The notes under the pieces: model-generated
The model's database searches: none
Seen by the model: the letters and a program-made list of their open reading frames with translations, nothing else
Told to the model about the DNA's origin: nothing
Made by a program: the position numbers and the translations under genes
Part shown: positions 1 to 15,603 of the stretch, piece after piece
Position numbering within the stretch: position 1 is the stretch's first letter
How the letters are laid out: the number at the start of each line of letters is the position of its first letter
Virus genome (UHGV): UHGV-1832398
Direction: 5' to 3' (one strand)
From: a virus
Length of the DNA stretch: 15,603 bases

Positions 1-90
1 TTGCCTCCCCCCCGTTGATGGGTAAAATAGCCGCAATTTTTCGTTTTCAACAAGCGCGGCGCGATGCCGCTTACTCAAGAAGAAAGAATT

Positions 91-165
91 ATGACGTTGT
101 CTCCTTATTTGCAAGAGGTGGCGAAGCGCCGCACTTTTGCCATTATTTCTCACCCCAATAATTAA
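91..165 (+). pseudogene. prfC: 5' fragment of peptide chain release factor 3 gene (first 22 codons, [22 protein letters not shown]), then divergence to NN-stop; host gene interrupted by the prophage junction
   Basis: Translation from ATG at 91 matches my recollection of the RF3 N-terminus up to the start of the GTPase P-loop, where the native sequence should continue DAGKT; here it continues NN and stops at 163-165. Upstream 1-90 looks like a host promoter/leader. Confidence 0.7.
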
Positions 166-319
166 GCCCAAGTTAAAGCTCTTTTACTCTTTTAAAATCC
201 TTTCAGTCAATTGAGGTTTAGCTATATAACTCATTTAAATACATTTGGTTATGTAACTTCTTTAATTGAAAATTCTTTCATGTAACTTTAAATCGATCAG
301 GTTGCTTTCATCAAAAATC

Positions 320-376
320 TGTACATATGCTTGTACATAATGTACAAAGCAGCAGAGGTGTTTTGCGATTTGTACA
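320..376. promoter_or_regulatory. Cluster of four TGTACA palindromic hexamers (320-325, 332-337, 341-346, 371-376) immediately upstream of the integrase start; candidate Int arm-type or operator sites
   Basis: Direct reading: TGTACA-TAA-TGTACA forms a 15-bp near-perfect palindrome at 332-346; further copies at 320 and 371; int SD AGGTGA at 377-382. Confidence 0.35.
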
Positions 377-385
377 AGGTGAGTA

Positions 386-1609
386 ATGGCGCTGTCTGAT
401 GCGTGGTTGCGTTCAGTCGTTGGAAAGGAACGTGATAAGGTTTTGGTTAAATCCGATCGTGATGGTCTGTCTGTCAGAGTATCACCGAAAGGTCGCGTAG
501 TGTTCCAATATCGTTATCAATGGGCAGGGAAAGGTGAGCGTCTTGATATCGGAACTTACCCGGCAACTGGATTAAAAGAGGCCAGAGAAGAAGTTATCCG
601 TCTCCGTGGTGAACTCGAGTCAAACCGTAATCCACGATTGGTCAAGCAGGCTGAAAAACGAAAAGCTACTGAAGCCATGACGGTAGAGTCTGTGATCCGT
701 GCCTGGTATGAAGCATATTGTGTAAAAAATAAAAAAGGTTCTGAACAGATACTCCGCTCGTTTGAGCTGCACCTGTTCTCTAAAATCGGGAATATCCCTC
801 ACGATGCAGCTACATTGCATGATTGGTTAGAAGTCTTGGAGCCTCTTAGCACTAAGACTCCAGCAATAGCAGACCGATTGCTAATTAACGCAAAGCAGGC
901 CCATGTCTGGGCGTATAAGAGAAAGCTCATTGAAACTCGCCCGCTGTCGGATATCACGGGTAAAGATATGGATATCCGTAAAGGTCAGAAGAAACGGTTT
1001 CTGACACATGATGAAATTAAAATCCTTTATTCTGCGATCGATGGTTCTCGAATGGTTCCTAAATACCGGGCCTTCATTAAACTACTGCTGCATTTTGGTT
1101 GCCGTAGTTCAGAGCTAATTACCGCCAGGGTGGACGATTTTGATTTCATTAATAAAGTATGGACTGTACCACCAGAACGACATAAGACTGGGGAGATAAC
1201 AGGCGAACCGCTAAAGCGGCCCATTATTGAACCGGTTGAAGAGCTTATAAAGTACGCTATCTCTATGAACAATGGTTCCGATATGCTTTTTACTAAGGAA
1301 GGAAGCAGGGAACCCGTTGGTCGAACATCATTGCAGTCGCTACCTTACAATTTAATGCAATACGCATGGCGGCGTTTTGGGTATCAATTCCCTCATTGGT
1401 CTCTTCATGATTTGAGACGGACAGCACGAACAAACTTTTCAGATCTTACTGCGCCTCATATCGCAGAAATAATGCTCGGTCATAAACTGCCAGGGGTATG
1501 GCAAGTTTATGACAAGAGCGATTATTTAGAAGAACAGCGTAAAGCTTACCAAAAATGGTGGGAGAGGATTGAGGCGATAGTTACTTGTACTTGTTCAGAC
1601 AGCAACTGA
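386..1609 (+). CDS. int: Tyrosine-type site-specific integrase (phage integrase)
   Basis: 407-aa ORF adjacent to the junction; C-terminal catalytic signature HDLRRTARTNF (H-x-x-R) and downstream Tyr (VYDKSDY); SD AGGTGA upstream. Confidence 0.9.
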   Translation: MALSDAWLRSVVGKERDKVLVKSDRDGLSVRVSPKGRVVFQYRYQWAGKGERLDIGTYPATGLKEAREEVIRLRGELESNRNPRLVKQAEKRKATEAMTVESVIRAWYEAYCVKNKKGSEQILRSFELHLFSKIGNIPHDAATLHDWLEVLEPLSTKTPAIADRLLINAKQAHVWAYKRKLIETRPLSDITGKDMDIRKGQKKRFLTHDEIKILYSAIDGSRMVPKYRAFIKLLLHFGCRSSELITARVDDFDFINKVWTVPPERHKTGEITGEPLKRPIIEPVEELIKYAISMNNGSDMLFTKEGSREPVGRTSLQSLPYNLMQYAWRRFGYQFPHWSLHDLRRTARTNFSDLTAPHIAEIMLGHKLPGVWQVYDKSDYLEEQRKAYQKWWERIEAIVTCTCSDSN

Positions 1610-1813
1610 CAGTCCGCTTTGAGCGGGGAGCGGACGTTAGGGGAAGAGTGGTCTGGAAAAATGTAGTGATATTCGACGCAGATATTTAGGCTGAGCACGA
1701 GGATTTTACTTTCTATATGAGTGACTATTATAAAAACTGCTCTCAGAATTTGATAGTATTTGATATGATACGCTCTTCTTTACTTATGCGTTTTTTAATA
1801 GGGTTAATATATA

Positions 1814-3028
1814 ATGACTAAGCAAAAAAAACCTAGGAAAGTTCGGATAACAAAAGCTGAAAAAGAACGACGTGCAGAGTTTGATAAAAAGGAAATGAAT
1901 ATACGTGAGTATTTTTCAAATTTAAATAAACATGTGAACGATATTCGTAGTAAAGAGCGAGATTTTCATGGCCTTATCAGAGAACTGAATTACTTTCAAA
2001 AAAATATTGAATTTGAATACGAGAAAACGAGGGACATATCCCATCCAAGAGACTTAGGCAATGCTCGCGAAAATATACTAAAAGATTTTTTGAAATTAAG
2101 CGGTTTATTCCCAAGGCGTTATGCTGTGTCTTCAAGAAGCGTAAGAGTTGCTGCTGCTACAGGACATCTTAGCAACGAGATTGACATCGCATTATATGAT
2201 GCAGATGATGGATATGTGCTAATGCAGCGTAACGAAATATATGATGTTTACCCTTCTGAAAATGTATATGGAGTTATTCAAGTAAAATCAAAACTTACTA
2301 GGAAAGAATTAAGCAGTGCCATAAAAAATATTGCATCATATAAAAAACTACAAAGAAAAAAGAATGGCCATGGATTTTTTATAAATAACACATCATTCTC
2401 AGGGTTCGGAGTTGTTTTTGCATATGAAACAGAAATGCACTGGGATGATATAGTATCTGCTCTTAAGGAAGAAATCCAGAGTAATGAAACAAAATTACTA
2501 CCCAATGCAGTTTTCATATTAAATAAAGGCTATTTTTTATTTGGTAACAACAATGAATATCTGAGTTATAATTCAGATAGGATGATTAATGCAACTGACA
2601 TGATTGTACATGGCTTTCCTGATCGTGATGGTTGTTCCTTAGTTAACTTCCACAAGTTAATGATTACATTGTTGAATAATACTCAAAAAGGGAATGTAAA
2701 TATAAGTGATTATTATAGATTACCTTTAACTGCTGGAGATTATTCTTACGAATTTAATTTTGGTATGTTTAATGAGTTAATTAACTGTGAAGTACACGGT
2801 CCATATCATCGTTTATTCAAAGAGAAAGCTTTAAAAACATTAGTAAATTATTGTGTTAGCAATGAACAGATTAATATGGTTAAGTTAATCGACTTGGCTT
2901 TAGGTAAAACTCCAAATAATGAGGAAGCATACCAAAGACAACCATCGATGGTGACATTATATAACCCAGAAAATTTGCCACTACCTGAATTAATGTTTAG
3001 GGCGGTTCCGATGGTAAAGAATATATGA
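1814..3028 (+). CDS. Hypothetical 404-aa cargo protein; N-terminal region carries a restriction-endonuclease-like (Mrr/PD-(D/E)xK-type) signature, C-terminal ~220 aa unassigned
   Basis: Long ORF, markedly AT-rich relative to flanking phage genes. Motifs read from translation: GNARENILKDFLKLSG (aa 82-97), EIDIALYD (D124 at nt 2183-2185), VIQVKSK (Q156 at 2279-2281, K158 at 2285-2287). Followed by hairpin plus T-tract at 3168-3206. Confidence 0.6.
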   Translation: MTKQKKPRKVRITKAEKERRAEFDKKEMNIREYFSNLNKHVNDIRSKERDFHGLIRELNYFQKNIEFEYEKTRDISHPRDLGNARENILKDFLKLSGLFPRRYAVSSRSVRVAAATGHLSNEIDIALYDADDGYVLMQRNEIYDVYPSENVYGVIQVKSKLTRKELSSAIKNIASYKKLQRKKNGHGFFINNTSFSGFGVVFAYETEMHWDDIVSALKEEIQSNETKLLPNAVFILNKGYFLFGNNNEYLSYNSDRMINATDMIVHGFPDRDGCSLVNFHKLMITLLNNTQKGNVNISDYYRLPLTAGDYSYEFNFGMFNELINCEVHGPYHRLFKEKALKTLVNYCVSNEQINMVKLIDLALGKTPNNEEAYQRQPSMVTLYNPENLPLPELMFRAVPMVKNI

Positions 3029-3167
3029 CATCAACTATCGCTTATGAACATATAACTTGTCAGGGTTATAGTATAATAATTCCATATTATTACTTGATGA
3101 AAGAAGATATGTTGGTGACATGTCCAAAATGCAAGAAAAATTTGACTAGTGATACATAGCTCTCAGT

Positions 3168-3206
3168 TATGGCTGATTGTATAATAATCAGCCATAGTTA
3201 ATTTTT
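3168..3206 (+). terminator. Candidate intrinsic terminator of the cargo gene (11-bp stem TATGGCTGATT / AATCAGCCATA, 7-nt loop, then T-rich tract)
   Basis: Perfect inverted repeat 3168-3178 / 3186-3196 followed by GTTAATTTTT; stem is AT-rich so termination efficiency is uncertain. Confidence 0.4.
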
Positions 3207-3361
3207 ATGTGTGGTTTACACTCTATTAGATTAGGCAGTAAATTTACTCATCTGTATATTGCATTGAAAACCGGATTTGCCATACTTCATAATTAACAAA
3301 ACATAAATAAATTAGTTAAATAACTTGCACTAAACTCCATAAACATATTATAAACTTCCGC

Positions 3362-3418
3362 AGCTGGCACAGAGCAGACAGTCATATTTGTTTGGTCTGT
3401 GCCATAGATGTGCCAGCT
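3362..3418. repeat. Inverted repeat AGCTGGCACA (3362-3371) / TGTGCCAGCT (3409-3418) with internal TGTGCCA direct repeats (3398-3404, 3409-3415)
   Basis: Direct reading; located immediately 3' of the Xis-like gene on the minus strand; could be the end-of-operon hairpin or a protein binding site. Confidence 0.4.
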
Positions 3419-3438
3419 CAGATTTGAGCCAATGTTTG

Positions 3439-3633
3439 TTACTCAATTACTCCAGCAAACCTGTATATCTTACGTGATGCCCATTTATTTGGGCAGGATT
3501 TAATATCAGGATCTGGAAAATCTTGTCTGTATTTCTGGCCAGTCCTCCTATTTACGCTGTTCCAGCGAAGCACCGTTGATATTGAAACGCCACAGAATTC
3601 GGCGACTTGTTTTGTTGTCATTAAGTTGTTCAT
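3439..3633 (-). CDS. AlpA/Xis-family small helix-turn-helix protein (candidate excisionase / prophage regulatory protein)
   Basis: 64 aa; N-terminal MNNLMTTKQVAEFCGVSISTVLRW matches the AlpA/excisionase HTH pattern (L-T-x-KQVAE-x-x-GVS-x-ST-x-x-RW); SD GGAGGGG upstream of the ATG at 3633. Confidence 0.7.
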   Translation of the reverse strand: MNNLMTTKQVAEFCGVSISTVLRWNSVNRRTGQKYRQDFPDPDIKSCPNKWASRKIYRFAGVIE

Positions 3634-3667
3634 TGCTGCCCCTCCAGCGATTGTTCAGTTGAAAGAC

Positions 3668-4204
3668 TTATGCGCATGTGTGTAACTCCGATAACTCGTT
3701 AAAGCGCTCTATAAACATCCCGTAGGCATGGCCCGGTGCCAGTGGAATCACGTTGAACATCTCTGTTGCCGGGATGCCTTCCAGCACAGGCCAGAAAGAG
3801 CCATCATCAAGCCCGAGATCGCGGCGTTCGGTTGCCAGCATGATGAGATCGGCATATTTCACGGGCGTACTCATAACTGGGGGTAACCCGTATTTCTCAC
3901 GGATTACGGCGTCTATTTTTTCTTCCATCCGTTTATAGTCAGGAAGAAGGCGTTTCAGTGGTGCGGGGATGTCCTGGCAATATGCTTCTGTTGCATCATG
4001 CATTAACGCTTCAAAAACAAATTCCTGCGGTACCAGCTGGCTGCAAAGCACCGCATGTTGGGCGACGCTGTAGAAGTGTGAAAGATGCCCTGCAAAGCGA
4101 CAGATATTTGAAAGGGAAACCGCGATATCGTTAATCACGATATCGTCTTTATTTATCTTGTCATAATAAAAATGCTTCCCGGAAAAAGTTTTAATAAATG
4201 ACAT
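3668..4204 (-). CDS. yfdR: HD-domain 5'-deoxynucleotidase, YfdR-like (178 aa)
   Basis: HD-phosphohydrolase motif pattern (H...HD...D: FAGHLSHF, ALMHDATEAY); start at internal Met MSFIKTF supported by SD GGAG 8 nt upstream (the ORF track's longer start at 4234 lacks an SD); length matches CPS-53 YfdR from memory. Confidence 0.75.
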   Translation of the reverse strand: MSFIKTFSGKHFYYDKINKDDIVINDIAVSLSNICRFAGHLSHFYSVAQHAVLCSQLVPQEFVFEALMHDATEAYCQDIPAPLKRLLPDYKRMEEKIDAVIREKYGLPPVMSTPVKYADLIMLATERRDLGLDDGSFWPVLEGIPATEMFNVIPLAPGHAYGMFIERFNELSELHTCA

Positions 4205-4331
4205 TTTGTTCTCCACGTATATGTGCTGCACCACGCTGAATTCTGGTAAAAGGAAGCCCTCACCATCCGGCGATTATTGAGTTAATTACGTTTCCATAAA
4301 TGCCCCCGCAGGGGCATTTGCAGTAATGAAA

Positions 4332-5156
4332 TCAGGCGCTGAAAGTACCAATGAAGGTTTCTACTTTGCTGTCTTTGAATTTCTCAACAAGCAGATCACG
4401 AAATTCGTTAGCCATTTCTTCCTGCACCGCTTCCAGCTGAATAATGCGCAGAACCAGTACAGGACGATCGCCAGTGATAATGCTGAGGCGTAATTTAAAC
4501 GGACGTTCTTTCAGGCCTTCAAACGGAACGCATTTAAATTCAAATGCCACTGGCATAATATCTTTGGTTTTCGCTTCGACAGACTCCATCAGGGAGCGTT
4601 TGCCGCTGAAGTCATTATCTTCAAAATCAGCGGTCTGGTTTGCTTCAATCGTGATTTTACGGACAGCCGCAGCCGCTTTTGTTGCCTGAATAGCGTCACC
4701 ATTAGCATCAAAGCCCACAAGGTAGCCGGCCCAGTCTTCAATCCATTCTGCCAGTGACTTCTGGGAATGACGCTCGCCATTAACAGACAACAGAGCAGAG
4801 AACGGTGCTGTCTTTTTCAGTTTGAGAGTGGCGGTGTTATCTGCGTGACCTGGTTCATCAATAGTACCCAGGTTAAGCACACTGACGGCTCGCATATTAT
4901 CGGCATCGATAAAGCAGCGGGTGCCTTCATCTGCAAGATCTTTAGAATAACGGGTAAAGTCATCGATGCTGGCAGTGGAAAGCGCACCACGGAAACGGAA
5001 GCGATTTAAATTAAATTTTTCCAGATCATGAATGCGGAAATTCTCAGGCAATGCCACAGCATCGGCACCAATCTTACTGATAATTTCATTAACACCCTGA
5101 GCAGAAATAAGGGCATGGATTTGATTAATTGCGGTTGCGTCTAAGTTCTGAGACAT
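4332..5156 (-). CDS. yfdQ: YfdQ-like prophage protein (DUF2303-type, 274 aa)
   Basis: 274-aa ORF with SD GAGGA 7 nt upstream; length and synteny (between YfdP-like and YfdR-like) match the CPS-53 yfdP-yfdQ-yfdR arrangement as I recall it. Confidence 0.65.
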
Positions 5157-5221
5157 AATAAGTCCTCACTATATAAAGATATTCAGTGATGAGATAAATA
5201 ATCAGTTAATTAAAAACGATA

Positions 5222-5584
5222 TTAACGACCTGCTGCGCGGAGTTTTCCGTCAGGTTCACCGGCAAGAGTCAGTAACTGTCCCTGGTCTTCCTGCAGAATA
5301 GTCAGGCGACCACCGCGATTGACATACATCGGCGTTTCGGTGGTGTCTTCTTCGGAAATTTTCCCGCGGTTAGTCGGGCGAACATATGAGAGTTTGTGTT
5401 TGATTTTCACACGGTTCTCATCAAATGGTTCGATTTCCAGGTTGAGTGAGACCTTACCTTTGGTTTTCGTGTTCATCACACCGGAAGCGACTTCACTGAG
5501 AACTGCGCCGATTTTGGTTTCAAATACGCCGCCGTCCAGCTCCCCGATAAATGCCTGCACATCAGTACTGCGTTCGCTAGCCAT
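5222..5584 (-). CDS. yfdP: YfdP-like small prophage protein (120 aa); the ORF track's 226-aa version is an unsupported N-terminal extension
   Basis: Strong SD GAGGAG 7 nt upstream of the ATG at 5584 (MASERSTDV...); the upstream extension in the same frame is Arg/Cys/Pro/Trp-rich, typical of GC-rich non-coding read-through. Confidence 0.6.
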   Translation of the reverse strand: MASERSTDVQAFIGELDGGVFETKIGAVLSEVASGVMNTKTKGKVSLNLEIEPFDENRVKIKHKLSYVRPTNRGKISEEDTTETPMYVNRGGRLTILQEDQGQLLTLAGEPDGKLRAAGR

Positions 5585-5920
5585 TTTGCTGCTCCTCATC
5601 ATATCGACCCTGCAAGGCCGATTAGTTTCTCCACAAAACAGAGAAGAACACCTGCGGTGGCAGCCGCCCGGATGGATTGGGTTATGAGCCCGTCGTCCGG
5701 TGATGCTCTTCTCTGTTTTGTAAAAAGGACGGTACCAGCCGGAAGCAAGGGTACAAACTGGTACCGCCGGGACTACACACAGCATAAAGTTGTGGTGCCG
5801 GGTGCCTCCCGGTGCCTGGCGAAGGTTGCACACCAGACGGGTGGGTATCCACAGAAGGTCGACTGTCAGCCTCAACCTTAACCCGCGTGCGCTGAGCCGC
5901 ATTCACCACAACGCTAAGGA
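5585..5920. other. GC-rich, ORF-free, highly self-complementary segment in the leftward early transcript (candidate structured RNA element)
   Basis: 15-bp perfect inverted repeat 5633-5647 / 5707-5721; additional nested complementarities 5731-5738/5758-5765, 5789-5797/5904-5912, 5822-5828/5872-5878; overlapping ORFs in several frames (typical of non-coding GC-rich DNA), none with an RBS. Confidence 0.3.
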
Positions 5921-6021
5921 TTCTCTCTGGTTGAAAATACTTAGCTGTTATGTGCCTGTCTTTTCACCACTTCAGGCTCGGTGGGATCCTTTTAAGCCCG
6001 TATACATAAAAGGAAAATCAA

Positions 6022-6267
6022 ATGACTTTTGATGAAAAAGAACTTGATAATGCAATTAATAAAATCATCGTAACGTCGCTCTTTTCCTGTCTCAGCGACA
6101 CTCAGAAGAAACAGTTCTACGAATCGGTTTTCAACATGATCGAGCGTTGTTGTTTCTGCGATGCCGACGAGTTACCTGAAAAAATCAGGAAACAGTTGGC
6201 TGATGCTCTTCGAGTGCGACTTTCTGACCAATTTTCTGAAATGTGCTCTCCGAATTTGGACAAATAG
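6022..6267 (+). CDS. Hypothetical 81-aa protein
   Basis: ORF with SD AGGA 7 nt upstream; protein-like composition; overlaps the 3' end of the convergent minus-strand ORF by 83 nt. Confidence 0.45.
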   Translation: MTFDEKELDNAINKIIVTSLFSCLSDTQKKQFYESVFNMIERCCFCDADELPEKIRKQLADALRVRLSDQFSEMCSPNLDK

Positions 6268-6460
6268 AAAAAGGCCATTTCCATTCAGGGTCTGATGGAA
6301 ATACTTCAGCCTGTTCCAAAGCACGGCGTAAAGAGAACACAACTCCAGCCATAATCTGATGTTTCCCATTGGTCCAGCTATCGCCGCTCTGATCTACAGG
6401 GGCGGCTATGTCGTATGACCAAACGACTTCACAGTTATTGTTTAAAATCTGGACTTTCAT
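6185..6460 (-). CDS. Hypothetical 91-aa protein, first gene of the leftward (PL-type) early operon
   Basis: Start at internal Met (MKVQILNN...) with SD AGGTG about 6 nt upstream; the ORF track's longer 105-aa version starts at 6502. Confidence 0.45.
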   Translation of the reverse strand: MKVQILNNNCEVVWSYDIAAPVDQSGDSWTNGKHQIMAGVVFSLRRALEQAEVFPSDPEWKWPFSICPNSESTFQKIGQKVALEEHQPTVS

Positions 6461-6584
6461 TTCATACACCTGCTTTAACATGAGTGCCTGGTGGCACAAC
6501 ATGACTCAACGAATCATCCTGGACTTCATATGCCCCAGGCGGCTACTTCGTGGGCGTCCTGCCTGTTCGTTATCTTTGATATAA

Positions 6585-6613
6585 AATCTAACTTAACTTA
6601 GTTATTATGGCAA
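6585..6613 (-). promoter_or_regulatory. Candidate PL-type promoter (-35 TTGCCA, 17-bp spacer, -10 TAGATT on minus strand) overlapping CTTAG-type operator half-sites
   Basis: Direct reading of the reverse complement: -35 at 6613..6608, -10 at 6590..6585; motifs ACTTAGTT / CTTAGTT recur at 6596-6603, 6632-6640 and 6645-6653 and also in the cI-cro intergenic region. Confidence 0.35.
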
Positions 6614-6666
6614 GAGAAAACACCAAACTTTTCTTAGTTCGGTGCCTTAGTTAGAGAAGAGAGGTC

Positions 6667-7293
6667 TTAGAGTTCGTATTGAACTCCTTTGACTACACCA
6701 ATGATAAGGCAATTACCATTGATAGGGATGTTGGGATACCGAGGATTTAATGGCACTAAAAACTTTTGAGGGCCATCGATGACTAATTTTTTTACTGTAG
6801 CTTCGTTTGTTCCATCAAGTCGAGCGATGACTATTTTTCCATGACGAGGTTCTGCATCTGGATCTACAATCACTGTTGCGCCTTCTGGTATTGTTGGGAG
6901 GCCATTAGGGTTAGTCATGGAGTCACCTTTAACCTCTAATGCAAATGAGTTATCACCAATCTTTAATGATGTATCTACCCACTTGTCCACTTCACTAAAC
7001 ACTTCTGCTGCCCTGCACTCAGTAAACTGCCCAGCCTGAACCCACGATATTACAGGAACTCTGCGCATGTTTGTGACGAGTTTGCCTTCAAACTCAGCAC
7101 CATAAAGAATGTAATCTATTGACGTATTGAAGAACTTCGCTAATTTCGAAAGTGCCTCCCCACCAGGGGTATTGATGTCTTTCTCCCAGTACCCCACAGC
7201 AACGTCGCTTACTCCACAAAATTTACCCAATTCTTTCTGGGACGTTCCGGTAACTCTTCTCAGAGCTTTTATACGCTGACCAACCGTTTCCAT
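6667..7293 (-). CDS. cI: CI-type prophage repressor with N-terminal HTH and C-terminal LexA-like S24 autopeptidase domain
   Basis: HTH region (QKELGKFCGVSDVAVGYWEKD); Ala-Gly cleavage site (WVQAGQF); Ser/Lys dyad motifs (GDSM ... VKKL). Confidence 0.9.
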   Translation of the reverse strand: METVGQRIKALRRVTGTSQKELGKFCGVSDVAVGYWEKDINTPGGEALSKLAKFFNTSIDYILYGAEFEGKLVTNMRRVPVISWVQAGQFTECRAAEVFSEVDKWVDTSLKIGDNSFALEVKGDSMTNPNGLPTIPEGATVIVDPDAEPRHGKIVIARLDGTNEATVKKLVIDGPQKFLVPLNPRYPNIPINGNCLIIGVVKGVQYEL

Positions 7294-7390
7294 AGGAGCA
7301 CCATTTCTTGAATTGCTAAGTAATCTTAGTTTTTATTGACCAAAGATAGATTTGTAATTAGCATCTAATAAAACTTAGTTTGGAGGGCGT
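7294..7390. promoter_or_regulatory. cI-cro intergenic control region (OR); candidate PR -35 TTGACC (7336-7341), -10 TAGCAT (7359-7364); palindromes CTAAG-TAAT-CTTAG (7316-7329) and ATTAG-CAT-CTAAT (7357-7369)
   Basis: Divergent cI/cro arrangement plus direct reading of promoter hexamers and palindromic operator-like sites. Confidence 0.5.
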
Positions 7391-7591
7391 ATGACAACTG
7401 ACGATATCGAAAGCTACTTCGGCAGTATTGAGAAAGTTGCTGCTTTTTTCGGCATAACAACTGAAGCCGTTTATCAGTGGCGAAACCGTCCGGGCCAGTT
7501 AATTCCAAAAGGACGTGCAGCAGAAGCTGCATATAGAACTTGCGGACGGTTGCCATTTAAACCTGAGCTTTATGAAAAATCTAATGGATAA
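7391..7591 (+). CDS. cro: Cro-like small HTH regulator
   Basis: 66-aa ORF divergent from cI with SD GGAGGG; HTH-like segment (VAAFFGITTEAVYQWRNR). Confidence 0.7.
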   Translation: MTTDDIESYFGSIEKVAAFFGITTEAVYQWRNRPGQLIPKGRAAEAAYRTCGRLPFKPELYEKSNG

Positions 7592-8180
7592 ATCGATTAA
7601 CAGAAACCACAGAACGATGAGGCTAACCGTGGGTAAGCATCACTGGAAAGTAGAAAAACAGCCTGAGTGGTACGTGAAAGCTGTCAGAAAAACTATCGCA
7701 GCGTTGCCGGGTGGTTACGCTGAAGCAGCTGACTGGCTGGATGTAACAGAAAACGCATTATTTAACCGCCTTCGTGCCGATGGCGATCAGATTTTCCCGC
7801 TGGGATGGGCAATGATTTTGCAACGTGCTGGTGGAACTCACTTCATTGCTGACGCTGTGGCGCAGTCTGCAAATGGCGTCTTTGTGTCTCTTCCTGACGT
7901 CGAGGATGTGGACAACGCCGATATTAACCAGCGCCTGCTGGAAGTCATTGAACAGATTGGCAGTTATTCCAGACAGATTCGTTCGGCAATCGAAGACGGT
8001 GTGGTGGAACCGCATGAGAAGACAGCAATTAACGACGAGCTGTATCTCTCAATTTCGAAGCTGCAGGAGCATGCAGCACTGGTCTACAAAATCTTTTGCA
8101 TTTCAGAAAGTAATGACGCCCGCGAGTGTGCAGCTCCGGGCGCCGTGGCGTGTCGTGACTGTGGAGAAACTAACGCATGA
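7584..8180 (+). CDS. CII-like regulatory protein (possibly phage 186 CII/CP76-type); start uncertain
   Basis: Position immediately after cro; the ORF track's start at 7515 overlaps cro, so the ATG at 7584 (overlapping the cro stop) is preferred but has no good SD; family assignment from recalled similarity only. Confidence 0.5.
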
Positions 8181-8535
8181 ACAGTTTAACAACACACTAC
8201 CGTCGCTCGCAACTGATTGCGCTTCCTGTACCGGGTGGAAAAGCGAAGGTGGAGTATTGCTATGCAGTTAATGTACCAGGTGACAGGGAAATTGTAACCC
8301 ACAGCTTTGCTGAGTGGGCTGTGGGGGATTTCAACCGGCAGAAGGAGACAGTCCTTTGCGACAAGTTAACCGCTGGTTCAAAGATCACTACGGAGTGCCC
8401 GTCAGAGTCATTCGTTGGGAGCCGGAAACACAACGAGTTATCTACCTCCGCGAAGGCTATGAGCATGAGTGCTTCAGCCCGCTCGAACAGTTTCGTCGTA
8501 AATTCAGGGAAATAGAGGTCGGTCATGAGCACTAA
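8177..8535 (+). pseudogene. Hypothetical gene between cII-like and the replication initiator, apparently split across two frames at a G5 run (8323-8327): N-terminal part 8177.. in one frame, C-terminal part ending 8535 in another
   Basis: ATGA start/stop overlap with the upstream gene at 8177-8180; second frame has a GTG at 8314 or a TTG at 8356 preceded by AAGGAG (8342-8347) and ends overlapping the next gene's start; both halves look protein-like; inserting one G in the homopolymer would fuse them into a ~119-aa ORF. Confidence 0.3.
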
Positions 8536-9466
8536 ATTAACCGGCTATGTATGGGATGGTTGCGCTGCATCAGGCATGAAATTATCCAGCGTGGCAATTA
8601 TGGCCCGCCTGGCTGATTTCAGTAATGACGAAGGTGTGTGCTGGCCATCAATTGAAACCATTGCCCGTCAGATTGGCGCGGGAATGAGTACCGTCAGAAC
8701 GGCTATCGCACGGCTGGAAGCAGAAGGCTGGTTAACGCGTAAGGCGCGTCGCCAGGGTAACCGCAATGCGTCGAATGTTTATCAGCTTAACGTTGCGAAG
8801 CTTCAGGCAGCGGCATTTTCTCAACTGTCAGATTCTGACCCGTCAAAATCTGACGCATCAAAATCTGACCCGTCAAAATTTGATGCGTCGAAATCTGGCA
8901 AAAAAGCGGGTTTTCACCCGTCAGAATCTGGCGGGGATCCGTCAGTAAAATCAAAACATGATCCGTCAGATAAAAAACCTTCTCGTCCGGACGCTTCGCA
9001 ACCGGACACGCAGACGGATGAACAGGATTTTTTAACTCGCCATCCTGATGCGGTTGTATTCAGCCCTAAAAAGCGCCAGTGGGGAACGCAGGATGATTTG
9101 ACCTGCGCACAGTGGCTCTGGAAAAAAATCATCGCCCTGTACGAGCAAGCCGCCGAATGTGACGGCGAGGTGGTTCGTCCCAAAGAACCGAACTGGACAG
9201 CCTGGGCAAACGAAATTCGCCTGATGTGTGTGCAGGATGGTCGTACTCACAAACAAATCTGCGAGATGTACAGCCGCGTCAGCCGCGATCCGTTCTGGTG
9301 CCGTAACGTGCTCAGCCCGTCGAAGCTGCGGGAAAAATGGGATGAGCTTTCCCTGCGCTTATCGCCGTCCGTCAGCACGTACACAGAAAAACGCGAAGAC
9401 CCGTACTTCAAAGCCAGTTACGACAATGTGGACTACAGCCAGATCCCGGCAGGATTCAGGGGGTGA
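8525..9466 (+). CDS. Replication initiator (lambda O-like organisation): N-terminal winged-helix DNA-binding domain, iteron-containing linker, C-terminal domain
   Basis: N-terminal HTH region (SVAIMARLADFSNDEGVCWPSIETIARQIGAGMSTVRTAIARLEAEGWL); tandem 15-bp DNA repeats inside the gene encode a low-complexity linker (SDSDPSKSDASKSDPSKFDASKS); SD GAGG upstream. Confidence 0.75.
   Translation: MSTKLTGYVWDGCAASGMKLSSVAIMARLADFSNDEGVCWPSIETIARQIGAGMSTVRTAIARLEAEGWLTRKARRQGNRNASNVYQLNVAKLQAAAFSQLSDSDPSKSDASKSDPSKFDASKSGKKAGFHPSESGGDPSVKSKHDPSDKKPSRPDASQPDTQTDEQDFLTRHPDAVVFSPKKRQWGTQDDLTCAQWLWKKIIALYEQAAECDGEVVRPKEPNWTAWANEIRLMCVQDGRTHKQICEMYSRVSRDPFWCRNVLSPSKLREKWDELSLRLSPSVSTYTEKREDPYFKASYDNVDYSQIPAGFRG
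8834..8975. repeat. Putative origin of replication: four tandem 15-bp iterons (TCTGACCCGTCAAAA-type at 8834, 8849, 8864, 8879) plus three dispersed CCGTCAG copies (8917, 8938, 8962) and an A-rich stretch
   Basis: Direct reading of the sequence; analogous to the ori-within-O arrangement of lambda. Confidence 0.6.
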
Positions 9467-9468
9467 GC

Positions 9469-9957
9469 ATGAGTCTTTTGAATGACGTTCAGAAATTCAT
9501 TGAAGCCCATCCGGGCTGTACTTCCGGAGACATTGCGGATGCTTTTGCAGGTTACTCACGGCAGCGCGTTCTGCAGTCAGCAAGCAAGTTACGTCAGAGT
9601 GGGCGTGTGGCTCACCGTTGTGAAGGAGATACACGCAGACATTTCCCGCGCCTGACTGAGAGAGCGCAGGAACCGGAACCACAACCAGTTCGAGAAACCA
9701 GACCTGTGCGCAATTTCTATGTCGGCACTAACGATCCACGGGTGATTTTGTGCCTGACCCGCCAGGCTGAAGAACTGGAGTCCAGGGGCTTATACCGTCG
9801 TGCTGCAACCGTGTGGATGGCGGCATTCCGTGAAAGCCACTCCCAGCCAGAACGAAACAATTTTCTGGCGCGTCGTGAGCGGTGCTTACGGAAAAGCAGC
9901 AAGCGCGCTGCATCGGGTGAAGAGTGGTATCTGTCAGGGAATTACGTGGGGGCTTAA
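9469..9957 (+). CDS. PerC-family-like transcriptional regulator (N-terminal HTH-like region plus PerC-like motif)
   Basis: Motif TRQAEELESRGLYRRAATVWMAAF resembles the conserved PerC/Pch core as I recall it; ATG at 9469 preceded by AGGGGG; the ORF track's GTG at 9463 overlaps the upstream stop. Confidence 0.5.
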   Translation: MSLLNDVQKFIEAHPGCTSGDIADAFAGYSRQRVLQSASKLRQSGRVAHRCEGDTRRHFPRLTERAQEPEPQPVRETRPVRNFYVGTNDPRVILCLTRQAEELESRGLYRRAATVWMAAFRESHSQPERNNFLARRERCLRKSSKRAASGEEWYLSGNYVGA

Positions 9958-10283
9958 TGACGACGTTAACTCAATGCCAGCAGCAGGTGCTGGATATGCT
10001 GATTTCTTATCAGAAAGAACGTGGCTTCCCGCCAACCAATCAGGAGGTGGCAACCATGCTGGGATACCGTTCGGTGAATGCAGCGGTGGAGCATCTTCGT
10101 GCGCTGGAGAAAAAAGGCGTCATCACGATAAAGCGTGGCGTGGCCCGGGGGATAACGCTTCATACCGCGGTGAAGGACGACGACAGCGAGGCGGTCGGGA
10201 TTATCCGCGCACTGCTTGCCGGTGAGGAAAACGCAAAGCTGCGTGCAACCCACTGGTTACATGAGAGGGGCCTGAAAGTATGA
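9957..10283 (+). CDS. LexA N-terminal DNA-binding-domain protein lacking the S24 peptidase domain
   Basis: MTTLTQCQQQVLDMLISYQKERGFPPTNQEVATMLGYRSVNAAVEHLRALEKKGVI aligns closely with the LexA N-terminus (MKALTARQQEVFDLI...[34 protein letters not shown]); ORF ends after ~108 aa with no Ala-Gly/Ser/Lys autopeptidase motifs; TAATG overlap with the upstream gene. Confidence 0.8.
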   Translation: MTTLTQCQQQVLDMLISYQKERGFPPTNQEVATMLGYRSVNAAVEHLRALEKKGVITIKRGVARGITLHTAVKDDDSEAVGIIRALLAGEENAKLRATHWLHERGLKV

Positions 10284-10669
10284 AGCTGATCCTGCCTTTT
10301 CCGCCCAGCGTGAACACGTACTGGCGACACCCCAACAAAGGGGCGTTTGCTGGTAAGAGCCTGATAAGCGCGGCGGGGCGAAAATTTCAGAGCGCGGCGT
10401 GTGCAGCAATAGTTGAGCAGTTACGTCGTCTGCCAAAACCAACGTCGGCACCTGCTTCAGTGGAGATCGTGTTGTTTCCTCCGGATAACAGGATCCGCGA
10501 TCTGGACAACTATAACAAGGCACTGTTTGACGCCCTGACACACGCGGGTGTGTGGGAAGACGACAGCCAGGTGAAAAGAATGCTGGTGGAGTGGGGACCG
10601 GTTATCCCGAAAGGGAAGGTCGAGATCACTATCAGTAAGTATGAGAAACCGGCGGGTGCAGCCGCCTGA
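10280..10669 (+). CDS. rusA: RusA-family Holliday junction resolvase
   Basis: Motifs LPFPPSVNTYWRH, RIRDLDNYNKALFDALTHAGVWEDDSQV match RusA; ATGA overlap with the upstream gene. Confidence 0.9.
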   Translation: MKLILPFPPSVNTYWRHPNKGAFAGKSLISAAGRKFQSAACAAIVEQLRRLPKPTSAPASVEIVLFPPDNRIRDLDNYNKALFDALTHAGVWEDDSQVKRMLVEWGPVIPKGKVEITISKYEKPAGAAA

Positions 10670-10688
10670 TTAAGAGGAGAAACGAAGT

Positions 10689-11498
10689 ATGAATAATCTG
10701 ATGGTCATTGATGGTATTGAAGTTCGTCGTGATGCTTATGGGCGTTACAGCCTGAACGATCTGCACAGGGCAGCCGGGGGAGAACAAAAAAACCGCCCGA
10801 AATACTGGCTCTCCAATAAGCAAACCTGTGAATTGATTGAACAACTTTTCACCGAGGGTGGAATTACGCCTCTGGAACAAAATCAACCAGTTAGCGTCAT
10901 TAATGGCGGAAATAACCAGGGGACGTATGTCTGCAAAGAACTGGTGTATGCCTATGCAATGTGGATCAGCCCGTCATTCCATCTGAAGGTGATCCGTACT
11001 TTCGATATGGTAACCAGCGCACCGGAAAAATTATCCGGGCAGGCTGCTGACAAGATGCAGGCTGGAGTGATTCTGCTGGACTTTATGCGCAGGGAGTTAA
11101 ACCTGTCTAACTCTTCAGTGCTTGGTGCCTGTCAGAAACTCCAGGAGGCTGTTGGCTTACCGAATCTGGCACCGCGCTATGCCATTGATGCTCCTGCTGA
11201 CGCGCCTGATGGCTCAAGTCGCCCTACGCTGTCGCTGAGTGCACTGCTGAAACAGTATGGTATCCGCCTGACGGCTAATCAGGCATATCACCAGATGGTG
11301 AAACTGGGGATCGTCGAGCAGCGCGAACGATACAGTCGTACTGCGATTAACAACATCAAAAAATTCTGGTCGCTGACAGCGAAAGGTTGCATGTTCGGCA
11401 AGAACATCACCAGTCCCGCAAATCCGCGCGAGACGCAGCCGCATTTCTTCGAATCCCGATTCCCTGAGCTGTTAAAGCTGCTCGATACCGTTCATTGA
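10689..11498 (+). CDS. KilA-N domain protein (antirepressor-like)
   Basis: N-terminal KilA-N pattern (IDGIEVRRDAYGRYSLNDLHRAAGG ... KYWLSNKQT ... GTYVCKELVYAYAMWISPSFHLKVI); SD GAGGAG. Confidence 0.75.
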   Translation: MNNLMVIDGIEVRRDAYGRYSLNDLHRAAGGEQKNRPKYWLSNKQTCELIEQLFTEGGITPLEQNQPVSVINGGNNQGTYVCKELVYAYAMWISPSFHLKVIRTFDMVTSAPEKLSGQAADKMQAGVILLDFMRRELNLSNSSVLGACQKLQEAVGLPNLAPRYAIDAPADAPDGSSRPTLSLSALLKQYGIRLTANQAYHQMVKLGIVEQRERYSRTAINNIKKFWSLTAKGCMFGKNITSPANPRETQPHFFESRFPELLKLLDTVH

Positions 11499-11499
11499 G

Positions 11500-12495
11500 G
11501 TGACCGTGAGAGCATTACTGACCCCTGAAATTGCCCCGCGTATGGGGATCGTATTGTTCAGGCCAGGTTCAGAGCTGATGCCCCTGTTTATGCAGGGGCG
11601 TGTCCTGCTGGAGCCTGAGCCGGAACGTTATTCATCTTTCGCCAGTGGTGCCGTTCCGGCGGCATCACAACCGCTGGCGGATGATCCTGCCGTTCGGGCC
11701 GTGTTCCGCAATGAGGCAGTGATCCGTCGTGCTGGTGGCGTGGAATGTCTTGAAAGCTGGTTACTTCGTGAAAAAGGCTGCCAGTGGCCTCATTCCGATT
11801 GGCACAGCGAGAACATGACCACAATGCGACACGCGCCGGGCGCAATCCGTCTGTGCTGGCACTGCGATAACCAGCTGCGTGATCAGTTCACGGAACGGCT
11901 GGAATCAATGGCAACGGATAACTGTGCCCGCTGGGTGTTGTCTGTTGTGCGTCGGGATCTCGGTTTTGATGACAGTCACGTTGTGACAATGCCGGAACTG
12001 TGCTGGTGGCTGATTCGTAATGACCTGGCGGATGCCTTACCGGAAAGTGCAGCCCGTAAGGCACTGAGATTACCGAAGCCTGTTGTGCCGTCTGTCACCC
12101 GGGAAAGTGACCTTGTGCCTTCGGTTCCTGCCACCAGCATCATCCAGGATAAGGCGAAAAATGTGCTGGCGCTGAAAGTGGATCCGGAGTCGCCGGAGTC
12201 TTTTATGTTACGCCCCAAACGTCGCCGCTGGGTTAATGAAAAGTACACGCGCTGGGTTAAGACGCAGCCGTGCGCATGTTGTGGAAAGCCAGCTGATGAT
12301 CCCCACCACCTGATAGGCCACGGTCAGGGTGGAATGGGTACAAAAGCGCATGATCTCTTTGTGTTGCCTTTGTGCAGAAAGCATCACGACGAGCTGCATG
12401 CGGATACCGTGACATTTGAAGAGAAGTATGGCTCCCAACTGGAGCTGATATTTCGTTTTATCGATCGTGCGCTGGCAATTGGCGTACTGGCGTAA
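11500..12495 (+). CDS. DUF968-type prophage protein (YdfU-like) with C-terminal HNH-like Cys/His motif
   Basis: C-terminal CACCGKPADDPHHLIGHGQGGMGTKAHDLFVLPLCRKHHDELH; GTG start 1 nt after the KilA-N stop; position between KilA-N and Q as in Qin-type late-regulatory regions. Confidence 0.65.
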   Translation: MTVRALLTPEIAPRMGIVLFRPGSELMPLFMQGRVLLEPEPERYSSFASGAVPAASQPLADDPAVRAVFRNEAVIRRAGGVECLESWLLREKGCQWPHSDWHSENMTTMRHAPGAIRLCWHCDNQLRDQFTERLESMATDNCARWVLSVVRRDLGFDDSHVVTMPELCWWLIRNDLADALPESAARKALRLPKPVVPSVTRESDLVPSVPATSIIQDKAKNVLALKVDPESPESFMLRPKRRRWVNEKYTRWVKTQPCACCGKPADDPHHLIGHGQGGMGTKAHDLFVLPLCRKHHDELHADTVTFEEKYGSQLELIFRFIDRALAIGVLA

Positions 12496-12508
12496 GTGGA
12501 GAACGAGC

Positions 12509-13261
12509 ATGAACCTTGAAGCCTTACCAAAATATTACTCCCCAAAATCTCCAAAATTGAGTGATGCCGCACCGGCGACAGGCTCAGGTGGTTTAACGAT
12601 TACGGATGTGATGGCTGCGCAGGGGATGGTGCAGTCGAAAGCACCGCTTGGGTTTGCCTTATTCCTGGCAAAAGCTGGCGTTCAGGATCCTCAGTTTGCG
12701 ATTGAAGGTCTGCTCAATTACGCGATGGCACTGGATAACCCGACATTGAACAAATTGAGTGAAGAAATCCGGTTACAGATCATCCCTTACCTTGTGAGTT
12801 TTGCCTTTGCTGATTATTCCAGGTCTGCGGCAAGTAAGGCTCGCTGTGAGCCTTGTGCTGGTACTGGATTTCATAATGTATTGCGCGAAGTGGTGAAATA
12901 CTCCAGAAGCGGGGAGTCTGTTATCAAGGAAGAGTGGGTGAAGGAACTATGTCAGCATTGTCATGGTAAGGGAGAAGTCAGCACAGCGTGCAGAGGGTGT
13001 AAGGGTAAAGGTATTGTCCTGGATGAAAAAAGGACCCGGCTTCATGGCGCGCCTGTTTATAAGATTTGTGGGCGTTGCAATGGAAACCGGTTTAGTCGTT
13101 TACCAACGACACTGGCGCGGTGTCATGTCCAGAAGCTGGTACCAGACCTGACTGATTATCAGTGGTACAAAGGATATGCAGATGTCATTGATAAACTGGT
13201 TACAAAGTGCTGGCAGGAAGAAGCATATGCTGAGGTGCAATTAAGAAAAGTGACGAGATAA
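12509..13261 (+). CDS. Late-gene antiterminator Q (QuuQ-like, 250 aa) with multiple CxxC zinc-binding motifs
   Basis: Position immediately upstream of a promoter/terminator pair and the lysis cassette; CxxCxGxG-type repeats (CEPCAGTG, CQHCHGKG, CRGCKGKG, CGRCNG); start at ATG 12509 with SD GGAG (the ORF track's 12467 start lacks an SD). Confidence 0.7.
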   Translation: MNLEALPKYYSPKSPKLSDAAPATGSGGLTITDVMAAQGMVQSKAPLGFALFLAKAGVQDPQFAIEGLLNYAMALDNPTLNKLSEEIRLQIIPYLVSFAFADYSRSAASKARCEPCAGTGFHNVLREVVKYSRSGESVIKEEWVKELCQHCHGKGEVSTACRGCKGKGIVLDEKRTRLHGAPVYKICGRCNGNRFSRLPTTLARCHVQKLVPDLTDYQWYKGYADVIDKLVTKCWQEEAYAEVQLRKVTR

Positions 13262-13292
13262 ATGATTTTCGCCGAAGATGGCGACGTAATGC

Positions 13293-13321
13293 TTGCATTT
13301 TTCAAAAAATATGGATAAAAT
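13293..13321 (+). promoter_or_regulatory. Candidate late promoter PR' (-35 TTGCAT 13293-13298, 17-bp spacer, -10 TAAAAT 13316-13321)
   Basis: Direct reading; located 32 bp downstream of the Q stop and ~50 bp upstream of an intrinsic terminator, as expected for a PR'/qut/tR' unit. Confidence 0.4.
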
Positions 13322-13366
13322 TTTTTCAACGATGGGCTTTATATACCCGACGTTAAGAAAAAGTAG

Positions 13367-13392
13367 AAAACCCGCTGATGAGCGGGTTTTTG
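13367..13392 (+). terminator. Intrinsic terminator (candidate tR'): AAAACCCGCT-GATG-AGCGGGTTTTT
   Basis: 6-bp GC-rich stem extended by a flanking A-tract/T-tract, followed by TTTTTG. Confidence 0.65.
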
Positions 13393-13676
13393 TGCTTTAA
13401 ATAGGGTAATAGAGATGTTGAATCTCATTCCGGGATTCATGTTTGTTTACTTATTATTTATCGGGTGACTTTGCCTGATGTTTAAAATGTTTTCTTCCAG
13501 TACTATGTCCCTAGATACAATGAGTCTGCATATTACATTATTAGCAGAGCTATTACGGTCAAAGTACAGCATAAGCTTTTAAAGCCAATCAACCAGTCAT
13601 CAAGACAGACGGGGTTATTCATGAAAACTCTCCATGTTTGATTCGATGGGGCCTGAAATTAAAGCTTTAATATAGC

Positions 13677-13889
13677 TCATGAAAGGTAAACATTGGCAGC
13701 TGAAGGGCCACGCAGACCATTTATCCGGCAAAATTCCACGCGTAATCCGGTGGTAATTTCTTCTGCATCGCGGAGATTGAGCGCTGAAACATGAAGCTGG
13801 ACATCGATACGACCATCGGATGGGGTGATAAGACCCTTGCCGCTTTTGCCGTCAAAGGTTTTGACAATTCCTGTCATTTTACGGGACAA
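13677..13889 (-). CDS. cspF: CspF/CspH-like cold-shock-domain protein
   Basis: 70 aa; [26 protein letters not shown] ... [14 protein letters not shown] has the cold-shock-domain fold pattern but lacks the canonical aromatic RNP motifs, as in CspF/H. Confidence 0.8.
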
Positions 13890-14189
13890 AAAAATTCCTT
13901 AATACTGATAACTGGGCGCACTATACACACGTTCCTGAAGAAAGCTATAGTTTTTTGATGGGGGTGAAGATGGCTGGATGTCTAAAATAAACATTGCTTC
14001 ATATGTTCAACTATGCGTTAATGATTGCGTCGGTTTGAAGAACAGACGATATACGAAGTAGTTTACTAAAGCAGTTCTCATTTCAGGTGTTATTCACTTA
14101 TTCCTTCTTTGAGTCTCTCCAATTAAGTACGAAGTCGTTTCTGTTATACAAGCCATTTATGCCGAAAGGCTCAAGTTAAGGAATGTAGA

Positions 14190-14405
14190 ATGTCAAATAA
14201 AATGACTGGTTTAGTAAAATGGTTTAACGCTGATAAAGGTTTCGGCTTTATTTCTCCTGTTGATGGTAGTAAAGATGTGTTTGTGCATTTTTCTGCGATT
14301 CAGAATGATAATTTTCGAACCTTATTTGAAGGTCAAAAGGTTACCTTCTCTGTAGAGAGTGGTGCTAAAGGTCCTGCAGCAGCAAATGTCATAATTACTG
14401 ATTAA
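14190..14405 (+). CDS. cspB: CspB/CspA-family cold-shock protein
   Basis: 71 aa; [19 protein letters not shown] ... VFVHFSAI (RNP1/RNP2 motifs); conserved 5'-UTR 'upstream box' GCCGAAAGGC at 14161-14170 as in cspA-family leaders. Confidence 0.85.
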
Positions 14406-14686
14406 AATTCATAGTTTGTCTGTATACGATAACGAAGAAGGCTGATGCCTGAGTGGAGATACAGACAGAGTGGTGAATATTGGATCTCTTTAATAAATAG
14501 TAAGGAGGTCCAATACATGAAACAATGGCCAGCATATTTGGCAATAACTTAATCAGGAAAAGTATGCTAACCATTGTGGTGAAGTGCAGGTTTGCTGCAT
14601 GAATAGTTTTACAGCAGAAGCTAACTGCTGGCATAGCAAAACAAAGTGCGTAAGTGGATGACTCCCACAAAAAGTACCACAATATT

Positions 14687-14710
14687 AAACCCGCTCAGGC
14701 GGGTTTTTTA
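14687..14710 (+). terminator. Intrinsic terminator AAACCCGC-TCAG-GCGGGTTTTTT
   Basis: 5-bp GC stem, 4-nt loop, six-T tract; closes the cspB-downstream transcript. Confidence 0.65.
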
Positions 14711-14768
14711 TTATCTGCTTTAAATATGTTATTAAAATATAAAAAATACTTGTTACGAATAAAATCAA

Positions 14769-14939
14769 TCAAGCTACAGCTTTAAGATTTGTCTGGAATA
14801 CTTTGTTGCAATGAGGGCAGATCAAAAGGGTACCTTTTTGTACTCTTGAAAAACTGTGTTCTGACTCTTGGGTGCAGTTTGGGCAGGAACATTTAACGAG
14901 ATAATTACGGCGTGATTTTGAGTCTTTACGTTCTGACAT
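14769..14939 (-). CDS. Hypothetical small zinc-ribbon protein (56 aa; CSCPNC ... CPHC)
   Basis: Start at internal Met MSERKDSK with SD AGGA 7 nt upstream; two CxxC pairs; the ORF track's longer version starts at 14990 without an SD. Confidence 0.5.
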   Translation of the reverse strand: MSERKDSKSRRNYLVKCSCPNCTQESEHSFSRVQKGTLLICPHCNKVFQTNLKAVA

Positions 14940-15157
14940 AGGCTTTTCCTGTATAAATGGCCGTATACAGTACACTAAATATGAAAACATATCTCGTATT
15001 ATTATTTAATATATGATTTTCTTTTAAAATAATTACCCACATTTTTAATGTGTCTGTTTTTTAGCGCCGTTGAGAACAACGTTTGCTATAAAAACTAACC
15101 CATAGACTCCGATCTTTTCAAACATATTGCACCATCTGTGTACATCGGGGTGAGGAT

Positions 15158-15373
15158 ATGAAATCAATGGATAAGTTAACAACAGGTATCGCCTATGGCA
15201 CATCGGCTGGTAATGCTGGTTTCTGGGCATTGCAGTTACTCGATAAAGTAACTCCGTCACAGTGGGCTGCAATCGGTGTGCTGGGTAGTCTGGTTTTTGG
15301 CCTGCTGACGTATCTGACAAACCTTTATTTCAAGATTAAAGAAGACAGGCGTAAGGTTGCGAGAAGAGAGTAA
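15158..15373 (+). CDS. S21-family class II holin (pinholin) with dual-start motif MKSM
   Basis: 71 aa, N-terminus [18 protein letters not shown]... closely matches the phage 21 S / EssD-EssQ pinholin family from memory; two transmembrane segments; SD GGTGAGGA. Confidence 0.85.
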
Positions 15374-15377
15374 TCCA

Positions 15378-15603
15378 ATGACACAAGACTATGAACTGGT
15401 TGTGAAAGGAGTCCGCAATTTTGAGAATAAAGTGGCGGTAACTGTAGCCTTACGGGACAAAAAACGCTTTGACGGTGAAATTTTTGACCTGGACATCTCG
15501 CTGGACCGTGTTGAAGGTGCCGCGCTTGAGTTTTATGAGGCAGCAGCGAGAAGGAGCATCAGACAGGTCTTCCTGGATGTTGCTGCCGGGTTATGTGAAG
15601 GGG
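15378..15603 (+). CDS. Partial ORF (runs off the window end); YdfR-like (DUF1327-type) by synteny with Qin-type lysis regions
   Basis: ATG 4 nt after the holin stop; translation MTQDYELVVKGVRNFENKVAVTVALRD...; identity inferred from position and recollection only. Confidence 0.45.
   Translation, partial: MTQDYELVVKGVRNFENKVAVTVALRDKKRFDGEIFDLDISLDRVEGAALEFYEAAARRSIRQVFLDVAAGLCEG

Follow-up and report, generated by a model that had tools for sequence, protein, structure and literature searches.

Insertion into prfC has already been described for Stx phages by Ogura (2007; PMC2323221), who noted that the RF3 N-terminus is altered and that the gene loses its own RBS and promoter, and who left expression open; in the work of Bobay et al. 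(PMC3603311), prfC was scored among the genes 'disrupted' by prophages. [quoted passage not shown] In the KplE1 prophage, attL overlaps the promoter of intS, and both Int and the RDF repress int, the repression by Int having been shown experimentally (Panis et al. 2010; PMC2951348).

We analysed a stretch of 15,603 nucleotides from the virus genome UHGV-1832398 (hereafter the window) and compared its first 385 positions with these systems. A preliminary description had read these positions as a prophage junction inside the 5' end of prfC, noting that this gene is a reported phage integration site (as published for Stx phages; PMC2323221), with two kinds of short repeats between the junction and int. 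Alignment to uninterrupted loci places the junction in prfC as proposed: positions 1-385 are the attL junction of a temperate phage whose integration site is prfC codons 18-22. Our reading as a whole, in which an attL in prfC would carry TGTACA arm sites for Int, int would be autoregulated and RF3 would be rebuilt at attR, appears probable from the sequence comparisons given below. The prfC junction was already known and is an ordinary att site; the assignment of TGTACA as an arm site would add a modest new detail.

The attL junction and the rebuilt prfC

Positions 1-155 (+ strand) are host DNA, comprising the yjjG-prfC intergenic spacer, whose first base in the window lies directly after the yjjG stop codon, and prfC codons 1-22, whereas phage DNA starts at position 156. 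This boundary follows from the uninterrupted prfC loci, which match only 1-155, from an annotated duplication and from the intact attP of the free phage Ayreon (isolated on E. coli K-12), which has the order P arm-core-P' arm-int. Among 5,426 complete E. coli genomes, about 4,700 had an uninterrupted prfC and a match to the window confined to 1-155, and about 700 (~13%, roughly 1 in 8) matched through int in prfC; the attL junction was counted in 699-701 of the genomes and the attR junction in 699.

The identity between attP and attB spans 14 bp, ATTATTTCTCACCC (142-155), and covers the I-I-S-H-P codons just ahead of the RF3 P-loop. This core is present in attB, in attP of Ayreon, in attL and in attR, and all four agree; in addition, Stx phage records such as LC727876.1 carry a 14-bp 'duplication due to insertion' annotated at both ends that maps to window 142-155. 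The K-12 empty site, with the host sequence that follows the core, reads ...ATTATTTCTCACCC GGACGCCGGTAAG, in keeping with the host assignment of 1-155. The truncated prfC remnant (91-165, +), which the annotation of E. coli JNU labels a partial pseudogene, translates into the RF3 N-terminus followed by a phage-derived NN and a stop codon at 163-165. The ORF at 91 is thus prfC-derived, as the preliminary description had it, and the crossover that it had placed at about 140-165 falls within this interval, at the 14-bp duplication.

The description had overlooked that the codons AAT AAT TAA, encoding the NN-stop, hold the right half of an inverted repeat around the core, ATTATT (142-147) and AATAAT (157-162) separated by 9 bp. 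The same geometry recurs in the Ayreon attP and, with other letters, in diverged IMG/VR att sequences (ATCATC-N9-GATGAT in L097 and ATCATC-N9-GATAAT in L102), and we infer that the repeat (142-162) represents candidate core-type Int sites. Downstream of the core, positions 156-385 (+) form the P' arm of the attachment site, which is phage DNA, has an order identical to that of the Ayreon P' arm and serves also as the upstream and leader region of int.

Neither a second copy of the core nor an attR was found within the window, which stops well short of the far prophage end; the prophage of E. coli JNU is about 36 kb long. JNU, which is 99.9% identical across window 1-1700, was used for the far end. 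In its attR, and in that of an Stx2c phage, the P arm ends with ...TTGTACATATGATTGTACATAATCAAAGAGACAACAATT ATG ACA AGC CTT TTG GCC GCA GAG GTA GCG AAA AGA AGA ACC TTT GCA ATT ATT TCT CAC CC, so that the 14-bp core recurs at the distal end and the phage-supplied start is fused in frame to GGA TGC CGG TAA G... (DAGKTT). The resulting hybrid prfC has a phage start codon plus 21 codons and is annotated as intact (528 aa). The reconstitution of prfC at the other prophage end, anticipated in the preliminary description, is therefore found in JNU and the Stx2c phage as well as in the 699 genomes with an attR. Across the stretch EVAKRRTFA, the phage and host copies differ by 8 nucleotides in 6 codons, all of them synonymous, which argues for selection on the peptide and hence for purifying selection on the phage-encoded prfC start. 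The label 'disrupted' looks inaccurate for this module, in which the gene is rebuilt with a phage start. Since such a rebuilt, phage-started prfC occurs in about one of every eight genomes, the question arises whether the RF3 level, and hence translation quality control, is altered in these prophage-bearing E. coli.

Some further observations were made around surrogate prfC starts. No sigma70-consensus promoter for the surrogate prfC was found on the + strand of the P arm. On the attR side of JNU (L004 31255-31330; also L003 1340-1400), the outer P arm adjoins a divergent dinI-like gene preceded by two LexA-box-like sequences (CTGT-N8-ACAG and CTG-N10-CAG), which would put an SOS-regulated promoter within ~200 bp of the surrogate prfC start. 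In Serratia sp. CP109901.1 (L093 1196-1265), the prfC 5' remnant upstream of a prophage codes KRRT as AAA AGA AGA ACT and its codons resemble the surrogate copy of the E. coli phages, but it lacks an upstream TGTACA; it could be either native or left over from an earlier insertion.

Repeated motifs of the attachment-site arms

Four TGTACA hexamers lie between the junction and int, at 320-325, 332-337, 341-346 and 371-376, exactly where they had been reported, together with the palindrome TGTACATAATGTACA (332-346), which is 15 nt long and has 7-bp arms around a central A. The whole window contains 7 copies against ~3.3 expected in 15.6 kb, and the four within 57 bp compare with ~0.01 expected, a ~300-fold excess; the remaining three copies are at 2605, 9267 and 15139. 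The first two hexamers form a tandem pair, P'1-P'2 (TGTACA-N6-TGTACA, 320-337, +), with 12 bp from start to start; P'3 (341-346, +) forms the 15-nt palindrome with P'2, and P'4 (371-376, +) immediately precedes the Shine-Dalgarno sequence of int.

All four hexamers are invariant in the 22 distinct upstream sequences of the E. coli lineage. We further recovered Int homologues at the same prfC codons in Trabulsiella (83% identity), Pantoea stewartii (82%), Xenorhabdus (64%), Serratia (61%) and Shewanella (51%); the diversity of these relatives came from a GTDB scan, a protein search and a DNA pattern scan, the search of IMG/VR with the Int protein having yielded only sequences of at least 96% identity. 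In an alignment of 8 sequences, with Int identity down to 51%, the arm has diverged nearly completely outside three blocks, and the sole invariant non-coding blocks of the arm are TGTACA at 320-325, GTACA at 333-337 and TGTACA at 371-376, P'4 being thus unchanged in all eight, whereas P'3 is kept in the E. coli phages, Trabulsiella and Pantoea only. The 12-bp spacing of P'1-P'2 is kept in Trabulsiella, Pantoea, Xenorhabdus, Serratia and Shewanella, and the distance to the int ATG varies little across relatives (65-70 nt for P'1 and ~53-58 nt for P'2, with P'4 starting 15-19 nt upstream). A Pantoea agglomerans relative with 55% identity, which is not in prfC, has TGAACA-N6-TGTACA upstream of int.

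The motif also recurs on the other arm. The Ayreon attP has four TGTACA on each arm, every repeat family recovered there by the repeat finder is built on TGTACA, and a 35-nt direct repeat between the P and P' arms is 80% identical. In diverged attR and attP sequences of IMG/VR, TGTACA or near-match hexamers (CGTACA, GGTACA) precede the surrogate prfC ATG by 17-29 nt, mostly as pairs spaced by 12 bp, and the attP of L097 has hexamers on both arms; for the more diverged relatives, these P-arm sequences were taken from unrelated IMG/VR contigs and thus from other elements than those that gave the P' arms. ICE R997 of the SXT/R391 family (PLSDB record), which targets the same prfC codons, presents at its right end TGTACA-N6-TGTACA, 18 nt, and then the ATG and the surrogate prfC 5' end, with two more TGTACA pairs on its other arm. 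Because TGTACA is palindromic, the orientation of each site is given only by the flanking W-A bases.

The TGTACA hexamers are almost certainly functional in view of this conservation, and most likely they are arm-type docking sites of Int that overlap the int leader. Across the elements compared, TGTACA tracks the arm-binding domain of Int and neither the RDF nor the target gene nor the host, as it is kept in R997, across genera and in the relative outside prfC, and the R997 Xis is unrelated. Arm-type sites are also to be expected because Int has an Arm-DNA-bind_3 domain. The literature searched yielded no description of TGTACA in connection with an integrase or with arm-type sites, nor of arm-type sites for the prfC phages of the Stx/cdt type or for SXT/R391.

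The best-surviving alternative is that the hexamers are operators of a separate phage or host transcription factor acting on int and on the surrogate prfC start. Dimeric regulators prefer palindromes, and here the hexamer itself is one and a pair of hexamers makes another, of 15 nt; moreover, on both arms the sites are directly upstream of a start codon, that of int or of the surrogate prfC. Yet the motif is kept in elements of Shewanella, Serratia, Xenorhabdus, Proteus (ICE R997) and E. coli that share little but a related Int, whose best-conserved part is the arm-binding domain, and the tandem 12-bp direct spacing on both arms around the core is the classical layout of arm sites; TGTACA is also absent from the cI-cro control region, and we consider a separate regulator unlikely. 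CI operators in particular were rejected on this last ground.

The preliminary description had proposed the ATGTAACTT pair as well, as arm-type Int sites or an operator. Both copies are present at the positions it gave (251-259 and 280-288, +); they are exact 9-mers 29 bp apart and the only two in 15.6 kb, where 0.12 would be expected and none of 200 shuffles reached two. Conservation separates them from TGTACA. Of the 22 E. coli-lineage sequences, 20 retain copy 2, which overlaps the semi-conserved block TTCTTTCATGTA, but copy 1 is exact in 1/22 only, namely in the window itself, the other 21 having mostly ATGTGGCTT, in some cases ATGTGATTT or other variants. Neither copy is kept in Trabulsiella, Pantoea, Xenorhabdus, Serratia or Shewanella (Int at most 83% identical), and ATGTAACTT is absent from the P arm. 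We rejected ATGTAACTT as a conserved repeat, and a role as functional arm-type or accessory sites seems quite improbable; of the two proposed repeats it is TGTACA, conserved and present on both attP arms, that stands as the probable arm-type site.

The least plausible alternative, that TGTACA marks sites of the excisionase (Xis/RDF), draws on the short direct repeats that RDFs bind in att arms and on the phrog_1553 excisionase encoded at 3439-3633 and kept in several relatives, but is very hard to reconcile with ICE R997, which has the same motif and a Xis without detectable similarity to that of the window, and with the presence of TGTACA on both arms, RDF sites being normally on one.

A third motif, CTTTCA (yCCTTTCA/TGCTTTCA), occurs three times in the arm (200-205, 275-280 and 305-310, +). 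At the equivalent positions, Trabulsiella has all three and Pantoea stewartii the first two, with GCTTTT as the third; the motif was not clearly present in the arms of Xenorhabdus, Serratia and Shewanella. There are 18 copies window-wide against 12 expected, so that the support is the local clustering, and these may perhaps be candidate sites of an accessory protein.

The int leader and the proposed mechanism

The int gene (386-1609, +) encodes a tyrosine integrase (PHROG 1 integrase) with an N-terminal arm-binding domain, in which Pfam recognised Arm-DNA-bind_3 (residues 3-90, 2e-16), Phage_int_M and Phage_integrase (2.5e-17). Its ATG at 386 is 230 bp from the core, the TGTACA sites start 15-66 nt upstream of it, and a Shine-Dalgarno-like AGGTGAG (377-383, +) lies between, of which GTGAG is largely kept in the 8-sequence alignment. 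The xis gene (3439-3633, -; PHROG 1553 excisionase, E = 2.5e-35), coding for the recombination directionality factor, is convergent with int; in Xenorhabdus, Serratia and Shewanella, xis homologues are found directly after int.

No sigma70-consensus promoter for int was found on the + strand of 156-385, although the conserved TGTACATAAT could hold a -10-like CATAAT, with a poor -35. A sigma70-like match, TTGCCT-16-TAAAAT, is present at 1-28, on the host prfC side. Since int is downstream of this host prfC promoter region and no intrinsic terminator was predicted between the prfC remnant and int, read-through into int is possible. Positions 1-400 gave no Rfam match to a structured RNA.

In the mechanism that we propose, Int would act as a heterobivalent tyrosine recombinase, with strand exchange within the 14-bp identity at 142-155, flanked by the ATTATT/AATAAT half-sites. 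Its N-terminal domain would dock on TGTACA(W)A sites in a defined orientation, of which the P' arm holds four (320-376) and the P arm, at the distal prophage end, three or four, and the bridging of arm sites and core by Int would form the intasome. The P arm brings a surrogate translation start and 21 codons, and presumably a promoter, so that integration rebuilds a full-length RF3 at attR. Because the arm sites occupy the int leader, lying in the 70 bp ahead of the ATG with one abutting the RBS, autoregulation of the KplE1 kind is implied, and Int probably represses its own gene through the P' arm sites.

A broader idea is that TGTACA(W)A constitutes an arm-site code shared by a superfamily of prfC-targeting integrases, from lambdoid and Stx phages to SXT/R391 ICEs, in which one tandem pair would always precede the surrogate prfC start by 17-29 nt and a second would lie in the int leader, with Int occupancy tying both the rebuilt RF3 and int expression to the state of the element. 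We regard this as a speculative and rather doubtful extension; if it were true, RF3 expression would be controlled by a phage in ~13% of sequenced E. coli. In any case, TGTACA offers a concrete, testable arm-site motif for the family of integrases on which Shiga-toxin and cdt phages rely for their movement, as the SXT/R391 resistance ICEs do on a homologous module, and could help to define minimal att sites and to predict cross-reactivity or tandem insertion at prfC.

Two genes of the window outside the integration module were also recorded. A 404-aa DUF6602 protein is encoded between int and xis (1814-3028, +) and matches the PADLOC NucC and PD-(D/E)xK nuclease models (E = 2e-24 to 1e-16), which makes its gene a candidate anti-phage defence cargo at the att-proximal end of the prophage; its JNU homologue, at 451 aa, is longer. 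At 14029-14468 (+), a full-length Rfam match to the cspA thermoregulator (158 bits; gathering score 78) spans a 71-aa ORF (14190-14405) and looks like a phage cold-shock-protein gene with its regulatory 5' UTR.

Comparison with known integration modules

The window module has the features of a lambda-Int-type attL, namely an Int with arm-binding and catalytic domains, a duplicated core, a motif on both arms that is distinct from the core and an encoded RDF. Like lambda (P1, P2, P'1-P'3), it would combine a heterobivalent Int with an inverted repeat at the core and a distinct motif repeated on both arms, and in both systems neighbouring arm sites are spaced by about one helical turn. Lambda differs in its arm consensus and in having an int whose transcription runs towards att, with no autoregulation by way of arm sites; in the window arm, unlike in lambda, an IHF consensus was looked for and not found within one mismatch.

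A regulatory parallel is KplE1 (CPS-53): its intS and the window int both adjoin attL and are transcribed away from it, with arm sites (proposed ones in the window) that overlap the promoter or leader and an RDF that is transcribed separately. The P4 int/att region (Pierson and Kahn, 1987) is said to be arranged similarly. KplE1 nevertheless targets a tRNA gene, argW, and has an arm motif containing TAAA, instead of prfC and TGTACA; IntS (that of IME10) is only ~22% identical to the window Int, and the window int is additionally downstream of the host prfC promoter, unlike the KplE1 gene.

The window module resembles the SXT/R391 family in targeting the same I-I-S-H-P codons and in supplying a surrogate ATG from its far arm. 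SXT itself reportedly supplies a new promoter and N-terminus that give a functional hybrid RF3, a finding attributed to Hochhut and Waldor in 1999. The window Int, however, is 39% identical overall to that of R997 (57% for the arm domain, against 24% for the middle domain and 39% for the catalytic one), far from the near identity that defines IntSXT, and in place of a conjugative backbone (tra genes, setCD/setR) the window has phage cI-, cII- and replication-type genes, the full JNU element encoding capsid and tail genes. The orientation also differs: the R997 int points towards attL with xis in between, so its promoter is not in the arm, whereas the window int starts beside attL. By its target codons, surrogate start and arm motif, the window module would thus work like the SXT/R391 integration module, but it is outside that family. 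A separate case is the IMG/VR contig UViG_3300038708_000015 (L102 460-1400), in which the part preceding the core is identical to the R997 right end, including the TGTACA pair and the surrogate prfC start, and is followed after the core by a different sequence and int (MKRVNLTDTWLR...); it looks like a second element inserted into an SXT/R391-supplied prfC start, that is, tandem accretion at prfC.

The nearest relatives are prfC phages of the Stx/cdt type. Window 1-1599 has 96-97% DNA identity to Stx1a/Stx2c phage records (27 among the matches listed), 33 phage records match at 95-99%, and Int is 97-98% identical in amino acids to those of Ayreon and the Stx phages. The Stx1a/Stx2c-converting phages of O145:H28 and O103 (LC727876-LC727902) carry this 14-bp core along with the surrogate prfC start, and phages cdtI and 2H10, compared by attP, have 96% DNA identity to Ayreon in that sequence. 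Only the int/att module is common to the window prophage and these phages: the JNU prophage, nearly identical over window 1-1700, has a contractile-tail morphogenesis set beyond the window, and the window prophage carries the DUF6602/NucC-like gene between int and xis, unlike the Stx/cdt-type phages compared. With its near-identical Int and attP, the window module is, on these alignments, a member of the prfC-integrating phage group of the Stx/cdt type.

What the first reader, a model, noticed from the sequence alone, without database searches (positions are those of the whole stretch)
1814..3028. AT-rich orphan gene between integrase and excisionase encodes a 404-aa protein with an Mrr-like D...QxK nuclease signature: candidate single-gene anti-phage effector
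Seen in sequence: the gene is strongly AT-rich relative to the surrounding prophage, sits alone on the + strand between int and the convergent leftward operon, and has its own hairpin-plus-T-tract at 3168-3206. The translation shows a Lys-rich N-terminus followed by GNARENILKDFLKLSG, EIDIALYD (D124, nt 2183-2185) and VIQVKSK (Q156/K158, nt 2279-2287). Established knowledge: this arrangement (helix, then hydrophobic strand ending in Asp, then hydrophobic strand with (E/Q)xK) is the core of Mrr-cat / PD-(D/E)xK restriction-endonuclease-fold domains, and integrase-proximal slots of temperate phages are recurrent sites for defence morons. Inference: a self-contained nuclease-based defence or abortive-infection protein whose C-terminal ~220 aa (no motif I recognise) acts as sensor or regulatory domain. 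I could not recognise the full-length protein as any named system.
Basis: partly seen in the sequence, partly recalled or inferred. Interest (0 to 1): 0.8.

Follow-up and report, generated by a model that had tools for sequence, protein, structure and literature searches.

The report
Frameshifted prophage NucC-like nuclease gene
The AT-rich gene next to the prophage integrase is a broken (10-bp deletion) copy of a rare, stand-alone relative of the CBASS/CRISPR suicide nuclease NucC that moves between anti-phage hotspots of temperate phages; it is probably a defence gene, but this copy is likely disabled.

Summary
The ORF, its low GC content, the motif coordinates and the hairpin are all real. 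However, the 404-aa ORF is a frameshifted allele of a 451-aa gene. A 10-bp deletion after nt 3006 cuts off the last 51 residues, and their codons survive out of frame up to 3159, just before the hairpin.

NucC's cA3-stacking Tyr and gate loop are not conserved, and no cyclase is linked to the gene. Residues ~296-451 form a family-specific domain with no PDB relative. It has an invariant Cys-His...Cys-Cys set, and the truncation removes half of that set.

The gene always occurs alone, in at least five prophage or island slots, including the P2 tail-fibre/sheath hotspot, and next to other defence genes.

Best reading: a single-gene, cyclic-nucleotide-independent NucC-type DNA endonuclease that acts in phage defence. 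The closest validated relative is the DUF6602 gene Damona. The window's copy is probably inactive. No function was tested here.

The parts
1612..3420 (.). Mobile AT-rich cassette (upstream region, gene, terminator and about 260 bp downstream). It is shared at about 94% nucleotide identity with the tail-fibre-assembly/tail-sheath slot of P2-like prophages.
   Evidence: Megablast hits H12-H20 cover query positions 13-1821 of window 1600-3440. Context is and the alignment.
1814..3028 (+). ORF as it stands in the window: 404 aa. Residues 1-400 are native, followed by 4 frameshifted residues (VKNI) and a TGA stop.
1814..3159 (+). Extent of the ancestral 451-aa gene, interrupted by the 10-bp deletion.
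   Evidence: Re-inserting TCCGATGGAA after nt 3006 gives a protein identical to E. coli AH04 WP_112032021. All 24 complete E. coli genomes with the gene have the 10 bp.
2998..3016 (+). Site of the 10-bp deletion. The junction lies after nt 3006, within the remaining TCCGATGG unit of a near-direct repeat (TTCCGATGGAATCCGATGG in intact copies).
1853..2035 (+). N-terminal helical extension (helices at residues 14-48 and 54-74), rich in Lys, Arg and Glu. Part of it aligns with NucC's alpha0 helix, which mediates trimer-trimer packing.
   Evidence: Secondary structure of the AF2 model. The profile alignment reaches Serratia NucC residue 9. The role of alpha0 is from 10.1101/694703.
1961..2713 (+). 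NucC-fold endonuclease core (residues ~50-300). The Pfam DUF6602 match covers residues 72-179 (nt 2027-2350).
2069..2071 (+). E86, the invariant helix glutamate (NucC E39 equivalent).
2177..2185 (+). E122-I-D124. D124 is the equivalent of NucC D73 (Mg ligand) and is invariant. E122 occupies the position of NucC Q71.
2279..2287 (+). Q156-V-K158. K158 is the equivalent of NucC K106 and is invariant. Q156 replaces NucC E104 and co-varies with position 122.
2354..2404 (+). Residues 181-197, the equivalent of NucC's cA3 gate loop. This is the least conserved and least confidently modelled stretch.
   Evidence: Conservation 0.24. Mean pLDDT 65 for residues 181-190.
2699..3013 (+). The retained part (residues 296-400) of the family-specific C-terminal domain, including invariant C325 (nt 2786-2788) and H328 (nt 2795-2797).
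3025..3159 (+). Orphaned out-of-frame tail: 44 codons identical to residues 408-451 of the intact protein. It carries invariant C440 (nt 3121-3123) and C443 (nt 3130-3132) and the conserved IPYYY strand. Its ATG overlaps the new TGA stop (ATGA).
   Evidence: There are weak sub-threshold zinc-ribbon matches.
3165..3209 (+). Intrinsic-terminator-like hairpin (16-bp stem) followed by a T tract, 5 nt after the stop codon of the intact gene.
3365..3404 (.). Inverted repeat (16-nt arms, 8-nt loop) near the right edge of the cassette. It is conserved in the P2 context and could be a boundary or terminator element.
386..1609 (+). Flanking tyrosine integrase (not part of the cassette).
3439..3633 (-). 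Flanking 64-aa HTH ORF, a possible Xis/AlpA-like excisionase supported only by sub-threshold matches. It is not annotated in RefSeq relatives.

Best explanation
The locus is a self-contained, horizontally mobile cassette that encodes a stand-alone NucC-type DNA endonuclease.

Shown here:
- Residues ~50-300 adopt the whole NucC fold, including the parts NucC uses to form trimers.
- They keep a PD-(D/E)xK-type active site made of E86, D124 and K158, with the second acidic residue moved from position 156 to position 122.
- NucC's cyclic tri-AMP pocket is not conserved, and no cyclase is linked to the gene.
- Every family member carries a private ~150-aa C-terminal domain with an invariant Cys325/His328/Cys440/Cys443 set.
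- The gene travels alone between prophage and island slots that hold defence genes.

Inferred:
- The intact 451-aa protein is held inactive as an oligomer.
- During phage infection it is switched on through its own N- and C-terminal extensions, not by a second messenger.
- It then cuts DNA without sequence specificity, which stops the infection, most likely through abortive infection.
- The four Cys/His residues bind a metal (zinc) that ties the C-terminal tail to the body of the domain.

The window's allele has lost residues 401-451 through a 10-bp slippage deletion, including Cys440 and Cys443. It is therefore most likely a non-functional remnant.
For: Fold and homology:
- Pfam DUF6602, 78.5 bits against a 27-bit cut-off.
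- PADLOC NucC effector models, E 1e-17 to 2e-24.
- PDB sequence hits are NucC only.
- AF2 model pLDDT 90.4, pTM 0.85.
- Foldseek places NucC at E 1e-16.

Active site:
- D124 and K158 are invariant in 88 close and 33 divergent members.
- E86 is invariant among the 88 and present in 32 of the 33 (the remaining row has a gap).
- Pairings of positions 122/156 among the 33 divergent members: E/Q 20, Q/E 7, E/E 0.
- Replacement of the (D/E) of (D/E)xK by Ser with the Lys retained is documented for active NgoMIV/Ecl18kI-group enzymes, which are NucC's structural neighbours (PMC3025569).

Not a cA3 receptor:
- The Y81 equivalent is D, N or E and never aromatic.
- The gate-loop region is the least conserved stretch.
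- No partner gene is conserved across 30 loci.
- Only 2 of 30 loci lie next to a cyclase, and both of those are complete CBASS operons with their own Cap15 or SLATT effector.

C-terminal domain:
- It folds confidently on its own (pLDDT 86.8).
- Only 100 of 1.84 billion representative proteins have it; nearly all of the full-length ones are about 400-470 aa with the domain at the C-terminus, and all 33 that were scanned also carry DUF6602.
- C325, H328, C440 and C443 are invariant.

Defence context:
- P2 tail-fibre/sheath slot, beside the single-gene SIR2 candidate PDC-S25.
- Integrase-proximal slot of a lambdoid prophage.
- Prophage ends after terL or after the tail genes, in one case beside a DUF4365-Crr6 (Divona-type) gene.
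- An AlpA/integrase island.
- Neighbours include GajA, JetA, Old/AriA/PtuA-type ATPases and EcoRII.
- A DUF6602 single-gene cassette, Damona, has been shown to protect against phage (10.1101/2024.07.02.601686).

Truncation.
Against: - No functional test of any kind was done.
- Nuclease activity, oligomeric state, metal binding and defence are all inferred.
- Q at the canonical Glu position could mean altered or absent catalysis. Four to five divergent members have no acid at either position 122 or 156.
- Defence-island context is only suggestive, because morons also carry other cargo.
- The truncated allele is found in independent metagenome assemblies, so it persists and might retain some function.
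- No copy was found in the INPHARED set of deposited phage genomes.
Confidence: 0.6

Rival explanations
1. It is a type IV-like (modification- or structure-dependent) restriction nuclease. In this reading the C-terminal Cys/His domain binds DNA and recognises modified or otherwise foreign DNA directly. The enzyme then gives direct immunity without killing the cell.
For: - It is a solitary nuclease with no methyltransferase partner.
- It has an N-terminal nuclease plus a C-terminal beta-rich domain.
- Its nearest non-NucC structural neighbours are type II restriction enzymes.
- EcoRII and other restriction genes occur nearby in some loci.
Against: - The whole NucC scaffold, including its oligomerisation elements, is retained, and NucC is reported to be largely sequence-non-specific and insensitive to methylation (10.1101/694703).
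Confidence: 0.15
2. It is still a second-messenger-activated effector. In this reading it works in trans, responding to a cyclic nucleotide made by a CBASS or type III CRISPR system elsewhere in the genome or in the neighbouring operon.
For: - The complete NucC fold is retained.
- The equivalent of R53 (a cA3 phosphate contact) is R or K in 86% of members.
- In 2 of 30 loci the gene lies directly downstream of a CBASS operon on the same strand.
Against: - The equivalent of the adenine-stacking Y81 is never aromatic, and there is no conserved gate loop.
- 28 of 30 loci, the window and the P2 slot have no cyclase nearby.
- The two adjacent CBASS operons already have their own effectors.
- The gene moves as a single-gene cassette.
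Confidence: 0.08
3. It is not a defence gene. It could be a selfish free-standing (homing-type) endonuclease that spreads between phage genomes, or a phage-benefit nuclease that acts for example on host DNA or on competing elements.
For: - It is an AT-rich, self-contained cassette that has recently moved between unrelated phage slots (94% nucleotide identity).
- It often sits between conserved phage genes, for instance after terL.
Against: - It occupies known moron or defence slots rather than one cognate homing site.
- It also occurs in non-phage chromosomal islands and plasmids, beside Gabija, Wadjet and CBASS genes.
- The NucC scaffold is a non-specific, regulated nuclease, unlike site-specific homing enzymes.
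Confidence: 0.07
4. The window's frameshifted allele is still functional as a split protein. The new TGA stop overlaps the ATG of Met408 (ATGA), so termination-reinitiation could produce the 44-aa tail separately. The tail could then re-associate with the 404-aa body, because the break falls in the least conserved loop of the domain.
For: - ATGA overlap at 3025-3028, with the tail codons 100% intact.
- The break lies in the variable loop at residues 401-410 (conservation 0.32).
- The allele recurs in independent assemblies.
Against: - There is no Shine-Dalgarno-like sequence before the tail ATG.
- The overlap may be a coincidence of the deletion.
- The identity of the tail to the intact sequence is equally expected for a very recent deletion.
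- All 24 complete genomes keep the intact frame.
Confidence: 0.1

Closest known systems
NucC (CBASS and type III CRISPR effector endonuclease; PDB 6P7O/6P7P, 6Q1H, 6UXF, 7ZGV)
   Same: - Shared sequence motifs: HP..G..E, LPxRY, S.(Q/E)ID, P.E.VY..(E/Q)xK.
- The catalytic Asp and Lys are conserved.
- There is an N-terminal helix corresponding to alpha0.
   Different: - About 210 aa longer, with a ~50-aa N-terminal helical extension and a ~150-aa C-terminal domain.
- The Mg-binding Glu104 is Gln in this branch, with Glu appearing at the Gln71 position instead.
- The cA3-stacking Tyr81 and the gate-loop latch are not conserved.
- It is not encoded with a CD-NTase or Cas10.
- It is a stand-alone cassette.
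Damona (single-gene anti-phage cassette of the Vibrio cholerae chromosomal integron; Darracq et al., bioRxiv 10.1101/2024.07.02.601686)
   Same: - Single gene.
- Carries Pfam DUF6602.
- Matched by the same Cas PD_DExK and CBASS small-endonuclease (NucC) profiles.
- Its homologues are reported to occur preferentially in prophages.
   Different: - Its sequence and length were not available here, so orthology could not be tested.
- A motif scan of species genomes found no V. cholerae member of the present family.
- Damona homologues were reported mainly in Acinetobacter prophages, a genus not seen among the hits here.
- It is unknown whether Damona has the Cys/His C-terminal domain.
[quoted passage not shown]
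   Same: - There is precedent for a non-acidic residue at the (D/E) position with the Lys retained (PMC3025569).
   Different: - Similarity is far weaker than to NucC.
- No methyltransferase partner.
- There is no evidence for sequence-specific recognition.
Mrr / Mrr_cat type IV restriction nucleases
   Same: Both belong to the PD-(D/E)xK superfamily, share the general D...(E/Q)xK layout and are solitary genes.
   Different: There is no Pfam Mrr_cat match even at E<=10, and no Mrr-family structure appears among the listed fold matches.

Membership tests
Pfam DUF6602 (PF20247) | Match to the family HMM above the gathering score | tested here: met
   78.5 bits against a 27-bit cut-off, residues 72-179. 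All 33 divergent relatives tested also match.
PD-(D/E)xK nuclease superfamily | Restriction-endonuclease-like alpha/beta core fold | tested here: met
   [not shown]
PD-(D/E)xK nuclease superfamily | Catalytic D ... (D/E)xK residues | tested here: inconclusive
   D124 and K158 are invariant. The (D/E) position is Q156 in this branch, and E or S in others, with E122 co-varying. Such variants exist in active enzymes (PMC3025569), but activity was not tested here.
NucC effector nucleases | NucC fold including the trimer-forming embellishments | tested here: met
   [not shown]
NucC effector nucleases | IDx30EAK active-site motif (D73, E104, K106) | tested here: not met
   The window protein has E122-I-D124 x31 Q156-V-K158, with E104 replaced by Q in all 88 close relatives. 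Seven divergent family members keep the NucC-type QID...E(V/I/T)K arrangement.
NucC effector nucleases | cA3 pocket (R53, Y81, T226) and gate-loop latch (H136, Y141) | tested here: not met
   The Y81 equivalent is D/N/E in 87 of 88. R53 is R or K in 86%. The gate-loop region has conservation 0.24 and low pLDDT. T226 could not be mapped.
NucC effector nucleases | Encoded within a CD-NTase (CBASS) or type III CRISPR operon | tested here: not met
   No conserved neighbour in 30 loci. Cyclases are adjacent in only 2 loci, and both have their own effector. None is present in the window or in the P2 slot.
NucC effector nucleases | Homotrimer that forms a hexamer on activation | not testable with these tools
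Mrr_cat / Mrr-like type IV restriction nucleases | Match to Mrr_cat, or closest fold being Mrr-type | tested here: not met
   No Mrr_cat hit at E<=10. The top fold matches are NucC, followed by type IIP enzymes.
Damona (DUF6602 single-gene defence) | Single gene with DUF6602 that also matches the Cas PD_DExK and CBASS NucC profiles | tested here: met
.
Damona (DUF6602 single-gene defence) | Sequence orthology to the V. cholerae Damona protein | not testable with these tools
   The sequence is not in the paper text or the supplement held. No V. cholerae locus was found. The attC test on the Vibrio tasmaniensis locus was inconclusive.
Damona (DUF6602 single-gene defence) | Experimentally shown protection against phage | not testable with these tools
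   This needs cloning and phage challenge.

The most novel reading that the evidence does not exclude
A NucC-fold suicide nuclease that has cut its dependence on cyclic-oligonucleotide signalling. In this reading the cA3 pocket has decayed, and a built-in metal-binding C-terminal domain with no known structural relative, together with an N-terminal helical extension, senses infection directly and drives the trimer-to-hexamer activation. This would be a one-protein version of a CBASS or type III CRISPR effector arm, spread as a cassette among temperate phages.
Probability: 0.35. Interest if true: 0.65.

Novelty: new variant of a known kind. Interest (0 to 1): 0.5.

Why it matters
If the intact protein defends against phage, it would show that the NucC scaffold can be activated without a nucleotide second messenger. 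NucC is known so far only as an effector activated by cyclic tri-AMP. It would also add a compact single-gene nuclease system to the set of defences carried by prophages.

The family is rare: about 100 clusters among 1.84 billion representative proteins. It is nevertheless spread across phyla. One variant is common in E. coli P2-like prophages, so it may help decide which phages can superinfect lysogens. The private C-terminal domain has no solved relative and would be a clear target for structural work.

For this particular window the practical message is a caution. The copy is frameshifted, so experiments should use the intact allele and keep the window allele as a natural truncation control.

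Tried and rejected
- Mrr-like assignment: rejected. There is no Mrr_cat match, and the fold is NucC.
- Obligate partner gene: all-against-all clustering of neighbours in 30 loci found nothing shared by more than 5 loci.
- SIR2 neighbour in the P2 slot as a partner: rejected. It matches the single-gene candidate PDC-S25 end to end and is absent from the window.
- CBASS linkage: only 2 of 30 loci, and each has its own effector.
- Known RNAs in the cassette: none.
- Consensus sigma-70 promoter between int and the ATG: none found by the scan.
- Deposited phage genomes (INPHARED, tblastn): no match. IMG/VR gave 7 viral contigs.
- Sequencing artefact as the cause of the frameshift: unlikely. The exact 404-aa product is on record in other assemblies of the same prophage, although read-level data were not available.
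- Retrieving Damona's sequence or accession: failed. The test for an integron array around the Vibrio tasmaniensis homologue was inconclusive.
- Literature support for Gln at the ExK position via HinP1I (recalled from memory): could not be retrieved. I relied instead on the documented Ser-for-(D/E) case in the NgoMIV/Ecl18kI group.
- Measuring distances in the model (Cys/His cluster; E122 to D124): not possible, because the coordinates are not exposed.
Full report
**1. Observation**

The window contains an ORF at 1814..3028 (+) of 404 aa. It is 32% GC, against 45% for the integrase gene and 49% for the rest of the prophage. A terminator-like hairpin with a T tract lies at 3165-3209. On the left is a tyrosine integrase (386-1609). 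On the right, on the other strand, is a 64-aa HTH ORF with only sub-threshold excisionase-type matches, followed by yfdR/yfdQ-like genes.

**2. The ORF is a frameshifted allele**

- RefSeq relatives annotate a 451-aa 'DUF6602 domain-containing protein' at this position.
- Alignment shows that the window lacks 10 bp (TCCGATGGAA), one unit of a near-direct repeat, after nt 3006.
- The window protein is identical to E. coli AH04 WP_112032021 for residues 1-400, then has four aberrant residues and a stop. Re-inserting the 10 bp restores the identical 451-aa protein, ending at 3157-3159, 5 nt before the hairpin.
- All 24 complete E. coli genomes that carry the gene (24 of 5,426) have the 10 bp.
- The exact 404-aa product is nevertheless on record in other assemblies, in the same prophage next to yjjG. 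The allele therefore circulates and is not a one-off error.
- The orphaned 44 codons (3025-3159) are intact, and their ATG overlaps the new stop as ATGA.

**3. What the protein is**

- Pfam assigns residues 72-179 to DUF6602 (E 4e-22). There is no Mrr_cat match.
- PADLOC models for the CBASS effector NucC and a Cas-associated PD_DExK nuclease match at E 1e-17 to 2e-24.
- The only PDB sequences matched are NucC proteins.
- An AlphaFold2 model of the intact P2-slot variant (P0001, 95% identical), built on 88 homologues, is confident (pLDDT 90.4, pTM 0.85).
- Foldseek ranks NucC structures first at E~1e-16.

So residues ~50-300 are a whole NucC fold, not a generic or Mrr-type PD-(D/E)xK domain.

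**4. Active site**

NucC's published motif is IDx30EAK. D73 and E104 bind Mg, and the D73N mutant is inactive (10.1101/694703). The profile alignment reproduces NucC's numbering and maps D73 to D124, E104 to Q156, K106 to K158, E39 to E86 and Q71 to E122.

- In 88 close family members, D124, Q156, K158 and E86 are invariant, and E122 is present in 86 of 88.
- In 33 more divergent members, D124 and K158 remain invariant. Positions 122 and 156 co-vary: E/Q 20, Q/E 7, Q/Q 4, Q/S 1, E/S 1, and never E/E.
- This fits migration of one acidic ligand between two neighbouring strands. The counts are not corrected for phylogeny.
- A non-acidic residue at the (D/E) position with the Lys retained is documented in active enzymes of the NgoMIV/Ecl18kI group (PMC3025569). 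These are among NucC's structural neighbours.

Activity is plausible but untested.

**5. What it does not share with NucC**

- NucC binds cA3 through R53, Y81 and T226, under a gate loop latched by H136 and Y141.
- Here the Y81 equivalent is D, N or E and never aromatic. The gate-loop region (residues 181-197) is the least conserved (0.24) and least confident part of the protein.
- Clustering the neighbours of 30 species-level loci found no gene shared by more than five loci.
- Two loci have a cyclase immediately upstream. Both are complete CBASS operons with their own Cap15 or SLATT effector.
- The gene therefore behaves as a single-gene module without a dedicated signal generator.

**6. The extra parts**

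The N-terminus adds a long basic/acidic helix (residues 14-48) ahead of the alpha0-like helix.

Residues ~296-451 form a separate domain:
- It folds confidently on its own (pLDDT 86.8).
- An exhaustive profile search of 1.84 billion representative proteins found it in only 100. Nearly all of the full-length ones are about 400-470 aa with the domain at the C-terminus, and all 33 that were scanned also contain DUF6602. It is a private extension, not a shuffled sensor module.
- Its strongest feature is C325, H328, C440 and C443, invariant in every full-length member.
- C325 and H328 sit in a beta-hairpin turn, and C440 and C443 sit at the start of the last helix. This layout is typical of a zinc knuckle plus helix. 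That is my inference, because distances could not be measured.
- The window's deletion removes C440, C443 and three of the four terminal strands.

**7. Context and mobility**

The cassette (window 1612-3420) is about 94% identical at the DNA level to a copy in P2-like prophages. There it sits between the tail-fibre-assembly and tail-sheath genes, beside a SIR2 gene that matches the single-gene defence candidate PDC-S25. That variant is on record in 638 blocks of the assembly collection.

Other family members lie:
- after terL at a prophage end, in Citrobacter and Kosakonia;
- after the tail genes of a Pseudomonas prophage, near a DUF4365-Crr6 (Divona-type) gene;
- in an AlpA/integrase island in E. 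coli;
- beside a TIR protein in a Vibrio;
- on plasmids and chromosomes of Proteobacteria, Negativicutes, Acidobacteriota, Myxococcota and Melainabacteria;
- on seven IMG/VR viral contigs.

Neighbours include GajA, JetA, Old/AriA/PtuA-type ATPases, EcoRII, HipA, integrases and transposases.

**8. Comparison with what is known**

- The only paper in the searchable library that mentions DUF6602 describes Damona. Damona is a single-gene cassette from the Vibrio cholerae chromosomal integron that protects against phage and matches the same Cas PD_DExK and CBASS small-endonuclease profiles.
- I could not obtain Damona's sequence, so orthology is open.
- No paper mentions the two RefSeq accessions or a stand-alone NucC-like defence gene.
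- I therefore rate this family as a new variant of a known kind: NucC-type nuclease and DUF6602 single-gene defence. It differs through loss of the cA3 pocket, the relocated acidic residue and the private Cys/His domain.

**9. Verdict**

It is wrong about the Mrr affinity and the domain boundaries, and it is optimistic about this copy being functional.

Most likely the intact gene encodes a messenger-independent, self-regulated NucC-type DNA endonuclease used by temperate elements against competing phages. My confidence in the overall reading is about 0.6: high for the fold, moderate for defence and low for the activation mechanism. The window's allele is probably inactive. A split-protein rescue through the ATGA overlap is possible but unlikely.

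Noticed in passing
window 3395-3410 versus L001 (AH04): Copy-number variation of an 11-bp unit (TCTGTGCCATA) just right of the cassette. AH04 has 22 bp more than the window (alignment A1). This lies near the inverted repeat at 3365-3404. It could be a set of recombinase or Xis binding repeats, or simply slippage.
   Followed up: no
L032 8271-9805 and L035 8300-9737: In Pseudomonas nitroreducens and Lucifera butyrica, a complete two-gene CBASS (SMODS+Cap15 and SMODS+SLATT_4 respectively) ends about 200-260 bp upstream of the NucC-like gene on the same strand. These are two independent cases out of 30 loci. They could reflect chance placement in a defence island or a functional link.
   Followed up: partly
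L002 6214-7728; L012-L019 6012-7526: In the P2 tail-fibre/sheath slot, a 504-aa SIR2_2 protein that matches PADLOC PDC-S25 (E 2e-144) always sits upstream of the cassette. This makes a two-cassette defence locus.
   Followed up: partly
L009/L010 11568-12587: A DUF4365-Crr6 protein lies 2 kb from the Pseudomonas asiatica homologue, at a prophage end next to a relaxase. This is the domain pair described for the Divona defence system.
   Followed up: no
L022 10184-11365 (Pseudomonas silvicola plasmid p1); also L047 and L050: The homologue appears split into two ORFs in L022, and only partly matched in L047 and L050. Disrupted copies may therefore occur elsewhere too. This was not examined base by base.
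   Followed up: no
window 6667-7293 (-) and 9924-10283 (+): The prophage carries a CI-type repressor (HTH_3 + Peptidase_S24). It also carries a separate 119-aa protein that consists only of a LexA DNA-binding domain without the protease domain, located between PerC and RusA.
   Followed up: no
window 13677-13889 (-) and 14190-14405 (+): Two divergently arranged cold-shock-protein-like ORFs lie in an AT-rich stretch between the Q antiterminator and the lysis genes. This is another moron region of the same prophage.
   Followed up: no
window 1610-1813: The consensus scan found no sigma-70-like promoter upstream of the gene, and the only purine-rich stretch (AGGG) lies 14-17 nt before the ATG. 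The first ~20 residues are poorly conserved in the family, so the true start codon and promoter are uncertain.
   Followed up: partly

Follow-up and report, generated by a model that had tools for sequence, protein, structure and literature searches.

The closest described relatives of the element studied here are prophage-borne small RNAs of enterobacteria. STnc100 (Rfam RF02076), known as EcOnc27 or sRNA103 in E. coli O157:H7, is carried by prophages and bound by Hfq, and the literature locates its canonical members in the late region, either past stx2B or near Q. PasD1 and PasD2 of enteropathogenic E. coli, which share ancestry with STnc100 and are reported to be structural relatives of it, are found in lambdoid prophages near Q, LpxR, and lysis genes. 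PasD exhibits Hfq-dependent stability, has been validated by Northern blot, and has many RIL-seq partners, and a seed other than that of STnc100 has been reported for it; it is compared here by description only. The putL and putR elements of phage HK022 are also structured RNAs, encoded in cis and following an early promoter of a lambdoid phage devoid of N. They comprise ~70 nt and form a V-shaped structure of two stem-loops that binds RNA polymerase and renders it resistant to terminators. The DicF RNA of the Qin prophage is an Hfq-dependent sRNA of 53 nt encoded in the leftward dicB operon of the immunity region; it is excised from a longer precursor and has an intrinsic terminator at its 3' end. 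Lastly, the e14 prophage of E. coli K-12 carries the annotated gene ymfH between ymfI/ymfJ and the next leftward gene.

The window analyzed here, a stretch of 15,603 nucleotides taken at its full length, is a lambdoid prophage whose early-left operon contains a structured RNA at the same locus as ymfH (Table 1). The candidate PL promoter of this operon is homologous to the TTGACC-17-TAGATT promoter of phage LLS and lies ~650 nt from the RNA.

Table 1. Features of the RNA, of the yfdP leader, and of the surrounding prophage (window coordinates)
Feature	Position	Strand	Basis or remark
Integrase	386-1609		Lambdoid prophage gene
xis-like	3439-3633		Lambdoid prophage gene
yfdR, yfdQ, yfdP		leftward	RNA next, then orf33/ymfJ-like gene
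yfdP start codon	5584-5582	-	Downstream of leader
Shine-Dalgarno GAGGAGC	5597-5591	-	yfdP
Small covarying hairpin	5622-5603	-	yfdP leader
Long conserved hairpin	5633..5721	-	Repeat of the original prediction; 25-nt arms 5721-5697 / 5657-5633; yfdP leader
Intrinsic terminator: stem CGGUACCAG/CUGGUACCG (5766-5730), then UCCUUUUUAC	5720..5766	-	Fold, relatives, K-12 3' end
Single-stranded linker UUUAUGCUGUGUGUAGUCCCGG, 22 nt	5767..5788	-	Between core and terminator
Conserved core, 124 nt	5789..5912	-	Rfam alignment, MFE, model R1, covariation
P1	5912-5904 / 5797-5789	-	Closing helix of core
AAU junction	5903-5901	-	Core
P2	5900-5885	-	Core
P3	5884-5882 / 5841-5839	-	Core
P4	5838-5814	-	Core
P5 CCGGG-AGGCA-CCCGG	5812-5798	-	Core; abuts P1 3' strand
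Pseudoknot 5' strand AAGGUUG	5873..5879	-	Partner of CAACCUU in P4 loop
Pseudoknot 3' strand CAACCUU	5822..5828	-	Within P4 loop
5' hairpin (GCUAAG...CUUAGC)	5913..5945	-	Directly upstream of core, within Rfam match
Upstream hairpin H0	5967..5984	-	Kept in L016 and phage LLS
Candidate PL promoter TTGCCA-17-TAGATT	6585..6613	-	Just downstream of cI-like gene
cI-like repressor	6667-7293		
cro	7391-7591		
Q	12467-13261		

Composition of the segment and its match to STnc100

The segment comprising positions 5585-5920 has a G+C content of 0.565, against 0.444 for 5000-5584, 0.424 for 5921-6500, and 0.453 for the whole window, which bears out the original prediction that it is GC-rich relative to its neighbours. 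The perfect 15-nt inverted repeat on which that prediction centred (5633-5647 / 5707-5721) is confirmed at its place within 25-nt arms that are 84% complementary (5633-5657 / 5697-5721), and it surpasses all 200 shuffles of the segment, in which the longest perfect arm is 11 nt. However, this repeat is located outside the conserved RNA domain, downstream of its terminator. The 9-bp long-range pairs that had also been noticed do exist, 5789-5797/5904-5912 being helix P1 and 5730-5738/5758-5766 the terminator stem. Over positions 5575-5960, the minus-strand RNA folds at -164 kcal/mol, far below chance (z = -6.2), while the plus strand folds more weakly (-145 kcal/mol, z = -3.3).

Rfam analysis with E-value reporting returns STnc100 on the minus strand at about 5942-5719, covering the entire model (1-206) with 41.6 bits and E-values of 9.5e-8 to 3.2e-7. 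This score is below the curated gathering cut-off of the family (47 bits); a scan at the gathering threshold reports nothing in the region, and genome annotations are therefore devoid of this RNA. Matches below the threshold are likewise returned at this place in SfV, ST64B, 118970_sal3, and phiES15, with 32-41 bits for the sister copies, and the STnc100 model assigns 47.8 bits to one subfamily member (L017) and 86.6 bits to a canonical Shigella copy (L053). Judged by these matches, the segment encodes a significant STnc100 homologue at the fringe of the Rfam model, a family to which the original prediction had not assigned it. Other weak Rfam matches (MIR1094, hairpin ribozyme, ftsZ-DE, sR24) were discarded, their E-values being at least 0.27; no tRNA or ribozyme match was found for the region, and Rfam DicF has no match within the window. 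A tRNA-like reading, with P1 resembling an acceptor stem, P2 a D arm, and P5 abutting P1, was also dropped: the P5 loop comprises 5 nt and there is no T loop.

The window RNA and STnc100 have in common the UGGUGAAU ... CACCGGGAGGCACCCGGCACCA frame, the helices P1-P5, the linker, and the terminator. The core at 5912-5789 displays all elements of the STnc100 fold, namely the UGGUG/CACCA closing helix, the AAU junction, P2, P4, and P5. In contrast, the P2 stem is GCGGC/GC..CGC in the window and CCCC/GGGG in STnc100, the window RNA belongs to the early-left and not to the late region, an extra conserved hairpin follows it, and no promoter abuts its P1. The element is a divergent, sub-threshold, promoter-less subfamily, located in the early-left operon, of an already described sRNA family. 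In SfV, ST64B, 118970_sal3, phiES15, LLS, and several Buttiauxella and Lelliottia prophages, members with the variant P2 stand at the equivalent location, with cI upstream and yfdP or kil downstream.

A simple promoter scan finds no promoter adjoining the RNA, so that expression in this prophage is putative. A sigma-70 promoter at P1, which is not a curated criterion of the family, is present in none of 16 subfamily members versus 35 of 92 canonical ones (5.3 expected in shuffles), in which the -10 element ends ~7 nt before UGGUG. Since the RNA lies between the first leftward gene and yfdP in the PL operon and is devoid of a dedicated promoter, transcripts started upstream are its probable source.

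Fold, terminator, and downstream leader

An exact motif scan of one-genome-per-species contigs with the most conserved 21-mer, ACCGGGAGGCACCCGGCACCA, returns at least 120 loci belonging to many genera of Enterobacterales, and UGGUGAAU stands 63-109 nt upstream of this 21-mer in 118 of 130 extracts. As a MAFFT-only alignment could not register P4, a covariance model (R1) was derived from six sequences closely related to the window core. The model reports 127 copies in 100 loci from many Enterobacterales, i.e., 126 besides the window, canonical ones included, with scores of 20-152 bits, and the window is aligned across all 123 model positions (148.5 bits). Standard pairs make up 95.6% of the pair cells of the R1 alignment, against 77.8% with shuffled partners and ~44% with partners slid by 1-3 columns, and changes on both sides are seen in 26/30 pairs (630 cells) with support for every helix, in an alignment that was itself fitted to the model. 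In a separate check, the outer P1 pairs covary, and the P4 stems, with 47 different 3' hexamers among the copies, measure 7.0 bp on average versus 3.6 bp with a shuffled 5' part. P5 is CCUGG-AGGCA-CCAGG in a set picked solely by the 5' motif and GGUGG-AGGCA-CCACC in phage LLS, variants that read as compensatory stems around a conserved AGGCA loop. The covariance-model search and the comparative alignment that had been proposed with the original prediction have yielded both an STnc100 match and compensatory changes.

A further helix joins the region following P3 to the P4 loop. In the family, 5-9 nt beginning 1-3 nt past the P3 5' strand are complementary to this loop, the pair being AAGGCUG/CAGCCUU in phiES15 and UUUGAUC/GAUCAAA, AGCUGGC/GCCAGCU, or CAGUUAA/UUAACUG elsewhere. 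Among 114 distinct copies, the best Watson-Crick helix formed with the own partner has a mean length of 5.09 bp, versus 3.35 +/- 0.10 bp with permuted loops (n=500, maximum 3.67 bp), and 50 distinct helices of at least 5 bp are observed. When 12 subfamily members are aligned with MAFFT alone, RNAalifold predicts the pseudoknot helix unaided, with double changes in 6/6 pairs. These comparisons provide the family with a well-supported predicted fold comprising a pseudoknot. A 2026 preprint on the STnc100/PasD family makes no mention of the pseudoknot, the early-operon subfamily, or the ymfH overlap, and a literature search returned nothing on an ST64B sRNA at the corresponding site. Tandem arrays with as many as four copies occur among canonical members, and the core is kept both in such arrays and in early as well as late prophage operons.

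The segments flanking the core are conserved to different extents. Upstream, an unrelated hairpin is found in relatives at the position of the 5' hairpin 5913-5945. Downstream, the UGCUGUGUGWAGUC motif of the linker is kept in SfV, ST64B, phiES15, and LLS despite differing adjacent terminators, and the linker (5788-5767) is a candidate seed; a complement sought in the window as its target occurs no more than by chance. The linker is followed by a terminator, which the original prediction had dismissed for want of a U tract after the helices. This is wrong for the minus strand, because the hairpin 5766-5730 precedes UCCUUUUU. The stem comprises 9 bp, extendable to 11 bp, with a folding energy of -19.7 kcal/mol, and a simple terminator scan missed it because its loop measures 19 nt. 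The element possesses the GC-rich hairpin and U tract of an intrinsic terminator, with a 3' end mapped within the tract in K-12, and it falls within the 25-90 nt past the core that are expected for the terminator of an STnc100 member. A terminator is present after the core in 70/110 canonical and 10/20 subfamily copies, and in 64% of canonical members it is located 30-90 nt beyond the core; the core of Buttiauxella, Lelliottia, and related loci leads straight into coding sequence without a terminator. At the same site, ST64B possesses GUCGGCGUC...GACGCCGAC, phiES15 GCCCGC...GCGGGC, and LLS GCCCAUCG...GGUGGGC, each followed by a U run. The terminator structure is conserved in these phages with its sequence replaced.

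The experimental support is confined to the e14 copy of K-12, which has two mutations in P5 and a core 97.5% identical to that of the window. The Term-seq data of Adams et al. 2021 (supplementary file 1) report minus-strand 3' ends at K-12 positions 1201195, the last U of the tract (34,193 reads), 1201257, located 4 nt past the P1 3' strand and with low intrinsic-terminator and Rho scores (29,484 reads), and 1201423 (109,099 and 285,136 reads). They map to window positions 5722, 5785, and 5952, respectively, the last one being 15 nt downstream of hairpin H0 (stem end 5967), a region that may be a processing site setting the 5' end of the RNA. In the Hfq RIL-seq re-analysis of Bar et al. 2021 (Table S1), "ymfH" is assigned 81 and 117 chimeric fragments with 3 and 4 partners, SIC scores of 0.667 and 0.75, and an sRNA score of 0.113 versus 0.103 for dicF. 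The SIC scores imply that "ymfH" is always the second RNA in the chimeras, which is an sRNA signature. The Hfq CLASH supplements contain no ymfH. By analogy with this K-12 homologue and with PasD, the window RNA may bind Hfq and base-pair in trans.

The long hairpin containing the inverted repeat begins right after the U tract and stops 48 nt before the yfdP start codon; its counterpart in e14 sits in the xisE leader. On the minus strand, 23 of 25 positions are paired when G.U is counted, around a structured loop of 39 nt. Substitutions keep the pairs (G-C to A-U in ST64B, AAGAGCA/UGUUCUU to AAGGGCA/UGCCCUU in LLS), and one position is G.U, A-U, or G-C depending on the strain, next to another that alternates between C-G and U.G. 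These wobble pairs are valid solely in the minus-strand RNA. The hairpin forms a conserved RNA element in its own right and belongs to the downstream leader. It may be an RNase III or stability site in this leader or a weak second terminator, for which its outer ACAAAAC/GUUUUGU sequences could supply the A and U tracts, both roles being guesses. Without the core, the 3' module 5768-5585 occurs in mEp460, cdtI, and Stx2c phages, the mosaic junction at 5768 lying at the terminator start. Of 5,426 complete E. coli genomes, 2,811 possess the module and 1,878 the core.

Proposed biogenesis and competing explanations

We assign a probability of about 70% to the reading in which the element is a prophage sRNA of ~165-230 nt, made from upstream transcripts, with its 3' end at 5722 or, after trimming, at the base of P1, bound by Hfq, and acting in trans. 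The full-length form, a member of the STnc100/PasD family, would comprise ~225-230 nt and extend on the minus strand from 5945 (perhaps 5951) to 5722. Processing near 5952 would define its 5' end; the 3' end would come from termination at 5722 or, alternatively, from trimming as far as the base of P1 (~5785). Analogy with its relatives suggests that the RNA is bound by Hfq via the U tail of the terminator and pairs with other RNAs in trans, possibly via the conserved linker UGCUGUGUGUAGUC. The same terminator would necessarily reduce read-through into yfdP-yfdQ-yfdR. DicF may be the closest precedent for this position and biogenesis, although it is unrelated in sequence, much shorter, and devoid of a complex folded domain. 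The original prediction of a cis-acting element or a stable ncRNA stands as far as a structured RNA, transcribed leftward on the yfdP strand, is concerned, and of its two options the stable ncRNA is the better one; the put-like role that it suggested is not supported, and a cis effect on read-through into yfdP is conceivable.

Several observations count against an sRNA: the Rfam match does not reach the curated cut-off, no promoter adjoins the RNA, the terminator-less Buttiauxella and Lelliottia loci resemble a 5' leader element, and seed pairing would require a core much less elaborate and conserved than this one. A somewhat unlikely alternative, compatible with an sRNA, is that the core is a cis-acting leader that acts on the polymerase or the nascent transcript and tunes PL read-through to yfdP-yfdQ-yfdR (to xis-int in e14), working like HK022 put while being unrelated to it. 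The location agrees with such a role, as the core stands 0.35-1 kb downstream of a cI-like gene in the PL operon of SfV, ST64B, phiES15, LLS, and four other loci (L016, L043, L061, and L062); no N-like protein is encoded between PL and the RNA, orf33 being devoid of an arginine-rich motif; and the 560-nt ORF-free leader of LLS has two intrinsic terminators ahead of the first gene. However, one of these LLS terminators is upstream of the core, out of reach for a put-like element. Similarly, the core directly precedes coding sequence without a terminator in five loci (L061, L062, L016, L017, and L023), and its invariant loops and pseudoknot hint at a partner that is not an mRNA, but the canonical relatives are stand-alone promoter-core-linker-terminator units seen as terminated RNAs on Northern blots. 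Since these relatives accumulate as terminated RNAs, their cores do not abolish termination just downstream, and in K-12 the terminator following the core gives a 3' end. The genes downstream of family members are, moreover, heterogeneous. As to put itself, with which the original prediction drew an analogy, membership is rejected because put comprises ~70 nt and two stem-loops, against a 124-nt pseudoknotted core of five helices, and no similarity of sequence or architecture is detected between them. It is also unlikely, though conceivable, that the core is a self-contained folded RNA domain that does not serve seed pairing and may bind RNA polymerase or a protein. This option is based on the five helices, the covarying pseudoknot, and the near-invariant loops (AAU, P2 loop, AGGCA) kept in many genera. 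Such a domain could, as an analogue of put, let PL transcription pass terminators before yfdP or xis-int in the N-less SfV, e14, and LLS, or it could be an RNA effector in phage-defence conflicts, with reference to the "ymfH" clone and retron-Sen2.

Two further explanations dispense with an RNA gene. The region could encode a YmfH-like protein (5909-5599) or an N-terminally extended YfdP (5902-5222), a reading that is largely refuted and very improbable. A 226-aa ORF (5222-5902, minus strand) formally crosses the region in frame with yfdP, which qualifies the earlier statement that it holds no credible ORF, a statement that stands in so far as no frame is conserved. PGAP annotates 5599-5909 as a frameshifted "hypothetical protein" with the same boundaries as the K-12 e14 ymfH, itself annotated as a 103-aa protein at the homologous place. 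The frame is, however, split in the window into ORFs of 75 and 49 aa and broken in most genomes, and a conserved intact frame, which according to the original prediction would speak against an RNA, was looked for in homologues and not found. Compared with ST64B (77% identity), 1-nt indels and a 20-nt insertion place homologous codons in differing frames relative to yfdP. In the K-12 copy, a 1-nt deletion in the AGGCA loop of P5, accompanied by a G>A change in the P5 stem, fuses two frames into the 103-aa ORF. As this loop is otherwise conserved family-wide, the ORF looks like a decay accident in a cryptic prophage, and it encloses the intrinsic terminator with its mapped 3' end. The substitutions track base-pairing and not codons, and the translations are rich in Arg, Cys, and Pro. 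The 49-aa ORF alone is matched by phrog_33599, a small PHROG of unknown function, but Pfam has no match for the frames of the region. The K-12 ymfH annotation as a protein gene is probably wrong, and the evidence at this locus favours an RNA gene. A published "ymfH" clone triggers the retron-Sen2 toxin, which can be cited in favour of a protein; this clone is essentially the RNA described here, and either the RNA or a peptide may be the trigger. A DNA-level element, i.e., a recombination boundary, an operator, or a cruciform whose palindromes act in double-stranded DNA, is just as improbable. The mosaic junction is exactly at 5768, with only 5768-5585 shared by the mEp460, cdtI, and Stx2c phages, and the 25-nt inverted repeat is inherently symmetrical. 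Against this, the G.U and U.G pairs are tolerated in the minus-strand RNA only, the other strand having a C.A mismatch in the window and, at the neighbouring pair, A.C in K-12 and ST64B. Furthermore, many G.U intermediates occur in the core helices, folding is more favourable for the minus than for the plus strand, and RNA 3' ends are mapped in the region.

Consequences for prophage RNAs and annotation

The subfamily is present in ~35% of complete E. coli genomes, in which it lacks an annotation or is listed as a (frameshifted) hypothetical protein. Added interest comes from the covarying pseudoknot, the elaborate core, and the ymfH annotation, which is likely to be wrong. If ymfH is an RNA, ymfH phenotypes such as the triggering of a retron toxin would read differently. 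The pseudoknotted fold offers concrete disrupt-and-restore mutants for abundant prophage RNAs, and the terminator and long hairpin standing between PL and yfdP or xis bear on early-left expression in lambdoid phages devoid of N. The range of the STnc100/PasD family extends past the late Q/stx/lysis region of pathogen prophages, and it is widened by the early-left, promoter-less members of the SfV, e14, and ST64B-type phages.

Elements upstream of the RNA and elsewhere in the genome

Upstream of the probable minus-strand STnc100/PasD-family sRNA, the window carries a hairpin, CCACCGAGCCUGAAGUGG, followed by a conserved tail, AAAAGACAGGC; both are found again in Lelliottia and in phage LLS, where they lie ~20 nt 3' of the -10 element of the early-left promoter PL. 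The hairpin has a terminator score on the plus strand. Among the minus-strand 3' ends of K-12, one of very high abundance (109,000-285,000 reads) maps 15 nt downstream of it and possibly marks a processing site. Further upstream, two convergent ORFs overlapping by 83 nt match phrog_3311 and phrog_3195, phage protein families of unknown function, and are the counterparts of ymfI and ymfJ / SfV orf33.

Elsewhere in the window, a strong Rfam match to the cspA thermoregulator (158 bits) precedes a cold-shock protein gene, with the Q antiterminator gene upstream of both. The gene for a 404-aa DUF6602 protein adjoins the integrase gene, runs in the opposite direction to the early-left operon and may be prophage cargo. 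Outside the window, the rightward early region of phage ST64B contains an isrK sRNA match above threshold (64.3 bits).

Features of the window and of the compared loci
Feature	Locus	Position (strand)
Upstream hairpin	window	5967-5984
Equivalent of K-12 3' end	window	5952
Convergent ORFs	window	6022-6267 (+); 6185-6502 (-)
cspA thermoregulator match	window	14029-14468 (+)
Cold-shock protein gene	window	14190-14405
Q antiterminator gene	window	12467-13261
DUF6602 gene	window	1814-3028 (+)
Integrase gene	window	386-1609
isrK match	L004 (ST64B)	21-97 (-)
e14 copy	L128 (K-12)	3034-3348
Leader with two intrinsic terminators, divergent core copy and long-hairpin variant	L250 (LLS)	1040-1669
3' module only	L007 (mEp460)	2501-2684
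3' module only	L246	
Tandem array	L105	5469-6547
Tandem array	L052	137-1619
Tandem array	L035	6369-7002
Tandem array	L107, L034	
Core then coding sequence	L061	3697-3880
Core then coding sequence	L062	981-1165
Core then coding sequence	L016, L017, L023	

The e14 copy and ymfH

In the E. coli K-12 e14 copy, the P5 hairpin of the core carries a G>A change and a 1-nt deletion, the latter giving rise to the annotated 103-aa ymfH ORF, within which the intrinsic terminator sits. A preprint reported that the retron-Sen2 toxin RcaT is triggered by a 'ymfH' clone.

Arrangements of the core and the 3' module

The mEp460, cdtI and Stx2c phages have in common with the window only the 3' module, that is the terminator, the long hairpin and the yfdP leader. 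The breakpoint falls at window position 5768, exactly where the terminator hairpin begins; upstream of it, these phages carry genes on the opposite strand and possibly a remnant of the P5/P1 3' end. Phage LLS, whose early-left genes include no N-like gene, has a 560-nt leader devoid of ORFs between PL and yfdP, and P5 of its core copy reads GGUGG-AGGCA-CCACC. In Superficieibacter, Enterobacter and other genomes, the RNA family forms tandem arrays of 3 or 4 copies spaced by ~220-480 nt. Lastly, no more than 25-70 nt separate the core from a downstream coding sequence in loci of Buttiauxella (where it is yfdP), Lelliottia, Pseudescherichia and Scandinavium. These loci are devoid of both the terminator and the long hairpin, and there the core is simply a portion of the 5' leader.

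Follow-up and report, generated by a model that had tools for sequence, protein, structure and literature searches.

We describe here two small convergent genes, called A and B, which lie directly behind the leftward early promoter (PL) of a lambdoid prophage of Escherichia coli. According to comparison of their sequences both are real genes, and they are inherited together in every lineage examined. The reading we prefer, to which we give a probability of about 0.55, is that they constitute a cassette of approximately 0.53 kb, placed in a variable accessory slot downstream of PL in SfV/Rac-type lambdoid prophages and built as a convergent excludon, the lysogen expressing A and induction bringing on B. 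Arrangements of this kind are already known among the convergent excludons and moron cassettes of lambdoid early operons. Recognition of both genes corrects the public annotation, which consistently drops one of them, and concerns what is the most strategic position of the prophage, the one from which the first product is made once the repressor is lost.

The prophage and its early-left region

The stretch of DNA analysed (the window, 15,603 nucleotides) is an SfV/CPS-53-type lambdoid prophage of E. coli; coordinates of its relevant features are given in Table 1. Between positions 5900 and 6570 its identity with phage SfV amounts to 98.8%, and with phages vB_EcoM-720R4 and SKA5 to 98.6%. These three isolated phages carry the A-B module. 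Segment 5990-6500 was found, in part or whole, in 551 of 5426 complete E. coli genomes, approximately one in ten. Existing annotations are discordant: SfV and NCBI PGAP call B alone (orf33; WP_021563905.1), the 720R4 record calls A and leaves B out, and PGAP calls an A-derived ORF solely where B is deleted. A literature search (the SfV genome paper lay outside it) gave nothing specific to the A-B locus.

Table 1 Features of the prophage window
Feature	Position	Strand	Details
Integrase	386-1609	+	
DUF6602/NucC-like nuclease	1814-3028	+	
HTH (excisionase-like) protein	3439-3633	-	
yfdR, yfdQ, yfdP	3668-5584	-	
Structured leader of A	5954-6021	+	conserved; candidate helices P1, P2 and P3
Leader helix P1	5954-5958/5973-5977		
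Leader helix P2	5966-5970/5981-5985		mutually exclusive with P1
Leader helix P3	5987-5994/6007-6014		anti-SD UCCUUUUA pairs with UAAAAGGA, the Shine-Dalgarno (SD) sequence of A
Gene A	6022-6267	+	81 aa; against the PL operon; own SD
A/B ORF overlap	6185-6267		83 nt; A C-terminus and stop, B tail (residues ~65-91)
Gene B	6185-6460	-	91 aa; first ORF downstream of PL; SfV orf33; WP_021563905.1
B conserved core	6263-6460	-	residues 1-~66, MKVQ...WKWPFS; aa identity 0.69 in residues 1-64
Imperfect hairpin element	6508-6571		~62 nt; conserved; between PL and B
Candidate PL promoter	6585-6613	-	TTGCCA (6613-6608), 17-nt spacer, TAGATT (6590-6585); sigma70-like; promoter scan
OL operator	6588-6601		CTAACTTAACTTAG; motif common to OR; overlaps/flanks candidate PL
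OL operator	6624-6637		CAAACTTTTCTTAG; motif common to OR; overlaps/flanks candidate PL
cI-type repressor	6667-7293	-	LexA-like, HTH_3 and Peptidase_S24; Pfam and annotation in relatives; marks the immunity region
cro	7391-7591	+	
CII/YmfL-like gene	7515-8180	+	ORF; replication genes beyond

A preliminary description of this DNA had reported a convergent pair of ORFs at a PL-proximal position, one of 81 and one of 91 aa, each with an SD and with an 83-nt overlap at their 3' ends. All these elements are present, and the placement next to PL was confirmed by a sigma70-like promoter accompanied by operators common to OL and OR, through which PL was located. The operators are 14 nt long, have the form CTAA-N6-TTAG and recur in OR at 7316-7329 and 7365-7378, between cI and cro. 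The PL transcript is predicted to start near position 6578. As in phage lambda, an operator-controlled leftward promoter stands beside a cI-type repressor gene, and B comes first, as N does there; the difference is that here an anti-PL gene, A, is embedded right behind B.

A terminator scan revealed no terminator-like site on either strand within 6022-6460. Since no terminator separates A from B and PL has to cross A in order to reach the yfdP-int genes, the two transcripts are expected to overlap. Transcription from PL arrives at yfdP/Q/R, xis and the remaining genes of the operon only by passing through A, which would inevitably be read in antisense. Between PL and B there is an imperfect hairpin element, which shows 83-95% identity in many otherwise unrelated phages (ST64B, phiNP, YeP1-3, AH07) and whose inner-stem changes are compensatory (CCTGG/CCAGG, CCCGG/CCGGG, CCGGTG/CACCGG). 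It was scored as terminator-like on the + strand, with a T-rich tail at 6570-6579, and in Yersinia it is found at the opposite end of the A-B cassette; Rfam has no family for it. The element could function as RNA of the PL leader or as a terminator-like end of the A transcript on the + strand. The PL leader as a whole was also considered as an unusually stable fold, which was rejected (z = -0.49 for the whole leader).

Both genes are conserved and inherited together

The window contains 97 ORFs of at least 40 aa, and frames of the size of A or B are frequent by chance, so length by itself is no proof of coding. The conservation and codon-substitution check suggested in the preliminary description was run, with pN/pS computed by the Nei-Gojobori method for five lineages; nine lineages align without a gap. 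In the part unique to A the ratio is 0.28 in the A frame, in the part unique to B it is 0.33 in the B frame, and both frames are free of stops, in contrast to the other frames of these parts, which contain 8-39 of them. Start codons and SDs of both genes are conserved, and both are intact in 64 of 66 IMG/VR contigs with the E. coli-type module. The proposal that one ORF is spurious, to which the annotation of a single gene in each public record and the lack of known domains in either product might lend credit, is thus highly improbable: both frames are under purifying selection and conserved in all lineages examined. Polymorphism of the module inside E. coli is too sparse to add to the selection test.

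For A, the first search returned near-identical sequences only, and a later profile search extended the family to Salmonella, Klebsiella and Yersinia. With metagenomes included, the homologues share 46-61% identity with A, and B stands opposite each time. Relatives of B are rare, with just 19 among 1.84 billion representative proteins in an exhaustive profile search; its homologues are 49-68% identical (61-68% in the first protein search, P0012-P0015), and the most distant ones match the profile over positions 1-65 only. All contigs with a divergent B are Rac-like or lambdoid prophages in which B is always the first gene past the repressor, and every one of them carries opposite B an A homologue of 75-81 aa and 60-61% identity, detected by tblastn. 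Conversely, each annotated locus with an A homologue in Salmonella, Klebsiella and Yersinia proved to contain an uncalled B (49-65% identity). The pair persists in more distant lineages, e.g. L026, where A is 46% identical to that of the window, and in three further, more divergent ones the A partners were recognised by eye.

The geometry of the pair is rigid as well. In 11 lineages exactly 439 nt separate the ATG of B from that of A; for the two lineages that diverge most the distance is 436 and 433 nt. The pair spans four genera with differing immunity and flanking modules, and a homologue conserving only one of the two frames, named in the preliminary description as the case that would speak against the pair, was found in none of the lineages examined. 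Disrupted copies do occur: lysogens are known in which A is split by an IS3 element and B is intact, remnants exist with B deleted and A truncated, and frameshifted variants of both genes are common in databases. Taken from sequence comparison, A and B are both real genes co-inherited in every lineage examined, and from this co-inheritance we infer a functional link between them.

The coding overlap follows the frame of A

Codon-position conservation follows the B frame up to approximately column 192 of the module (columns 1-192, 0.86 at position 2 and 0.59 at position 3) and the A frame beyond, so that inside the overlap it tracks A (0.81 at A position 2, 0.63 at A position 3). Amino acid identity there is 0.48 for the B tail vs 0.65 for the A C-terminus, and pN/pS equals 1.07 in the B frame and 0.59 in the A frame. 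At synonymous sites the overlap has diverged less than the other parts (pS 0.23-0.34 vs 0.59-0.68). The conserved core of B abuts the stop codon of A, and the total length of B varies by lineage, amounting to 91, 93, 108, 122 or 126 aa. By these measures, in the overlap the A frame alone is constrained, the last ~25 residues of B appearing as a passive read-on into the 3' end of A. A long B frame (at least 122 aa) is open in seven lineages, and we considered the 122-aa form as a sign of a longer functional overlap. It was discarded, as 75-100% of synonymous recodings of A leave the extension open; its openness follows from the A protein sequence and is uninformative.

Because the B tail follows the codon periodicity of A, the coding overlap is probably incidental tail-to-tail packing and not dual coding, and any coupling of the genes would take place at the level of transcripts. 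The constraint on the A frame alone and the varying position of the B stop, together with the other cargo genes of the operon, which are often packed closely tail to tail and overlap by little, also suit a view in which A and B are two independent accessory genes brought together by chance, with overlap and antisense transcription of no regulatory role. We consider this view improbable, since in such a mosaic region independent genes should become separated, yet A and B are found partnered at 433-439 nt in four genera, and PL must in any case read through A, making its antisense transcription unavoidable.

A conserved structured leader precedes A

Upstream of B only ~20 nt, i.e. the SD region, are conserved among lineages, as compared with ~70 nt upstream of A, and a ribosome-binding site is the sole conserved signal that B has of its own. 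The leader of A surpasses the coding sequence in conservation and begins with a sharp left edge at GCCTG (5954). Its helices were parsed by hand, because RNAalifold on a MAFFT alignment returned P2 only, P1 and P3 being out of register. Across the leader copies there are 5 distinct arm pairs for P1, 9 for P2 and 10 for P3, from which only three G.U pairs, on the anti-PL strand, and two mismatches at helix ends depart as not being Watson-Crick, and P3 is present in the minimum-energy folds of 13 of 14 copies. The helices are nearly strand-symmetric; the three G.U pairs and the involvement of the SD favour the anti-PL strand. Helix P3 is predicted to sequester the SD of A and thereby to hide its ribosome-binding site.

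Rfam contains no family for this leader. Just upstream of it no consistent sigma70 hexamers were seen across 17 copies. The sole internal promoter candidate, TTTTCA-18-TGnTATCCT (GATCCT in the window), has an extended -10; its use would leave P3 out of the RNA, and so it conflicts with P3 as an RNA helix.

The leader is not confined to A. It stands in full ahead of other anti-PL genes, SfII_36 among them, and its P1/P2 part, with clear P3 absent, precedes sieB of the Rac prophage. Further anti-PL genes behind it encode a GhoS-like protein (24.2 bits in Pfam, where the cut-off is 21), a two-TM protein and several small proteins. One narrow sequence variant of the leader matches at least 120 IMG/VR contigs, and in 119 of 123 copies (from 120 contigs) an SD and an ORF start 31-35 nt past GGTATC. 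These ORFs belong to at least 12 unrelated families, with A the most frequent among them (67 copies). Opposite most of the cargo genes there is again a PL-sense ORF, the 3' ends overlapping by 4-225 nt.

The slot behind PL is variable

Phages with the same flanks carry other genes in place of A and B. SfII has an unrelated pair of convergent genes (68 and 63 aa, overlapping by 39 nt) and 689R6 yet another one (68 and 144 aa, 29-nt overlap), the 144-aa ORF of which is annotated in the record of SfIV. In PhiR29 the slot holds a single anti-PL gene and in mEp460 a single PL-sense HTH gene. Other slot cassettes are likewise convergent, with 3' overlaps of 4-83 nt. An apparent homologue of B in SfII (tblastn, 45% over 84 aa) turned out to be an artefact, the alignment crossing a stop into an unrelated ORF; SfII shares only the first ~16 codons of B, as a mosaic remnant. 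In phages 720R4 and SKA5 a mosaic junction is situated next to the start of B, at 6462.

The closest parallel in layout is found in the Rac prophage. There ydaG and ydaF, which are PL-sense, meet the anti-PL sieB tail to tail with a 3' overlap, and like A and B they are the first genes after a repressor-controlled leftward promoter. The sieB-ydaF pair is listed as a convergent excludon on the basis of RNA-seq, in at least 50% of 58 MG1655 transcriptomes (PMC12288877). Of the features of a convergent excludon, the A-B pair has ORFs overlapping by 83 nt, no terminator between them and synteny conserved at 433-439 nt. The overlap in Rac is 4 nt long vs 83 nt here, and the 162-aa SieB protein resides in the membrane, in contrast to A, which appears as a soluble, helical protein of 81 aa. 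What A has in common with sieB is the slot, the orientation and the P1/P2 part of the leader only: A has neither a Pfam match to SieB (PF14163) nor a TM segment, and no similarity was found between A and SieB or between B and YdaG/YdaF, by which the idea that ydaG and ydaF are a split B was rejected.

The place beside PL is where genes for exclusion and host protection (rex, sieB) are found in lambdoid phages; known accessory genes of this kind include rexAB and sieB of lambda, and sieB of P22 with its in-frame antidote Esc. Like morons, the A-B cassette contains a small accessory gene with expression signals of its own, which sits within an early operon and can be swapped between mosaic relatives.

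Of the antisense-coupled pair put forward in the preliminary description, the coupling itself is supported by the co-inheritance, the rigid geometry and the lack of a terminator, and it agrees with the parallel in Rac sieB-ydaF; the coding overlap, on the other hand, drops out of the argument as probable packing.

Properties of the A and B products

The SD of A (AAGGA, 6010-6014) lies 7 nt ahead of its ATG. The protein is acidic (pI 4.7) and soluble, with a maximal Kyte-Doolittle hydropathy over 19 residues of 0.80 and hence no TM segment. It belongs to PHROG 3311 (3.5e-54 over 1-81/81, a full-length profile match; labelled in the database as of unknown function). The AF2 model (pLDDT 78) has helices at residues 5-22, 26-46 and 53-75, a predicted three-helix bundle, for which a fold search gave no match at E ≤ 0.001 in PDB or BFVD; PDB sequence profiles likewise yielded nothing meaningful. 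The nine closest lineages all keep the CCxC motif of A unchanged; among the five that diverge more, four have it altered or not at all. A weak match of A to the anti-sigma factor RsrA (15.3 bits, where the cut-off is 62.5) was discarded, as the zinc motif lacks a conserved His.

The mechanical ORF of B extends over 6185-6502, and its conserved start is the ATG at 6460, where every homologue begins with MKVQ, preceded by the SD AGGTG at 6 nt. B is also acidic (pI 4.95) and soluble, with a maximal 19-residue hydropathy of 0.89 and no TM segment. It is a member of PHROG 3195 (8.2e-70 over 1-98/98, full-length, carrying the same database label), and the two PHROG entries stand separately, without a hint of the pairing. 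The AF2 model of B is unreliable (pLDDT 46). At E ≤ 0.1 Pfam contains no family for A or B, and no toxin, antitoxin or defence model of NCBIfam or PADLOC matches either of them.

The preliminary description noted that B takes the position of lambda N. As regards position this stands, B being the first ORF after PL, and a reading of B as a functional analogue of N, an antiterminator made first from PL, could further draw on the conserved structured RNA elements in the PL transcript and on the lack of an N homologue among the immunity and early-left genes scanned. The protein itself points elsewhere: it is acidic, its N-terminus, MKVQILNNNCEVVWSYDIAA, contains a single basic residue among the first 20 and lacks an arginine-rich motif, no Pfam antitermination family matches it at E ≤ 0.1, and PHROG 3195 is not labelled as one either. 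Moreover, sister phages with the same flanks hold unrelated cassettes, or none of the A-B type, which makes it unlikely that B is required for early-left expression; unlike N, it is dispensable at the family level. An N-like role of B is, in our opinion, very hard to credit.

Another possibility is that A and B form a toxin-antitoxin or addiction-like module, in which one product, e.g. B made from a leaky PL, would be harmful and the other product, or an antisense transcript, would neutralise it and so stabilise the prophage. Type I systems with convergent, 3'-overlapping transcripts are known in Bacillus subtilis (txpA/RatA, bsrG/SR4). The A-B layout recalls txpA/RatA, as its units converge with overlapping 3' ends and a 5' leader would occlude a ribosome-binding site; strict co-inheritance of two small genes would fit too, and the GhoS-like protein encoded in a sister cassette with the leader of A represents an antitoxin family. 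Nevertheless, A and B are both conserved soluble proteins without a membrane segment, no small hydrophobic toxin is encoded, and the toxin and antitoxin models searched gave no match. A type II system is equally ill suited, given the convergent and not co-directional order and the lack of HTH, RHH, AbrB or toxin domains. Genomes with intact B beside an IS3-split A, remnants lacking B and the common frameshifted variants of both genes also weigh against addiction, and in the lysogen B would be repressed by cI anyway. The addiction-like module suggested earlier gained no positive support from the follow-up, and we consider it rather unlikely.

A model of phase-dependent expression

The convergent excludon-type cassette which we prefer could operate as follows. 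In the lysogen PL would be repressed, and A would be both transcribed and translated, to an extent governed by its leader; expression of A at this stage is our own deduction. Its transcript would run antisense over B, perhaps up to the hairpin element near PL. On induction or infection PL would fire, B would be the first protein made, and the polymerase and transcript from PL would traverse all of A and its leader in antisense. PL activity would in this way shut A off in cis, through transcriptional interference and duplex RNA.

The constant co-inheritance of A and B makes it probable that both act on one process, each in the phase opposite to that of the other. A might, for instance, serve as a lysogen-phase factor and B as its early-phase partner or antagonist, following the logic of SieB/Esc, from which the pair would differ in that Esc arises from an internal start and B is a separate convergent gene. 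A co-inherited pair of opposite orientation is a good candidate for such a factor and its counterpart.

More tentatively, A-B may be the commonest case of a hitherto unrecognised class of convergent cassettes, in each of which the common SD-sequestering leader would drive an anti-PL cargo gene, backed tail to tail by a small partner in PL sense. Transcripts of the cargo would reach across the partner in antisense and stop at the PL hairpin, and the two genes would form a toggle between lysogeny and lysis, e.g. for an exclusion or host-protection factor and an early antidote made by the phage. We see this broader scheme as a possibility with the odds against it. If it is true, the leader would represent a portable expression platform for accessory genes of prophages, sieB included. 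If confirmed as RNA, the leader would offer an easy way of identifying the prophage genes that lysogens express, and, being common to many anti-PL genes, it may merit a study of its own.

Hairpin and leader flanking the convergent gene pair

Between the candidate early-left promoter (PL) and gene B, the 91-aa gene that comes first after it, lies an imperfect hairpin which retains 83-95% identity across numerous phages that are not otherwise related (ST64B, phiNP, YeP1-3, AH07); the substitutions in its inner stem are compensatory. In Yersinia the hairpin sits at the opposite side of the cassette formed by B and the 81-aa gene A. The element, for which Rfam search returned no match, could represent a PL-leader RNA or a plus-strand terminator of transcripts directed against PL.

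Gene A, pointing against PL, is preceded by a structured leader whose helix P3 is predicted to sequester the Shine-Dalgarno sequence. Leaders of this type are common to at least 12 unrelated families of cargo genes located behind them and opposed to PL in lambdoid prophages, and the P1/P2 part precedes sieB of the cryptic K-12 prophage Rac. Rfam holds no family for this leader.

Locations of the described features

Feature	Position	Strand	Remarks
404-aa protein gene	1814-3028	+	adjoins integrase; DUF6602 domain
Mechanical ORF, 226 aa	5222-5902	-	yfdP region
STnc100-like element	5719-5942	-	sub-threshold Rfam match; between leader of A and yfdP
Leader of A, ~70 nt	5954-6021	+	structured, P1/P2/P3
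Imperfect hairpin, ~62 nt	6508-6571		between PL and B
cspA thermoregulator	14029-14468	+	Rfam, 158 bits, above threshold
Mosaic junction, phage SfII	L003 2543-2590		within 5' end of B
IS3-family element, E. coli strain 131	L006 745-1958		in gene A
MEFKDLP-type fusion to B-like domain (L026); separate MKFQDLP gene (L012)	L026 3001-3579; L012 3572-3772		also proteins P0064, P0065

Cassette exchange and variants in relatives

In phage SfII the first ~16 codons of B are kept (MKVQILNNNCEVVW), then followed by a stop and an unrelated cassette. This mosaic junction inside the 5' end of B shows that recombination within the conserved PL leader and the start of B exchanges one cassette for another. 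E. coli strain 131 is a lysogen with a natural knockout of A, interrupted after about codon 24 by the IS3-family element, with B, PL and the repressor intact. In some lineages a B-like domain is fused behind an N-terminal domain of ~80 aa beginning MEFKDLP; in L012 a similar small domain (MKFQDLP...) constitutes a separate 66-aa gene in the PL sense and faces a GhoS-like gene directed against PL.

Other elements of the prophage

The STnc100 match is full-length, yet below threshold (41.6 bits versus a gathering score of 47, E = 3e-7). The 3' half of this element resembles, by eye, the annotated sRNA KilS of Rac, and STnc100 has been tied to PasD prophage sRNAs (2026 preprint). The overlapping 226-aa ORF is not a single gene: YfdP comprises only its C-terminal ~120 aa (the PHROG 204 match starts at residue 101). 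The GC-rich upstream part overlies the STnc100-like element and, in relatives, corresponds to a pseudogene that PGAP labels 'frameshifted hypothetical'.

In PADLOC the DUF6602 protein matched nuclease effectors of the PD-DExK/NucC type, with E-values between 2e-24 and 1.5e-16, and its gene is a candidate prophage-borne defence gene close to the attachment site. The cspA thermoregulator match marks a cold-shock-protein gene carried with its 5' UTR in the late or accessory region of the prophage.

Follow-up and report, generated by a model that had tools for sequence, protein, structure and literature searches.

In phage lambda, the replication origin (ori-lambda) lies within the gene for its own initiator, O, where tandem dyad iterons in the linker-coding segment are followed by an A/T-rich tract, and O itself binds DNA through an N-terminal winged helix. 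Some lambdoid phages have an initiator of this kind and no helicase loader. These 'O-only' modules have been described in phage LLS and in 34 of 314 Enterobacteriales lambdoid phages, and the accessible text of that report calls their replication "not yet understood" and describes the loader-less LLS as growing on E. coli K-12 (Zheng et al., 2025, PMC12315714). On the host side, how DnaT recruits DnaB and DnaC "remains unknown" according to a 2026 paper on the preprimosome, in which the N-terminal domain of DnaT is suggested to be the recruiter (PMC13377028). Here we describe the replication module of a 15,603-nucleotide stretch of viral DNA (UHGV virus genome UHGV-1832398), termed the window. 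Its source is a very common E. coli/Shigella prophage, a temperate phage of the SfII/SfIV/CPS-53 type with a lambda-style origin-in-initiator replicon. The window belongs to the published O-only lambdoid class, as it has one O homolog, no helicase or loader, no recognized recombinase in its left-arm ORFs and many Chi sites. An iteron origin in an O-like gene unaccompanied by a loader is already a published and very common arrangement. [quoted passage not shown]

The initiator gene (8525 to 9466, plus strand) is an ORF of 313 codons and corresponds to yfdO of E. coli K-12 in intact form. K-12 YfdO is 99% identical to initiator residues 192–313. Over the initiator region the DNA is 98% identical to that of phages SfII, SfIV and Kati, a yfdO-type initiator gene was found in 2,725 of 5,426 complete E. 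coli genomes, and a scan of IMG/VR with the initiator alignment returned solely copies that were 96–100% identical. The product belongs with the lambda-O-like origin-binding proteins (phrog_391 'replication initiation O-like', E 1e-135). Its RefSeq name is only 'helix-turn-helix domain-containing protein', and some phage records say 'primosomal protein'. The N-terminal winged-helix DNA-binding domain (residues 1–98; 8525 to 8818, plus strand), the presumed reader of the iterons, matches Pfam HTH_36 at residues 23–70 (E 4e-11). Unlike in lambda O, Pfam gave no match to Phage_rep_O (PF04492) in the initiator, both families being winged helices. When PDB chains were searched with the whole protein sequence, the N-terminal domain matched MarR-type winged helices only and the C-terminal domain had no match.

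A disordered Ser/Asp/Pro/Lys linker (residues 103–162; 8831 to 9010, plus strand; AF2 pLDDT below 50), which differs in length among initiator homologs, leads into a helical C-terminal domain of the lambda O type (about residues 164–280; 9014 to 9364, plus strand). This domain is homologous to lambda O (BLASTP E 7e-26), the match spanning lambda O residues 187–270 with about half of the residues identical. Trp and Cys residues of the C-terminal part had looked conserved in the initial annotation, and W186, W227, W272 and C246 are indeed invariant across 45 initiator homologs. The DnaD/SPP1 G38P-type organizers of the Firmicutes were also compared. DnaD_N scored 19.4 bits, below its cut-off of 27, the initiator had no match to Pfam DnaB_2, the DnaD-type C-terminal domain, with marginal fold similarity, and the hosts and loaders differ.

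The origin lies inside the linker-coding part of the gene, where six 13-bp near-palindromic iterons (GTCAAAATCTGAC) span 8827 to 8932. Five of these start at 8827, 8842, 8857, 8872 and 8887, with a 15-bp phasing, and the sixth starts at 8920, compared with four 18-bp iterons annotated in the lambda record. Tandem Repeats Finder reports a 15-bp unit (TCTGACCCGTCAAAA) present in 4.3 copies at 8834–8897, and the five matches to this unit with three or fewer mismatches all fall in 8834–8926 (0.43 expected; equaled in none of 200 shuffles). The window has 10 copies of the heptamer CCGTCAG, where 1.03 would be expected. Three of these, listed in the initial annotation in addition to the iterons, are at 8918, 8939 and 8963, the last two lying in an A-rich tract of low G+C to the right of the iterons (8940 to 8979), which is a candidate unwinding element. 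At 35% G+C, the minimum of the initiator gene, and with an AT skew of +0.46, the tract is real but modest. The initial annotation had placed tandem 15-bp iterons, an A-rich tract and these three additional CCGTCAG copies within the initiator ORF, and this layout was confirmed in every part, all of it inside 8525–9466. Of 18 relatives examined, most have the iterons at about nucleotides 290–530 of the initiator gene, and iteron sequence and period vary by initiator subtype. The origin contains no DnaA box, the nearest one-mismatch boxes being at 7907 and 8160, and one-mismatch boxes are not enriched (7 versus 4.0 expected), so a DnaA-assisted origin was rejected.

The phage has no helicase or helicase loader gene of its own. 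No window ORF tested matched P, DnaC/IstB or DnaB in Pfam, PHROG or NCBIfam, and custom HMMs of three families (P, DnaC and DnaB) returned zero matches at E ≤ 10 among the six-frame ORFs of the window. The same families had no HMM match at E ≤ 10 among the six-frame ORFs of the complete 39.8-kb genome of SfIV, whose initiator region is one of those matching at 98% identity. A P-type loader (PF06992), sought directly 3′ of the initiator, gave no match in the window or anywhere in the SfIV genome, and the sole Walker-A-like string among the ORFs of both is found at the edge of the window, where it belongs to an open frame of 61 codons. The initial annotation, which had recognized no helicase or loader gene downstream, therefore stands, and a domain search for a loader that it might have overlooked in the window found none. 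Pfam also bears out its list of downstream genes, in which the PerC-like gene is followed by a gene with a LexA DNA-binding domain (9924–10283) and then by those for RusA, KilA-N, DUF968/HNH and antiterminator Q. A defective prophage was rejected as the explanation for the absence of a loader, since the same module is present in the deposited complete genomes of phages SfII, SfIV, Kati and mEp460 and since LLS grows on K-12.

The domain search of the initiator C-terminus that had been suggested in the initial annotation returned a lambda-O-type domain and a DnaT-like tail. That annotation had also proposed direct recruitment of host DnaB or DnaC through the C-terminal part. Direct recruitment persists in the reading that we favor below; the globular domain, however, is an ordinary lambda-O-type domain that is also found in P-bearing relatives, and cannot therefore be the reason that a loader is not needed. 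Instead, on sequence comparison, the distinguishing element is the extreme disordered tail (residues 292–313; 9398 to 9463, plus strand; low pLDDT), which ends in DYSQIPAGFRG and is a candidate docking peptide for host DnaC-DnaB. Lambda O ends in NTDWIYGVDL where the window initiator has IPAGFRG. The final SQIPAGFRG is identical in eight of nine residues to the C-terminus of E. coli DnaT, SQIPPGFRG, and about 110 DnaT sequences, sampled from Enterobacteriaceae only and 71–100% identical overall, nearly all have a C-terminus close to [VIL]S[EQ]PDxxIPxGFRG.

The similarity to DnaT is limited to about 21 residues. Profile–profile comparison with the DnaT family by hhalign covered the last 21 residues only (probability 89.5%, E 2e-6), and homology of the whole C-terminal domain to that of DnaT was rejected on this ground. 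The initiator lacks the DnaT N-terminal domain and gave no match to the DnaT DNA-binding domain PF17948, which E. coli DnaT itself matches at E 4e-21. DnaT is brought to its site by DNA structure via PriA/PriB, whereas the window initiator is presumably brought by DNA sequence. Given the tail-only similarity and this difference in recruitment, the label 'primosomal protein' overstates the relationship. Among 93 near-full-length initiator homologs, 76 end in GFR plus zero to two residues, and in one homolog (P0184) the motif is present twice. Such doubling and the low AF2 confidence are what a short linear interaction motif typically shows. At about 9391, where the tail starts, there is a mosaic joint with Stx2c phages. 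The Stx2c-phage initiator has another C-terminal domain, and its last 25 residues are identical to those of the window initiator. The O protein of LLS, which has no loader, shares the N-terminal HTH_36 domain, linker and tail of the window initiator (75% identity to residues 1–180; C-terminus VDTKIPEGFRG) and differs in carrying a Phg_2220_C domain in place of the lambda-O-type domain. The absence of a loader is reported in the accessible text of the O-only paper, and that text does not mention the tail (PMC12315714). Literature searches for PPGFRG, PGFRG and 'GFRG motif' returned nothing relevant.

Tail type predicts the partner gene across relatives. In a count over 61 non-redundant loci, a P-type loader follows the initiator in 28 of the 33 loci with Trp-rich lambda-like tails and in 0 of the 16 with GFR tails, the latter having a DnaC-like gene in two cases and no loader in 14 (Fisher p = 6e-9 for tail type versus next gene, uncorrected for phylogeny, the counts not being phylogenetically independent). 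The same tail is found on at least five unrelated architectures, those of LLS O and the Stx2c-phage initiator among them, and any loader gene that comes after it is of the DnaC type. DnaT, which has [ED]-x2-3-IP-x-GFRG at its very end, is followed by dnaC, and the tail-bearing initiators that have a loader likewise precede dnaC or a DnaC-like gene. YdaU of the Rac prophage, which has the same tail (VNTVSLPDSAIPPGFRG), is followed by the DnaC-like ydaV and occupies the same early-right operon slot after the cro and cII analogs. In Salmonella phage FSL SP-016 the tail is on an incomplete ORF 5′ of a DnaC-like gene, and among IMG/VR contigs with a DnaC-like gene the upstream ORF ends in PD[TS]xIPPGFRG in 75 of 77. 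Rac YdaU differs from the window initiator in its N-terminal DUF1376 domain, in having its own DnaC-like loader in the module, and in its C-terminal 75 residues (211–285), which are homologous to DnaT residues 111–179 (E 9e-9) and not to lambda O. The literature search found nothing on YdaU/YdaV jointly with DnaT/DnaC. Tails paired with phage DnaC paralogs are nearer to the DnaT tail than are the tails of loader-less phages, which is the opposite of the simplest expectation for host DnaC as the target. In addition, a second class of loader-less initiators, from Morganellaceae and Edwardsiella, has no GFR tail, the Morganellaceae phages carrying '...W-x-G-IWQQ...' tails, so the GFR tail is not the sole route to dispensing with a loader.

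The reading that we tentatively favor, and to which we would give slightly less than an even chance, is that the initiator, once bound at the origin, uses its tail to dock on host DnaC-DnaB and would thereby mimic DnaT in an origin-specific way. If it works as lambda O does, its winged-helix N-terminal domain would bind the six iterons as dimers and the strands would open at the A-rich tract beside them. Comparative genomics suggests that the tail would be a short peptide through which the initiator docks on loaders of the DnaC type. The partner of the tail in Rac-type phages would be the phage-encoded DnaC paralog directly downstream, and in the loader-less phages it would be host DnaC6-DnaB6, brought to the opened origin by the bound initiator. 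DnaT residues 154–179 contribute to ssDNA affinity and cooperativity (PMC4132743), which counts against docking on DnaC-DnaB, as does the suggestion that DnaT recruits through its N-terminal domain (PMC13377028).

The phage also encodes YfdR (3668 to 4234, minus strand), an HD-domain 5′-deoxynucleotidase and modulator of host replication that is 97% identical to K-12 YfdR, and the K-12 protein binds DnaA and lowers DnaB binding to DnaA-oriC complexes (PMC4776307). An origin free of DnaA boxes together with a prophage-encoded YfdR was counted in favor of docking on DnaC-DnaB. A more general proposal, which we consider possible although somewhat doubtful, is that [D/E]-x2-3-IP-x-GFRG lets DnaT hand DnaC-DnaB to the loading site, that temperate phages of Enterobacteriaceae have put this peptide on at least four unrelated origin-binding scaffolds, the O-only phages thereby being origin-specific DnaT mimics, and that the dnaT-dnaC and ydaU-ydaV modules share ancestry. 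The shared ancestry is suggested by the homology of YdaU 211–285 to DnaT and by the DnaC-type gene that comes next in both modules.

The tail might instead engage PriA/PriB, such that the initiator opens the origin and recruits PriA-PriB together with host DnaT, and DnaB is loaded via the restart pathway. DnaT is a preprimosome component that contacts both PriA and PriB (PMC13377028), and the 'primosomal protein' annotation of the initiator gene in some records would fit such a route, as would the Chi richness and lack of a recombination module that the accessible text of the O-only paper ascribes to this phage class (PMC12315714). The window has five Chi sites versus 0.38 expected, a number equaled in none of 200 shuffles, and in this window, which covers 15.6 kb of the phage only, recombinase families had no Pfam match in the nine left-arm ORFs scanned. 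The lack of a recombination module and the Chi richness point to reliance on host recombination or restart functions. However, the contacts seen by cryo-EM are made by the linker of DnaT, to PriB, and by its globular C-terminal domain, to PriA, rather than by the tail (PMC13377028). Engagement of PriA/PriB would also fail to account for the tight coupling of the tail, in three architectures, to a neighboring gene of the DnaC type and for the absence of any case with P, and we consider it unlikely.

We attach a similarly low probability to a tail that acts as an ssDNA-binding or cooperativity element and stabilizes the open origin in the manner of the B. subtilis DnaD tail, with the helicase recruited by some other surface, such as the lambda-O-type domain. 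A generic ssDNA tail should not exclude P-type loaders, as the GFR tails do in the locus count. Moreover, initiators that depend on P also possess the lambda-O-type domain, and LLS and the Stx2c phage have other domains in that position but retain the tail.

That the initiator merely opens or marks the origin, with replication being mainly recombination-dependent (RecBCD/Chi, RecA D-loops and PriA) and with no origin-specific delivery of the helicase, appears quite improbable. It would account for the excess of Chi sites in the window and for the nine left-arm ORFs that lack a known recombinase match, and RecBCD boosts the growth of LLS, a member of a Chi-rich class without Rec modules, according to the accessible text (PMC12315714). 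In that text, however, the effect of RecBCD on LLS is one of enhancement and essentiality is not reported. An elaborate iteron origin inside the initiator gene is nevertheless kept in most relatives examined, and the conserved tail would be left without an explanation.

Two small neighboring genes were considered as possible partners of the initiator. YfdN (9463 to 9957, plus strand) is a 164-residue PerC-family protein (Pfam PerC E 8e-9; phrog_1324 'transcriptional activator') with an N-terminal winged-helix-like region. The initial annotation had offered a replication role for this PerC-like protein as a second possibility. This is unsupported, as just 4 of the 14 non-redundant GFR-tail loci that lack a loader have a PerC-like neighbor, the Klebsiella and Pantoea modules and LLS have none, and in SfII-type phages a methylase gene lies between the PerC-like gene and the initiator. 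YfdN is probably a neighbor and not part of the replication machinery, judging from these gene comparisons. Directly 5′ of the initiator is a gene for a 112-residue protein (8177 to 8515, plus strand; phrog_1170; RefSeq 'DUF4222 domain-containing protein'). Its homologs lie 5′ of the initiator in 9 of the 14 loci, abutting it in six, and one lies some 2 kb 5′ of an initiator that is coupled to P. Clustering of the neighbors in these 14 loci gave no universal family, and a conserved hidden partner gene was rejected. It is thus very improbable that either protein is a non-homologous loader or adaptor, even though VdhL1/2 are new loader families without similarity to known ones (PMC11087808), the 112-residue gene recurs as described and the tail-coding segment and yfdN move together across the mosaic joint in Stx2c phages, since neither the PerC-like gene nor any other neighbor family is universal and similar small winged-helix genes also follow modules with DnaC-like loaders (L008 and L046).

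The shared tail and its association with DnaC-type loaders and not with P tie the question of how O-only phages replicate to that of how DnaT recruits its partners. If docking of the tail on DnaC-DnaB is correct, a helicase-loader docking motif would have been identified, and the 'helix-turn-helix' label in RefSeq and the 'primosomal protein' label would be corrected for a gene carried by roughly every second complete E. coli genome. It would also explain how a loader can be dispensed with in roughly a tenth of lambdoid phages, and these loader-less phages would plug straight into the loader of the host.

The window covers the early region of a CPS-53/SfII/SfIV-type temperate lambdoid prophage, and its interval 8100-10300 is 97-99% identical to the Shigella phages SfII and SfIV, the Escherichia phages Kati and PhiR49, and others, with proteins 100% identical to those of a Shigella flexneri chromosome (L012 of the comparison loci). 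The integrase gene (386-1609) is followed by a gene for a 404-aa DUF6602 protein (1814-3028), which lies between it and a putative excisionase-like HTH ORF, a position typical for a cargo or defence gene. Then come YfdR (3668-4234, minus strand), YfdQ/DUF2303, a cI-like repressor (6667-7293, minus strand), cro (7391-7591), a CII/YmfL-type activator (7515-8180), a 112-aa protein (8177-8515) and, directly after it, the O-like replication initiator (8525-9466). Downstream are the PerC-like YfdN, a protein with a LexA DNA-binding domain, RusA, KilA-N, DUF968/HNH, antiterminator Q, two cold-shock-protein-like genes (13677-13889, minus strand; 14190-14405, plus strand) and a P21-type holin; the placing of the cold-shock pair between Q and holin is presumably that of the late region of the Qin prophage in K-12. 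A 226-aa ORF without a family match (5222-5902, minus strand) far exceeds the 120-aa YfdP at the matching K-12 position, and its 5′ end is probably over-extended. Several long ORFs overlap on both strands at 5300-5900, which suggests an unusual composition there.

The initiator gene corresponds to E. coli K-12 yfdO in intact form, residues 192-313 of its product being 99% identical to YfdO. The gene is present, whole or in part, in 2,725 of 5,426 complete E. coli genomes (in 1,576 at a coverage of at least 80%), at up to four places per genome and at 12 places on plasmids, and its RefSeq name is only "helix-turn-helix domain-containing protein," with no replication-related name. An AlphaFold2 model built with 45 homologues divides the protein into four parts, namely a winged helix of good confidence (aa 1-98), a linker encoded by the iterons (aa 103-162, pLDDT < 50), a helical domain (aa 164-280, pLDDT 85 and pTM 0.71 when modeled by itself) and a tail of low confidence (aa 284-313). 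The N-terminal domain belongs to Pfam HTH_36 and structurally resembles MarR/TFE winged helices and the N-terminal domain of DnaD. [quoted passage not shown]

The initial annotation placed an origin within the initiator ORF, comprising four tandem 15-bp iterons, three further CCGTCAG copies and an A-rich tract, and all three elements were recovered. The 15-bp unit is present in 4.3 copies at 8834-8897 (TRF), and its five matches, compared with 0.43 expected, were reached in none of 200 shuffles. Viewed as sites for a protein, the repeats form 13-bp near-palindromes, GTCAAAATCTGAC, five of them at 15-bp spacing (8827-8899) and a sixth at 8920, and this symmetry suits a winged-helix reader that acts as a dimer. 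Ten copies of CCGTCAG are present in the window (1.03 expected), seven of them within 8399-9375, including the copies at 8918, 8939, and 8963. Immediately right of the iterons, the strongly A-rich top strand at 8940-8979 is the G+C minimum of the gene (35%). The origin lacks DnaA boxes. In most relatives examined the iterons occupy roughly nt 290-530 of the initiator gene, and their sequence and period (15 or 22-24 bp) vary with initiator subtype, which is the behavior expected of a real origin.

The same annotation saw no helicase or helicase-loader gene downstream, and searches for an overlooked one bear this out. No ORF of the window matched P (the lambda-type loader), DnaC/IstB or DnaB families in Pfam, PHROGs or NCBIfam, and purpose-built P, DnaC, and DnaB HMMs gave nothing at E<=10 against six-frame ORFs of the window and of the complete 39,758-bp SfIV genome, the remainder of which is annotated mostly with structural, glucosylation (gtr), lysis and IS genes. 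The absence of a loader in such phages is already in print, as lambdoid "O-only" modules (Zheng et al., PMC12315714). The window has further traits of this class, in that none of nine left-arm ORFs scanned matched known recombinase families and Chi sites (GCTGGTGG) are abundant, with five in the window (7827, 10582, 11731, and 12002 on the plus strand, 12131 on the minus strand) compared with 0.38 expected, a count reached in 0/200 shuffles.

The initiator ends in a peptide resembling the end of DnaT (...DNVDYSQIPAGFRG and, in E. coli DnaT, ...SEPDSQIPPGFRG; 8/9 residues identical), and nearly all of about 110 Enterobacteriaceae DnaT proteins terminate in a sequence close to [VIL]S[EQ]PDxxIPxGFRG. 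In a profile-profile comparison of initiators bearing this "GFR tail" with the DnaT family, only the last 21 residues align (probability 89.5%, E 2e-6), so that what they have in common is a terminal peptide and not a domain; this similarity is presumably why some pipelines apply the label "primosomal protein." Among 93 near-full-length homologues, 76 end in GFR plus 0-2 residues, and the others end lambda-like in "...NTDWIYGIE..." or in "...HWNSPEAWENTL". One homologue of 347 aa (P0184) carries the motif twice, as …DYSIPKGFRG… and at its end as …ETEIPHGFRG, a duplication compatible with a short linear interaction motif.

The type of tail goes with the type of partner gene. Eighty loci, from one genome per species and individual protein look-ups, were classified by initiator tail, their downstream DNA was searched with the P, DnaC, and DnaB HMMs, and near-duplicate removal left 61. 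Lambda-like Trp-type tails (33 loci) were abutted by a P-type gene in 28 cases, by a DnaC-like gene in none and by neither in five, and GFR tails (16 loci) by a P-type gene in none, by a DnaC-like gene in two and by neither in 14 (Fisher p = 6e-9, uncorrected for phylogeny). In addition, in 75 of 77 IMG/VR contigs with an enterobacterial phage DnaC-like gene, the upstream ORF, from at least two initiator families, ends PD[TS]xIPPGFRG. At the level of sequence and gene order, the tail is strictly associated with DnaC-type loaders, never with P-type ones. A second loader-less class has the same lambda-O-type domain with a Trp-containing extension of about 60 residues, ending "...GRKAWAGIWQQAAEQAA...", in place of the GFR tail; its members come from Providencia, Proteus, Edwardsiella, and Sodalis (loci L021, L024, L025, L027, L028, L030, L031, L034, L053-L058, L075, and others) and from Morganella (L062), and its 11 non-redundant loci have no P, DnaC or DnaB gene downstream.

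As a movable module, the tail terminates proteins with otherwise unrelated domains. It ends DnaT (PF17948 domain), where dnaC is the next gene, Rac YdaU (DUF1376; end VNTVSLPDSAIPPGFRG), where the DnaC paralogue ydaV is next, and an incomplete ORF upstream of a DnaC-like gene in Salmonella phage FSL SP-016, while in the window it sits on an HTH_36 plus lambda-O-type architecture. An HTH_36 initiator of Stx2c phages, also loader-less, lacks the lambda-O-type domain and has its last 25 residues identical to those of the window. The O protein of LLS, a published O-only phage, has the N-terminal domain and linker in common with the window initiator (75% identity), yet carries a Phg_2220_C domain and ends in VDTKIPEGFRG. 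Hence among the loader-less initiators examined (Enterobacteriaceae and Erwiniaceae) the globular C-terminal domain is exchangeable and the tail is kept. The mosaic joint with the Stx2c-converting phages is at about 9391, the start of the tail; they have in common only the segment that starts there and spans yfdN and the gene with the LexA domain (98% identity), and upstream they have another HTH_36 initiator (L259:3258-4076). YdaU 211-285 (L175:2620-3477) aligns with DnaT 111-179 (L004:79-618; 40% identity, E 9e-9), and, with a DnaC-type gene next in both, dnaT-dnaC and ydaU-ydaV look like homologous two-gene modules. The "O" of Klebsiella phage 6 LV-2017 (L178:1464-2255) combines a Phage_rep_O N-terminal domain with a YdaU/DnaT-like C-terminal region ending in "…TEIPSWARD," which may be a variant of the same docking motif, and its gene overlaps a more divergent DnaC-like gene.

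The arrangement shown is an iteron origin within the gene, an initiator of two domains whose disordered tail resembles that of DnaT, and no phage loader. In the favored mechanism, and by analogy with lambda, the winged helix would bind the iterons and the A-rich tract would open. The tail would be a docking peptide for a DnaC-type loader, its target in a phage without a DnaC paralogue being the host DnaC6-DnaB6 complex; recruitment of this complex by the tail is put, tentatively, at slightly below an even chance. The YfdR of the window is 97% identical to K-12 YfdR, which binds DnaA and reduces DnaB binding to DnaA-oriC complexes (PMC4776307), and one may speculate that this would suit a phage that diverts the helicase-loader complex of its host. 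Several points weaken recruitment by the tail. The authors of the preprimosome structures suggest recruitment of DnaB/DnaC by the N-terminal domain of DnaT (PMC13377028). Data on DnaT 154-179 concern only ssDNA affinity and cooperativity (PMC4132743). Tails beside phage DnaC paralogues are nearer to that of DnaT than those of loader-less phages, and the second loader-less class (Morganellaceae, Edwardsiella) dispenses with the GFR tail. Rival readings are that the tail engages PriA/PriB, that it binds ssDNA, that a small cryptic loader exists, and that replication is driven mainly by recombination.

A replication role for the PerC-like protein, also put forward initially, found no support, as only 4 of the 14 non-redundant loader-less loci with a GFR tail have a PerC-like neighbor. 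Neither LLS nor the modules of Klebsiella and Pantoea carry the gene, SfII-type phages have a methyltransferase gene between it and the initiator, and small winged-helix genes of a similar kind are found downstream of modules with a DnaC-like loader as well. Homologues of the 112-aa gene are commoner, lying upstream of the initiator in 9/14 of these loci; one is also close to an initiator coupled to P, and the family moves together with the YmfL-type cII gene. An accessory role for the 112-aa protein is conceivable. In SfII, Kati, PhiR49, vB_EcoS-569R4, and others the match is split at the initiator/yfdN junction (9463), where their records annotate a DNA adenine methyltransferase gene; the window and SfIV have no such gene, and K-12 CPS-53 keeps a fragment of it (yfdM).

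The feature itself is already known, being a member of a published class and near-identical to deposited phages. In the searchable literature, no recognition was found of the DnaT-type tail on these initiators, of its presence on the LLS O protein, or of its pairing with DnaC-type but never P-type loaders. These tail findings link the question of how O-only lambdoid phages replicate with that of how DnaB/DnaC is recruited by DnaT, and put both within reach of simple experiments.

Follow-up and report, generated by a model that had tools for sequence, protein, structure and literature searches.

YfdN, a predicted winged-helix protein with a PerC/ANR-type core encoded in the early-right operon of a lambdoid prophage

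The analyzed window, i.e. the whole 15,603-nt stretch of virus genome UHGV-1832398, is the left half of a lambdoid prophage. The following genes, junctions and sites were distinguished within it.

386–1609, plus strand: integrase gene
1814–3028, plus strand: gene for a DUF6602/NucC-like nuclease
3439–3633, minus strand: gene for an excisionase-like HTH protein
3668–4234, minus strand: gene for a YfdR-like 5′-deoxynucleotidase
4332–5156, minus strand: gene for YfdQ (DUF2303)
6667–7293, minus strand: gene for a CI-type repressor
7336–7364, plus strand: best sigma-70-like site, upstream of cro; putative pR-type promoter of the yfdN operon
7391–7591, plus strand: cro
7515–8180, plus strand: cII-like gene
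8525–9466, plus strand: gene for an O-like initiator, with internal iterons
9458–9468, plus strand: upstream junction of yfdN, with an SD-like AGGGGG (9458–9463), the initiator stop codon TGA (9464–9466) and 2 nt to the ATG
9469–9957, plus strand: yfdN coding sequence (162 aa; ATG at 9469, stop codon TAA at 9955–9957)
9955–9959, plus strand: downstream junction TAATG, in which the yfdN stop codon overlaps the start of the next reading frame
9957–10283, plus strand: gene for a protein composed of a LexA DNA-binding domain (LexA-DBD) only
10280–10669, plus strand: rusA
10689–11498, plus strand: gene for a KilA-N protein
11500–12495, plus strand: gene for a DUF968/HNH protein
12467–13261, plus strand: gene for the Q antiterminator

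The yfdN reading frame is open from position 9463, and the alternative start codon given in RefSeq, GTG 9463, lies two codons before ATG 9469. We favour the latter, since the relatives in an alignment of 31 sequences begin with MS[LIM]. The encoded protein shares 160 of 162 residues with YfdN (b2357) of Escherichia coli K-12, and the name “yfdN: PerC family transcriptional regulator” is already given by RefSeq/PGAP. The gene is thus known, named and annotated with its family, so that its detection as such adds little. It has been described as “the K12 unique PerC homologue” and was deleted, as a precaution, from a K-12 ler::lacZ reporter host (PMC5931665). In a full-text literature search, 15 papers named yfdN, and among them we found neither a functional test of the gene nor an assay of YfdN on ler; the mentions include overexpression or screen lists and one predicted interactome cluster.

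At the DNA level, 49 phage records match yfdN with 95–100% identity, including those of Escherichia phage SKA5 (100%), mEp460 and Stx2a- and Stx2c-converting phages. The gene is carried by 2674 of the 5426 complete E. coli genomes (about half) and is chromosomal in nearly all of them. It is full-length in 2547 genomes, and it is also present in inducible or plaque-forming phages (mEp460, SKA5 and the Stx2 phages).

The upstream junction of yfdN is equally tight, or overlapping, at loci L005, L006, L008 and L093. In a consensus scan, whose overall yield of promoter-like sites did not exceed that of shuffled sequence, the site upstream of cro was the only promoter-like one on the plus strand in the interval from the repressor gene to yfdN. 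No plus-strand terminator-like sites were found between positions 7400 and 11900, and Rfam and tRNA scans gave nothing at the yfdN locus. Given the tight junctions and the lack of a nearer promoter-like site or a terminator-like site, yfdN lies inside the early-right operon, without a promoter-like site of its own, and is not a moron expressed in lysogeny. Because it would be transcribed from the early-right promoter together with cro, cII, the initiator gene, rusA and Q, expression of yfdN is expected on infection or induction, and not in a quiescent lysogen. Such a timing is consistent with the 12.6-fold induction of yfdN by NO in strain CFT073, where neighbouring prophage genes respond likewise.

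Other parts of the window also carry distinctive features. Directly after the integrase gene lies the gene for the DUF6602 protein (1814–3028), whose 404 aa include a PD-(D/E)xK NucC-like domain (PADLOC: PD_DExK, 2e-24; NucC, 1.5e-16). No PHROG match was found for this protein, which is probably anti-phage defence or abortive-infection cargo. Within the initiator gene (8525–9466), positions 8813–8975 contain six to eight tandem 15-bp repeats, TCAAAATCTGACSCR, with overlapping inverted repeats. These iterons encode the peptide repeat PSKSDASKSDPSKFDASKS and are probably the phage replication origin. The 108-aa LexA-DBD protein (Pfam LexA_DNA_bind, 69 bits) has no S24 peptidase domain and is therefore presumably not cleavable; it might occupy SOS boxes while the phage grows lytically. 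Its gene stays beside the yfdN slot in diverged prophages as well. Two cold-shock-domain genes are located downstream of Q, at 13677–13889 (minus strand) and 14190–14405 (plus strand), the second of which lies within a full-length match to the Rfam cspA thermoregulator (14029–14468, 158 bits). A YnfU zinc-ribbon gene (14769–14990, minus strand) and a P21-type holin gene (15158–15373) follow.

An AlphaFold model of YfdN built with the 31-sequence alignment (mean pLDDT 86.9), together with the profile matches described below, divides the coding sequence as follows.

9469–9654, plus strand: predicted N-terminal winged helix-turn-helix (wHTH) domain (aa 1–62, pI 9.8)
9655–9735, plus strand: flexible, Pro/Glu-rich linker (about aa 61–89; low pLDDT, gapped in the alignment)
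9736–9909, plus strand: predicted three-helix core of PerC/ANR type (aa 90–147; PF06069 and ANR matches, pLDDT >96)
9757–9828, plus strand: motif TRQAEELESRGLYRRAATVWMAAF (aa 97–120), lying within the core
9910–9954, plus strand: C-terminal tail (about aa 148–162) with the motif W-x-L-[AS]-G-x-[YF]-x-G; low pLDDT

The N-terminal domain is modelled as three helices (residues 3–13, 19–25 and 31–43) followed by two wing strands (47–52 and 55–60), all with pLDDT >94. This is the H1-H2-H3 plus β-hairpin wing arrangement of the winged-helix fold, and Arg/Lys residues are present in both H3 and the wing. The HTH-like segment that the original prediction had noticed at the N terminus is therefore borne out, as a winged helix, in the model. 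The same fold can also make protein contacts, as it does in the N-terminal domain of T4 MotA. Helices of the core are predicted at residues 90–106, 109–122 and 126–146. Within it L103, R111 and A112 are invariant, while A100, A113, R136 and C139 are nearly so. The linker varies in length among the relatives of YfdN. Two glycines of the tail, G157 and G161, are near-invariant across the 31 relatives, and the tail motif is absent from short PerC-like proteins with a long C terminus. In its appearance the conserved tail looks like a short linear docking motif. According to the model, YfdN is a winged helix fused to a PerC/ANR core, and this architecture sets it apart from PerC and Pch proper.

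PDB sequence searches with the YfdN protein and with a profile of the PerC core returned nothing significant, and thus no solved relative of that core. The AlphaFold model computed from the single sequence was poor (pLDDT 67.6), and the Foldseek matches (Lrp/AsnC wHTH, TPR and MIT; E>0.5) are to be read as hints. A TPR-like core is not claimed, the candidate matches being the weak Foldseek ones and an insignificant SNX21 alignment. A Ren-like PHROG match to the N-terminal domain (E=0.014) was judged to be generic winged-helix similarity, and assignment of YfdN to a defence system by PADLOC (GajB, E=0.0094, no stretch passing the threshold) is not credible.

Membership in the PerC family had originally been proposed from a motif in the protein. 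The reading frame and the motif, with their coordinates, proved to be exact, and the profile search suggested at that time, when run, gave a match to Pfam PerC (PF06069) with 36.1 bits, well over the gathering score of 22.6 (E=7.7e-9, aa 98–149), in agreement with the RefSeq/PGAP name and the literature. The motif TRQAEELESRGLYRRAATVWMAAF aligns with the core shared by short PerC-family proteins, and in this core alignment the A, L, G, RAA, R and C positions are invariant. A 104-aa PerC-family ORF (L091), which matches one genome only and is a plasmid stand-in, being neither O157 PchA/B/C nor EPEC PerC, is identical to YfdN at 18 of 45 positions (40%; E=6e-8). PHROG 1324 (“transcriptional activator”) matches YfdN over its full length (1.3e-78). 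The Pfam match covers only profile positions 5–56 of 90. Positions 57–90, the C-terminal third of the profile, have no counterpart in YfdN, and the C-terminal segment common to short PerC-like proteins is absent from it. YfdN does not, then, have the full-length single-domain PerC architecture (~90–105 aa, whole profile).

The NCBIfam ANR model (NF033650) aligns with aa 96–142 of YfdN over 47 of its 54 positions, with a score of 23.6 bits that is below the cut-off of 32 (E=3.4e-5). HMMER, run exhaustively against 1.84 billion representatives, detected 99 relatives of YfdN, of which ~30 are full-length (138–165 aa, 25–48% identity) and a few are short PerC-only proteins. Since all 31 aligned diverse relatives match Pfam PerC and 19 of them also match the ANR model (E≤0.01, best 4e-9), PerC and ANR overlap as families in sequence space. 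ANR matches were likewise noted for the PerC-like protein of the EcCIMP1 PICI by the authors who studied that island.

The surroundings of the gene were compared in 80 viral contigs (L011–L090) in which yfdN is 99–100% identical, a set that shows variation of the flanks and not diversity of the gene. A match to an HTH_36-type initiator lies upstream in 79 of the 80 contigs, with the same tight junction in 77 of these 79. The initiators fall into three allele classes, with ≥95% identity (53 loci), 60–70% (3) and about 30% (23). As the three classes adjoin a yfdN that stays at least 99% identical, a mosaic recombination junction must be placed exactly at the start of yfdN (window 9463–9469). The gene travels with the downstream module and has no tie to a particular initiator. 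On its other side, the LexA-DBD gene is matched at 77 loci, and at 64 of them a ~650-bp gene, called a methyltransferase gene in annotated records, separates it from yfdN. This ~650-bp gene is missing from the window (at 9955–9960); ten contigs share the deletion-type arrangement, and L019 matches the window at 100%.

In diverged prophages, whose YfdN-like proteins are 27–34% identical, the order initiator, wHTH-PerC protein, methyltransferase, LexA-DBD protein and RusA is retained with overlapping junctions. The methyltransferase position is occupied there by three unrelated families (Dam, MT-A70 and D12). The protein of the yfdN slot is the fastest-diverging one of this syntenic early-right module, with 27–34% identity versus 45–81% for its neighbours at L005, L008 and L093 (e.g. 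RusA, 80–81%; KilA-N, 73%; DUF968, 60–66%). Other relatives of YfdN are encoded just upstream of Q or in RecT/ExoVIII early operons, and PerC-like genes have also been reported on PICIs. Short PerC-only genes were also seen in a phage-plasmid between ssb and capsid genes (L092:3007–3279), and two of them lie in tandem behind ssb and a ProQ-family gene (L095:1724–2287). Such locations suggest that genes of the PerC family are, as a rule, early genes of mobile elements.

We give about an even chance to the view that YfdN, whose gene is a conserved member of the early operon of an Enterobacteriaceae lambdoid prophage, is a DNA-tethered transcription modulator. The protein would be produced on infection or induction from the early-right promoter and placed on DNA by its basic winged helix, while the PerC/ANR core may act as a small helical protein-interaction module that disturbs repressive nucleoprotein complexes or transcription factors. 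By analogy, the core could work as do Pch/PerC, which relieve H-NS/StpA/Hha silencing, or ANR proteins, whose binding partners are H-NS and AraC-type activators. It probably acts on promoters of the phage or of the host at large, and not specifically on ler.

The original prediction had gone beyond the family and seen in YfdN a possible cross-regulator of host virulence or host genes, which would activate the LEE1 (ler) promoter in the manner of Pch/PerC. The PerC-family part of that interpretation stands, PerC and PchA/B/C do activate ler, one group took the precaution of removing yfdN from its ler::lacZ host, and the same gene is present on Stx2a/Stx2c-converting phages. The family is, however, variable in this respect: PchD has no effect on ler, PchE has a less than twofold one, the PICI homologues of EDL933 and CFT073 do not affect LEE, and EcCIMP1_025 represses LEE1. 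The partial profile match, the LEE-free carriers (about half of complete E. coli genomes carry the gene, K-12 included, and most carriers cannot have LEE) and the internal position in an early operon also leave the ler/LEE part unsupported. Cross-regulation of LEE or virulence is not favoured here, and direct activation of ler by YfdN seems highly unlikely. Activity in the opposite direction, with an ANR-like core that binds and inactivates a host or phage transcription factor of AraC/XylS type or H-NS and makes YfdN a negative regulator in the manner of EcCIMP1_025 on LEE1, is in keeping with the ANR matches of YfdN and its relatives, with the overlap of the two families noted by others, and with the repressor activity shown for a PerC-annotated protein. 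The ANR score of YfdN is nevertheless below the cut-off, and ANR proteins are small, single-domain and partnered with AraC-type factors, whereas YfdN has an additional wHTH domain in its 162 aa. No AraC-family match was found by Pfam among the 20 other ORFs of the window that were scanned. We regard such anti-activation as a rather unlikely, though tangible, alternative.

The place of yfdN directly after the HTH_36-type initiator gene, with a tight junction in nearly all close contigs (77 of 79) and in diverged prophages, is reminiscent of the position of λ P, and might point to a replication accessory, e.g. a helicase-loading adaptor or an ori-binding factor partnering the O-like initiator. 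We see no distinct gene for a helicase loader in the window, and the ori-like iterons lie ~500 bp upstream of yfdN. The initiator has matches of its own to DnaD-like loader and primosomal profiles, though, and other relatives of YfdN are encoded away from replication genes, before Q or beside RecT. In K-12 an intact yfdN adjoins a truncated initiator gene. Moreover, the swapping of initiator alleles beside a nearly invariant yfdN argues against co-inheritance with a specific initiator; on this test (53/3/23 loci in the three classes) the initiator-partner idea was rejected, and a replication role appears improbable. Finally, no phenotype has been assigned to yfdN, whose K-12 copy lies between truncated genes in the defective prophage CPS-53, as might an ORF that is decaying, or is carried along without a function, in cryptic prophages. 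Against this, both domains and their specific residues are kept down to 25% identity in ~30 representative clusters, the structure is modelled with confidence, and the gene is full-length in 2547 genomes as well as in inducible or plaque-forming phages. We find loss of function scarcely credible.

The architecture, the genomic position and the rapid divergence of YfdN suggest a role in the phage cycle rather than at LEE. A broader proposal, which we put forward only tentatively and consider doubtful as a whole, is that wHTH-PerC/ANR proteins form a class of early-right DNA-tethered counter-silencers or anti-activators that remodel H-NS-type complexes on induction. The PerC/ANR core would then be a generic early module of mobile elements (phage early operons, PICIs and plasmid ssb regions), and activation of LEE by PerC/Pch one late specialization of it. 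If this were true, changing specificity for DNA or host proteins would be mirrored in the faster divergence of the yfdN slot compared with the adjacent genes. The label “PerC family” on a prophage gene should not be taken to mean “LEE activator”: the YfdN subfamily has another architecture, belongs to an early lytic operon, and is found in thousands of non-LEE E. coli genomes and also in Stx-converting phages. YfdN is among the most widespread uncharacterized putative regulators of E. coli prophages, and its confidently predicted two-domain structure and fixed genomic slot make it an easy experimental target. Work on this protein could also help to settle how the PerC/ANR core acts.

One of the closest known systems is YfdN of the cryptic K-12 prophage CPS-53/KpLE1. 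Its gene has the same neighbours, with yfdO as the initiator remnant and with yfdP, yfdQ and yfdR matching the left arm of the window. The adjoining initiator and methyltransferase genes of K-12 are truncated copies, whereas in the window the initiator gene is intact and the methyltransferase gene absent.

PerC of EPEC and PchA/B/C of EHEC share with YfdN a core of ~50 residues, predicted to form three helices (A-x2-LE-x2-G-[LF]-[YW]-RRAA-x-W ... RR-x2-C, as read from short PerC-family proteins and not from EPEC PerC itself), and all of them are encoded on mobile elements. PerC and the Pch proteins are single-domain, while YfdN adds the predicted N-terminal winged helix, the linker and a WxLAGxYxG tail of its own. 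The pchA/B/C genes (315 bp, about 104 aa) activate LEE1 by relief of H-NS silencing. Pch activates LEE1 only under silencing by H-NS/StpA/Hha and lowers H-NS occupancy, as demonstrated for PchA only; co-precipitation gave no Pch–H-NS complex. The PerC-like proteins of PICIs (EcCIMP1_025, EcCIEDL933 and EcCICFT073) resemble YfdN in being encoded by phage-related mobile elements, and their effect on LEE is absent or negative. Their genes sit on satellite islands, in contrast to the location of yfdN in a lambdoid early-right operon.

The ANR family (Aar, Rnr) has a three-helix core like that predicted for YfdN. Its members are small stand-alone proteins that contact AraC-type activators and H-NS directly, whereas YfdN is a two-domain phage early protein. 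With regard to the modelled winged helix, YfdN shows no significant sequence-family membership with MarR, ArsR/SmtB, MecI/BlaI, Fur or the T4 MotA N-domain. The dimerization/ligand domains of the MarR, ArsR/SmtB, MecI/BlaI and Fur proteins are absent from YfdN, in which the partner domain is of the PerC type.

Follow-up and report, generated by a model that had tools for sequence, protein, structure and literature searches.

The control of cold-shock genes in Escherichia coli has been studied almost entirely via their 5' UTRs, and the RNA family described on the transcript that concerns us here, the cspA thermoregulator (Rfam RF01766), is a family of 5' UTR thermosensors whose model ends at the cspA terminator. 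At the other end of messages, enterobacteria possess small RNAs derived from 3' UTRs, such as CpxQ and SdhX. K-turn motifs occur in box C/D RNAs and in several riboswitches, and junctions with invariant joining strands together with a K-turn-like element are typical of riboswitch-grade folds. The element that we describe here is a stretch of roughly 300 bases at the 3' end of cspB. Two parts of it are conserved as RNA on the strand of that gene, a hairpin (hairpin A) and a distal domain of about 160 nt, and these modules travel with the csp gene. It has a fold of riboswitch-like complexity and no Rfam family, and a literature search found no paper describing it.

The window, that is, the whole stretch of DNA that was analysed (15,603 nt, UHGV virus genome UHGV-1832398), is a Qin-like lambdoid prophage of E. 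coli with a lambda-type Q (Pfam PF03589). The element under study is its cspB-ynfU spacer, which is unannotated in CFT073 and in K-12, the latter also carrying it. This spacer lies between the cspB CDS (14190-14405, + strand; Pfam CSD, E = 8e-32; annotated cspB in CFT073 and K-12) and the convergent ynfU (14769-14939, - strand; Pfam YnfU PF23499, E = 1e-30), which encodes a small zinc-ribbon protein and is annotated in RefSeq. Positions 14029-14468 match RF01766 with 158.3 bits against a gathering score of 78, and the 5' UTR and CDS of cspB thus belong to the cspA thermoregulator family. The match takes in only the first 63 nt of the element, in which hairpin A is set against the terminator stem of the model with many non-standard pairs. 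According to the original prediction, this spacer would be a separate short transcript, encoding micro-peptides or acting as a small RNA. A separate transcript finds no support, since the element starts 4 nt past the cspB stop codon and is always co-oriented with a csp gene, and a sigma-70 scan from 13951 to 15006 found no promoter-like site on the + strand. Nor could we see by eye any promoter conserved across lineages upstream of P1, the first helix of the distal domain. The element therefore reads as a 3' UTR.

The features from which the prediction had been built are all present, two of them with coordinates off by 1-3 bases. The left arm of its 9-bp inverted repeat (TGTCTGTAT) is indeed at 14417-14425, while the right arm (ATACAGACA) is at 14459-14467, and not at 14456-14464, three bases before. 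This repeat forms the core of hairpin A (14407-14478, + strand) in the minimum free energy (MFE) fold, and the segment 14403-14520 folds with -43 kcal/mol (z = -7.4 against 200 shuffles). In an alignment of 20 sequences, eight of the ten pairs of the outer stem have changed on both sides, and 85% of the cells are paired; sliding the partner lowers this to 28-44%. The hairpin exhibits a conserved, K-turn-like internal loop, in which the pairs A14432-U14454 and C14433-G14453 are followed by a GAA bulge (14434-14436), facing GA dinucleotides (14437-8 and 14451-2) and an apical stem (14439-14442 with 14447-14450). This layout, a pattern in sequence only, fits 16 of the 20 aligned sequences; the four that depart from the GA/GA pattern include L175, L186 and L132. 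The PHB10 lineage is without hairpin A.

Hairpin B (14479-14514, + strand) has a 14-bp stem, is found in both the MFE and the centroid fold, and is the same in sequence in K-12. The SSU5-like and L104 lineages have hairpins of other sequence at this position, and in Enterobacter-type lineages hairpin B is weak or absent. In the lineage of the window, hairpin B lies between the two modules, and an apparently bidirectional terminator follows them.

As for the distal domain (14522-14683), it is composed of a hairpin, P1, and of a junction closed by a long-range helix, P2, which holds three further hairpins (H1-H3). The segment 14521-14712 folds with -59.7 kcal/mol (z = -3.7), and single-sequence folding recovers the helices. 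P1 (14522-14577, + strand), found by MFE folding and predicted by RNAalifold, has an inner part (14527-14535 with 14564-14572) in which seven of nine pairs have changed on both sides among 41 distinct sequences, and an outer part (14522-14526 with 14573-14577) that competes with P2. Its 5' strand is missing in Escherichia sp. E1V33 (L173), and P1 is wholly missing in L080. Since one Escherichia variant lacks P1 and the PHB10 lineage lacks hairpin A, not every part is indispensable.

The core of the distal domain (14573-14683, + strand) is enclosed by P2 (14573-14581 with 14675-14683), in which 94% of the cells are paired and four of the nine pairs have changed on both sides (G-C/A-U, A-U/U-A, A-U/G-C and U-A/C-G). 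Within it, H1 (14584-14600, + strand) has 6 bp and a variable 5-nt loop, with 99% of the cells paired; an A-U pair is replaced by G-C in four distinct sequences, and the closing pair alternates between G-U, A-U and G-C. H2 (14612-14630, + strand) is the hairpin of the original prediction, one base on from 14611-14629, and has a 6-bp stem and a 7-nt loop. Two of its pairs have changed on both sides. Its loop, AAGCUAA (14618-14624), is invariant, and remains so in all 51 viral contigs outside the Qin lineage that were retrieved by searches leaving the loop unconstrained. A long joining strand leads from H2 to H3 and comprises an invariant 12-nt motif, AAAGUGCGUAAG (14643-14654, + strand), of which only the last G is paired, in the first pair of H3. 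This motif is invariant in our alignments and unchanged in 30 of 30 contigs retrieved by anchors that left it free; on its upstream side, the joiner differs in length by 1-3 nt. H3 (14654-14668, + strand) has 4-5 bp and a variable loop, with 95-99% of the cells paired and a U-A/A-U swap in 10 distinct sequences; its innermost position, A14658/C14664, is unpaired in this window.

Across 24 sequences, 94.5% of the cells are paired and 14 of the 35 pairs have changed on both sides, a result matched by none of 500 shuffles, and sliding the partner leaves 24-56% paired. In a covariance-model alignment of 41 distinct sequences, the values are 93.1% of the cells paired and double-sided changes in 16 of the 35 pairs, which 0 of 500 shuffles attained; these counts were made on the same sequences from which the structure had been drawn by eye. 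The apparent conservation is inflated by shared descent through horizontal transfer within a single family, all members being from Enterobacteriaceae or their mobile elements, and the effective sequence number of the covariance model is 1.25. True loci each yield a single high-scoring match to the model (97-179 bits), and the model rejects the three chance hits of the pattern scans. That the + strand is the RNA strand is indicated by its many G-U pairs, the frequent ones being A-C mismatches on the minus strand.

By blastn, positions 14571-14713 are about 79% identical to sequences behind other csp genes, in SSU5-like phage-plasmids and in phage PHB10. Pattern scans of viral contigs and of a one-genome-per-species collection extend the element to at least 11 genera (Escherichia, Shigella, Enterobacter, Kosakonia, Kluyvera, Phytobacter, Leclercia, Raoultella, Atlantibacter, Pseudescherichia and Superficieibacter). 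All of these are Enterobacteriaceae, in which it occurs on chromosomes, in prophages and on phage-plasmids. Wherever the upstream DNA of a locus is present, a csp gene of the same orientation stands ahead of it, and about 30% of complete E. coli genomes, K-12 included, have it behind cspB. The members are confined to one family and to mobile or island-like settings, and some, such as L181 and L173, are degenerate copies, as might be expected of an ordinary spacer and terminator with no function of its own, alike in different hosts because one cassette has recently spread horizontally. We consider this very unlikely. In comparisons with distant lineages, the core is 71-82% identical and contains invariant blocks, while the csp CDS is 66-81% and flanking non-coding DNA 48-68% identical, so that, by nucleotide identity, the core is conserved as well as the csp CDS or better and the flanks are near background. 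An accompanying csp CDS that has diverged to 66-72% nucleotide identity, and the compensatory changes in 16 of 35 pairs, speak against it as well. The suggestion in the original prediction that the region acts as RNA is supported, by strong covariation, by invariant unpaired motifs, by conservation at least equal to that of the neighboring csp CDS and by a very abundant K-12 RNA 3' end mapped inside it.

The same alignments bear on the two mini-ORFs, which had been proposed to encode micro-peptides or a leader peptide. Both exist as described: ORF1, of 11 codons (MKQWPAYLAIT, 14517-14552, + strand), stands 7 nt behind a canonical Shine-Dalgarno (SD) sequence (AAGGAGGT, 14502-14509), and ORF2 (MLTIVVKCRFAA, 14564-14602, + strand) follows an AGGAAA (14555-14560). 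This spacing of ORF1, and the in-frame stop of ORF2, which is kept in 21 of 22 lineages (L132 has CAA instead), are what one might cite in favor of translation that matters. However, ORF1 is found in the Qin lineage only, its six polymorphisms (P/L, I/K, T/S, S/P, A/V and W>stop) are all non-synonymous, with none synonymous, its SD is buried in the 14-bp stem of hairpin B, whose 3' arm contains it, and its ATG coincides with a mapped K-12 RNA 3' end. In ORF2, entropy at codon positions 1, 2 and 3 is 6.64, 3.28 and 2.36, the reverse of a coding pattern. Its aligned start is ATG, GTG, TTG, ATA or GAA, its SD is not conserved, its ATG is paired inside the 3' strand of P1, and an R>G change in its frame is a compensated A-U>G-C pair of H1. 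The invariant blocks of the element are, besides, set apart by 1-2-nt indels. Moreover, K-12 RefSeq has no small-protein gene in the cspB-ynfU spacer, although the neighboring ynfU was discovered by start-site ribosome profiling.

A peptide-coding unit is hence the least probable of the readings that we weighed: judged by its substitutions, the region is not peptide-coding and neither mini-ORF behaves as a gene. When conservation of the mini-ORFs is set against that of the RNA structure, as had been suggested as a check, the structure is conserved with compensating changes and the ORFs are not. The 95-aa minus-strand ORF (14395-14682) is also there and, as had been supposed, is judged not to be a gene. 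It has a sub-threshold Pfam match only (19 bits, cut-off 27), and its third codon positions vary least in two of three gap-free blocks, the third block being flat. Among the minus-strand ORFs listed, no start-bearing one of at least 45 aa covers the element outside the Qin, L162 and L132/L161 lineages. The original prediction had missed that the SD is an arm of hairpin B, that the ATG of ORF2 lies within P1 and that the long-range P2 surrounds three hairpins, and a caution follows, namely that a textbook SD and short ORFs can arise as by-products of RNA helices.

The element ends at an intrinsic terminator (14687-14712), apparently bidirectional and common to the convergent ynfU, which had been predicted from the sequence and is also picked up by a pattern scan. 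Its hairpin (14687-14706) has eight pairs, five of them G-C, and a 4-nt loop, and is followed by UUUUUU, with the T-run extending to 14712. The CCCGC/GCGGG stem recurs, with differing loops, in the SSU5-like, L104 and L132 lineages, and is thus conserved in four lineages. K-12 Term-seq (Adams et al. 2021, PMC7815308, supplementary file 1) places RNA 3' ends at 1641226 and 1641224 on the minus strand, with 0.60, 1.23 and 2.46 million reads in three conditions. These dominant ends correspond to 14518-14520 (+ strand) in the window (Term-seq, PMC7815308), that is, 4-6 nt beyond the end of hairpin B, with 2-4 nt to go before P1 begins to pair. Another 3' end, at 1641060 (+), lies just past the terminator on the ynfU strand (PMC7815308), and the curated lists, which cover three conditions at 37 °C only, contain no cspB-strand 3' end at the terminator (PMC7815308). 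A RIL-seq-derived node table (37 °C) lists only cspF.cspB.IGR and the cspB CDS, without the distal domain, which is also absent from Hfq CLASH supplements (37 °C). cspB is poorly induced at 37 °C, the temperature of all the transcript and Hfq datasets that we used.

The abundant 3' end just upstream of P1 is what would be left as the matching upstream product if the distal domain and terminator (about 14521-14712) were cleaved off next to P1 as a 3'-UTR-derived, trans-acting small RNA, its invariant motifs being seeds or protein-binding sites for a cold-shock regulon. Such an RNA would share the terminator of the mRNA, with its six-U tail, and its unpaired motifs are invariant across genera. 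We nevertheless find this rather doubtful. The curated ends and the Hfq datasets at 37 °C offer it nothing, most lineages have no canonical terminator after P2, and no complementary site was found in neighboring genes or rRNA: searching 18 related loci with 8-mers from the reverse-complemented 12-nt motif yielded only scattered matches, none conserved across lineages, and the longest complementary runs of the invariant motifs with 16S, 23S and 5S rRNA were no better than in shuffled controls.

The competition between P1 and P2 invites another explanation, in which a thermo- or ligand-sensing conformational switch would control termination or read-through, into a 75-aa ORF in chromosomal copies and into lysis genes in the prophage. 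Two ACAAU segments, one flanking P1 on its 5' side and one at the end of P2, each pair with 14573-14577, with covariation in both cases. In addition, a U-rich tract directly follows P2 in Enterobacter-type and PHB10-type lineages, which are without a separate terminator, and the junction with its invariant joining strands, together with the K-turn-like loop of hairpin A, would suit such a switch. Set against this, the next gene is convergent in most lineages (ynfU or dnaE), which leaves nothing co-oriented immediately downstream, and no Rfam riboswitch matches. We regard a switch as improbable.

The best explanation is probably that the element is the long, structured 3' UTR of a horizontally mobile cspB-type gene. 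As to its role, we favor a module for processing and stability, from which a regulatory RNA may be released as well. RNA synthesis that starts at the cspB promoter likely continues through to the terminator, as late transcription from pR' would during lytic growth. The chances seem about even that the primary transcript then loses its end, by cutting or trimming immediately 5' of P1; what remains would be the cspB message, or a stable fragment from its 3' end, with hairpins A and B as a cap against 3' exonucleases. The distal domain is possibly a signal or platform for processing and stability, its invariant motifs being recognized by a conserved partner, and it may also come free as an RNA of about 190 nt. 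The mapped 3' end could also reflect mere exonuclease trimming back to hairpin B, with the distal domain playing no part. A bolder proposal, which we put forward tentatively and think unlikely, is that the distal domain represents a new class of structured regulatory RNA, in K-12 too, which an endonuclease guided by structure would cut out at the base of P1. Through its 7-nt loop and 12-nt strand it would then act in cold adaptation as a riboregulator that sequesters a protein or pairs with targets, or else as a conformational switch that responds to temperature. If the element controls processing or stability of csp mRNAs, or yields a cold-induced regulatory RNA, it would add a layer to the cold-shock response, and this would help explain why phages carry csp cassettes.

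How does the element compare with known RNAs? In Rfam 15, the distal domain and terminator (14522-14712) have chance-level matches only (E = 0.09-0.97, 17-26 bits, thresholds 41-56), and scans of four divergent homologues returned nothing over the distal domain. A tRNA-like fold, judged by eye, was discarded because arm sizes and spacers do not fit. Capture of RNA 3' ends by ligation needs a 3'-OH, and the abundant captured end therefore argues against a cyclic-phosphate product; since there is no Rfam match either, we rejected a known self-cleaving ribozyme. The cspA thermoregulator shares the transcript, and homologous cassettes match RF01766 too, but the distal domain (14522-14683) is wholly outside that model. 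Hairpin A occupies the position of the cspA terminator in it; however, it has no U-run behind it, fits the last stem of the model poorly, and contains a conserved internal loop that cspA lacks. In primary sequence, this loop resembles a K-turn: a canonical helix leads to a 3-nt bulge and tandem G-A / A-G facing each other, and the second helix often opens with a non-Watson-Crick position.

Among phage RNAs, the lambda 6S RNA, or pR'-tR' late leader, is likewise a short terminated RNA unit between Q and the lysis genes. The pR'-tR' unit of this window is at 13292-13395, with a TTGCAT-17-TAAAAT promoter (13292-13320), CAACGATGGG as the initial transcript and a terminator at 13367-13390, and Term-seq mapped a K-12 3' end there as well (PMC7815308). 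From there it is another 1.1 kb to the element, which comes after cspF and cspB, and with the unit placed at 13292-13395 we rejected the late-operon terminator tR' as its identity; the terminator of the element would be read through only by Q-modified polymerase. STnc100 (RF02076) is a non-coding RNA found in the same cassette of two relatives (L004 and L093), downstream of the element; it differs from it in sequence, position and structure, and this window does not contain it. A further comparison is with CpxQ and SdhX. The element is far larger, with a multi-helix junction and a K-turn-like hairpin, the Hfq and RIL-seq data at 37 °C gave no signal for it, and many of its lineages are without the Rho-independent terminator that such small RNAs need. 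What it has in common with them is its place at the end of a message whose terminator it uses, its conserved unpaired stretches and, immediately upstream, a mapped end of the processing type.

The spacer at 14406-14710, which carries no annotation, separates cspB from ynfU in what is an Escherichia coli Qin-like lambdoid prophage. In CFT073 and K-12, the Q antiterminator gene (ydfT) is followed in order by cspF, cspB, ynfU, and the holin gene essQ, with cspF and ynfU on the opposite strand; the K-12 copy of the spacer is 96% identical to the window. A 1.1-kb query around it was tried on 5,426 complete genomes of E. coli: 1,616 match 80% or more of the query, and the annotated features beneath these matches are cspB, ynfU, and essQ. 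All the features on which the original prediction of a micro-peptide or small RNA transcript was built are found in the sequence, two with slightly corrected coordinates: the right arm of the 9-bp inverted repeat lies at 14459-14467, not 14456-14464, and a hairpin placed at 14611-14629 lies at 14612-14630. They are beyond chance, because the folding energy is -43 kcal/mol for 14403-14520 (z = -7.4) and -59.7 kcal/mol for 14521-14712 (z = -3.7), and the observation is confirmed. These folds alter how the features read: the inverted repeat is the core of a 72-nt hairpin (hairpin A, 14407-14478), and the "perfect" Shine-Dalgarno AAGGAGGT forms the 3' arm of hairpin B, whose stem is 14 bp long (14479-14514). 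As for the inference, its RNA reading is upheld and greatly extended, while its peptide reading is rejected: the element is a widely distributed structured RNA, not described before, that mobile cspB-type genes carry in their 3' UTR.

The distal domain consists of five helices derived from 24 diverse sequences (alignment A3): P1 (14527-14535/14564-14572, extendable to 14522/14577), the long-range P2 (14573-14581/14675-14683), H1 (14584-14600), H2 (14612-14630), and H3 (14654-14668). Counted on the same sequences from which the structure was derived, standard pairs occupy 94.5% of pair cells and 14 of the 35 pairs have changed on both sides; none of 500 shuffles equals the observed values of these two measures or of the covariation score, and sliding the partners by 1-3 columns reduces pairing to 24-56%. 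A covariance model (R1) finds a single high-scoring copy per true locus (97-179 bits), and its alignment of 41 distinct sequences, itself fitted to the structure, has 93.1% of cells paired and 16 of 35 pairs compensated, again matched by 0 of 500 shuffles; the members are all from a single bacterial family. RNAalifold independently recovers P1, H1, H2, and H3, and replaces P2 with small local helices devoid of double-sided changes; P2 has four compensated pairs (G-C/A-U, A-U/U-A, A-U/G-C, and U-A/C-G). Since G-U pairs are frequent, the RNA is on the cspB strand.

Within this domain, ACAAU flanks P1 on its 5' side (14522-14526) and recurs as the final five bases of P2 (14679-14683); AUUGU at 14573-14577 is complementary to, and can pair with, either copy. 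All three segments co-vary in other lineages (e.g., AUAUC/GAUGU/ACGUC). Going by sequence, the two pairings appear mutually exclusive and, since both covary, a conformational switch is possible.

The element is not confined to Qin prophages. Sensitive blastn found 14571-14713 behind other csp genes at ~79% identity. One set consists of SSU5-like phage-plasmids, with phage Cyrano and about 90 plasmid records from E. coli, and the other of phage PHB10; a first four-way alignment already revealed two invariant unpaired blocks, along with hairpins in which changes on one strand are compensated on the other. Pattern scans on these blocks extended the element to >120 viral contigs, 51 of them not Qin-type, and to 32 loci in a one-genome-per-species collection, drawn from Escherichia, Shigella, Enterobacter, Kosakonia, Kluyvera, Phytobacter, Leclercia, Raoultella, Atlantibacter, Pseudescherichia, and Superficieibacter. 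Three pattern matches in unrelated phyla were due to chance and were rejected by the covariance model. One contig, under the label "MAG: Veillonella parvula", has a cspB, element, and ynfU of Qin type that hardly differ from those of E. coli K-12; most likely it is E. coli DNA that was mis-binned. In the window, the model also gives a weak match at 5788-5952 (-) (27.6 bits, rough E = 4e-4), probably by chance, which overlaps the 5' end of a 226-aa ORF (56% G+C) and recurs in two copies of the same prophage (L002 and L156).

A co-oriented cspB-type gene precedes the element in every lineage with upstream DNA to inspect, usually with a divergent cspF-like gene further upstream. Downstream there is often a convergent ynfU-like gene, a co-oriented 75-aa ORF, or both. 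This ORF (MIKVLVFFNAE...SIRQEYPNGEE...), conserved in many non-Qin lineages (e.g., L093, about 1473-1700 (-); L175; L176; L180) and not present in the window, belongs to no Pfam family; its PHROG match is 3425, whose function is unknown. Rfam STnc100 (RF02076) matches downstream of the element in two related cassettes, L004 (4288-4489 (+), 52.7 bits) and L093 (1093-1286 (-), 47.6 bits), both only just above the 47-bit gathering score and with none in the window; the mobile cold-shock cassette therefore has at least one further non-coding RNA. At a Raoultella lignicola locus (L169, 4424-4625), some seven copies of an 8-nt unit, GCCTGAAA, lie between H1 and H2, and the element still scores 117 bits with the model.

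Neither the 7-nt H2 loop (AAGCUAA, 14618-14624) nor the strand AAAGUGCGUAAG (14643-14654) ever varies. This is not a search artefact, because scans anchored on H1 alone, with the H2 loop free, or with the 12-mer free returned known loci only. That the stretch is a neutral spacer, a reading we rank third among the rivals, has to be weighed against identity to distant lineages: 71-82% for the 111-nt core from P2 to P2 and 66-81% for the csp coding sequence, versus 49-68% for the 5' UTR, 51-60% from the stop codon to P2, and 48-58% for the downstream 150 nt.

A peptide unit ranks last. Neither ORF1 (11 codons, 14517-14552) nor ORF2 (12 codons, 14564-14602) behaves as a gene. ORF1 is confined to the Qin lineage, and its alleles differ by P/L, I/K, T/S, S/P, A/V, and W>stop, with 0 synonymous changes; two changes are located in the P1 stem, and the K-12 CCA>CTA restores a P1 pair. 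The ATG of ORF2 sits within the 3' strand of P1 and aligns with ATG, GTG, TTG, ATA, or GAA, and variation in its frame is greatest at the first codon position and least at the third (6.64, 3.28, and 2.36 bits). Its stop becomes CAA in one lineage (L132), with an improved H1 pair, and an R>G "substitution" is one half of a compensated base pair. No reading frame can span both invariant blocks, since the joiner between them varies by 1-3 nt. Neither ORF1 nor the ORF2 start is present in two natural variants that arose by deletion or recombination: in Escherichia sp. E1V33 (L173, 7493-7660), hairpin A is joined almost directly to P2, without hairpin B or the P1 5' strand, while in L080 (2912-3124) the sequence is unrelated up to the first base of P2. 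These natural mutants are useful for probing the role of P1. The 95-aa minus-strand ORF, dismissed as junk from the outset, indeed shows no coding periodicity and only a sub-threshold Pfam hit; among the ORFs listed, most lineages have no start-bearing counterpart.

Transcript data for K-12, all obtained at 37 °C, bear on how the element may work. The Term-seq tables of one study (Adams et al. 2021, PMC7815308) place very strong 3' ends on the minus strand, at 1641226 and 1641224, with 0.60, 1.23, and 2.46 million reads in three conditions, within the range of the most abundant entries in the table part examined. They correspond to 14518 and 14520, on the ORF1 ATG, 4-6 nt past hairpin B and 2-4 nt ahead of the first P1 pair. 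A 3' end in the cspB 5' UTR (1641634) has only 57,000 reads, and RNA that ends after hairpin B is therefore far commoner than upstream fragments, which points to a stable processed RNA with hairpins A and B. The curated ends include none on the cspB strand at the terminator (14687-14712); on the other strand, an end at 1641060 indicates that the same hairpin terminates ynfU, whose message ends 14 nt beyond the shared stem and so overlaps the complement of the P2 3' strand by a few bases.

These results show that cspB-type genes have two conserved RNA modules in cis, with the dominant K-12 3' end falling between the two. We propose that the cspB transcript would extend to the bidirectional terminator and be cut or trimmed just 5' of P1; the message, or a stable 3' fragment of it, would then be capped by hairpins A and B, and the distal domain would determine this processing and stability control via a putative partner reading the invariant motifs. 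The distal domain may persist as a roughly 190-nt RNA, and the first-ranked rival is an RNA derived from the 3' UTR that acts in trans; RIL-seq-derived and CLASH tables at 37 °C contain nothing for the cspB 3' region. A switch controlling read-through ranks second. The Q of the window is lambda-type, and during lytic growth Q-modified polymerase would read through the entire element en route to the lysis genes. The element's terminator is not tR', since the late promoter and first terminator lie at 13292-13395, where a K-12 3' end also maps (1642356, minus strand, 55,000-123,000 Term-seq reads). This lambda-like promoter, directly after the Q gene (TTGCAT-17 nt-TAAAAT), was overlooked by a promoter scan because its -35 agrees at 3 of 6 positions only; its initial transcript, CAACGATGGG, resembles that of lambda pR', a bidirectional terminator follows at 13367-13390, and the unit probably is a short 6S-like leader RNA.

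Our literature search found no description of this element, papers mentioning cspB being concerned with its 5' UTR. Hairpin A, found in all lineages except the PHB10 type, has 8 of 10 outer-stem pairs covarying and a conserved interior, CGAYAAC-(GAA/GAU)-GA...GA-GURG. The Rfam cspA model places hairpin A on the cspA terminator; the fit is poor, and no U-run follows hairpin A. The layout of its interior, a helix, a 3-nt bulge, tandem G-A/A-G pairs, and a second helix, matches that of a kink-turn, a resemblance in sequence that makes it kink-turn-like.
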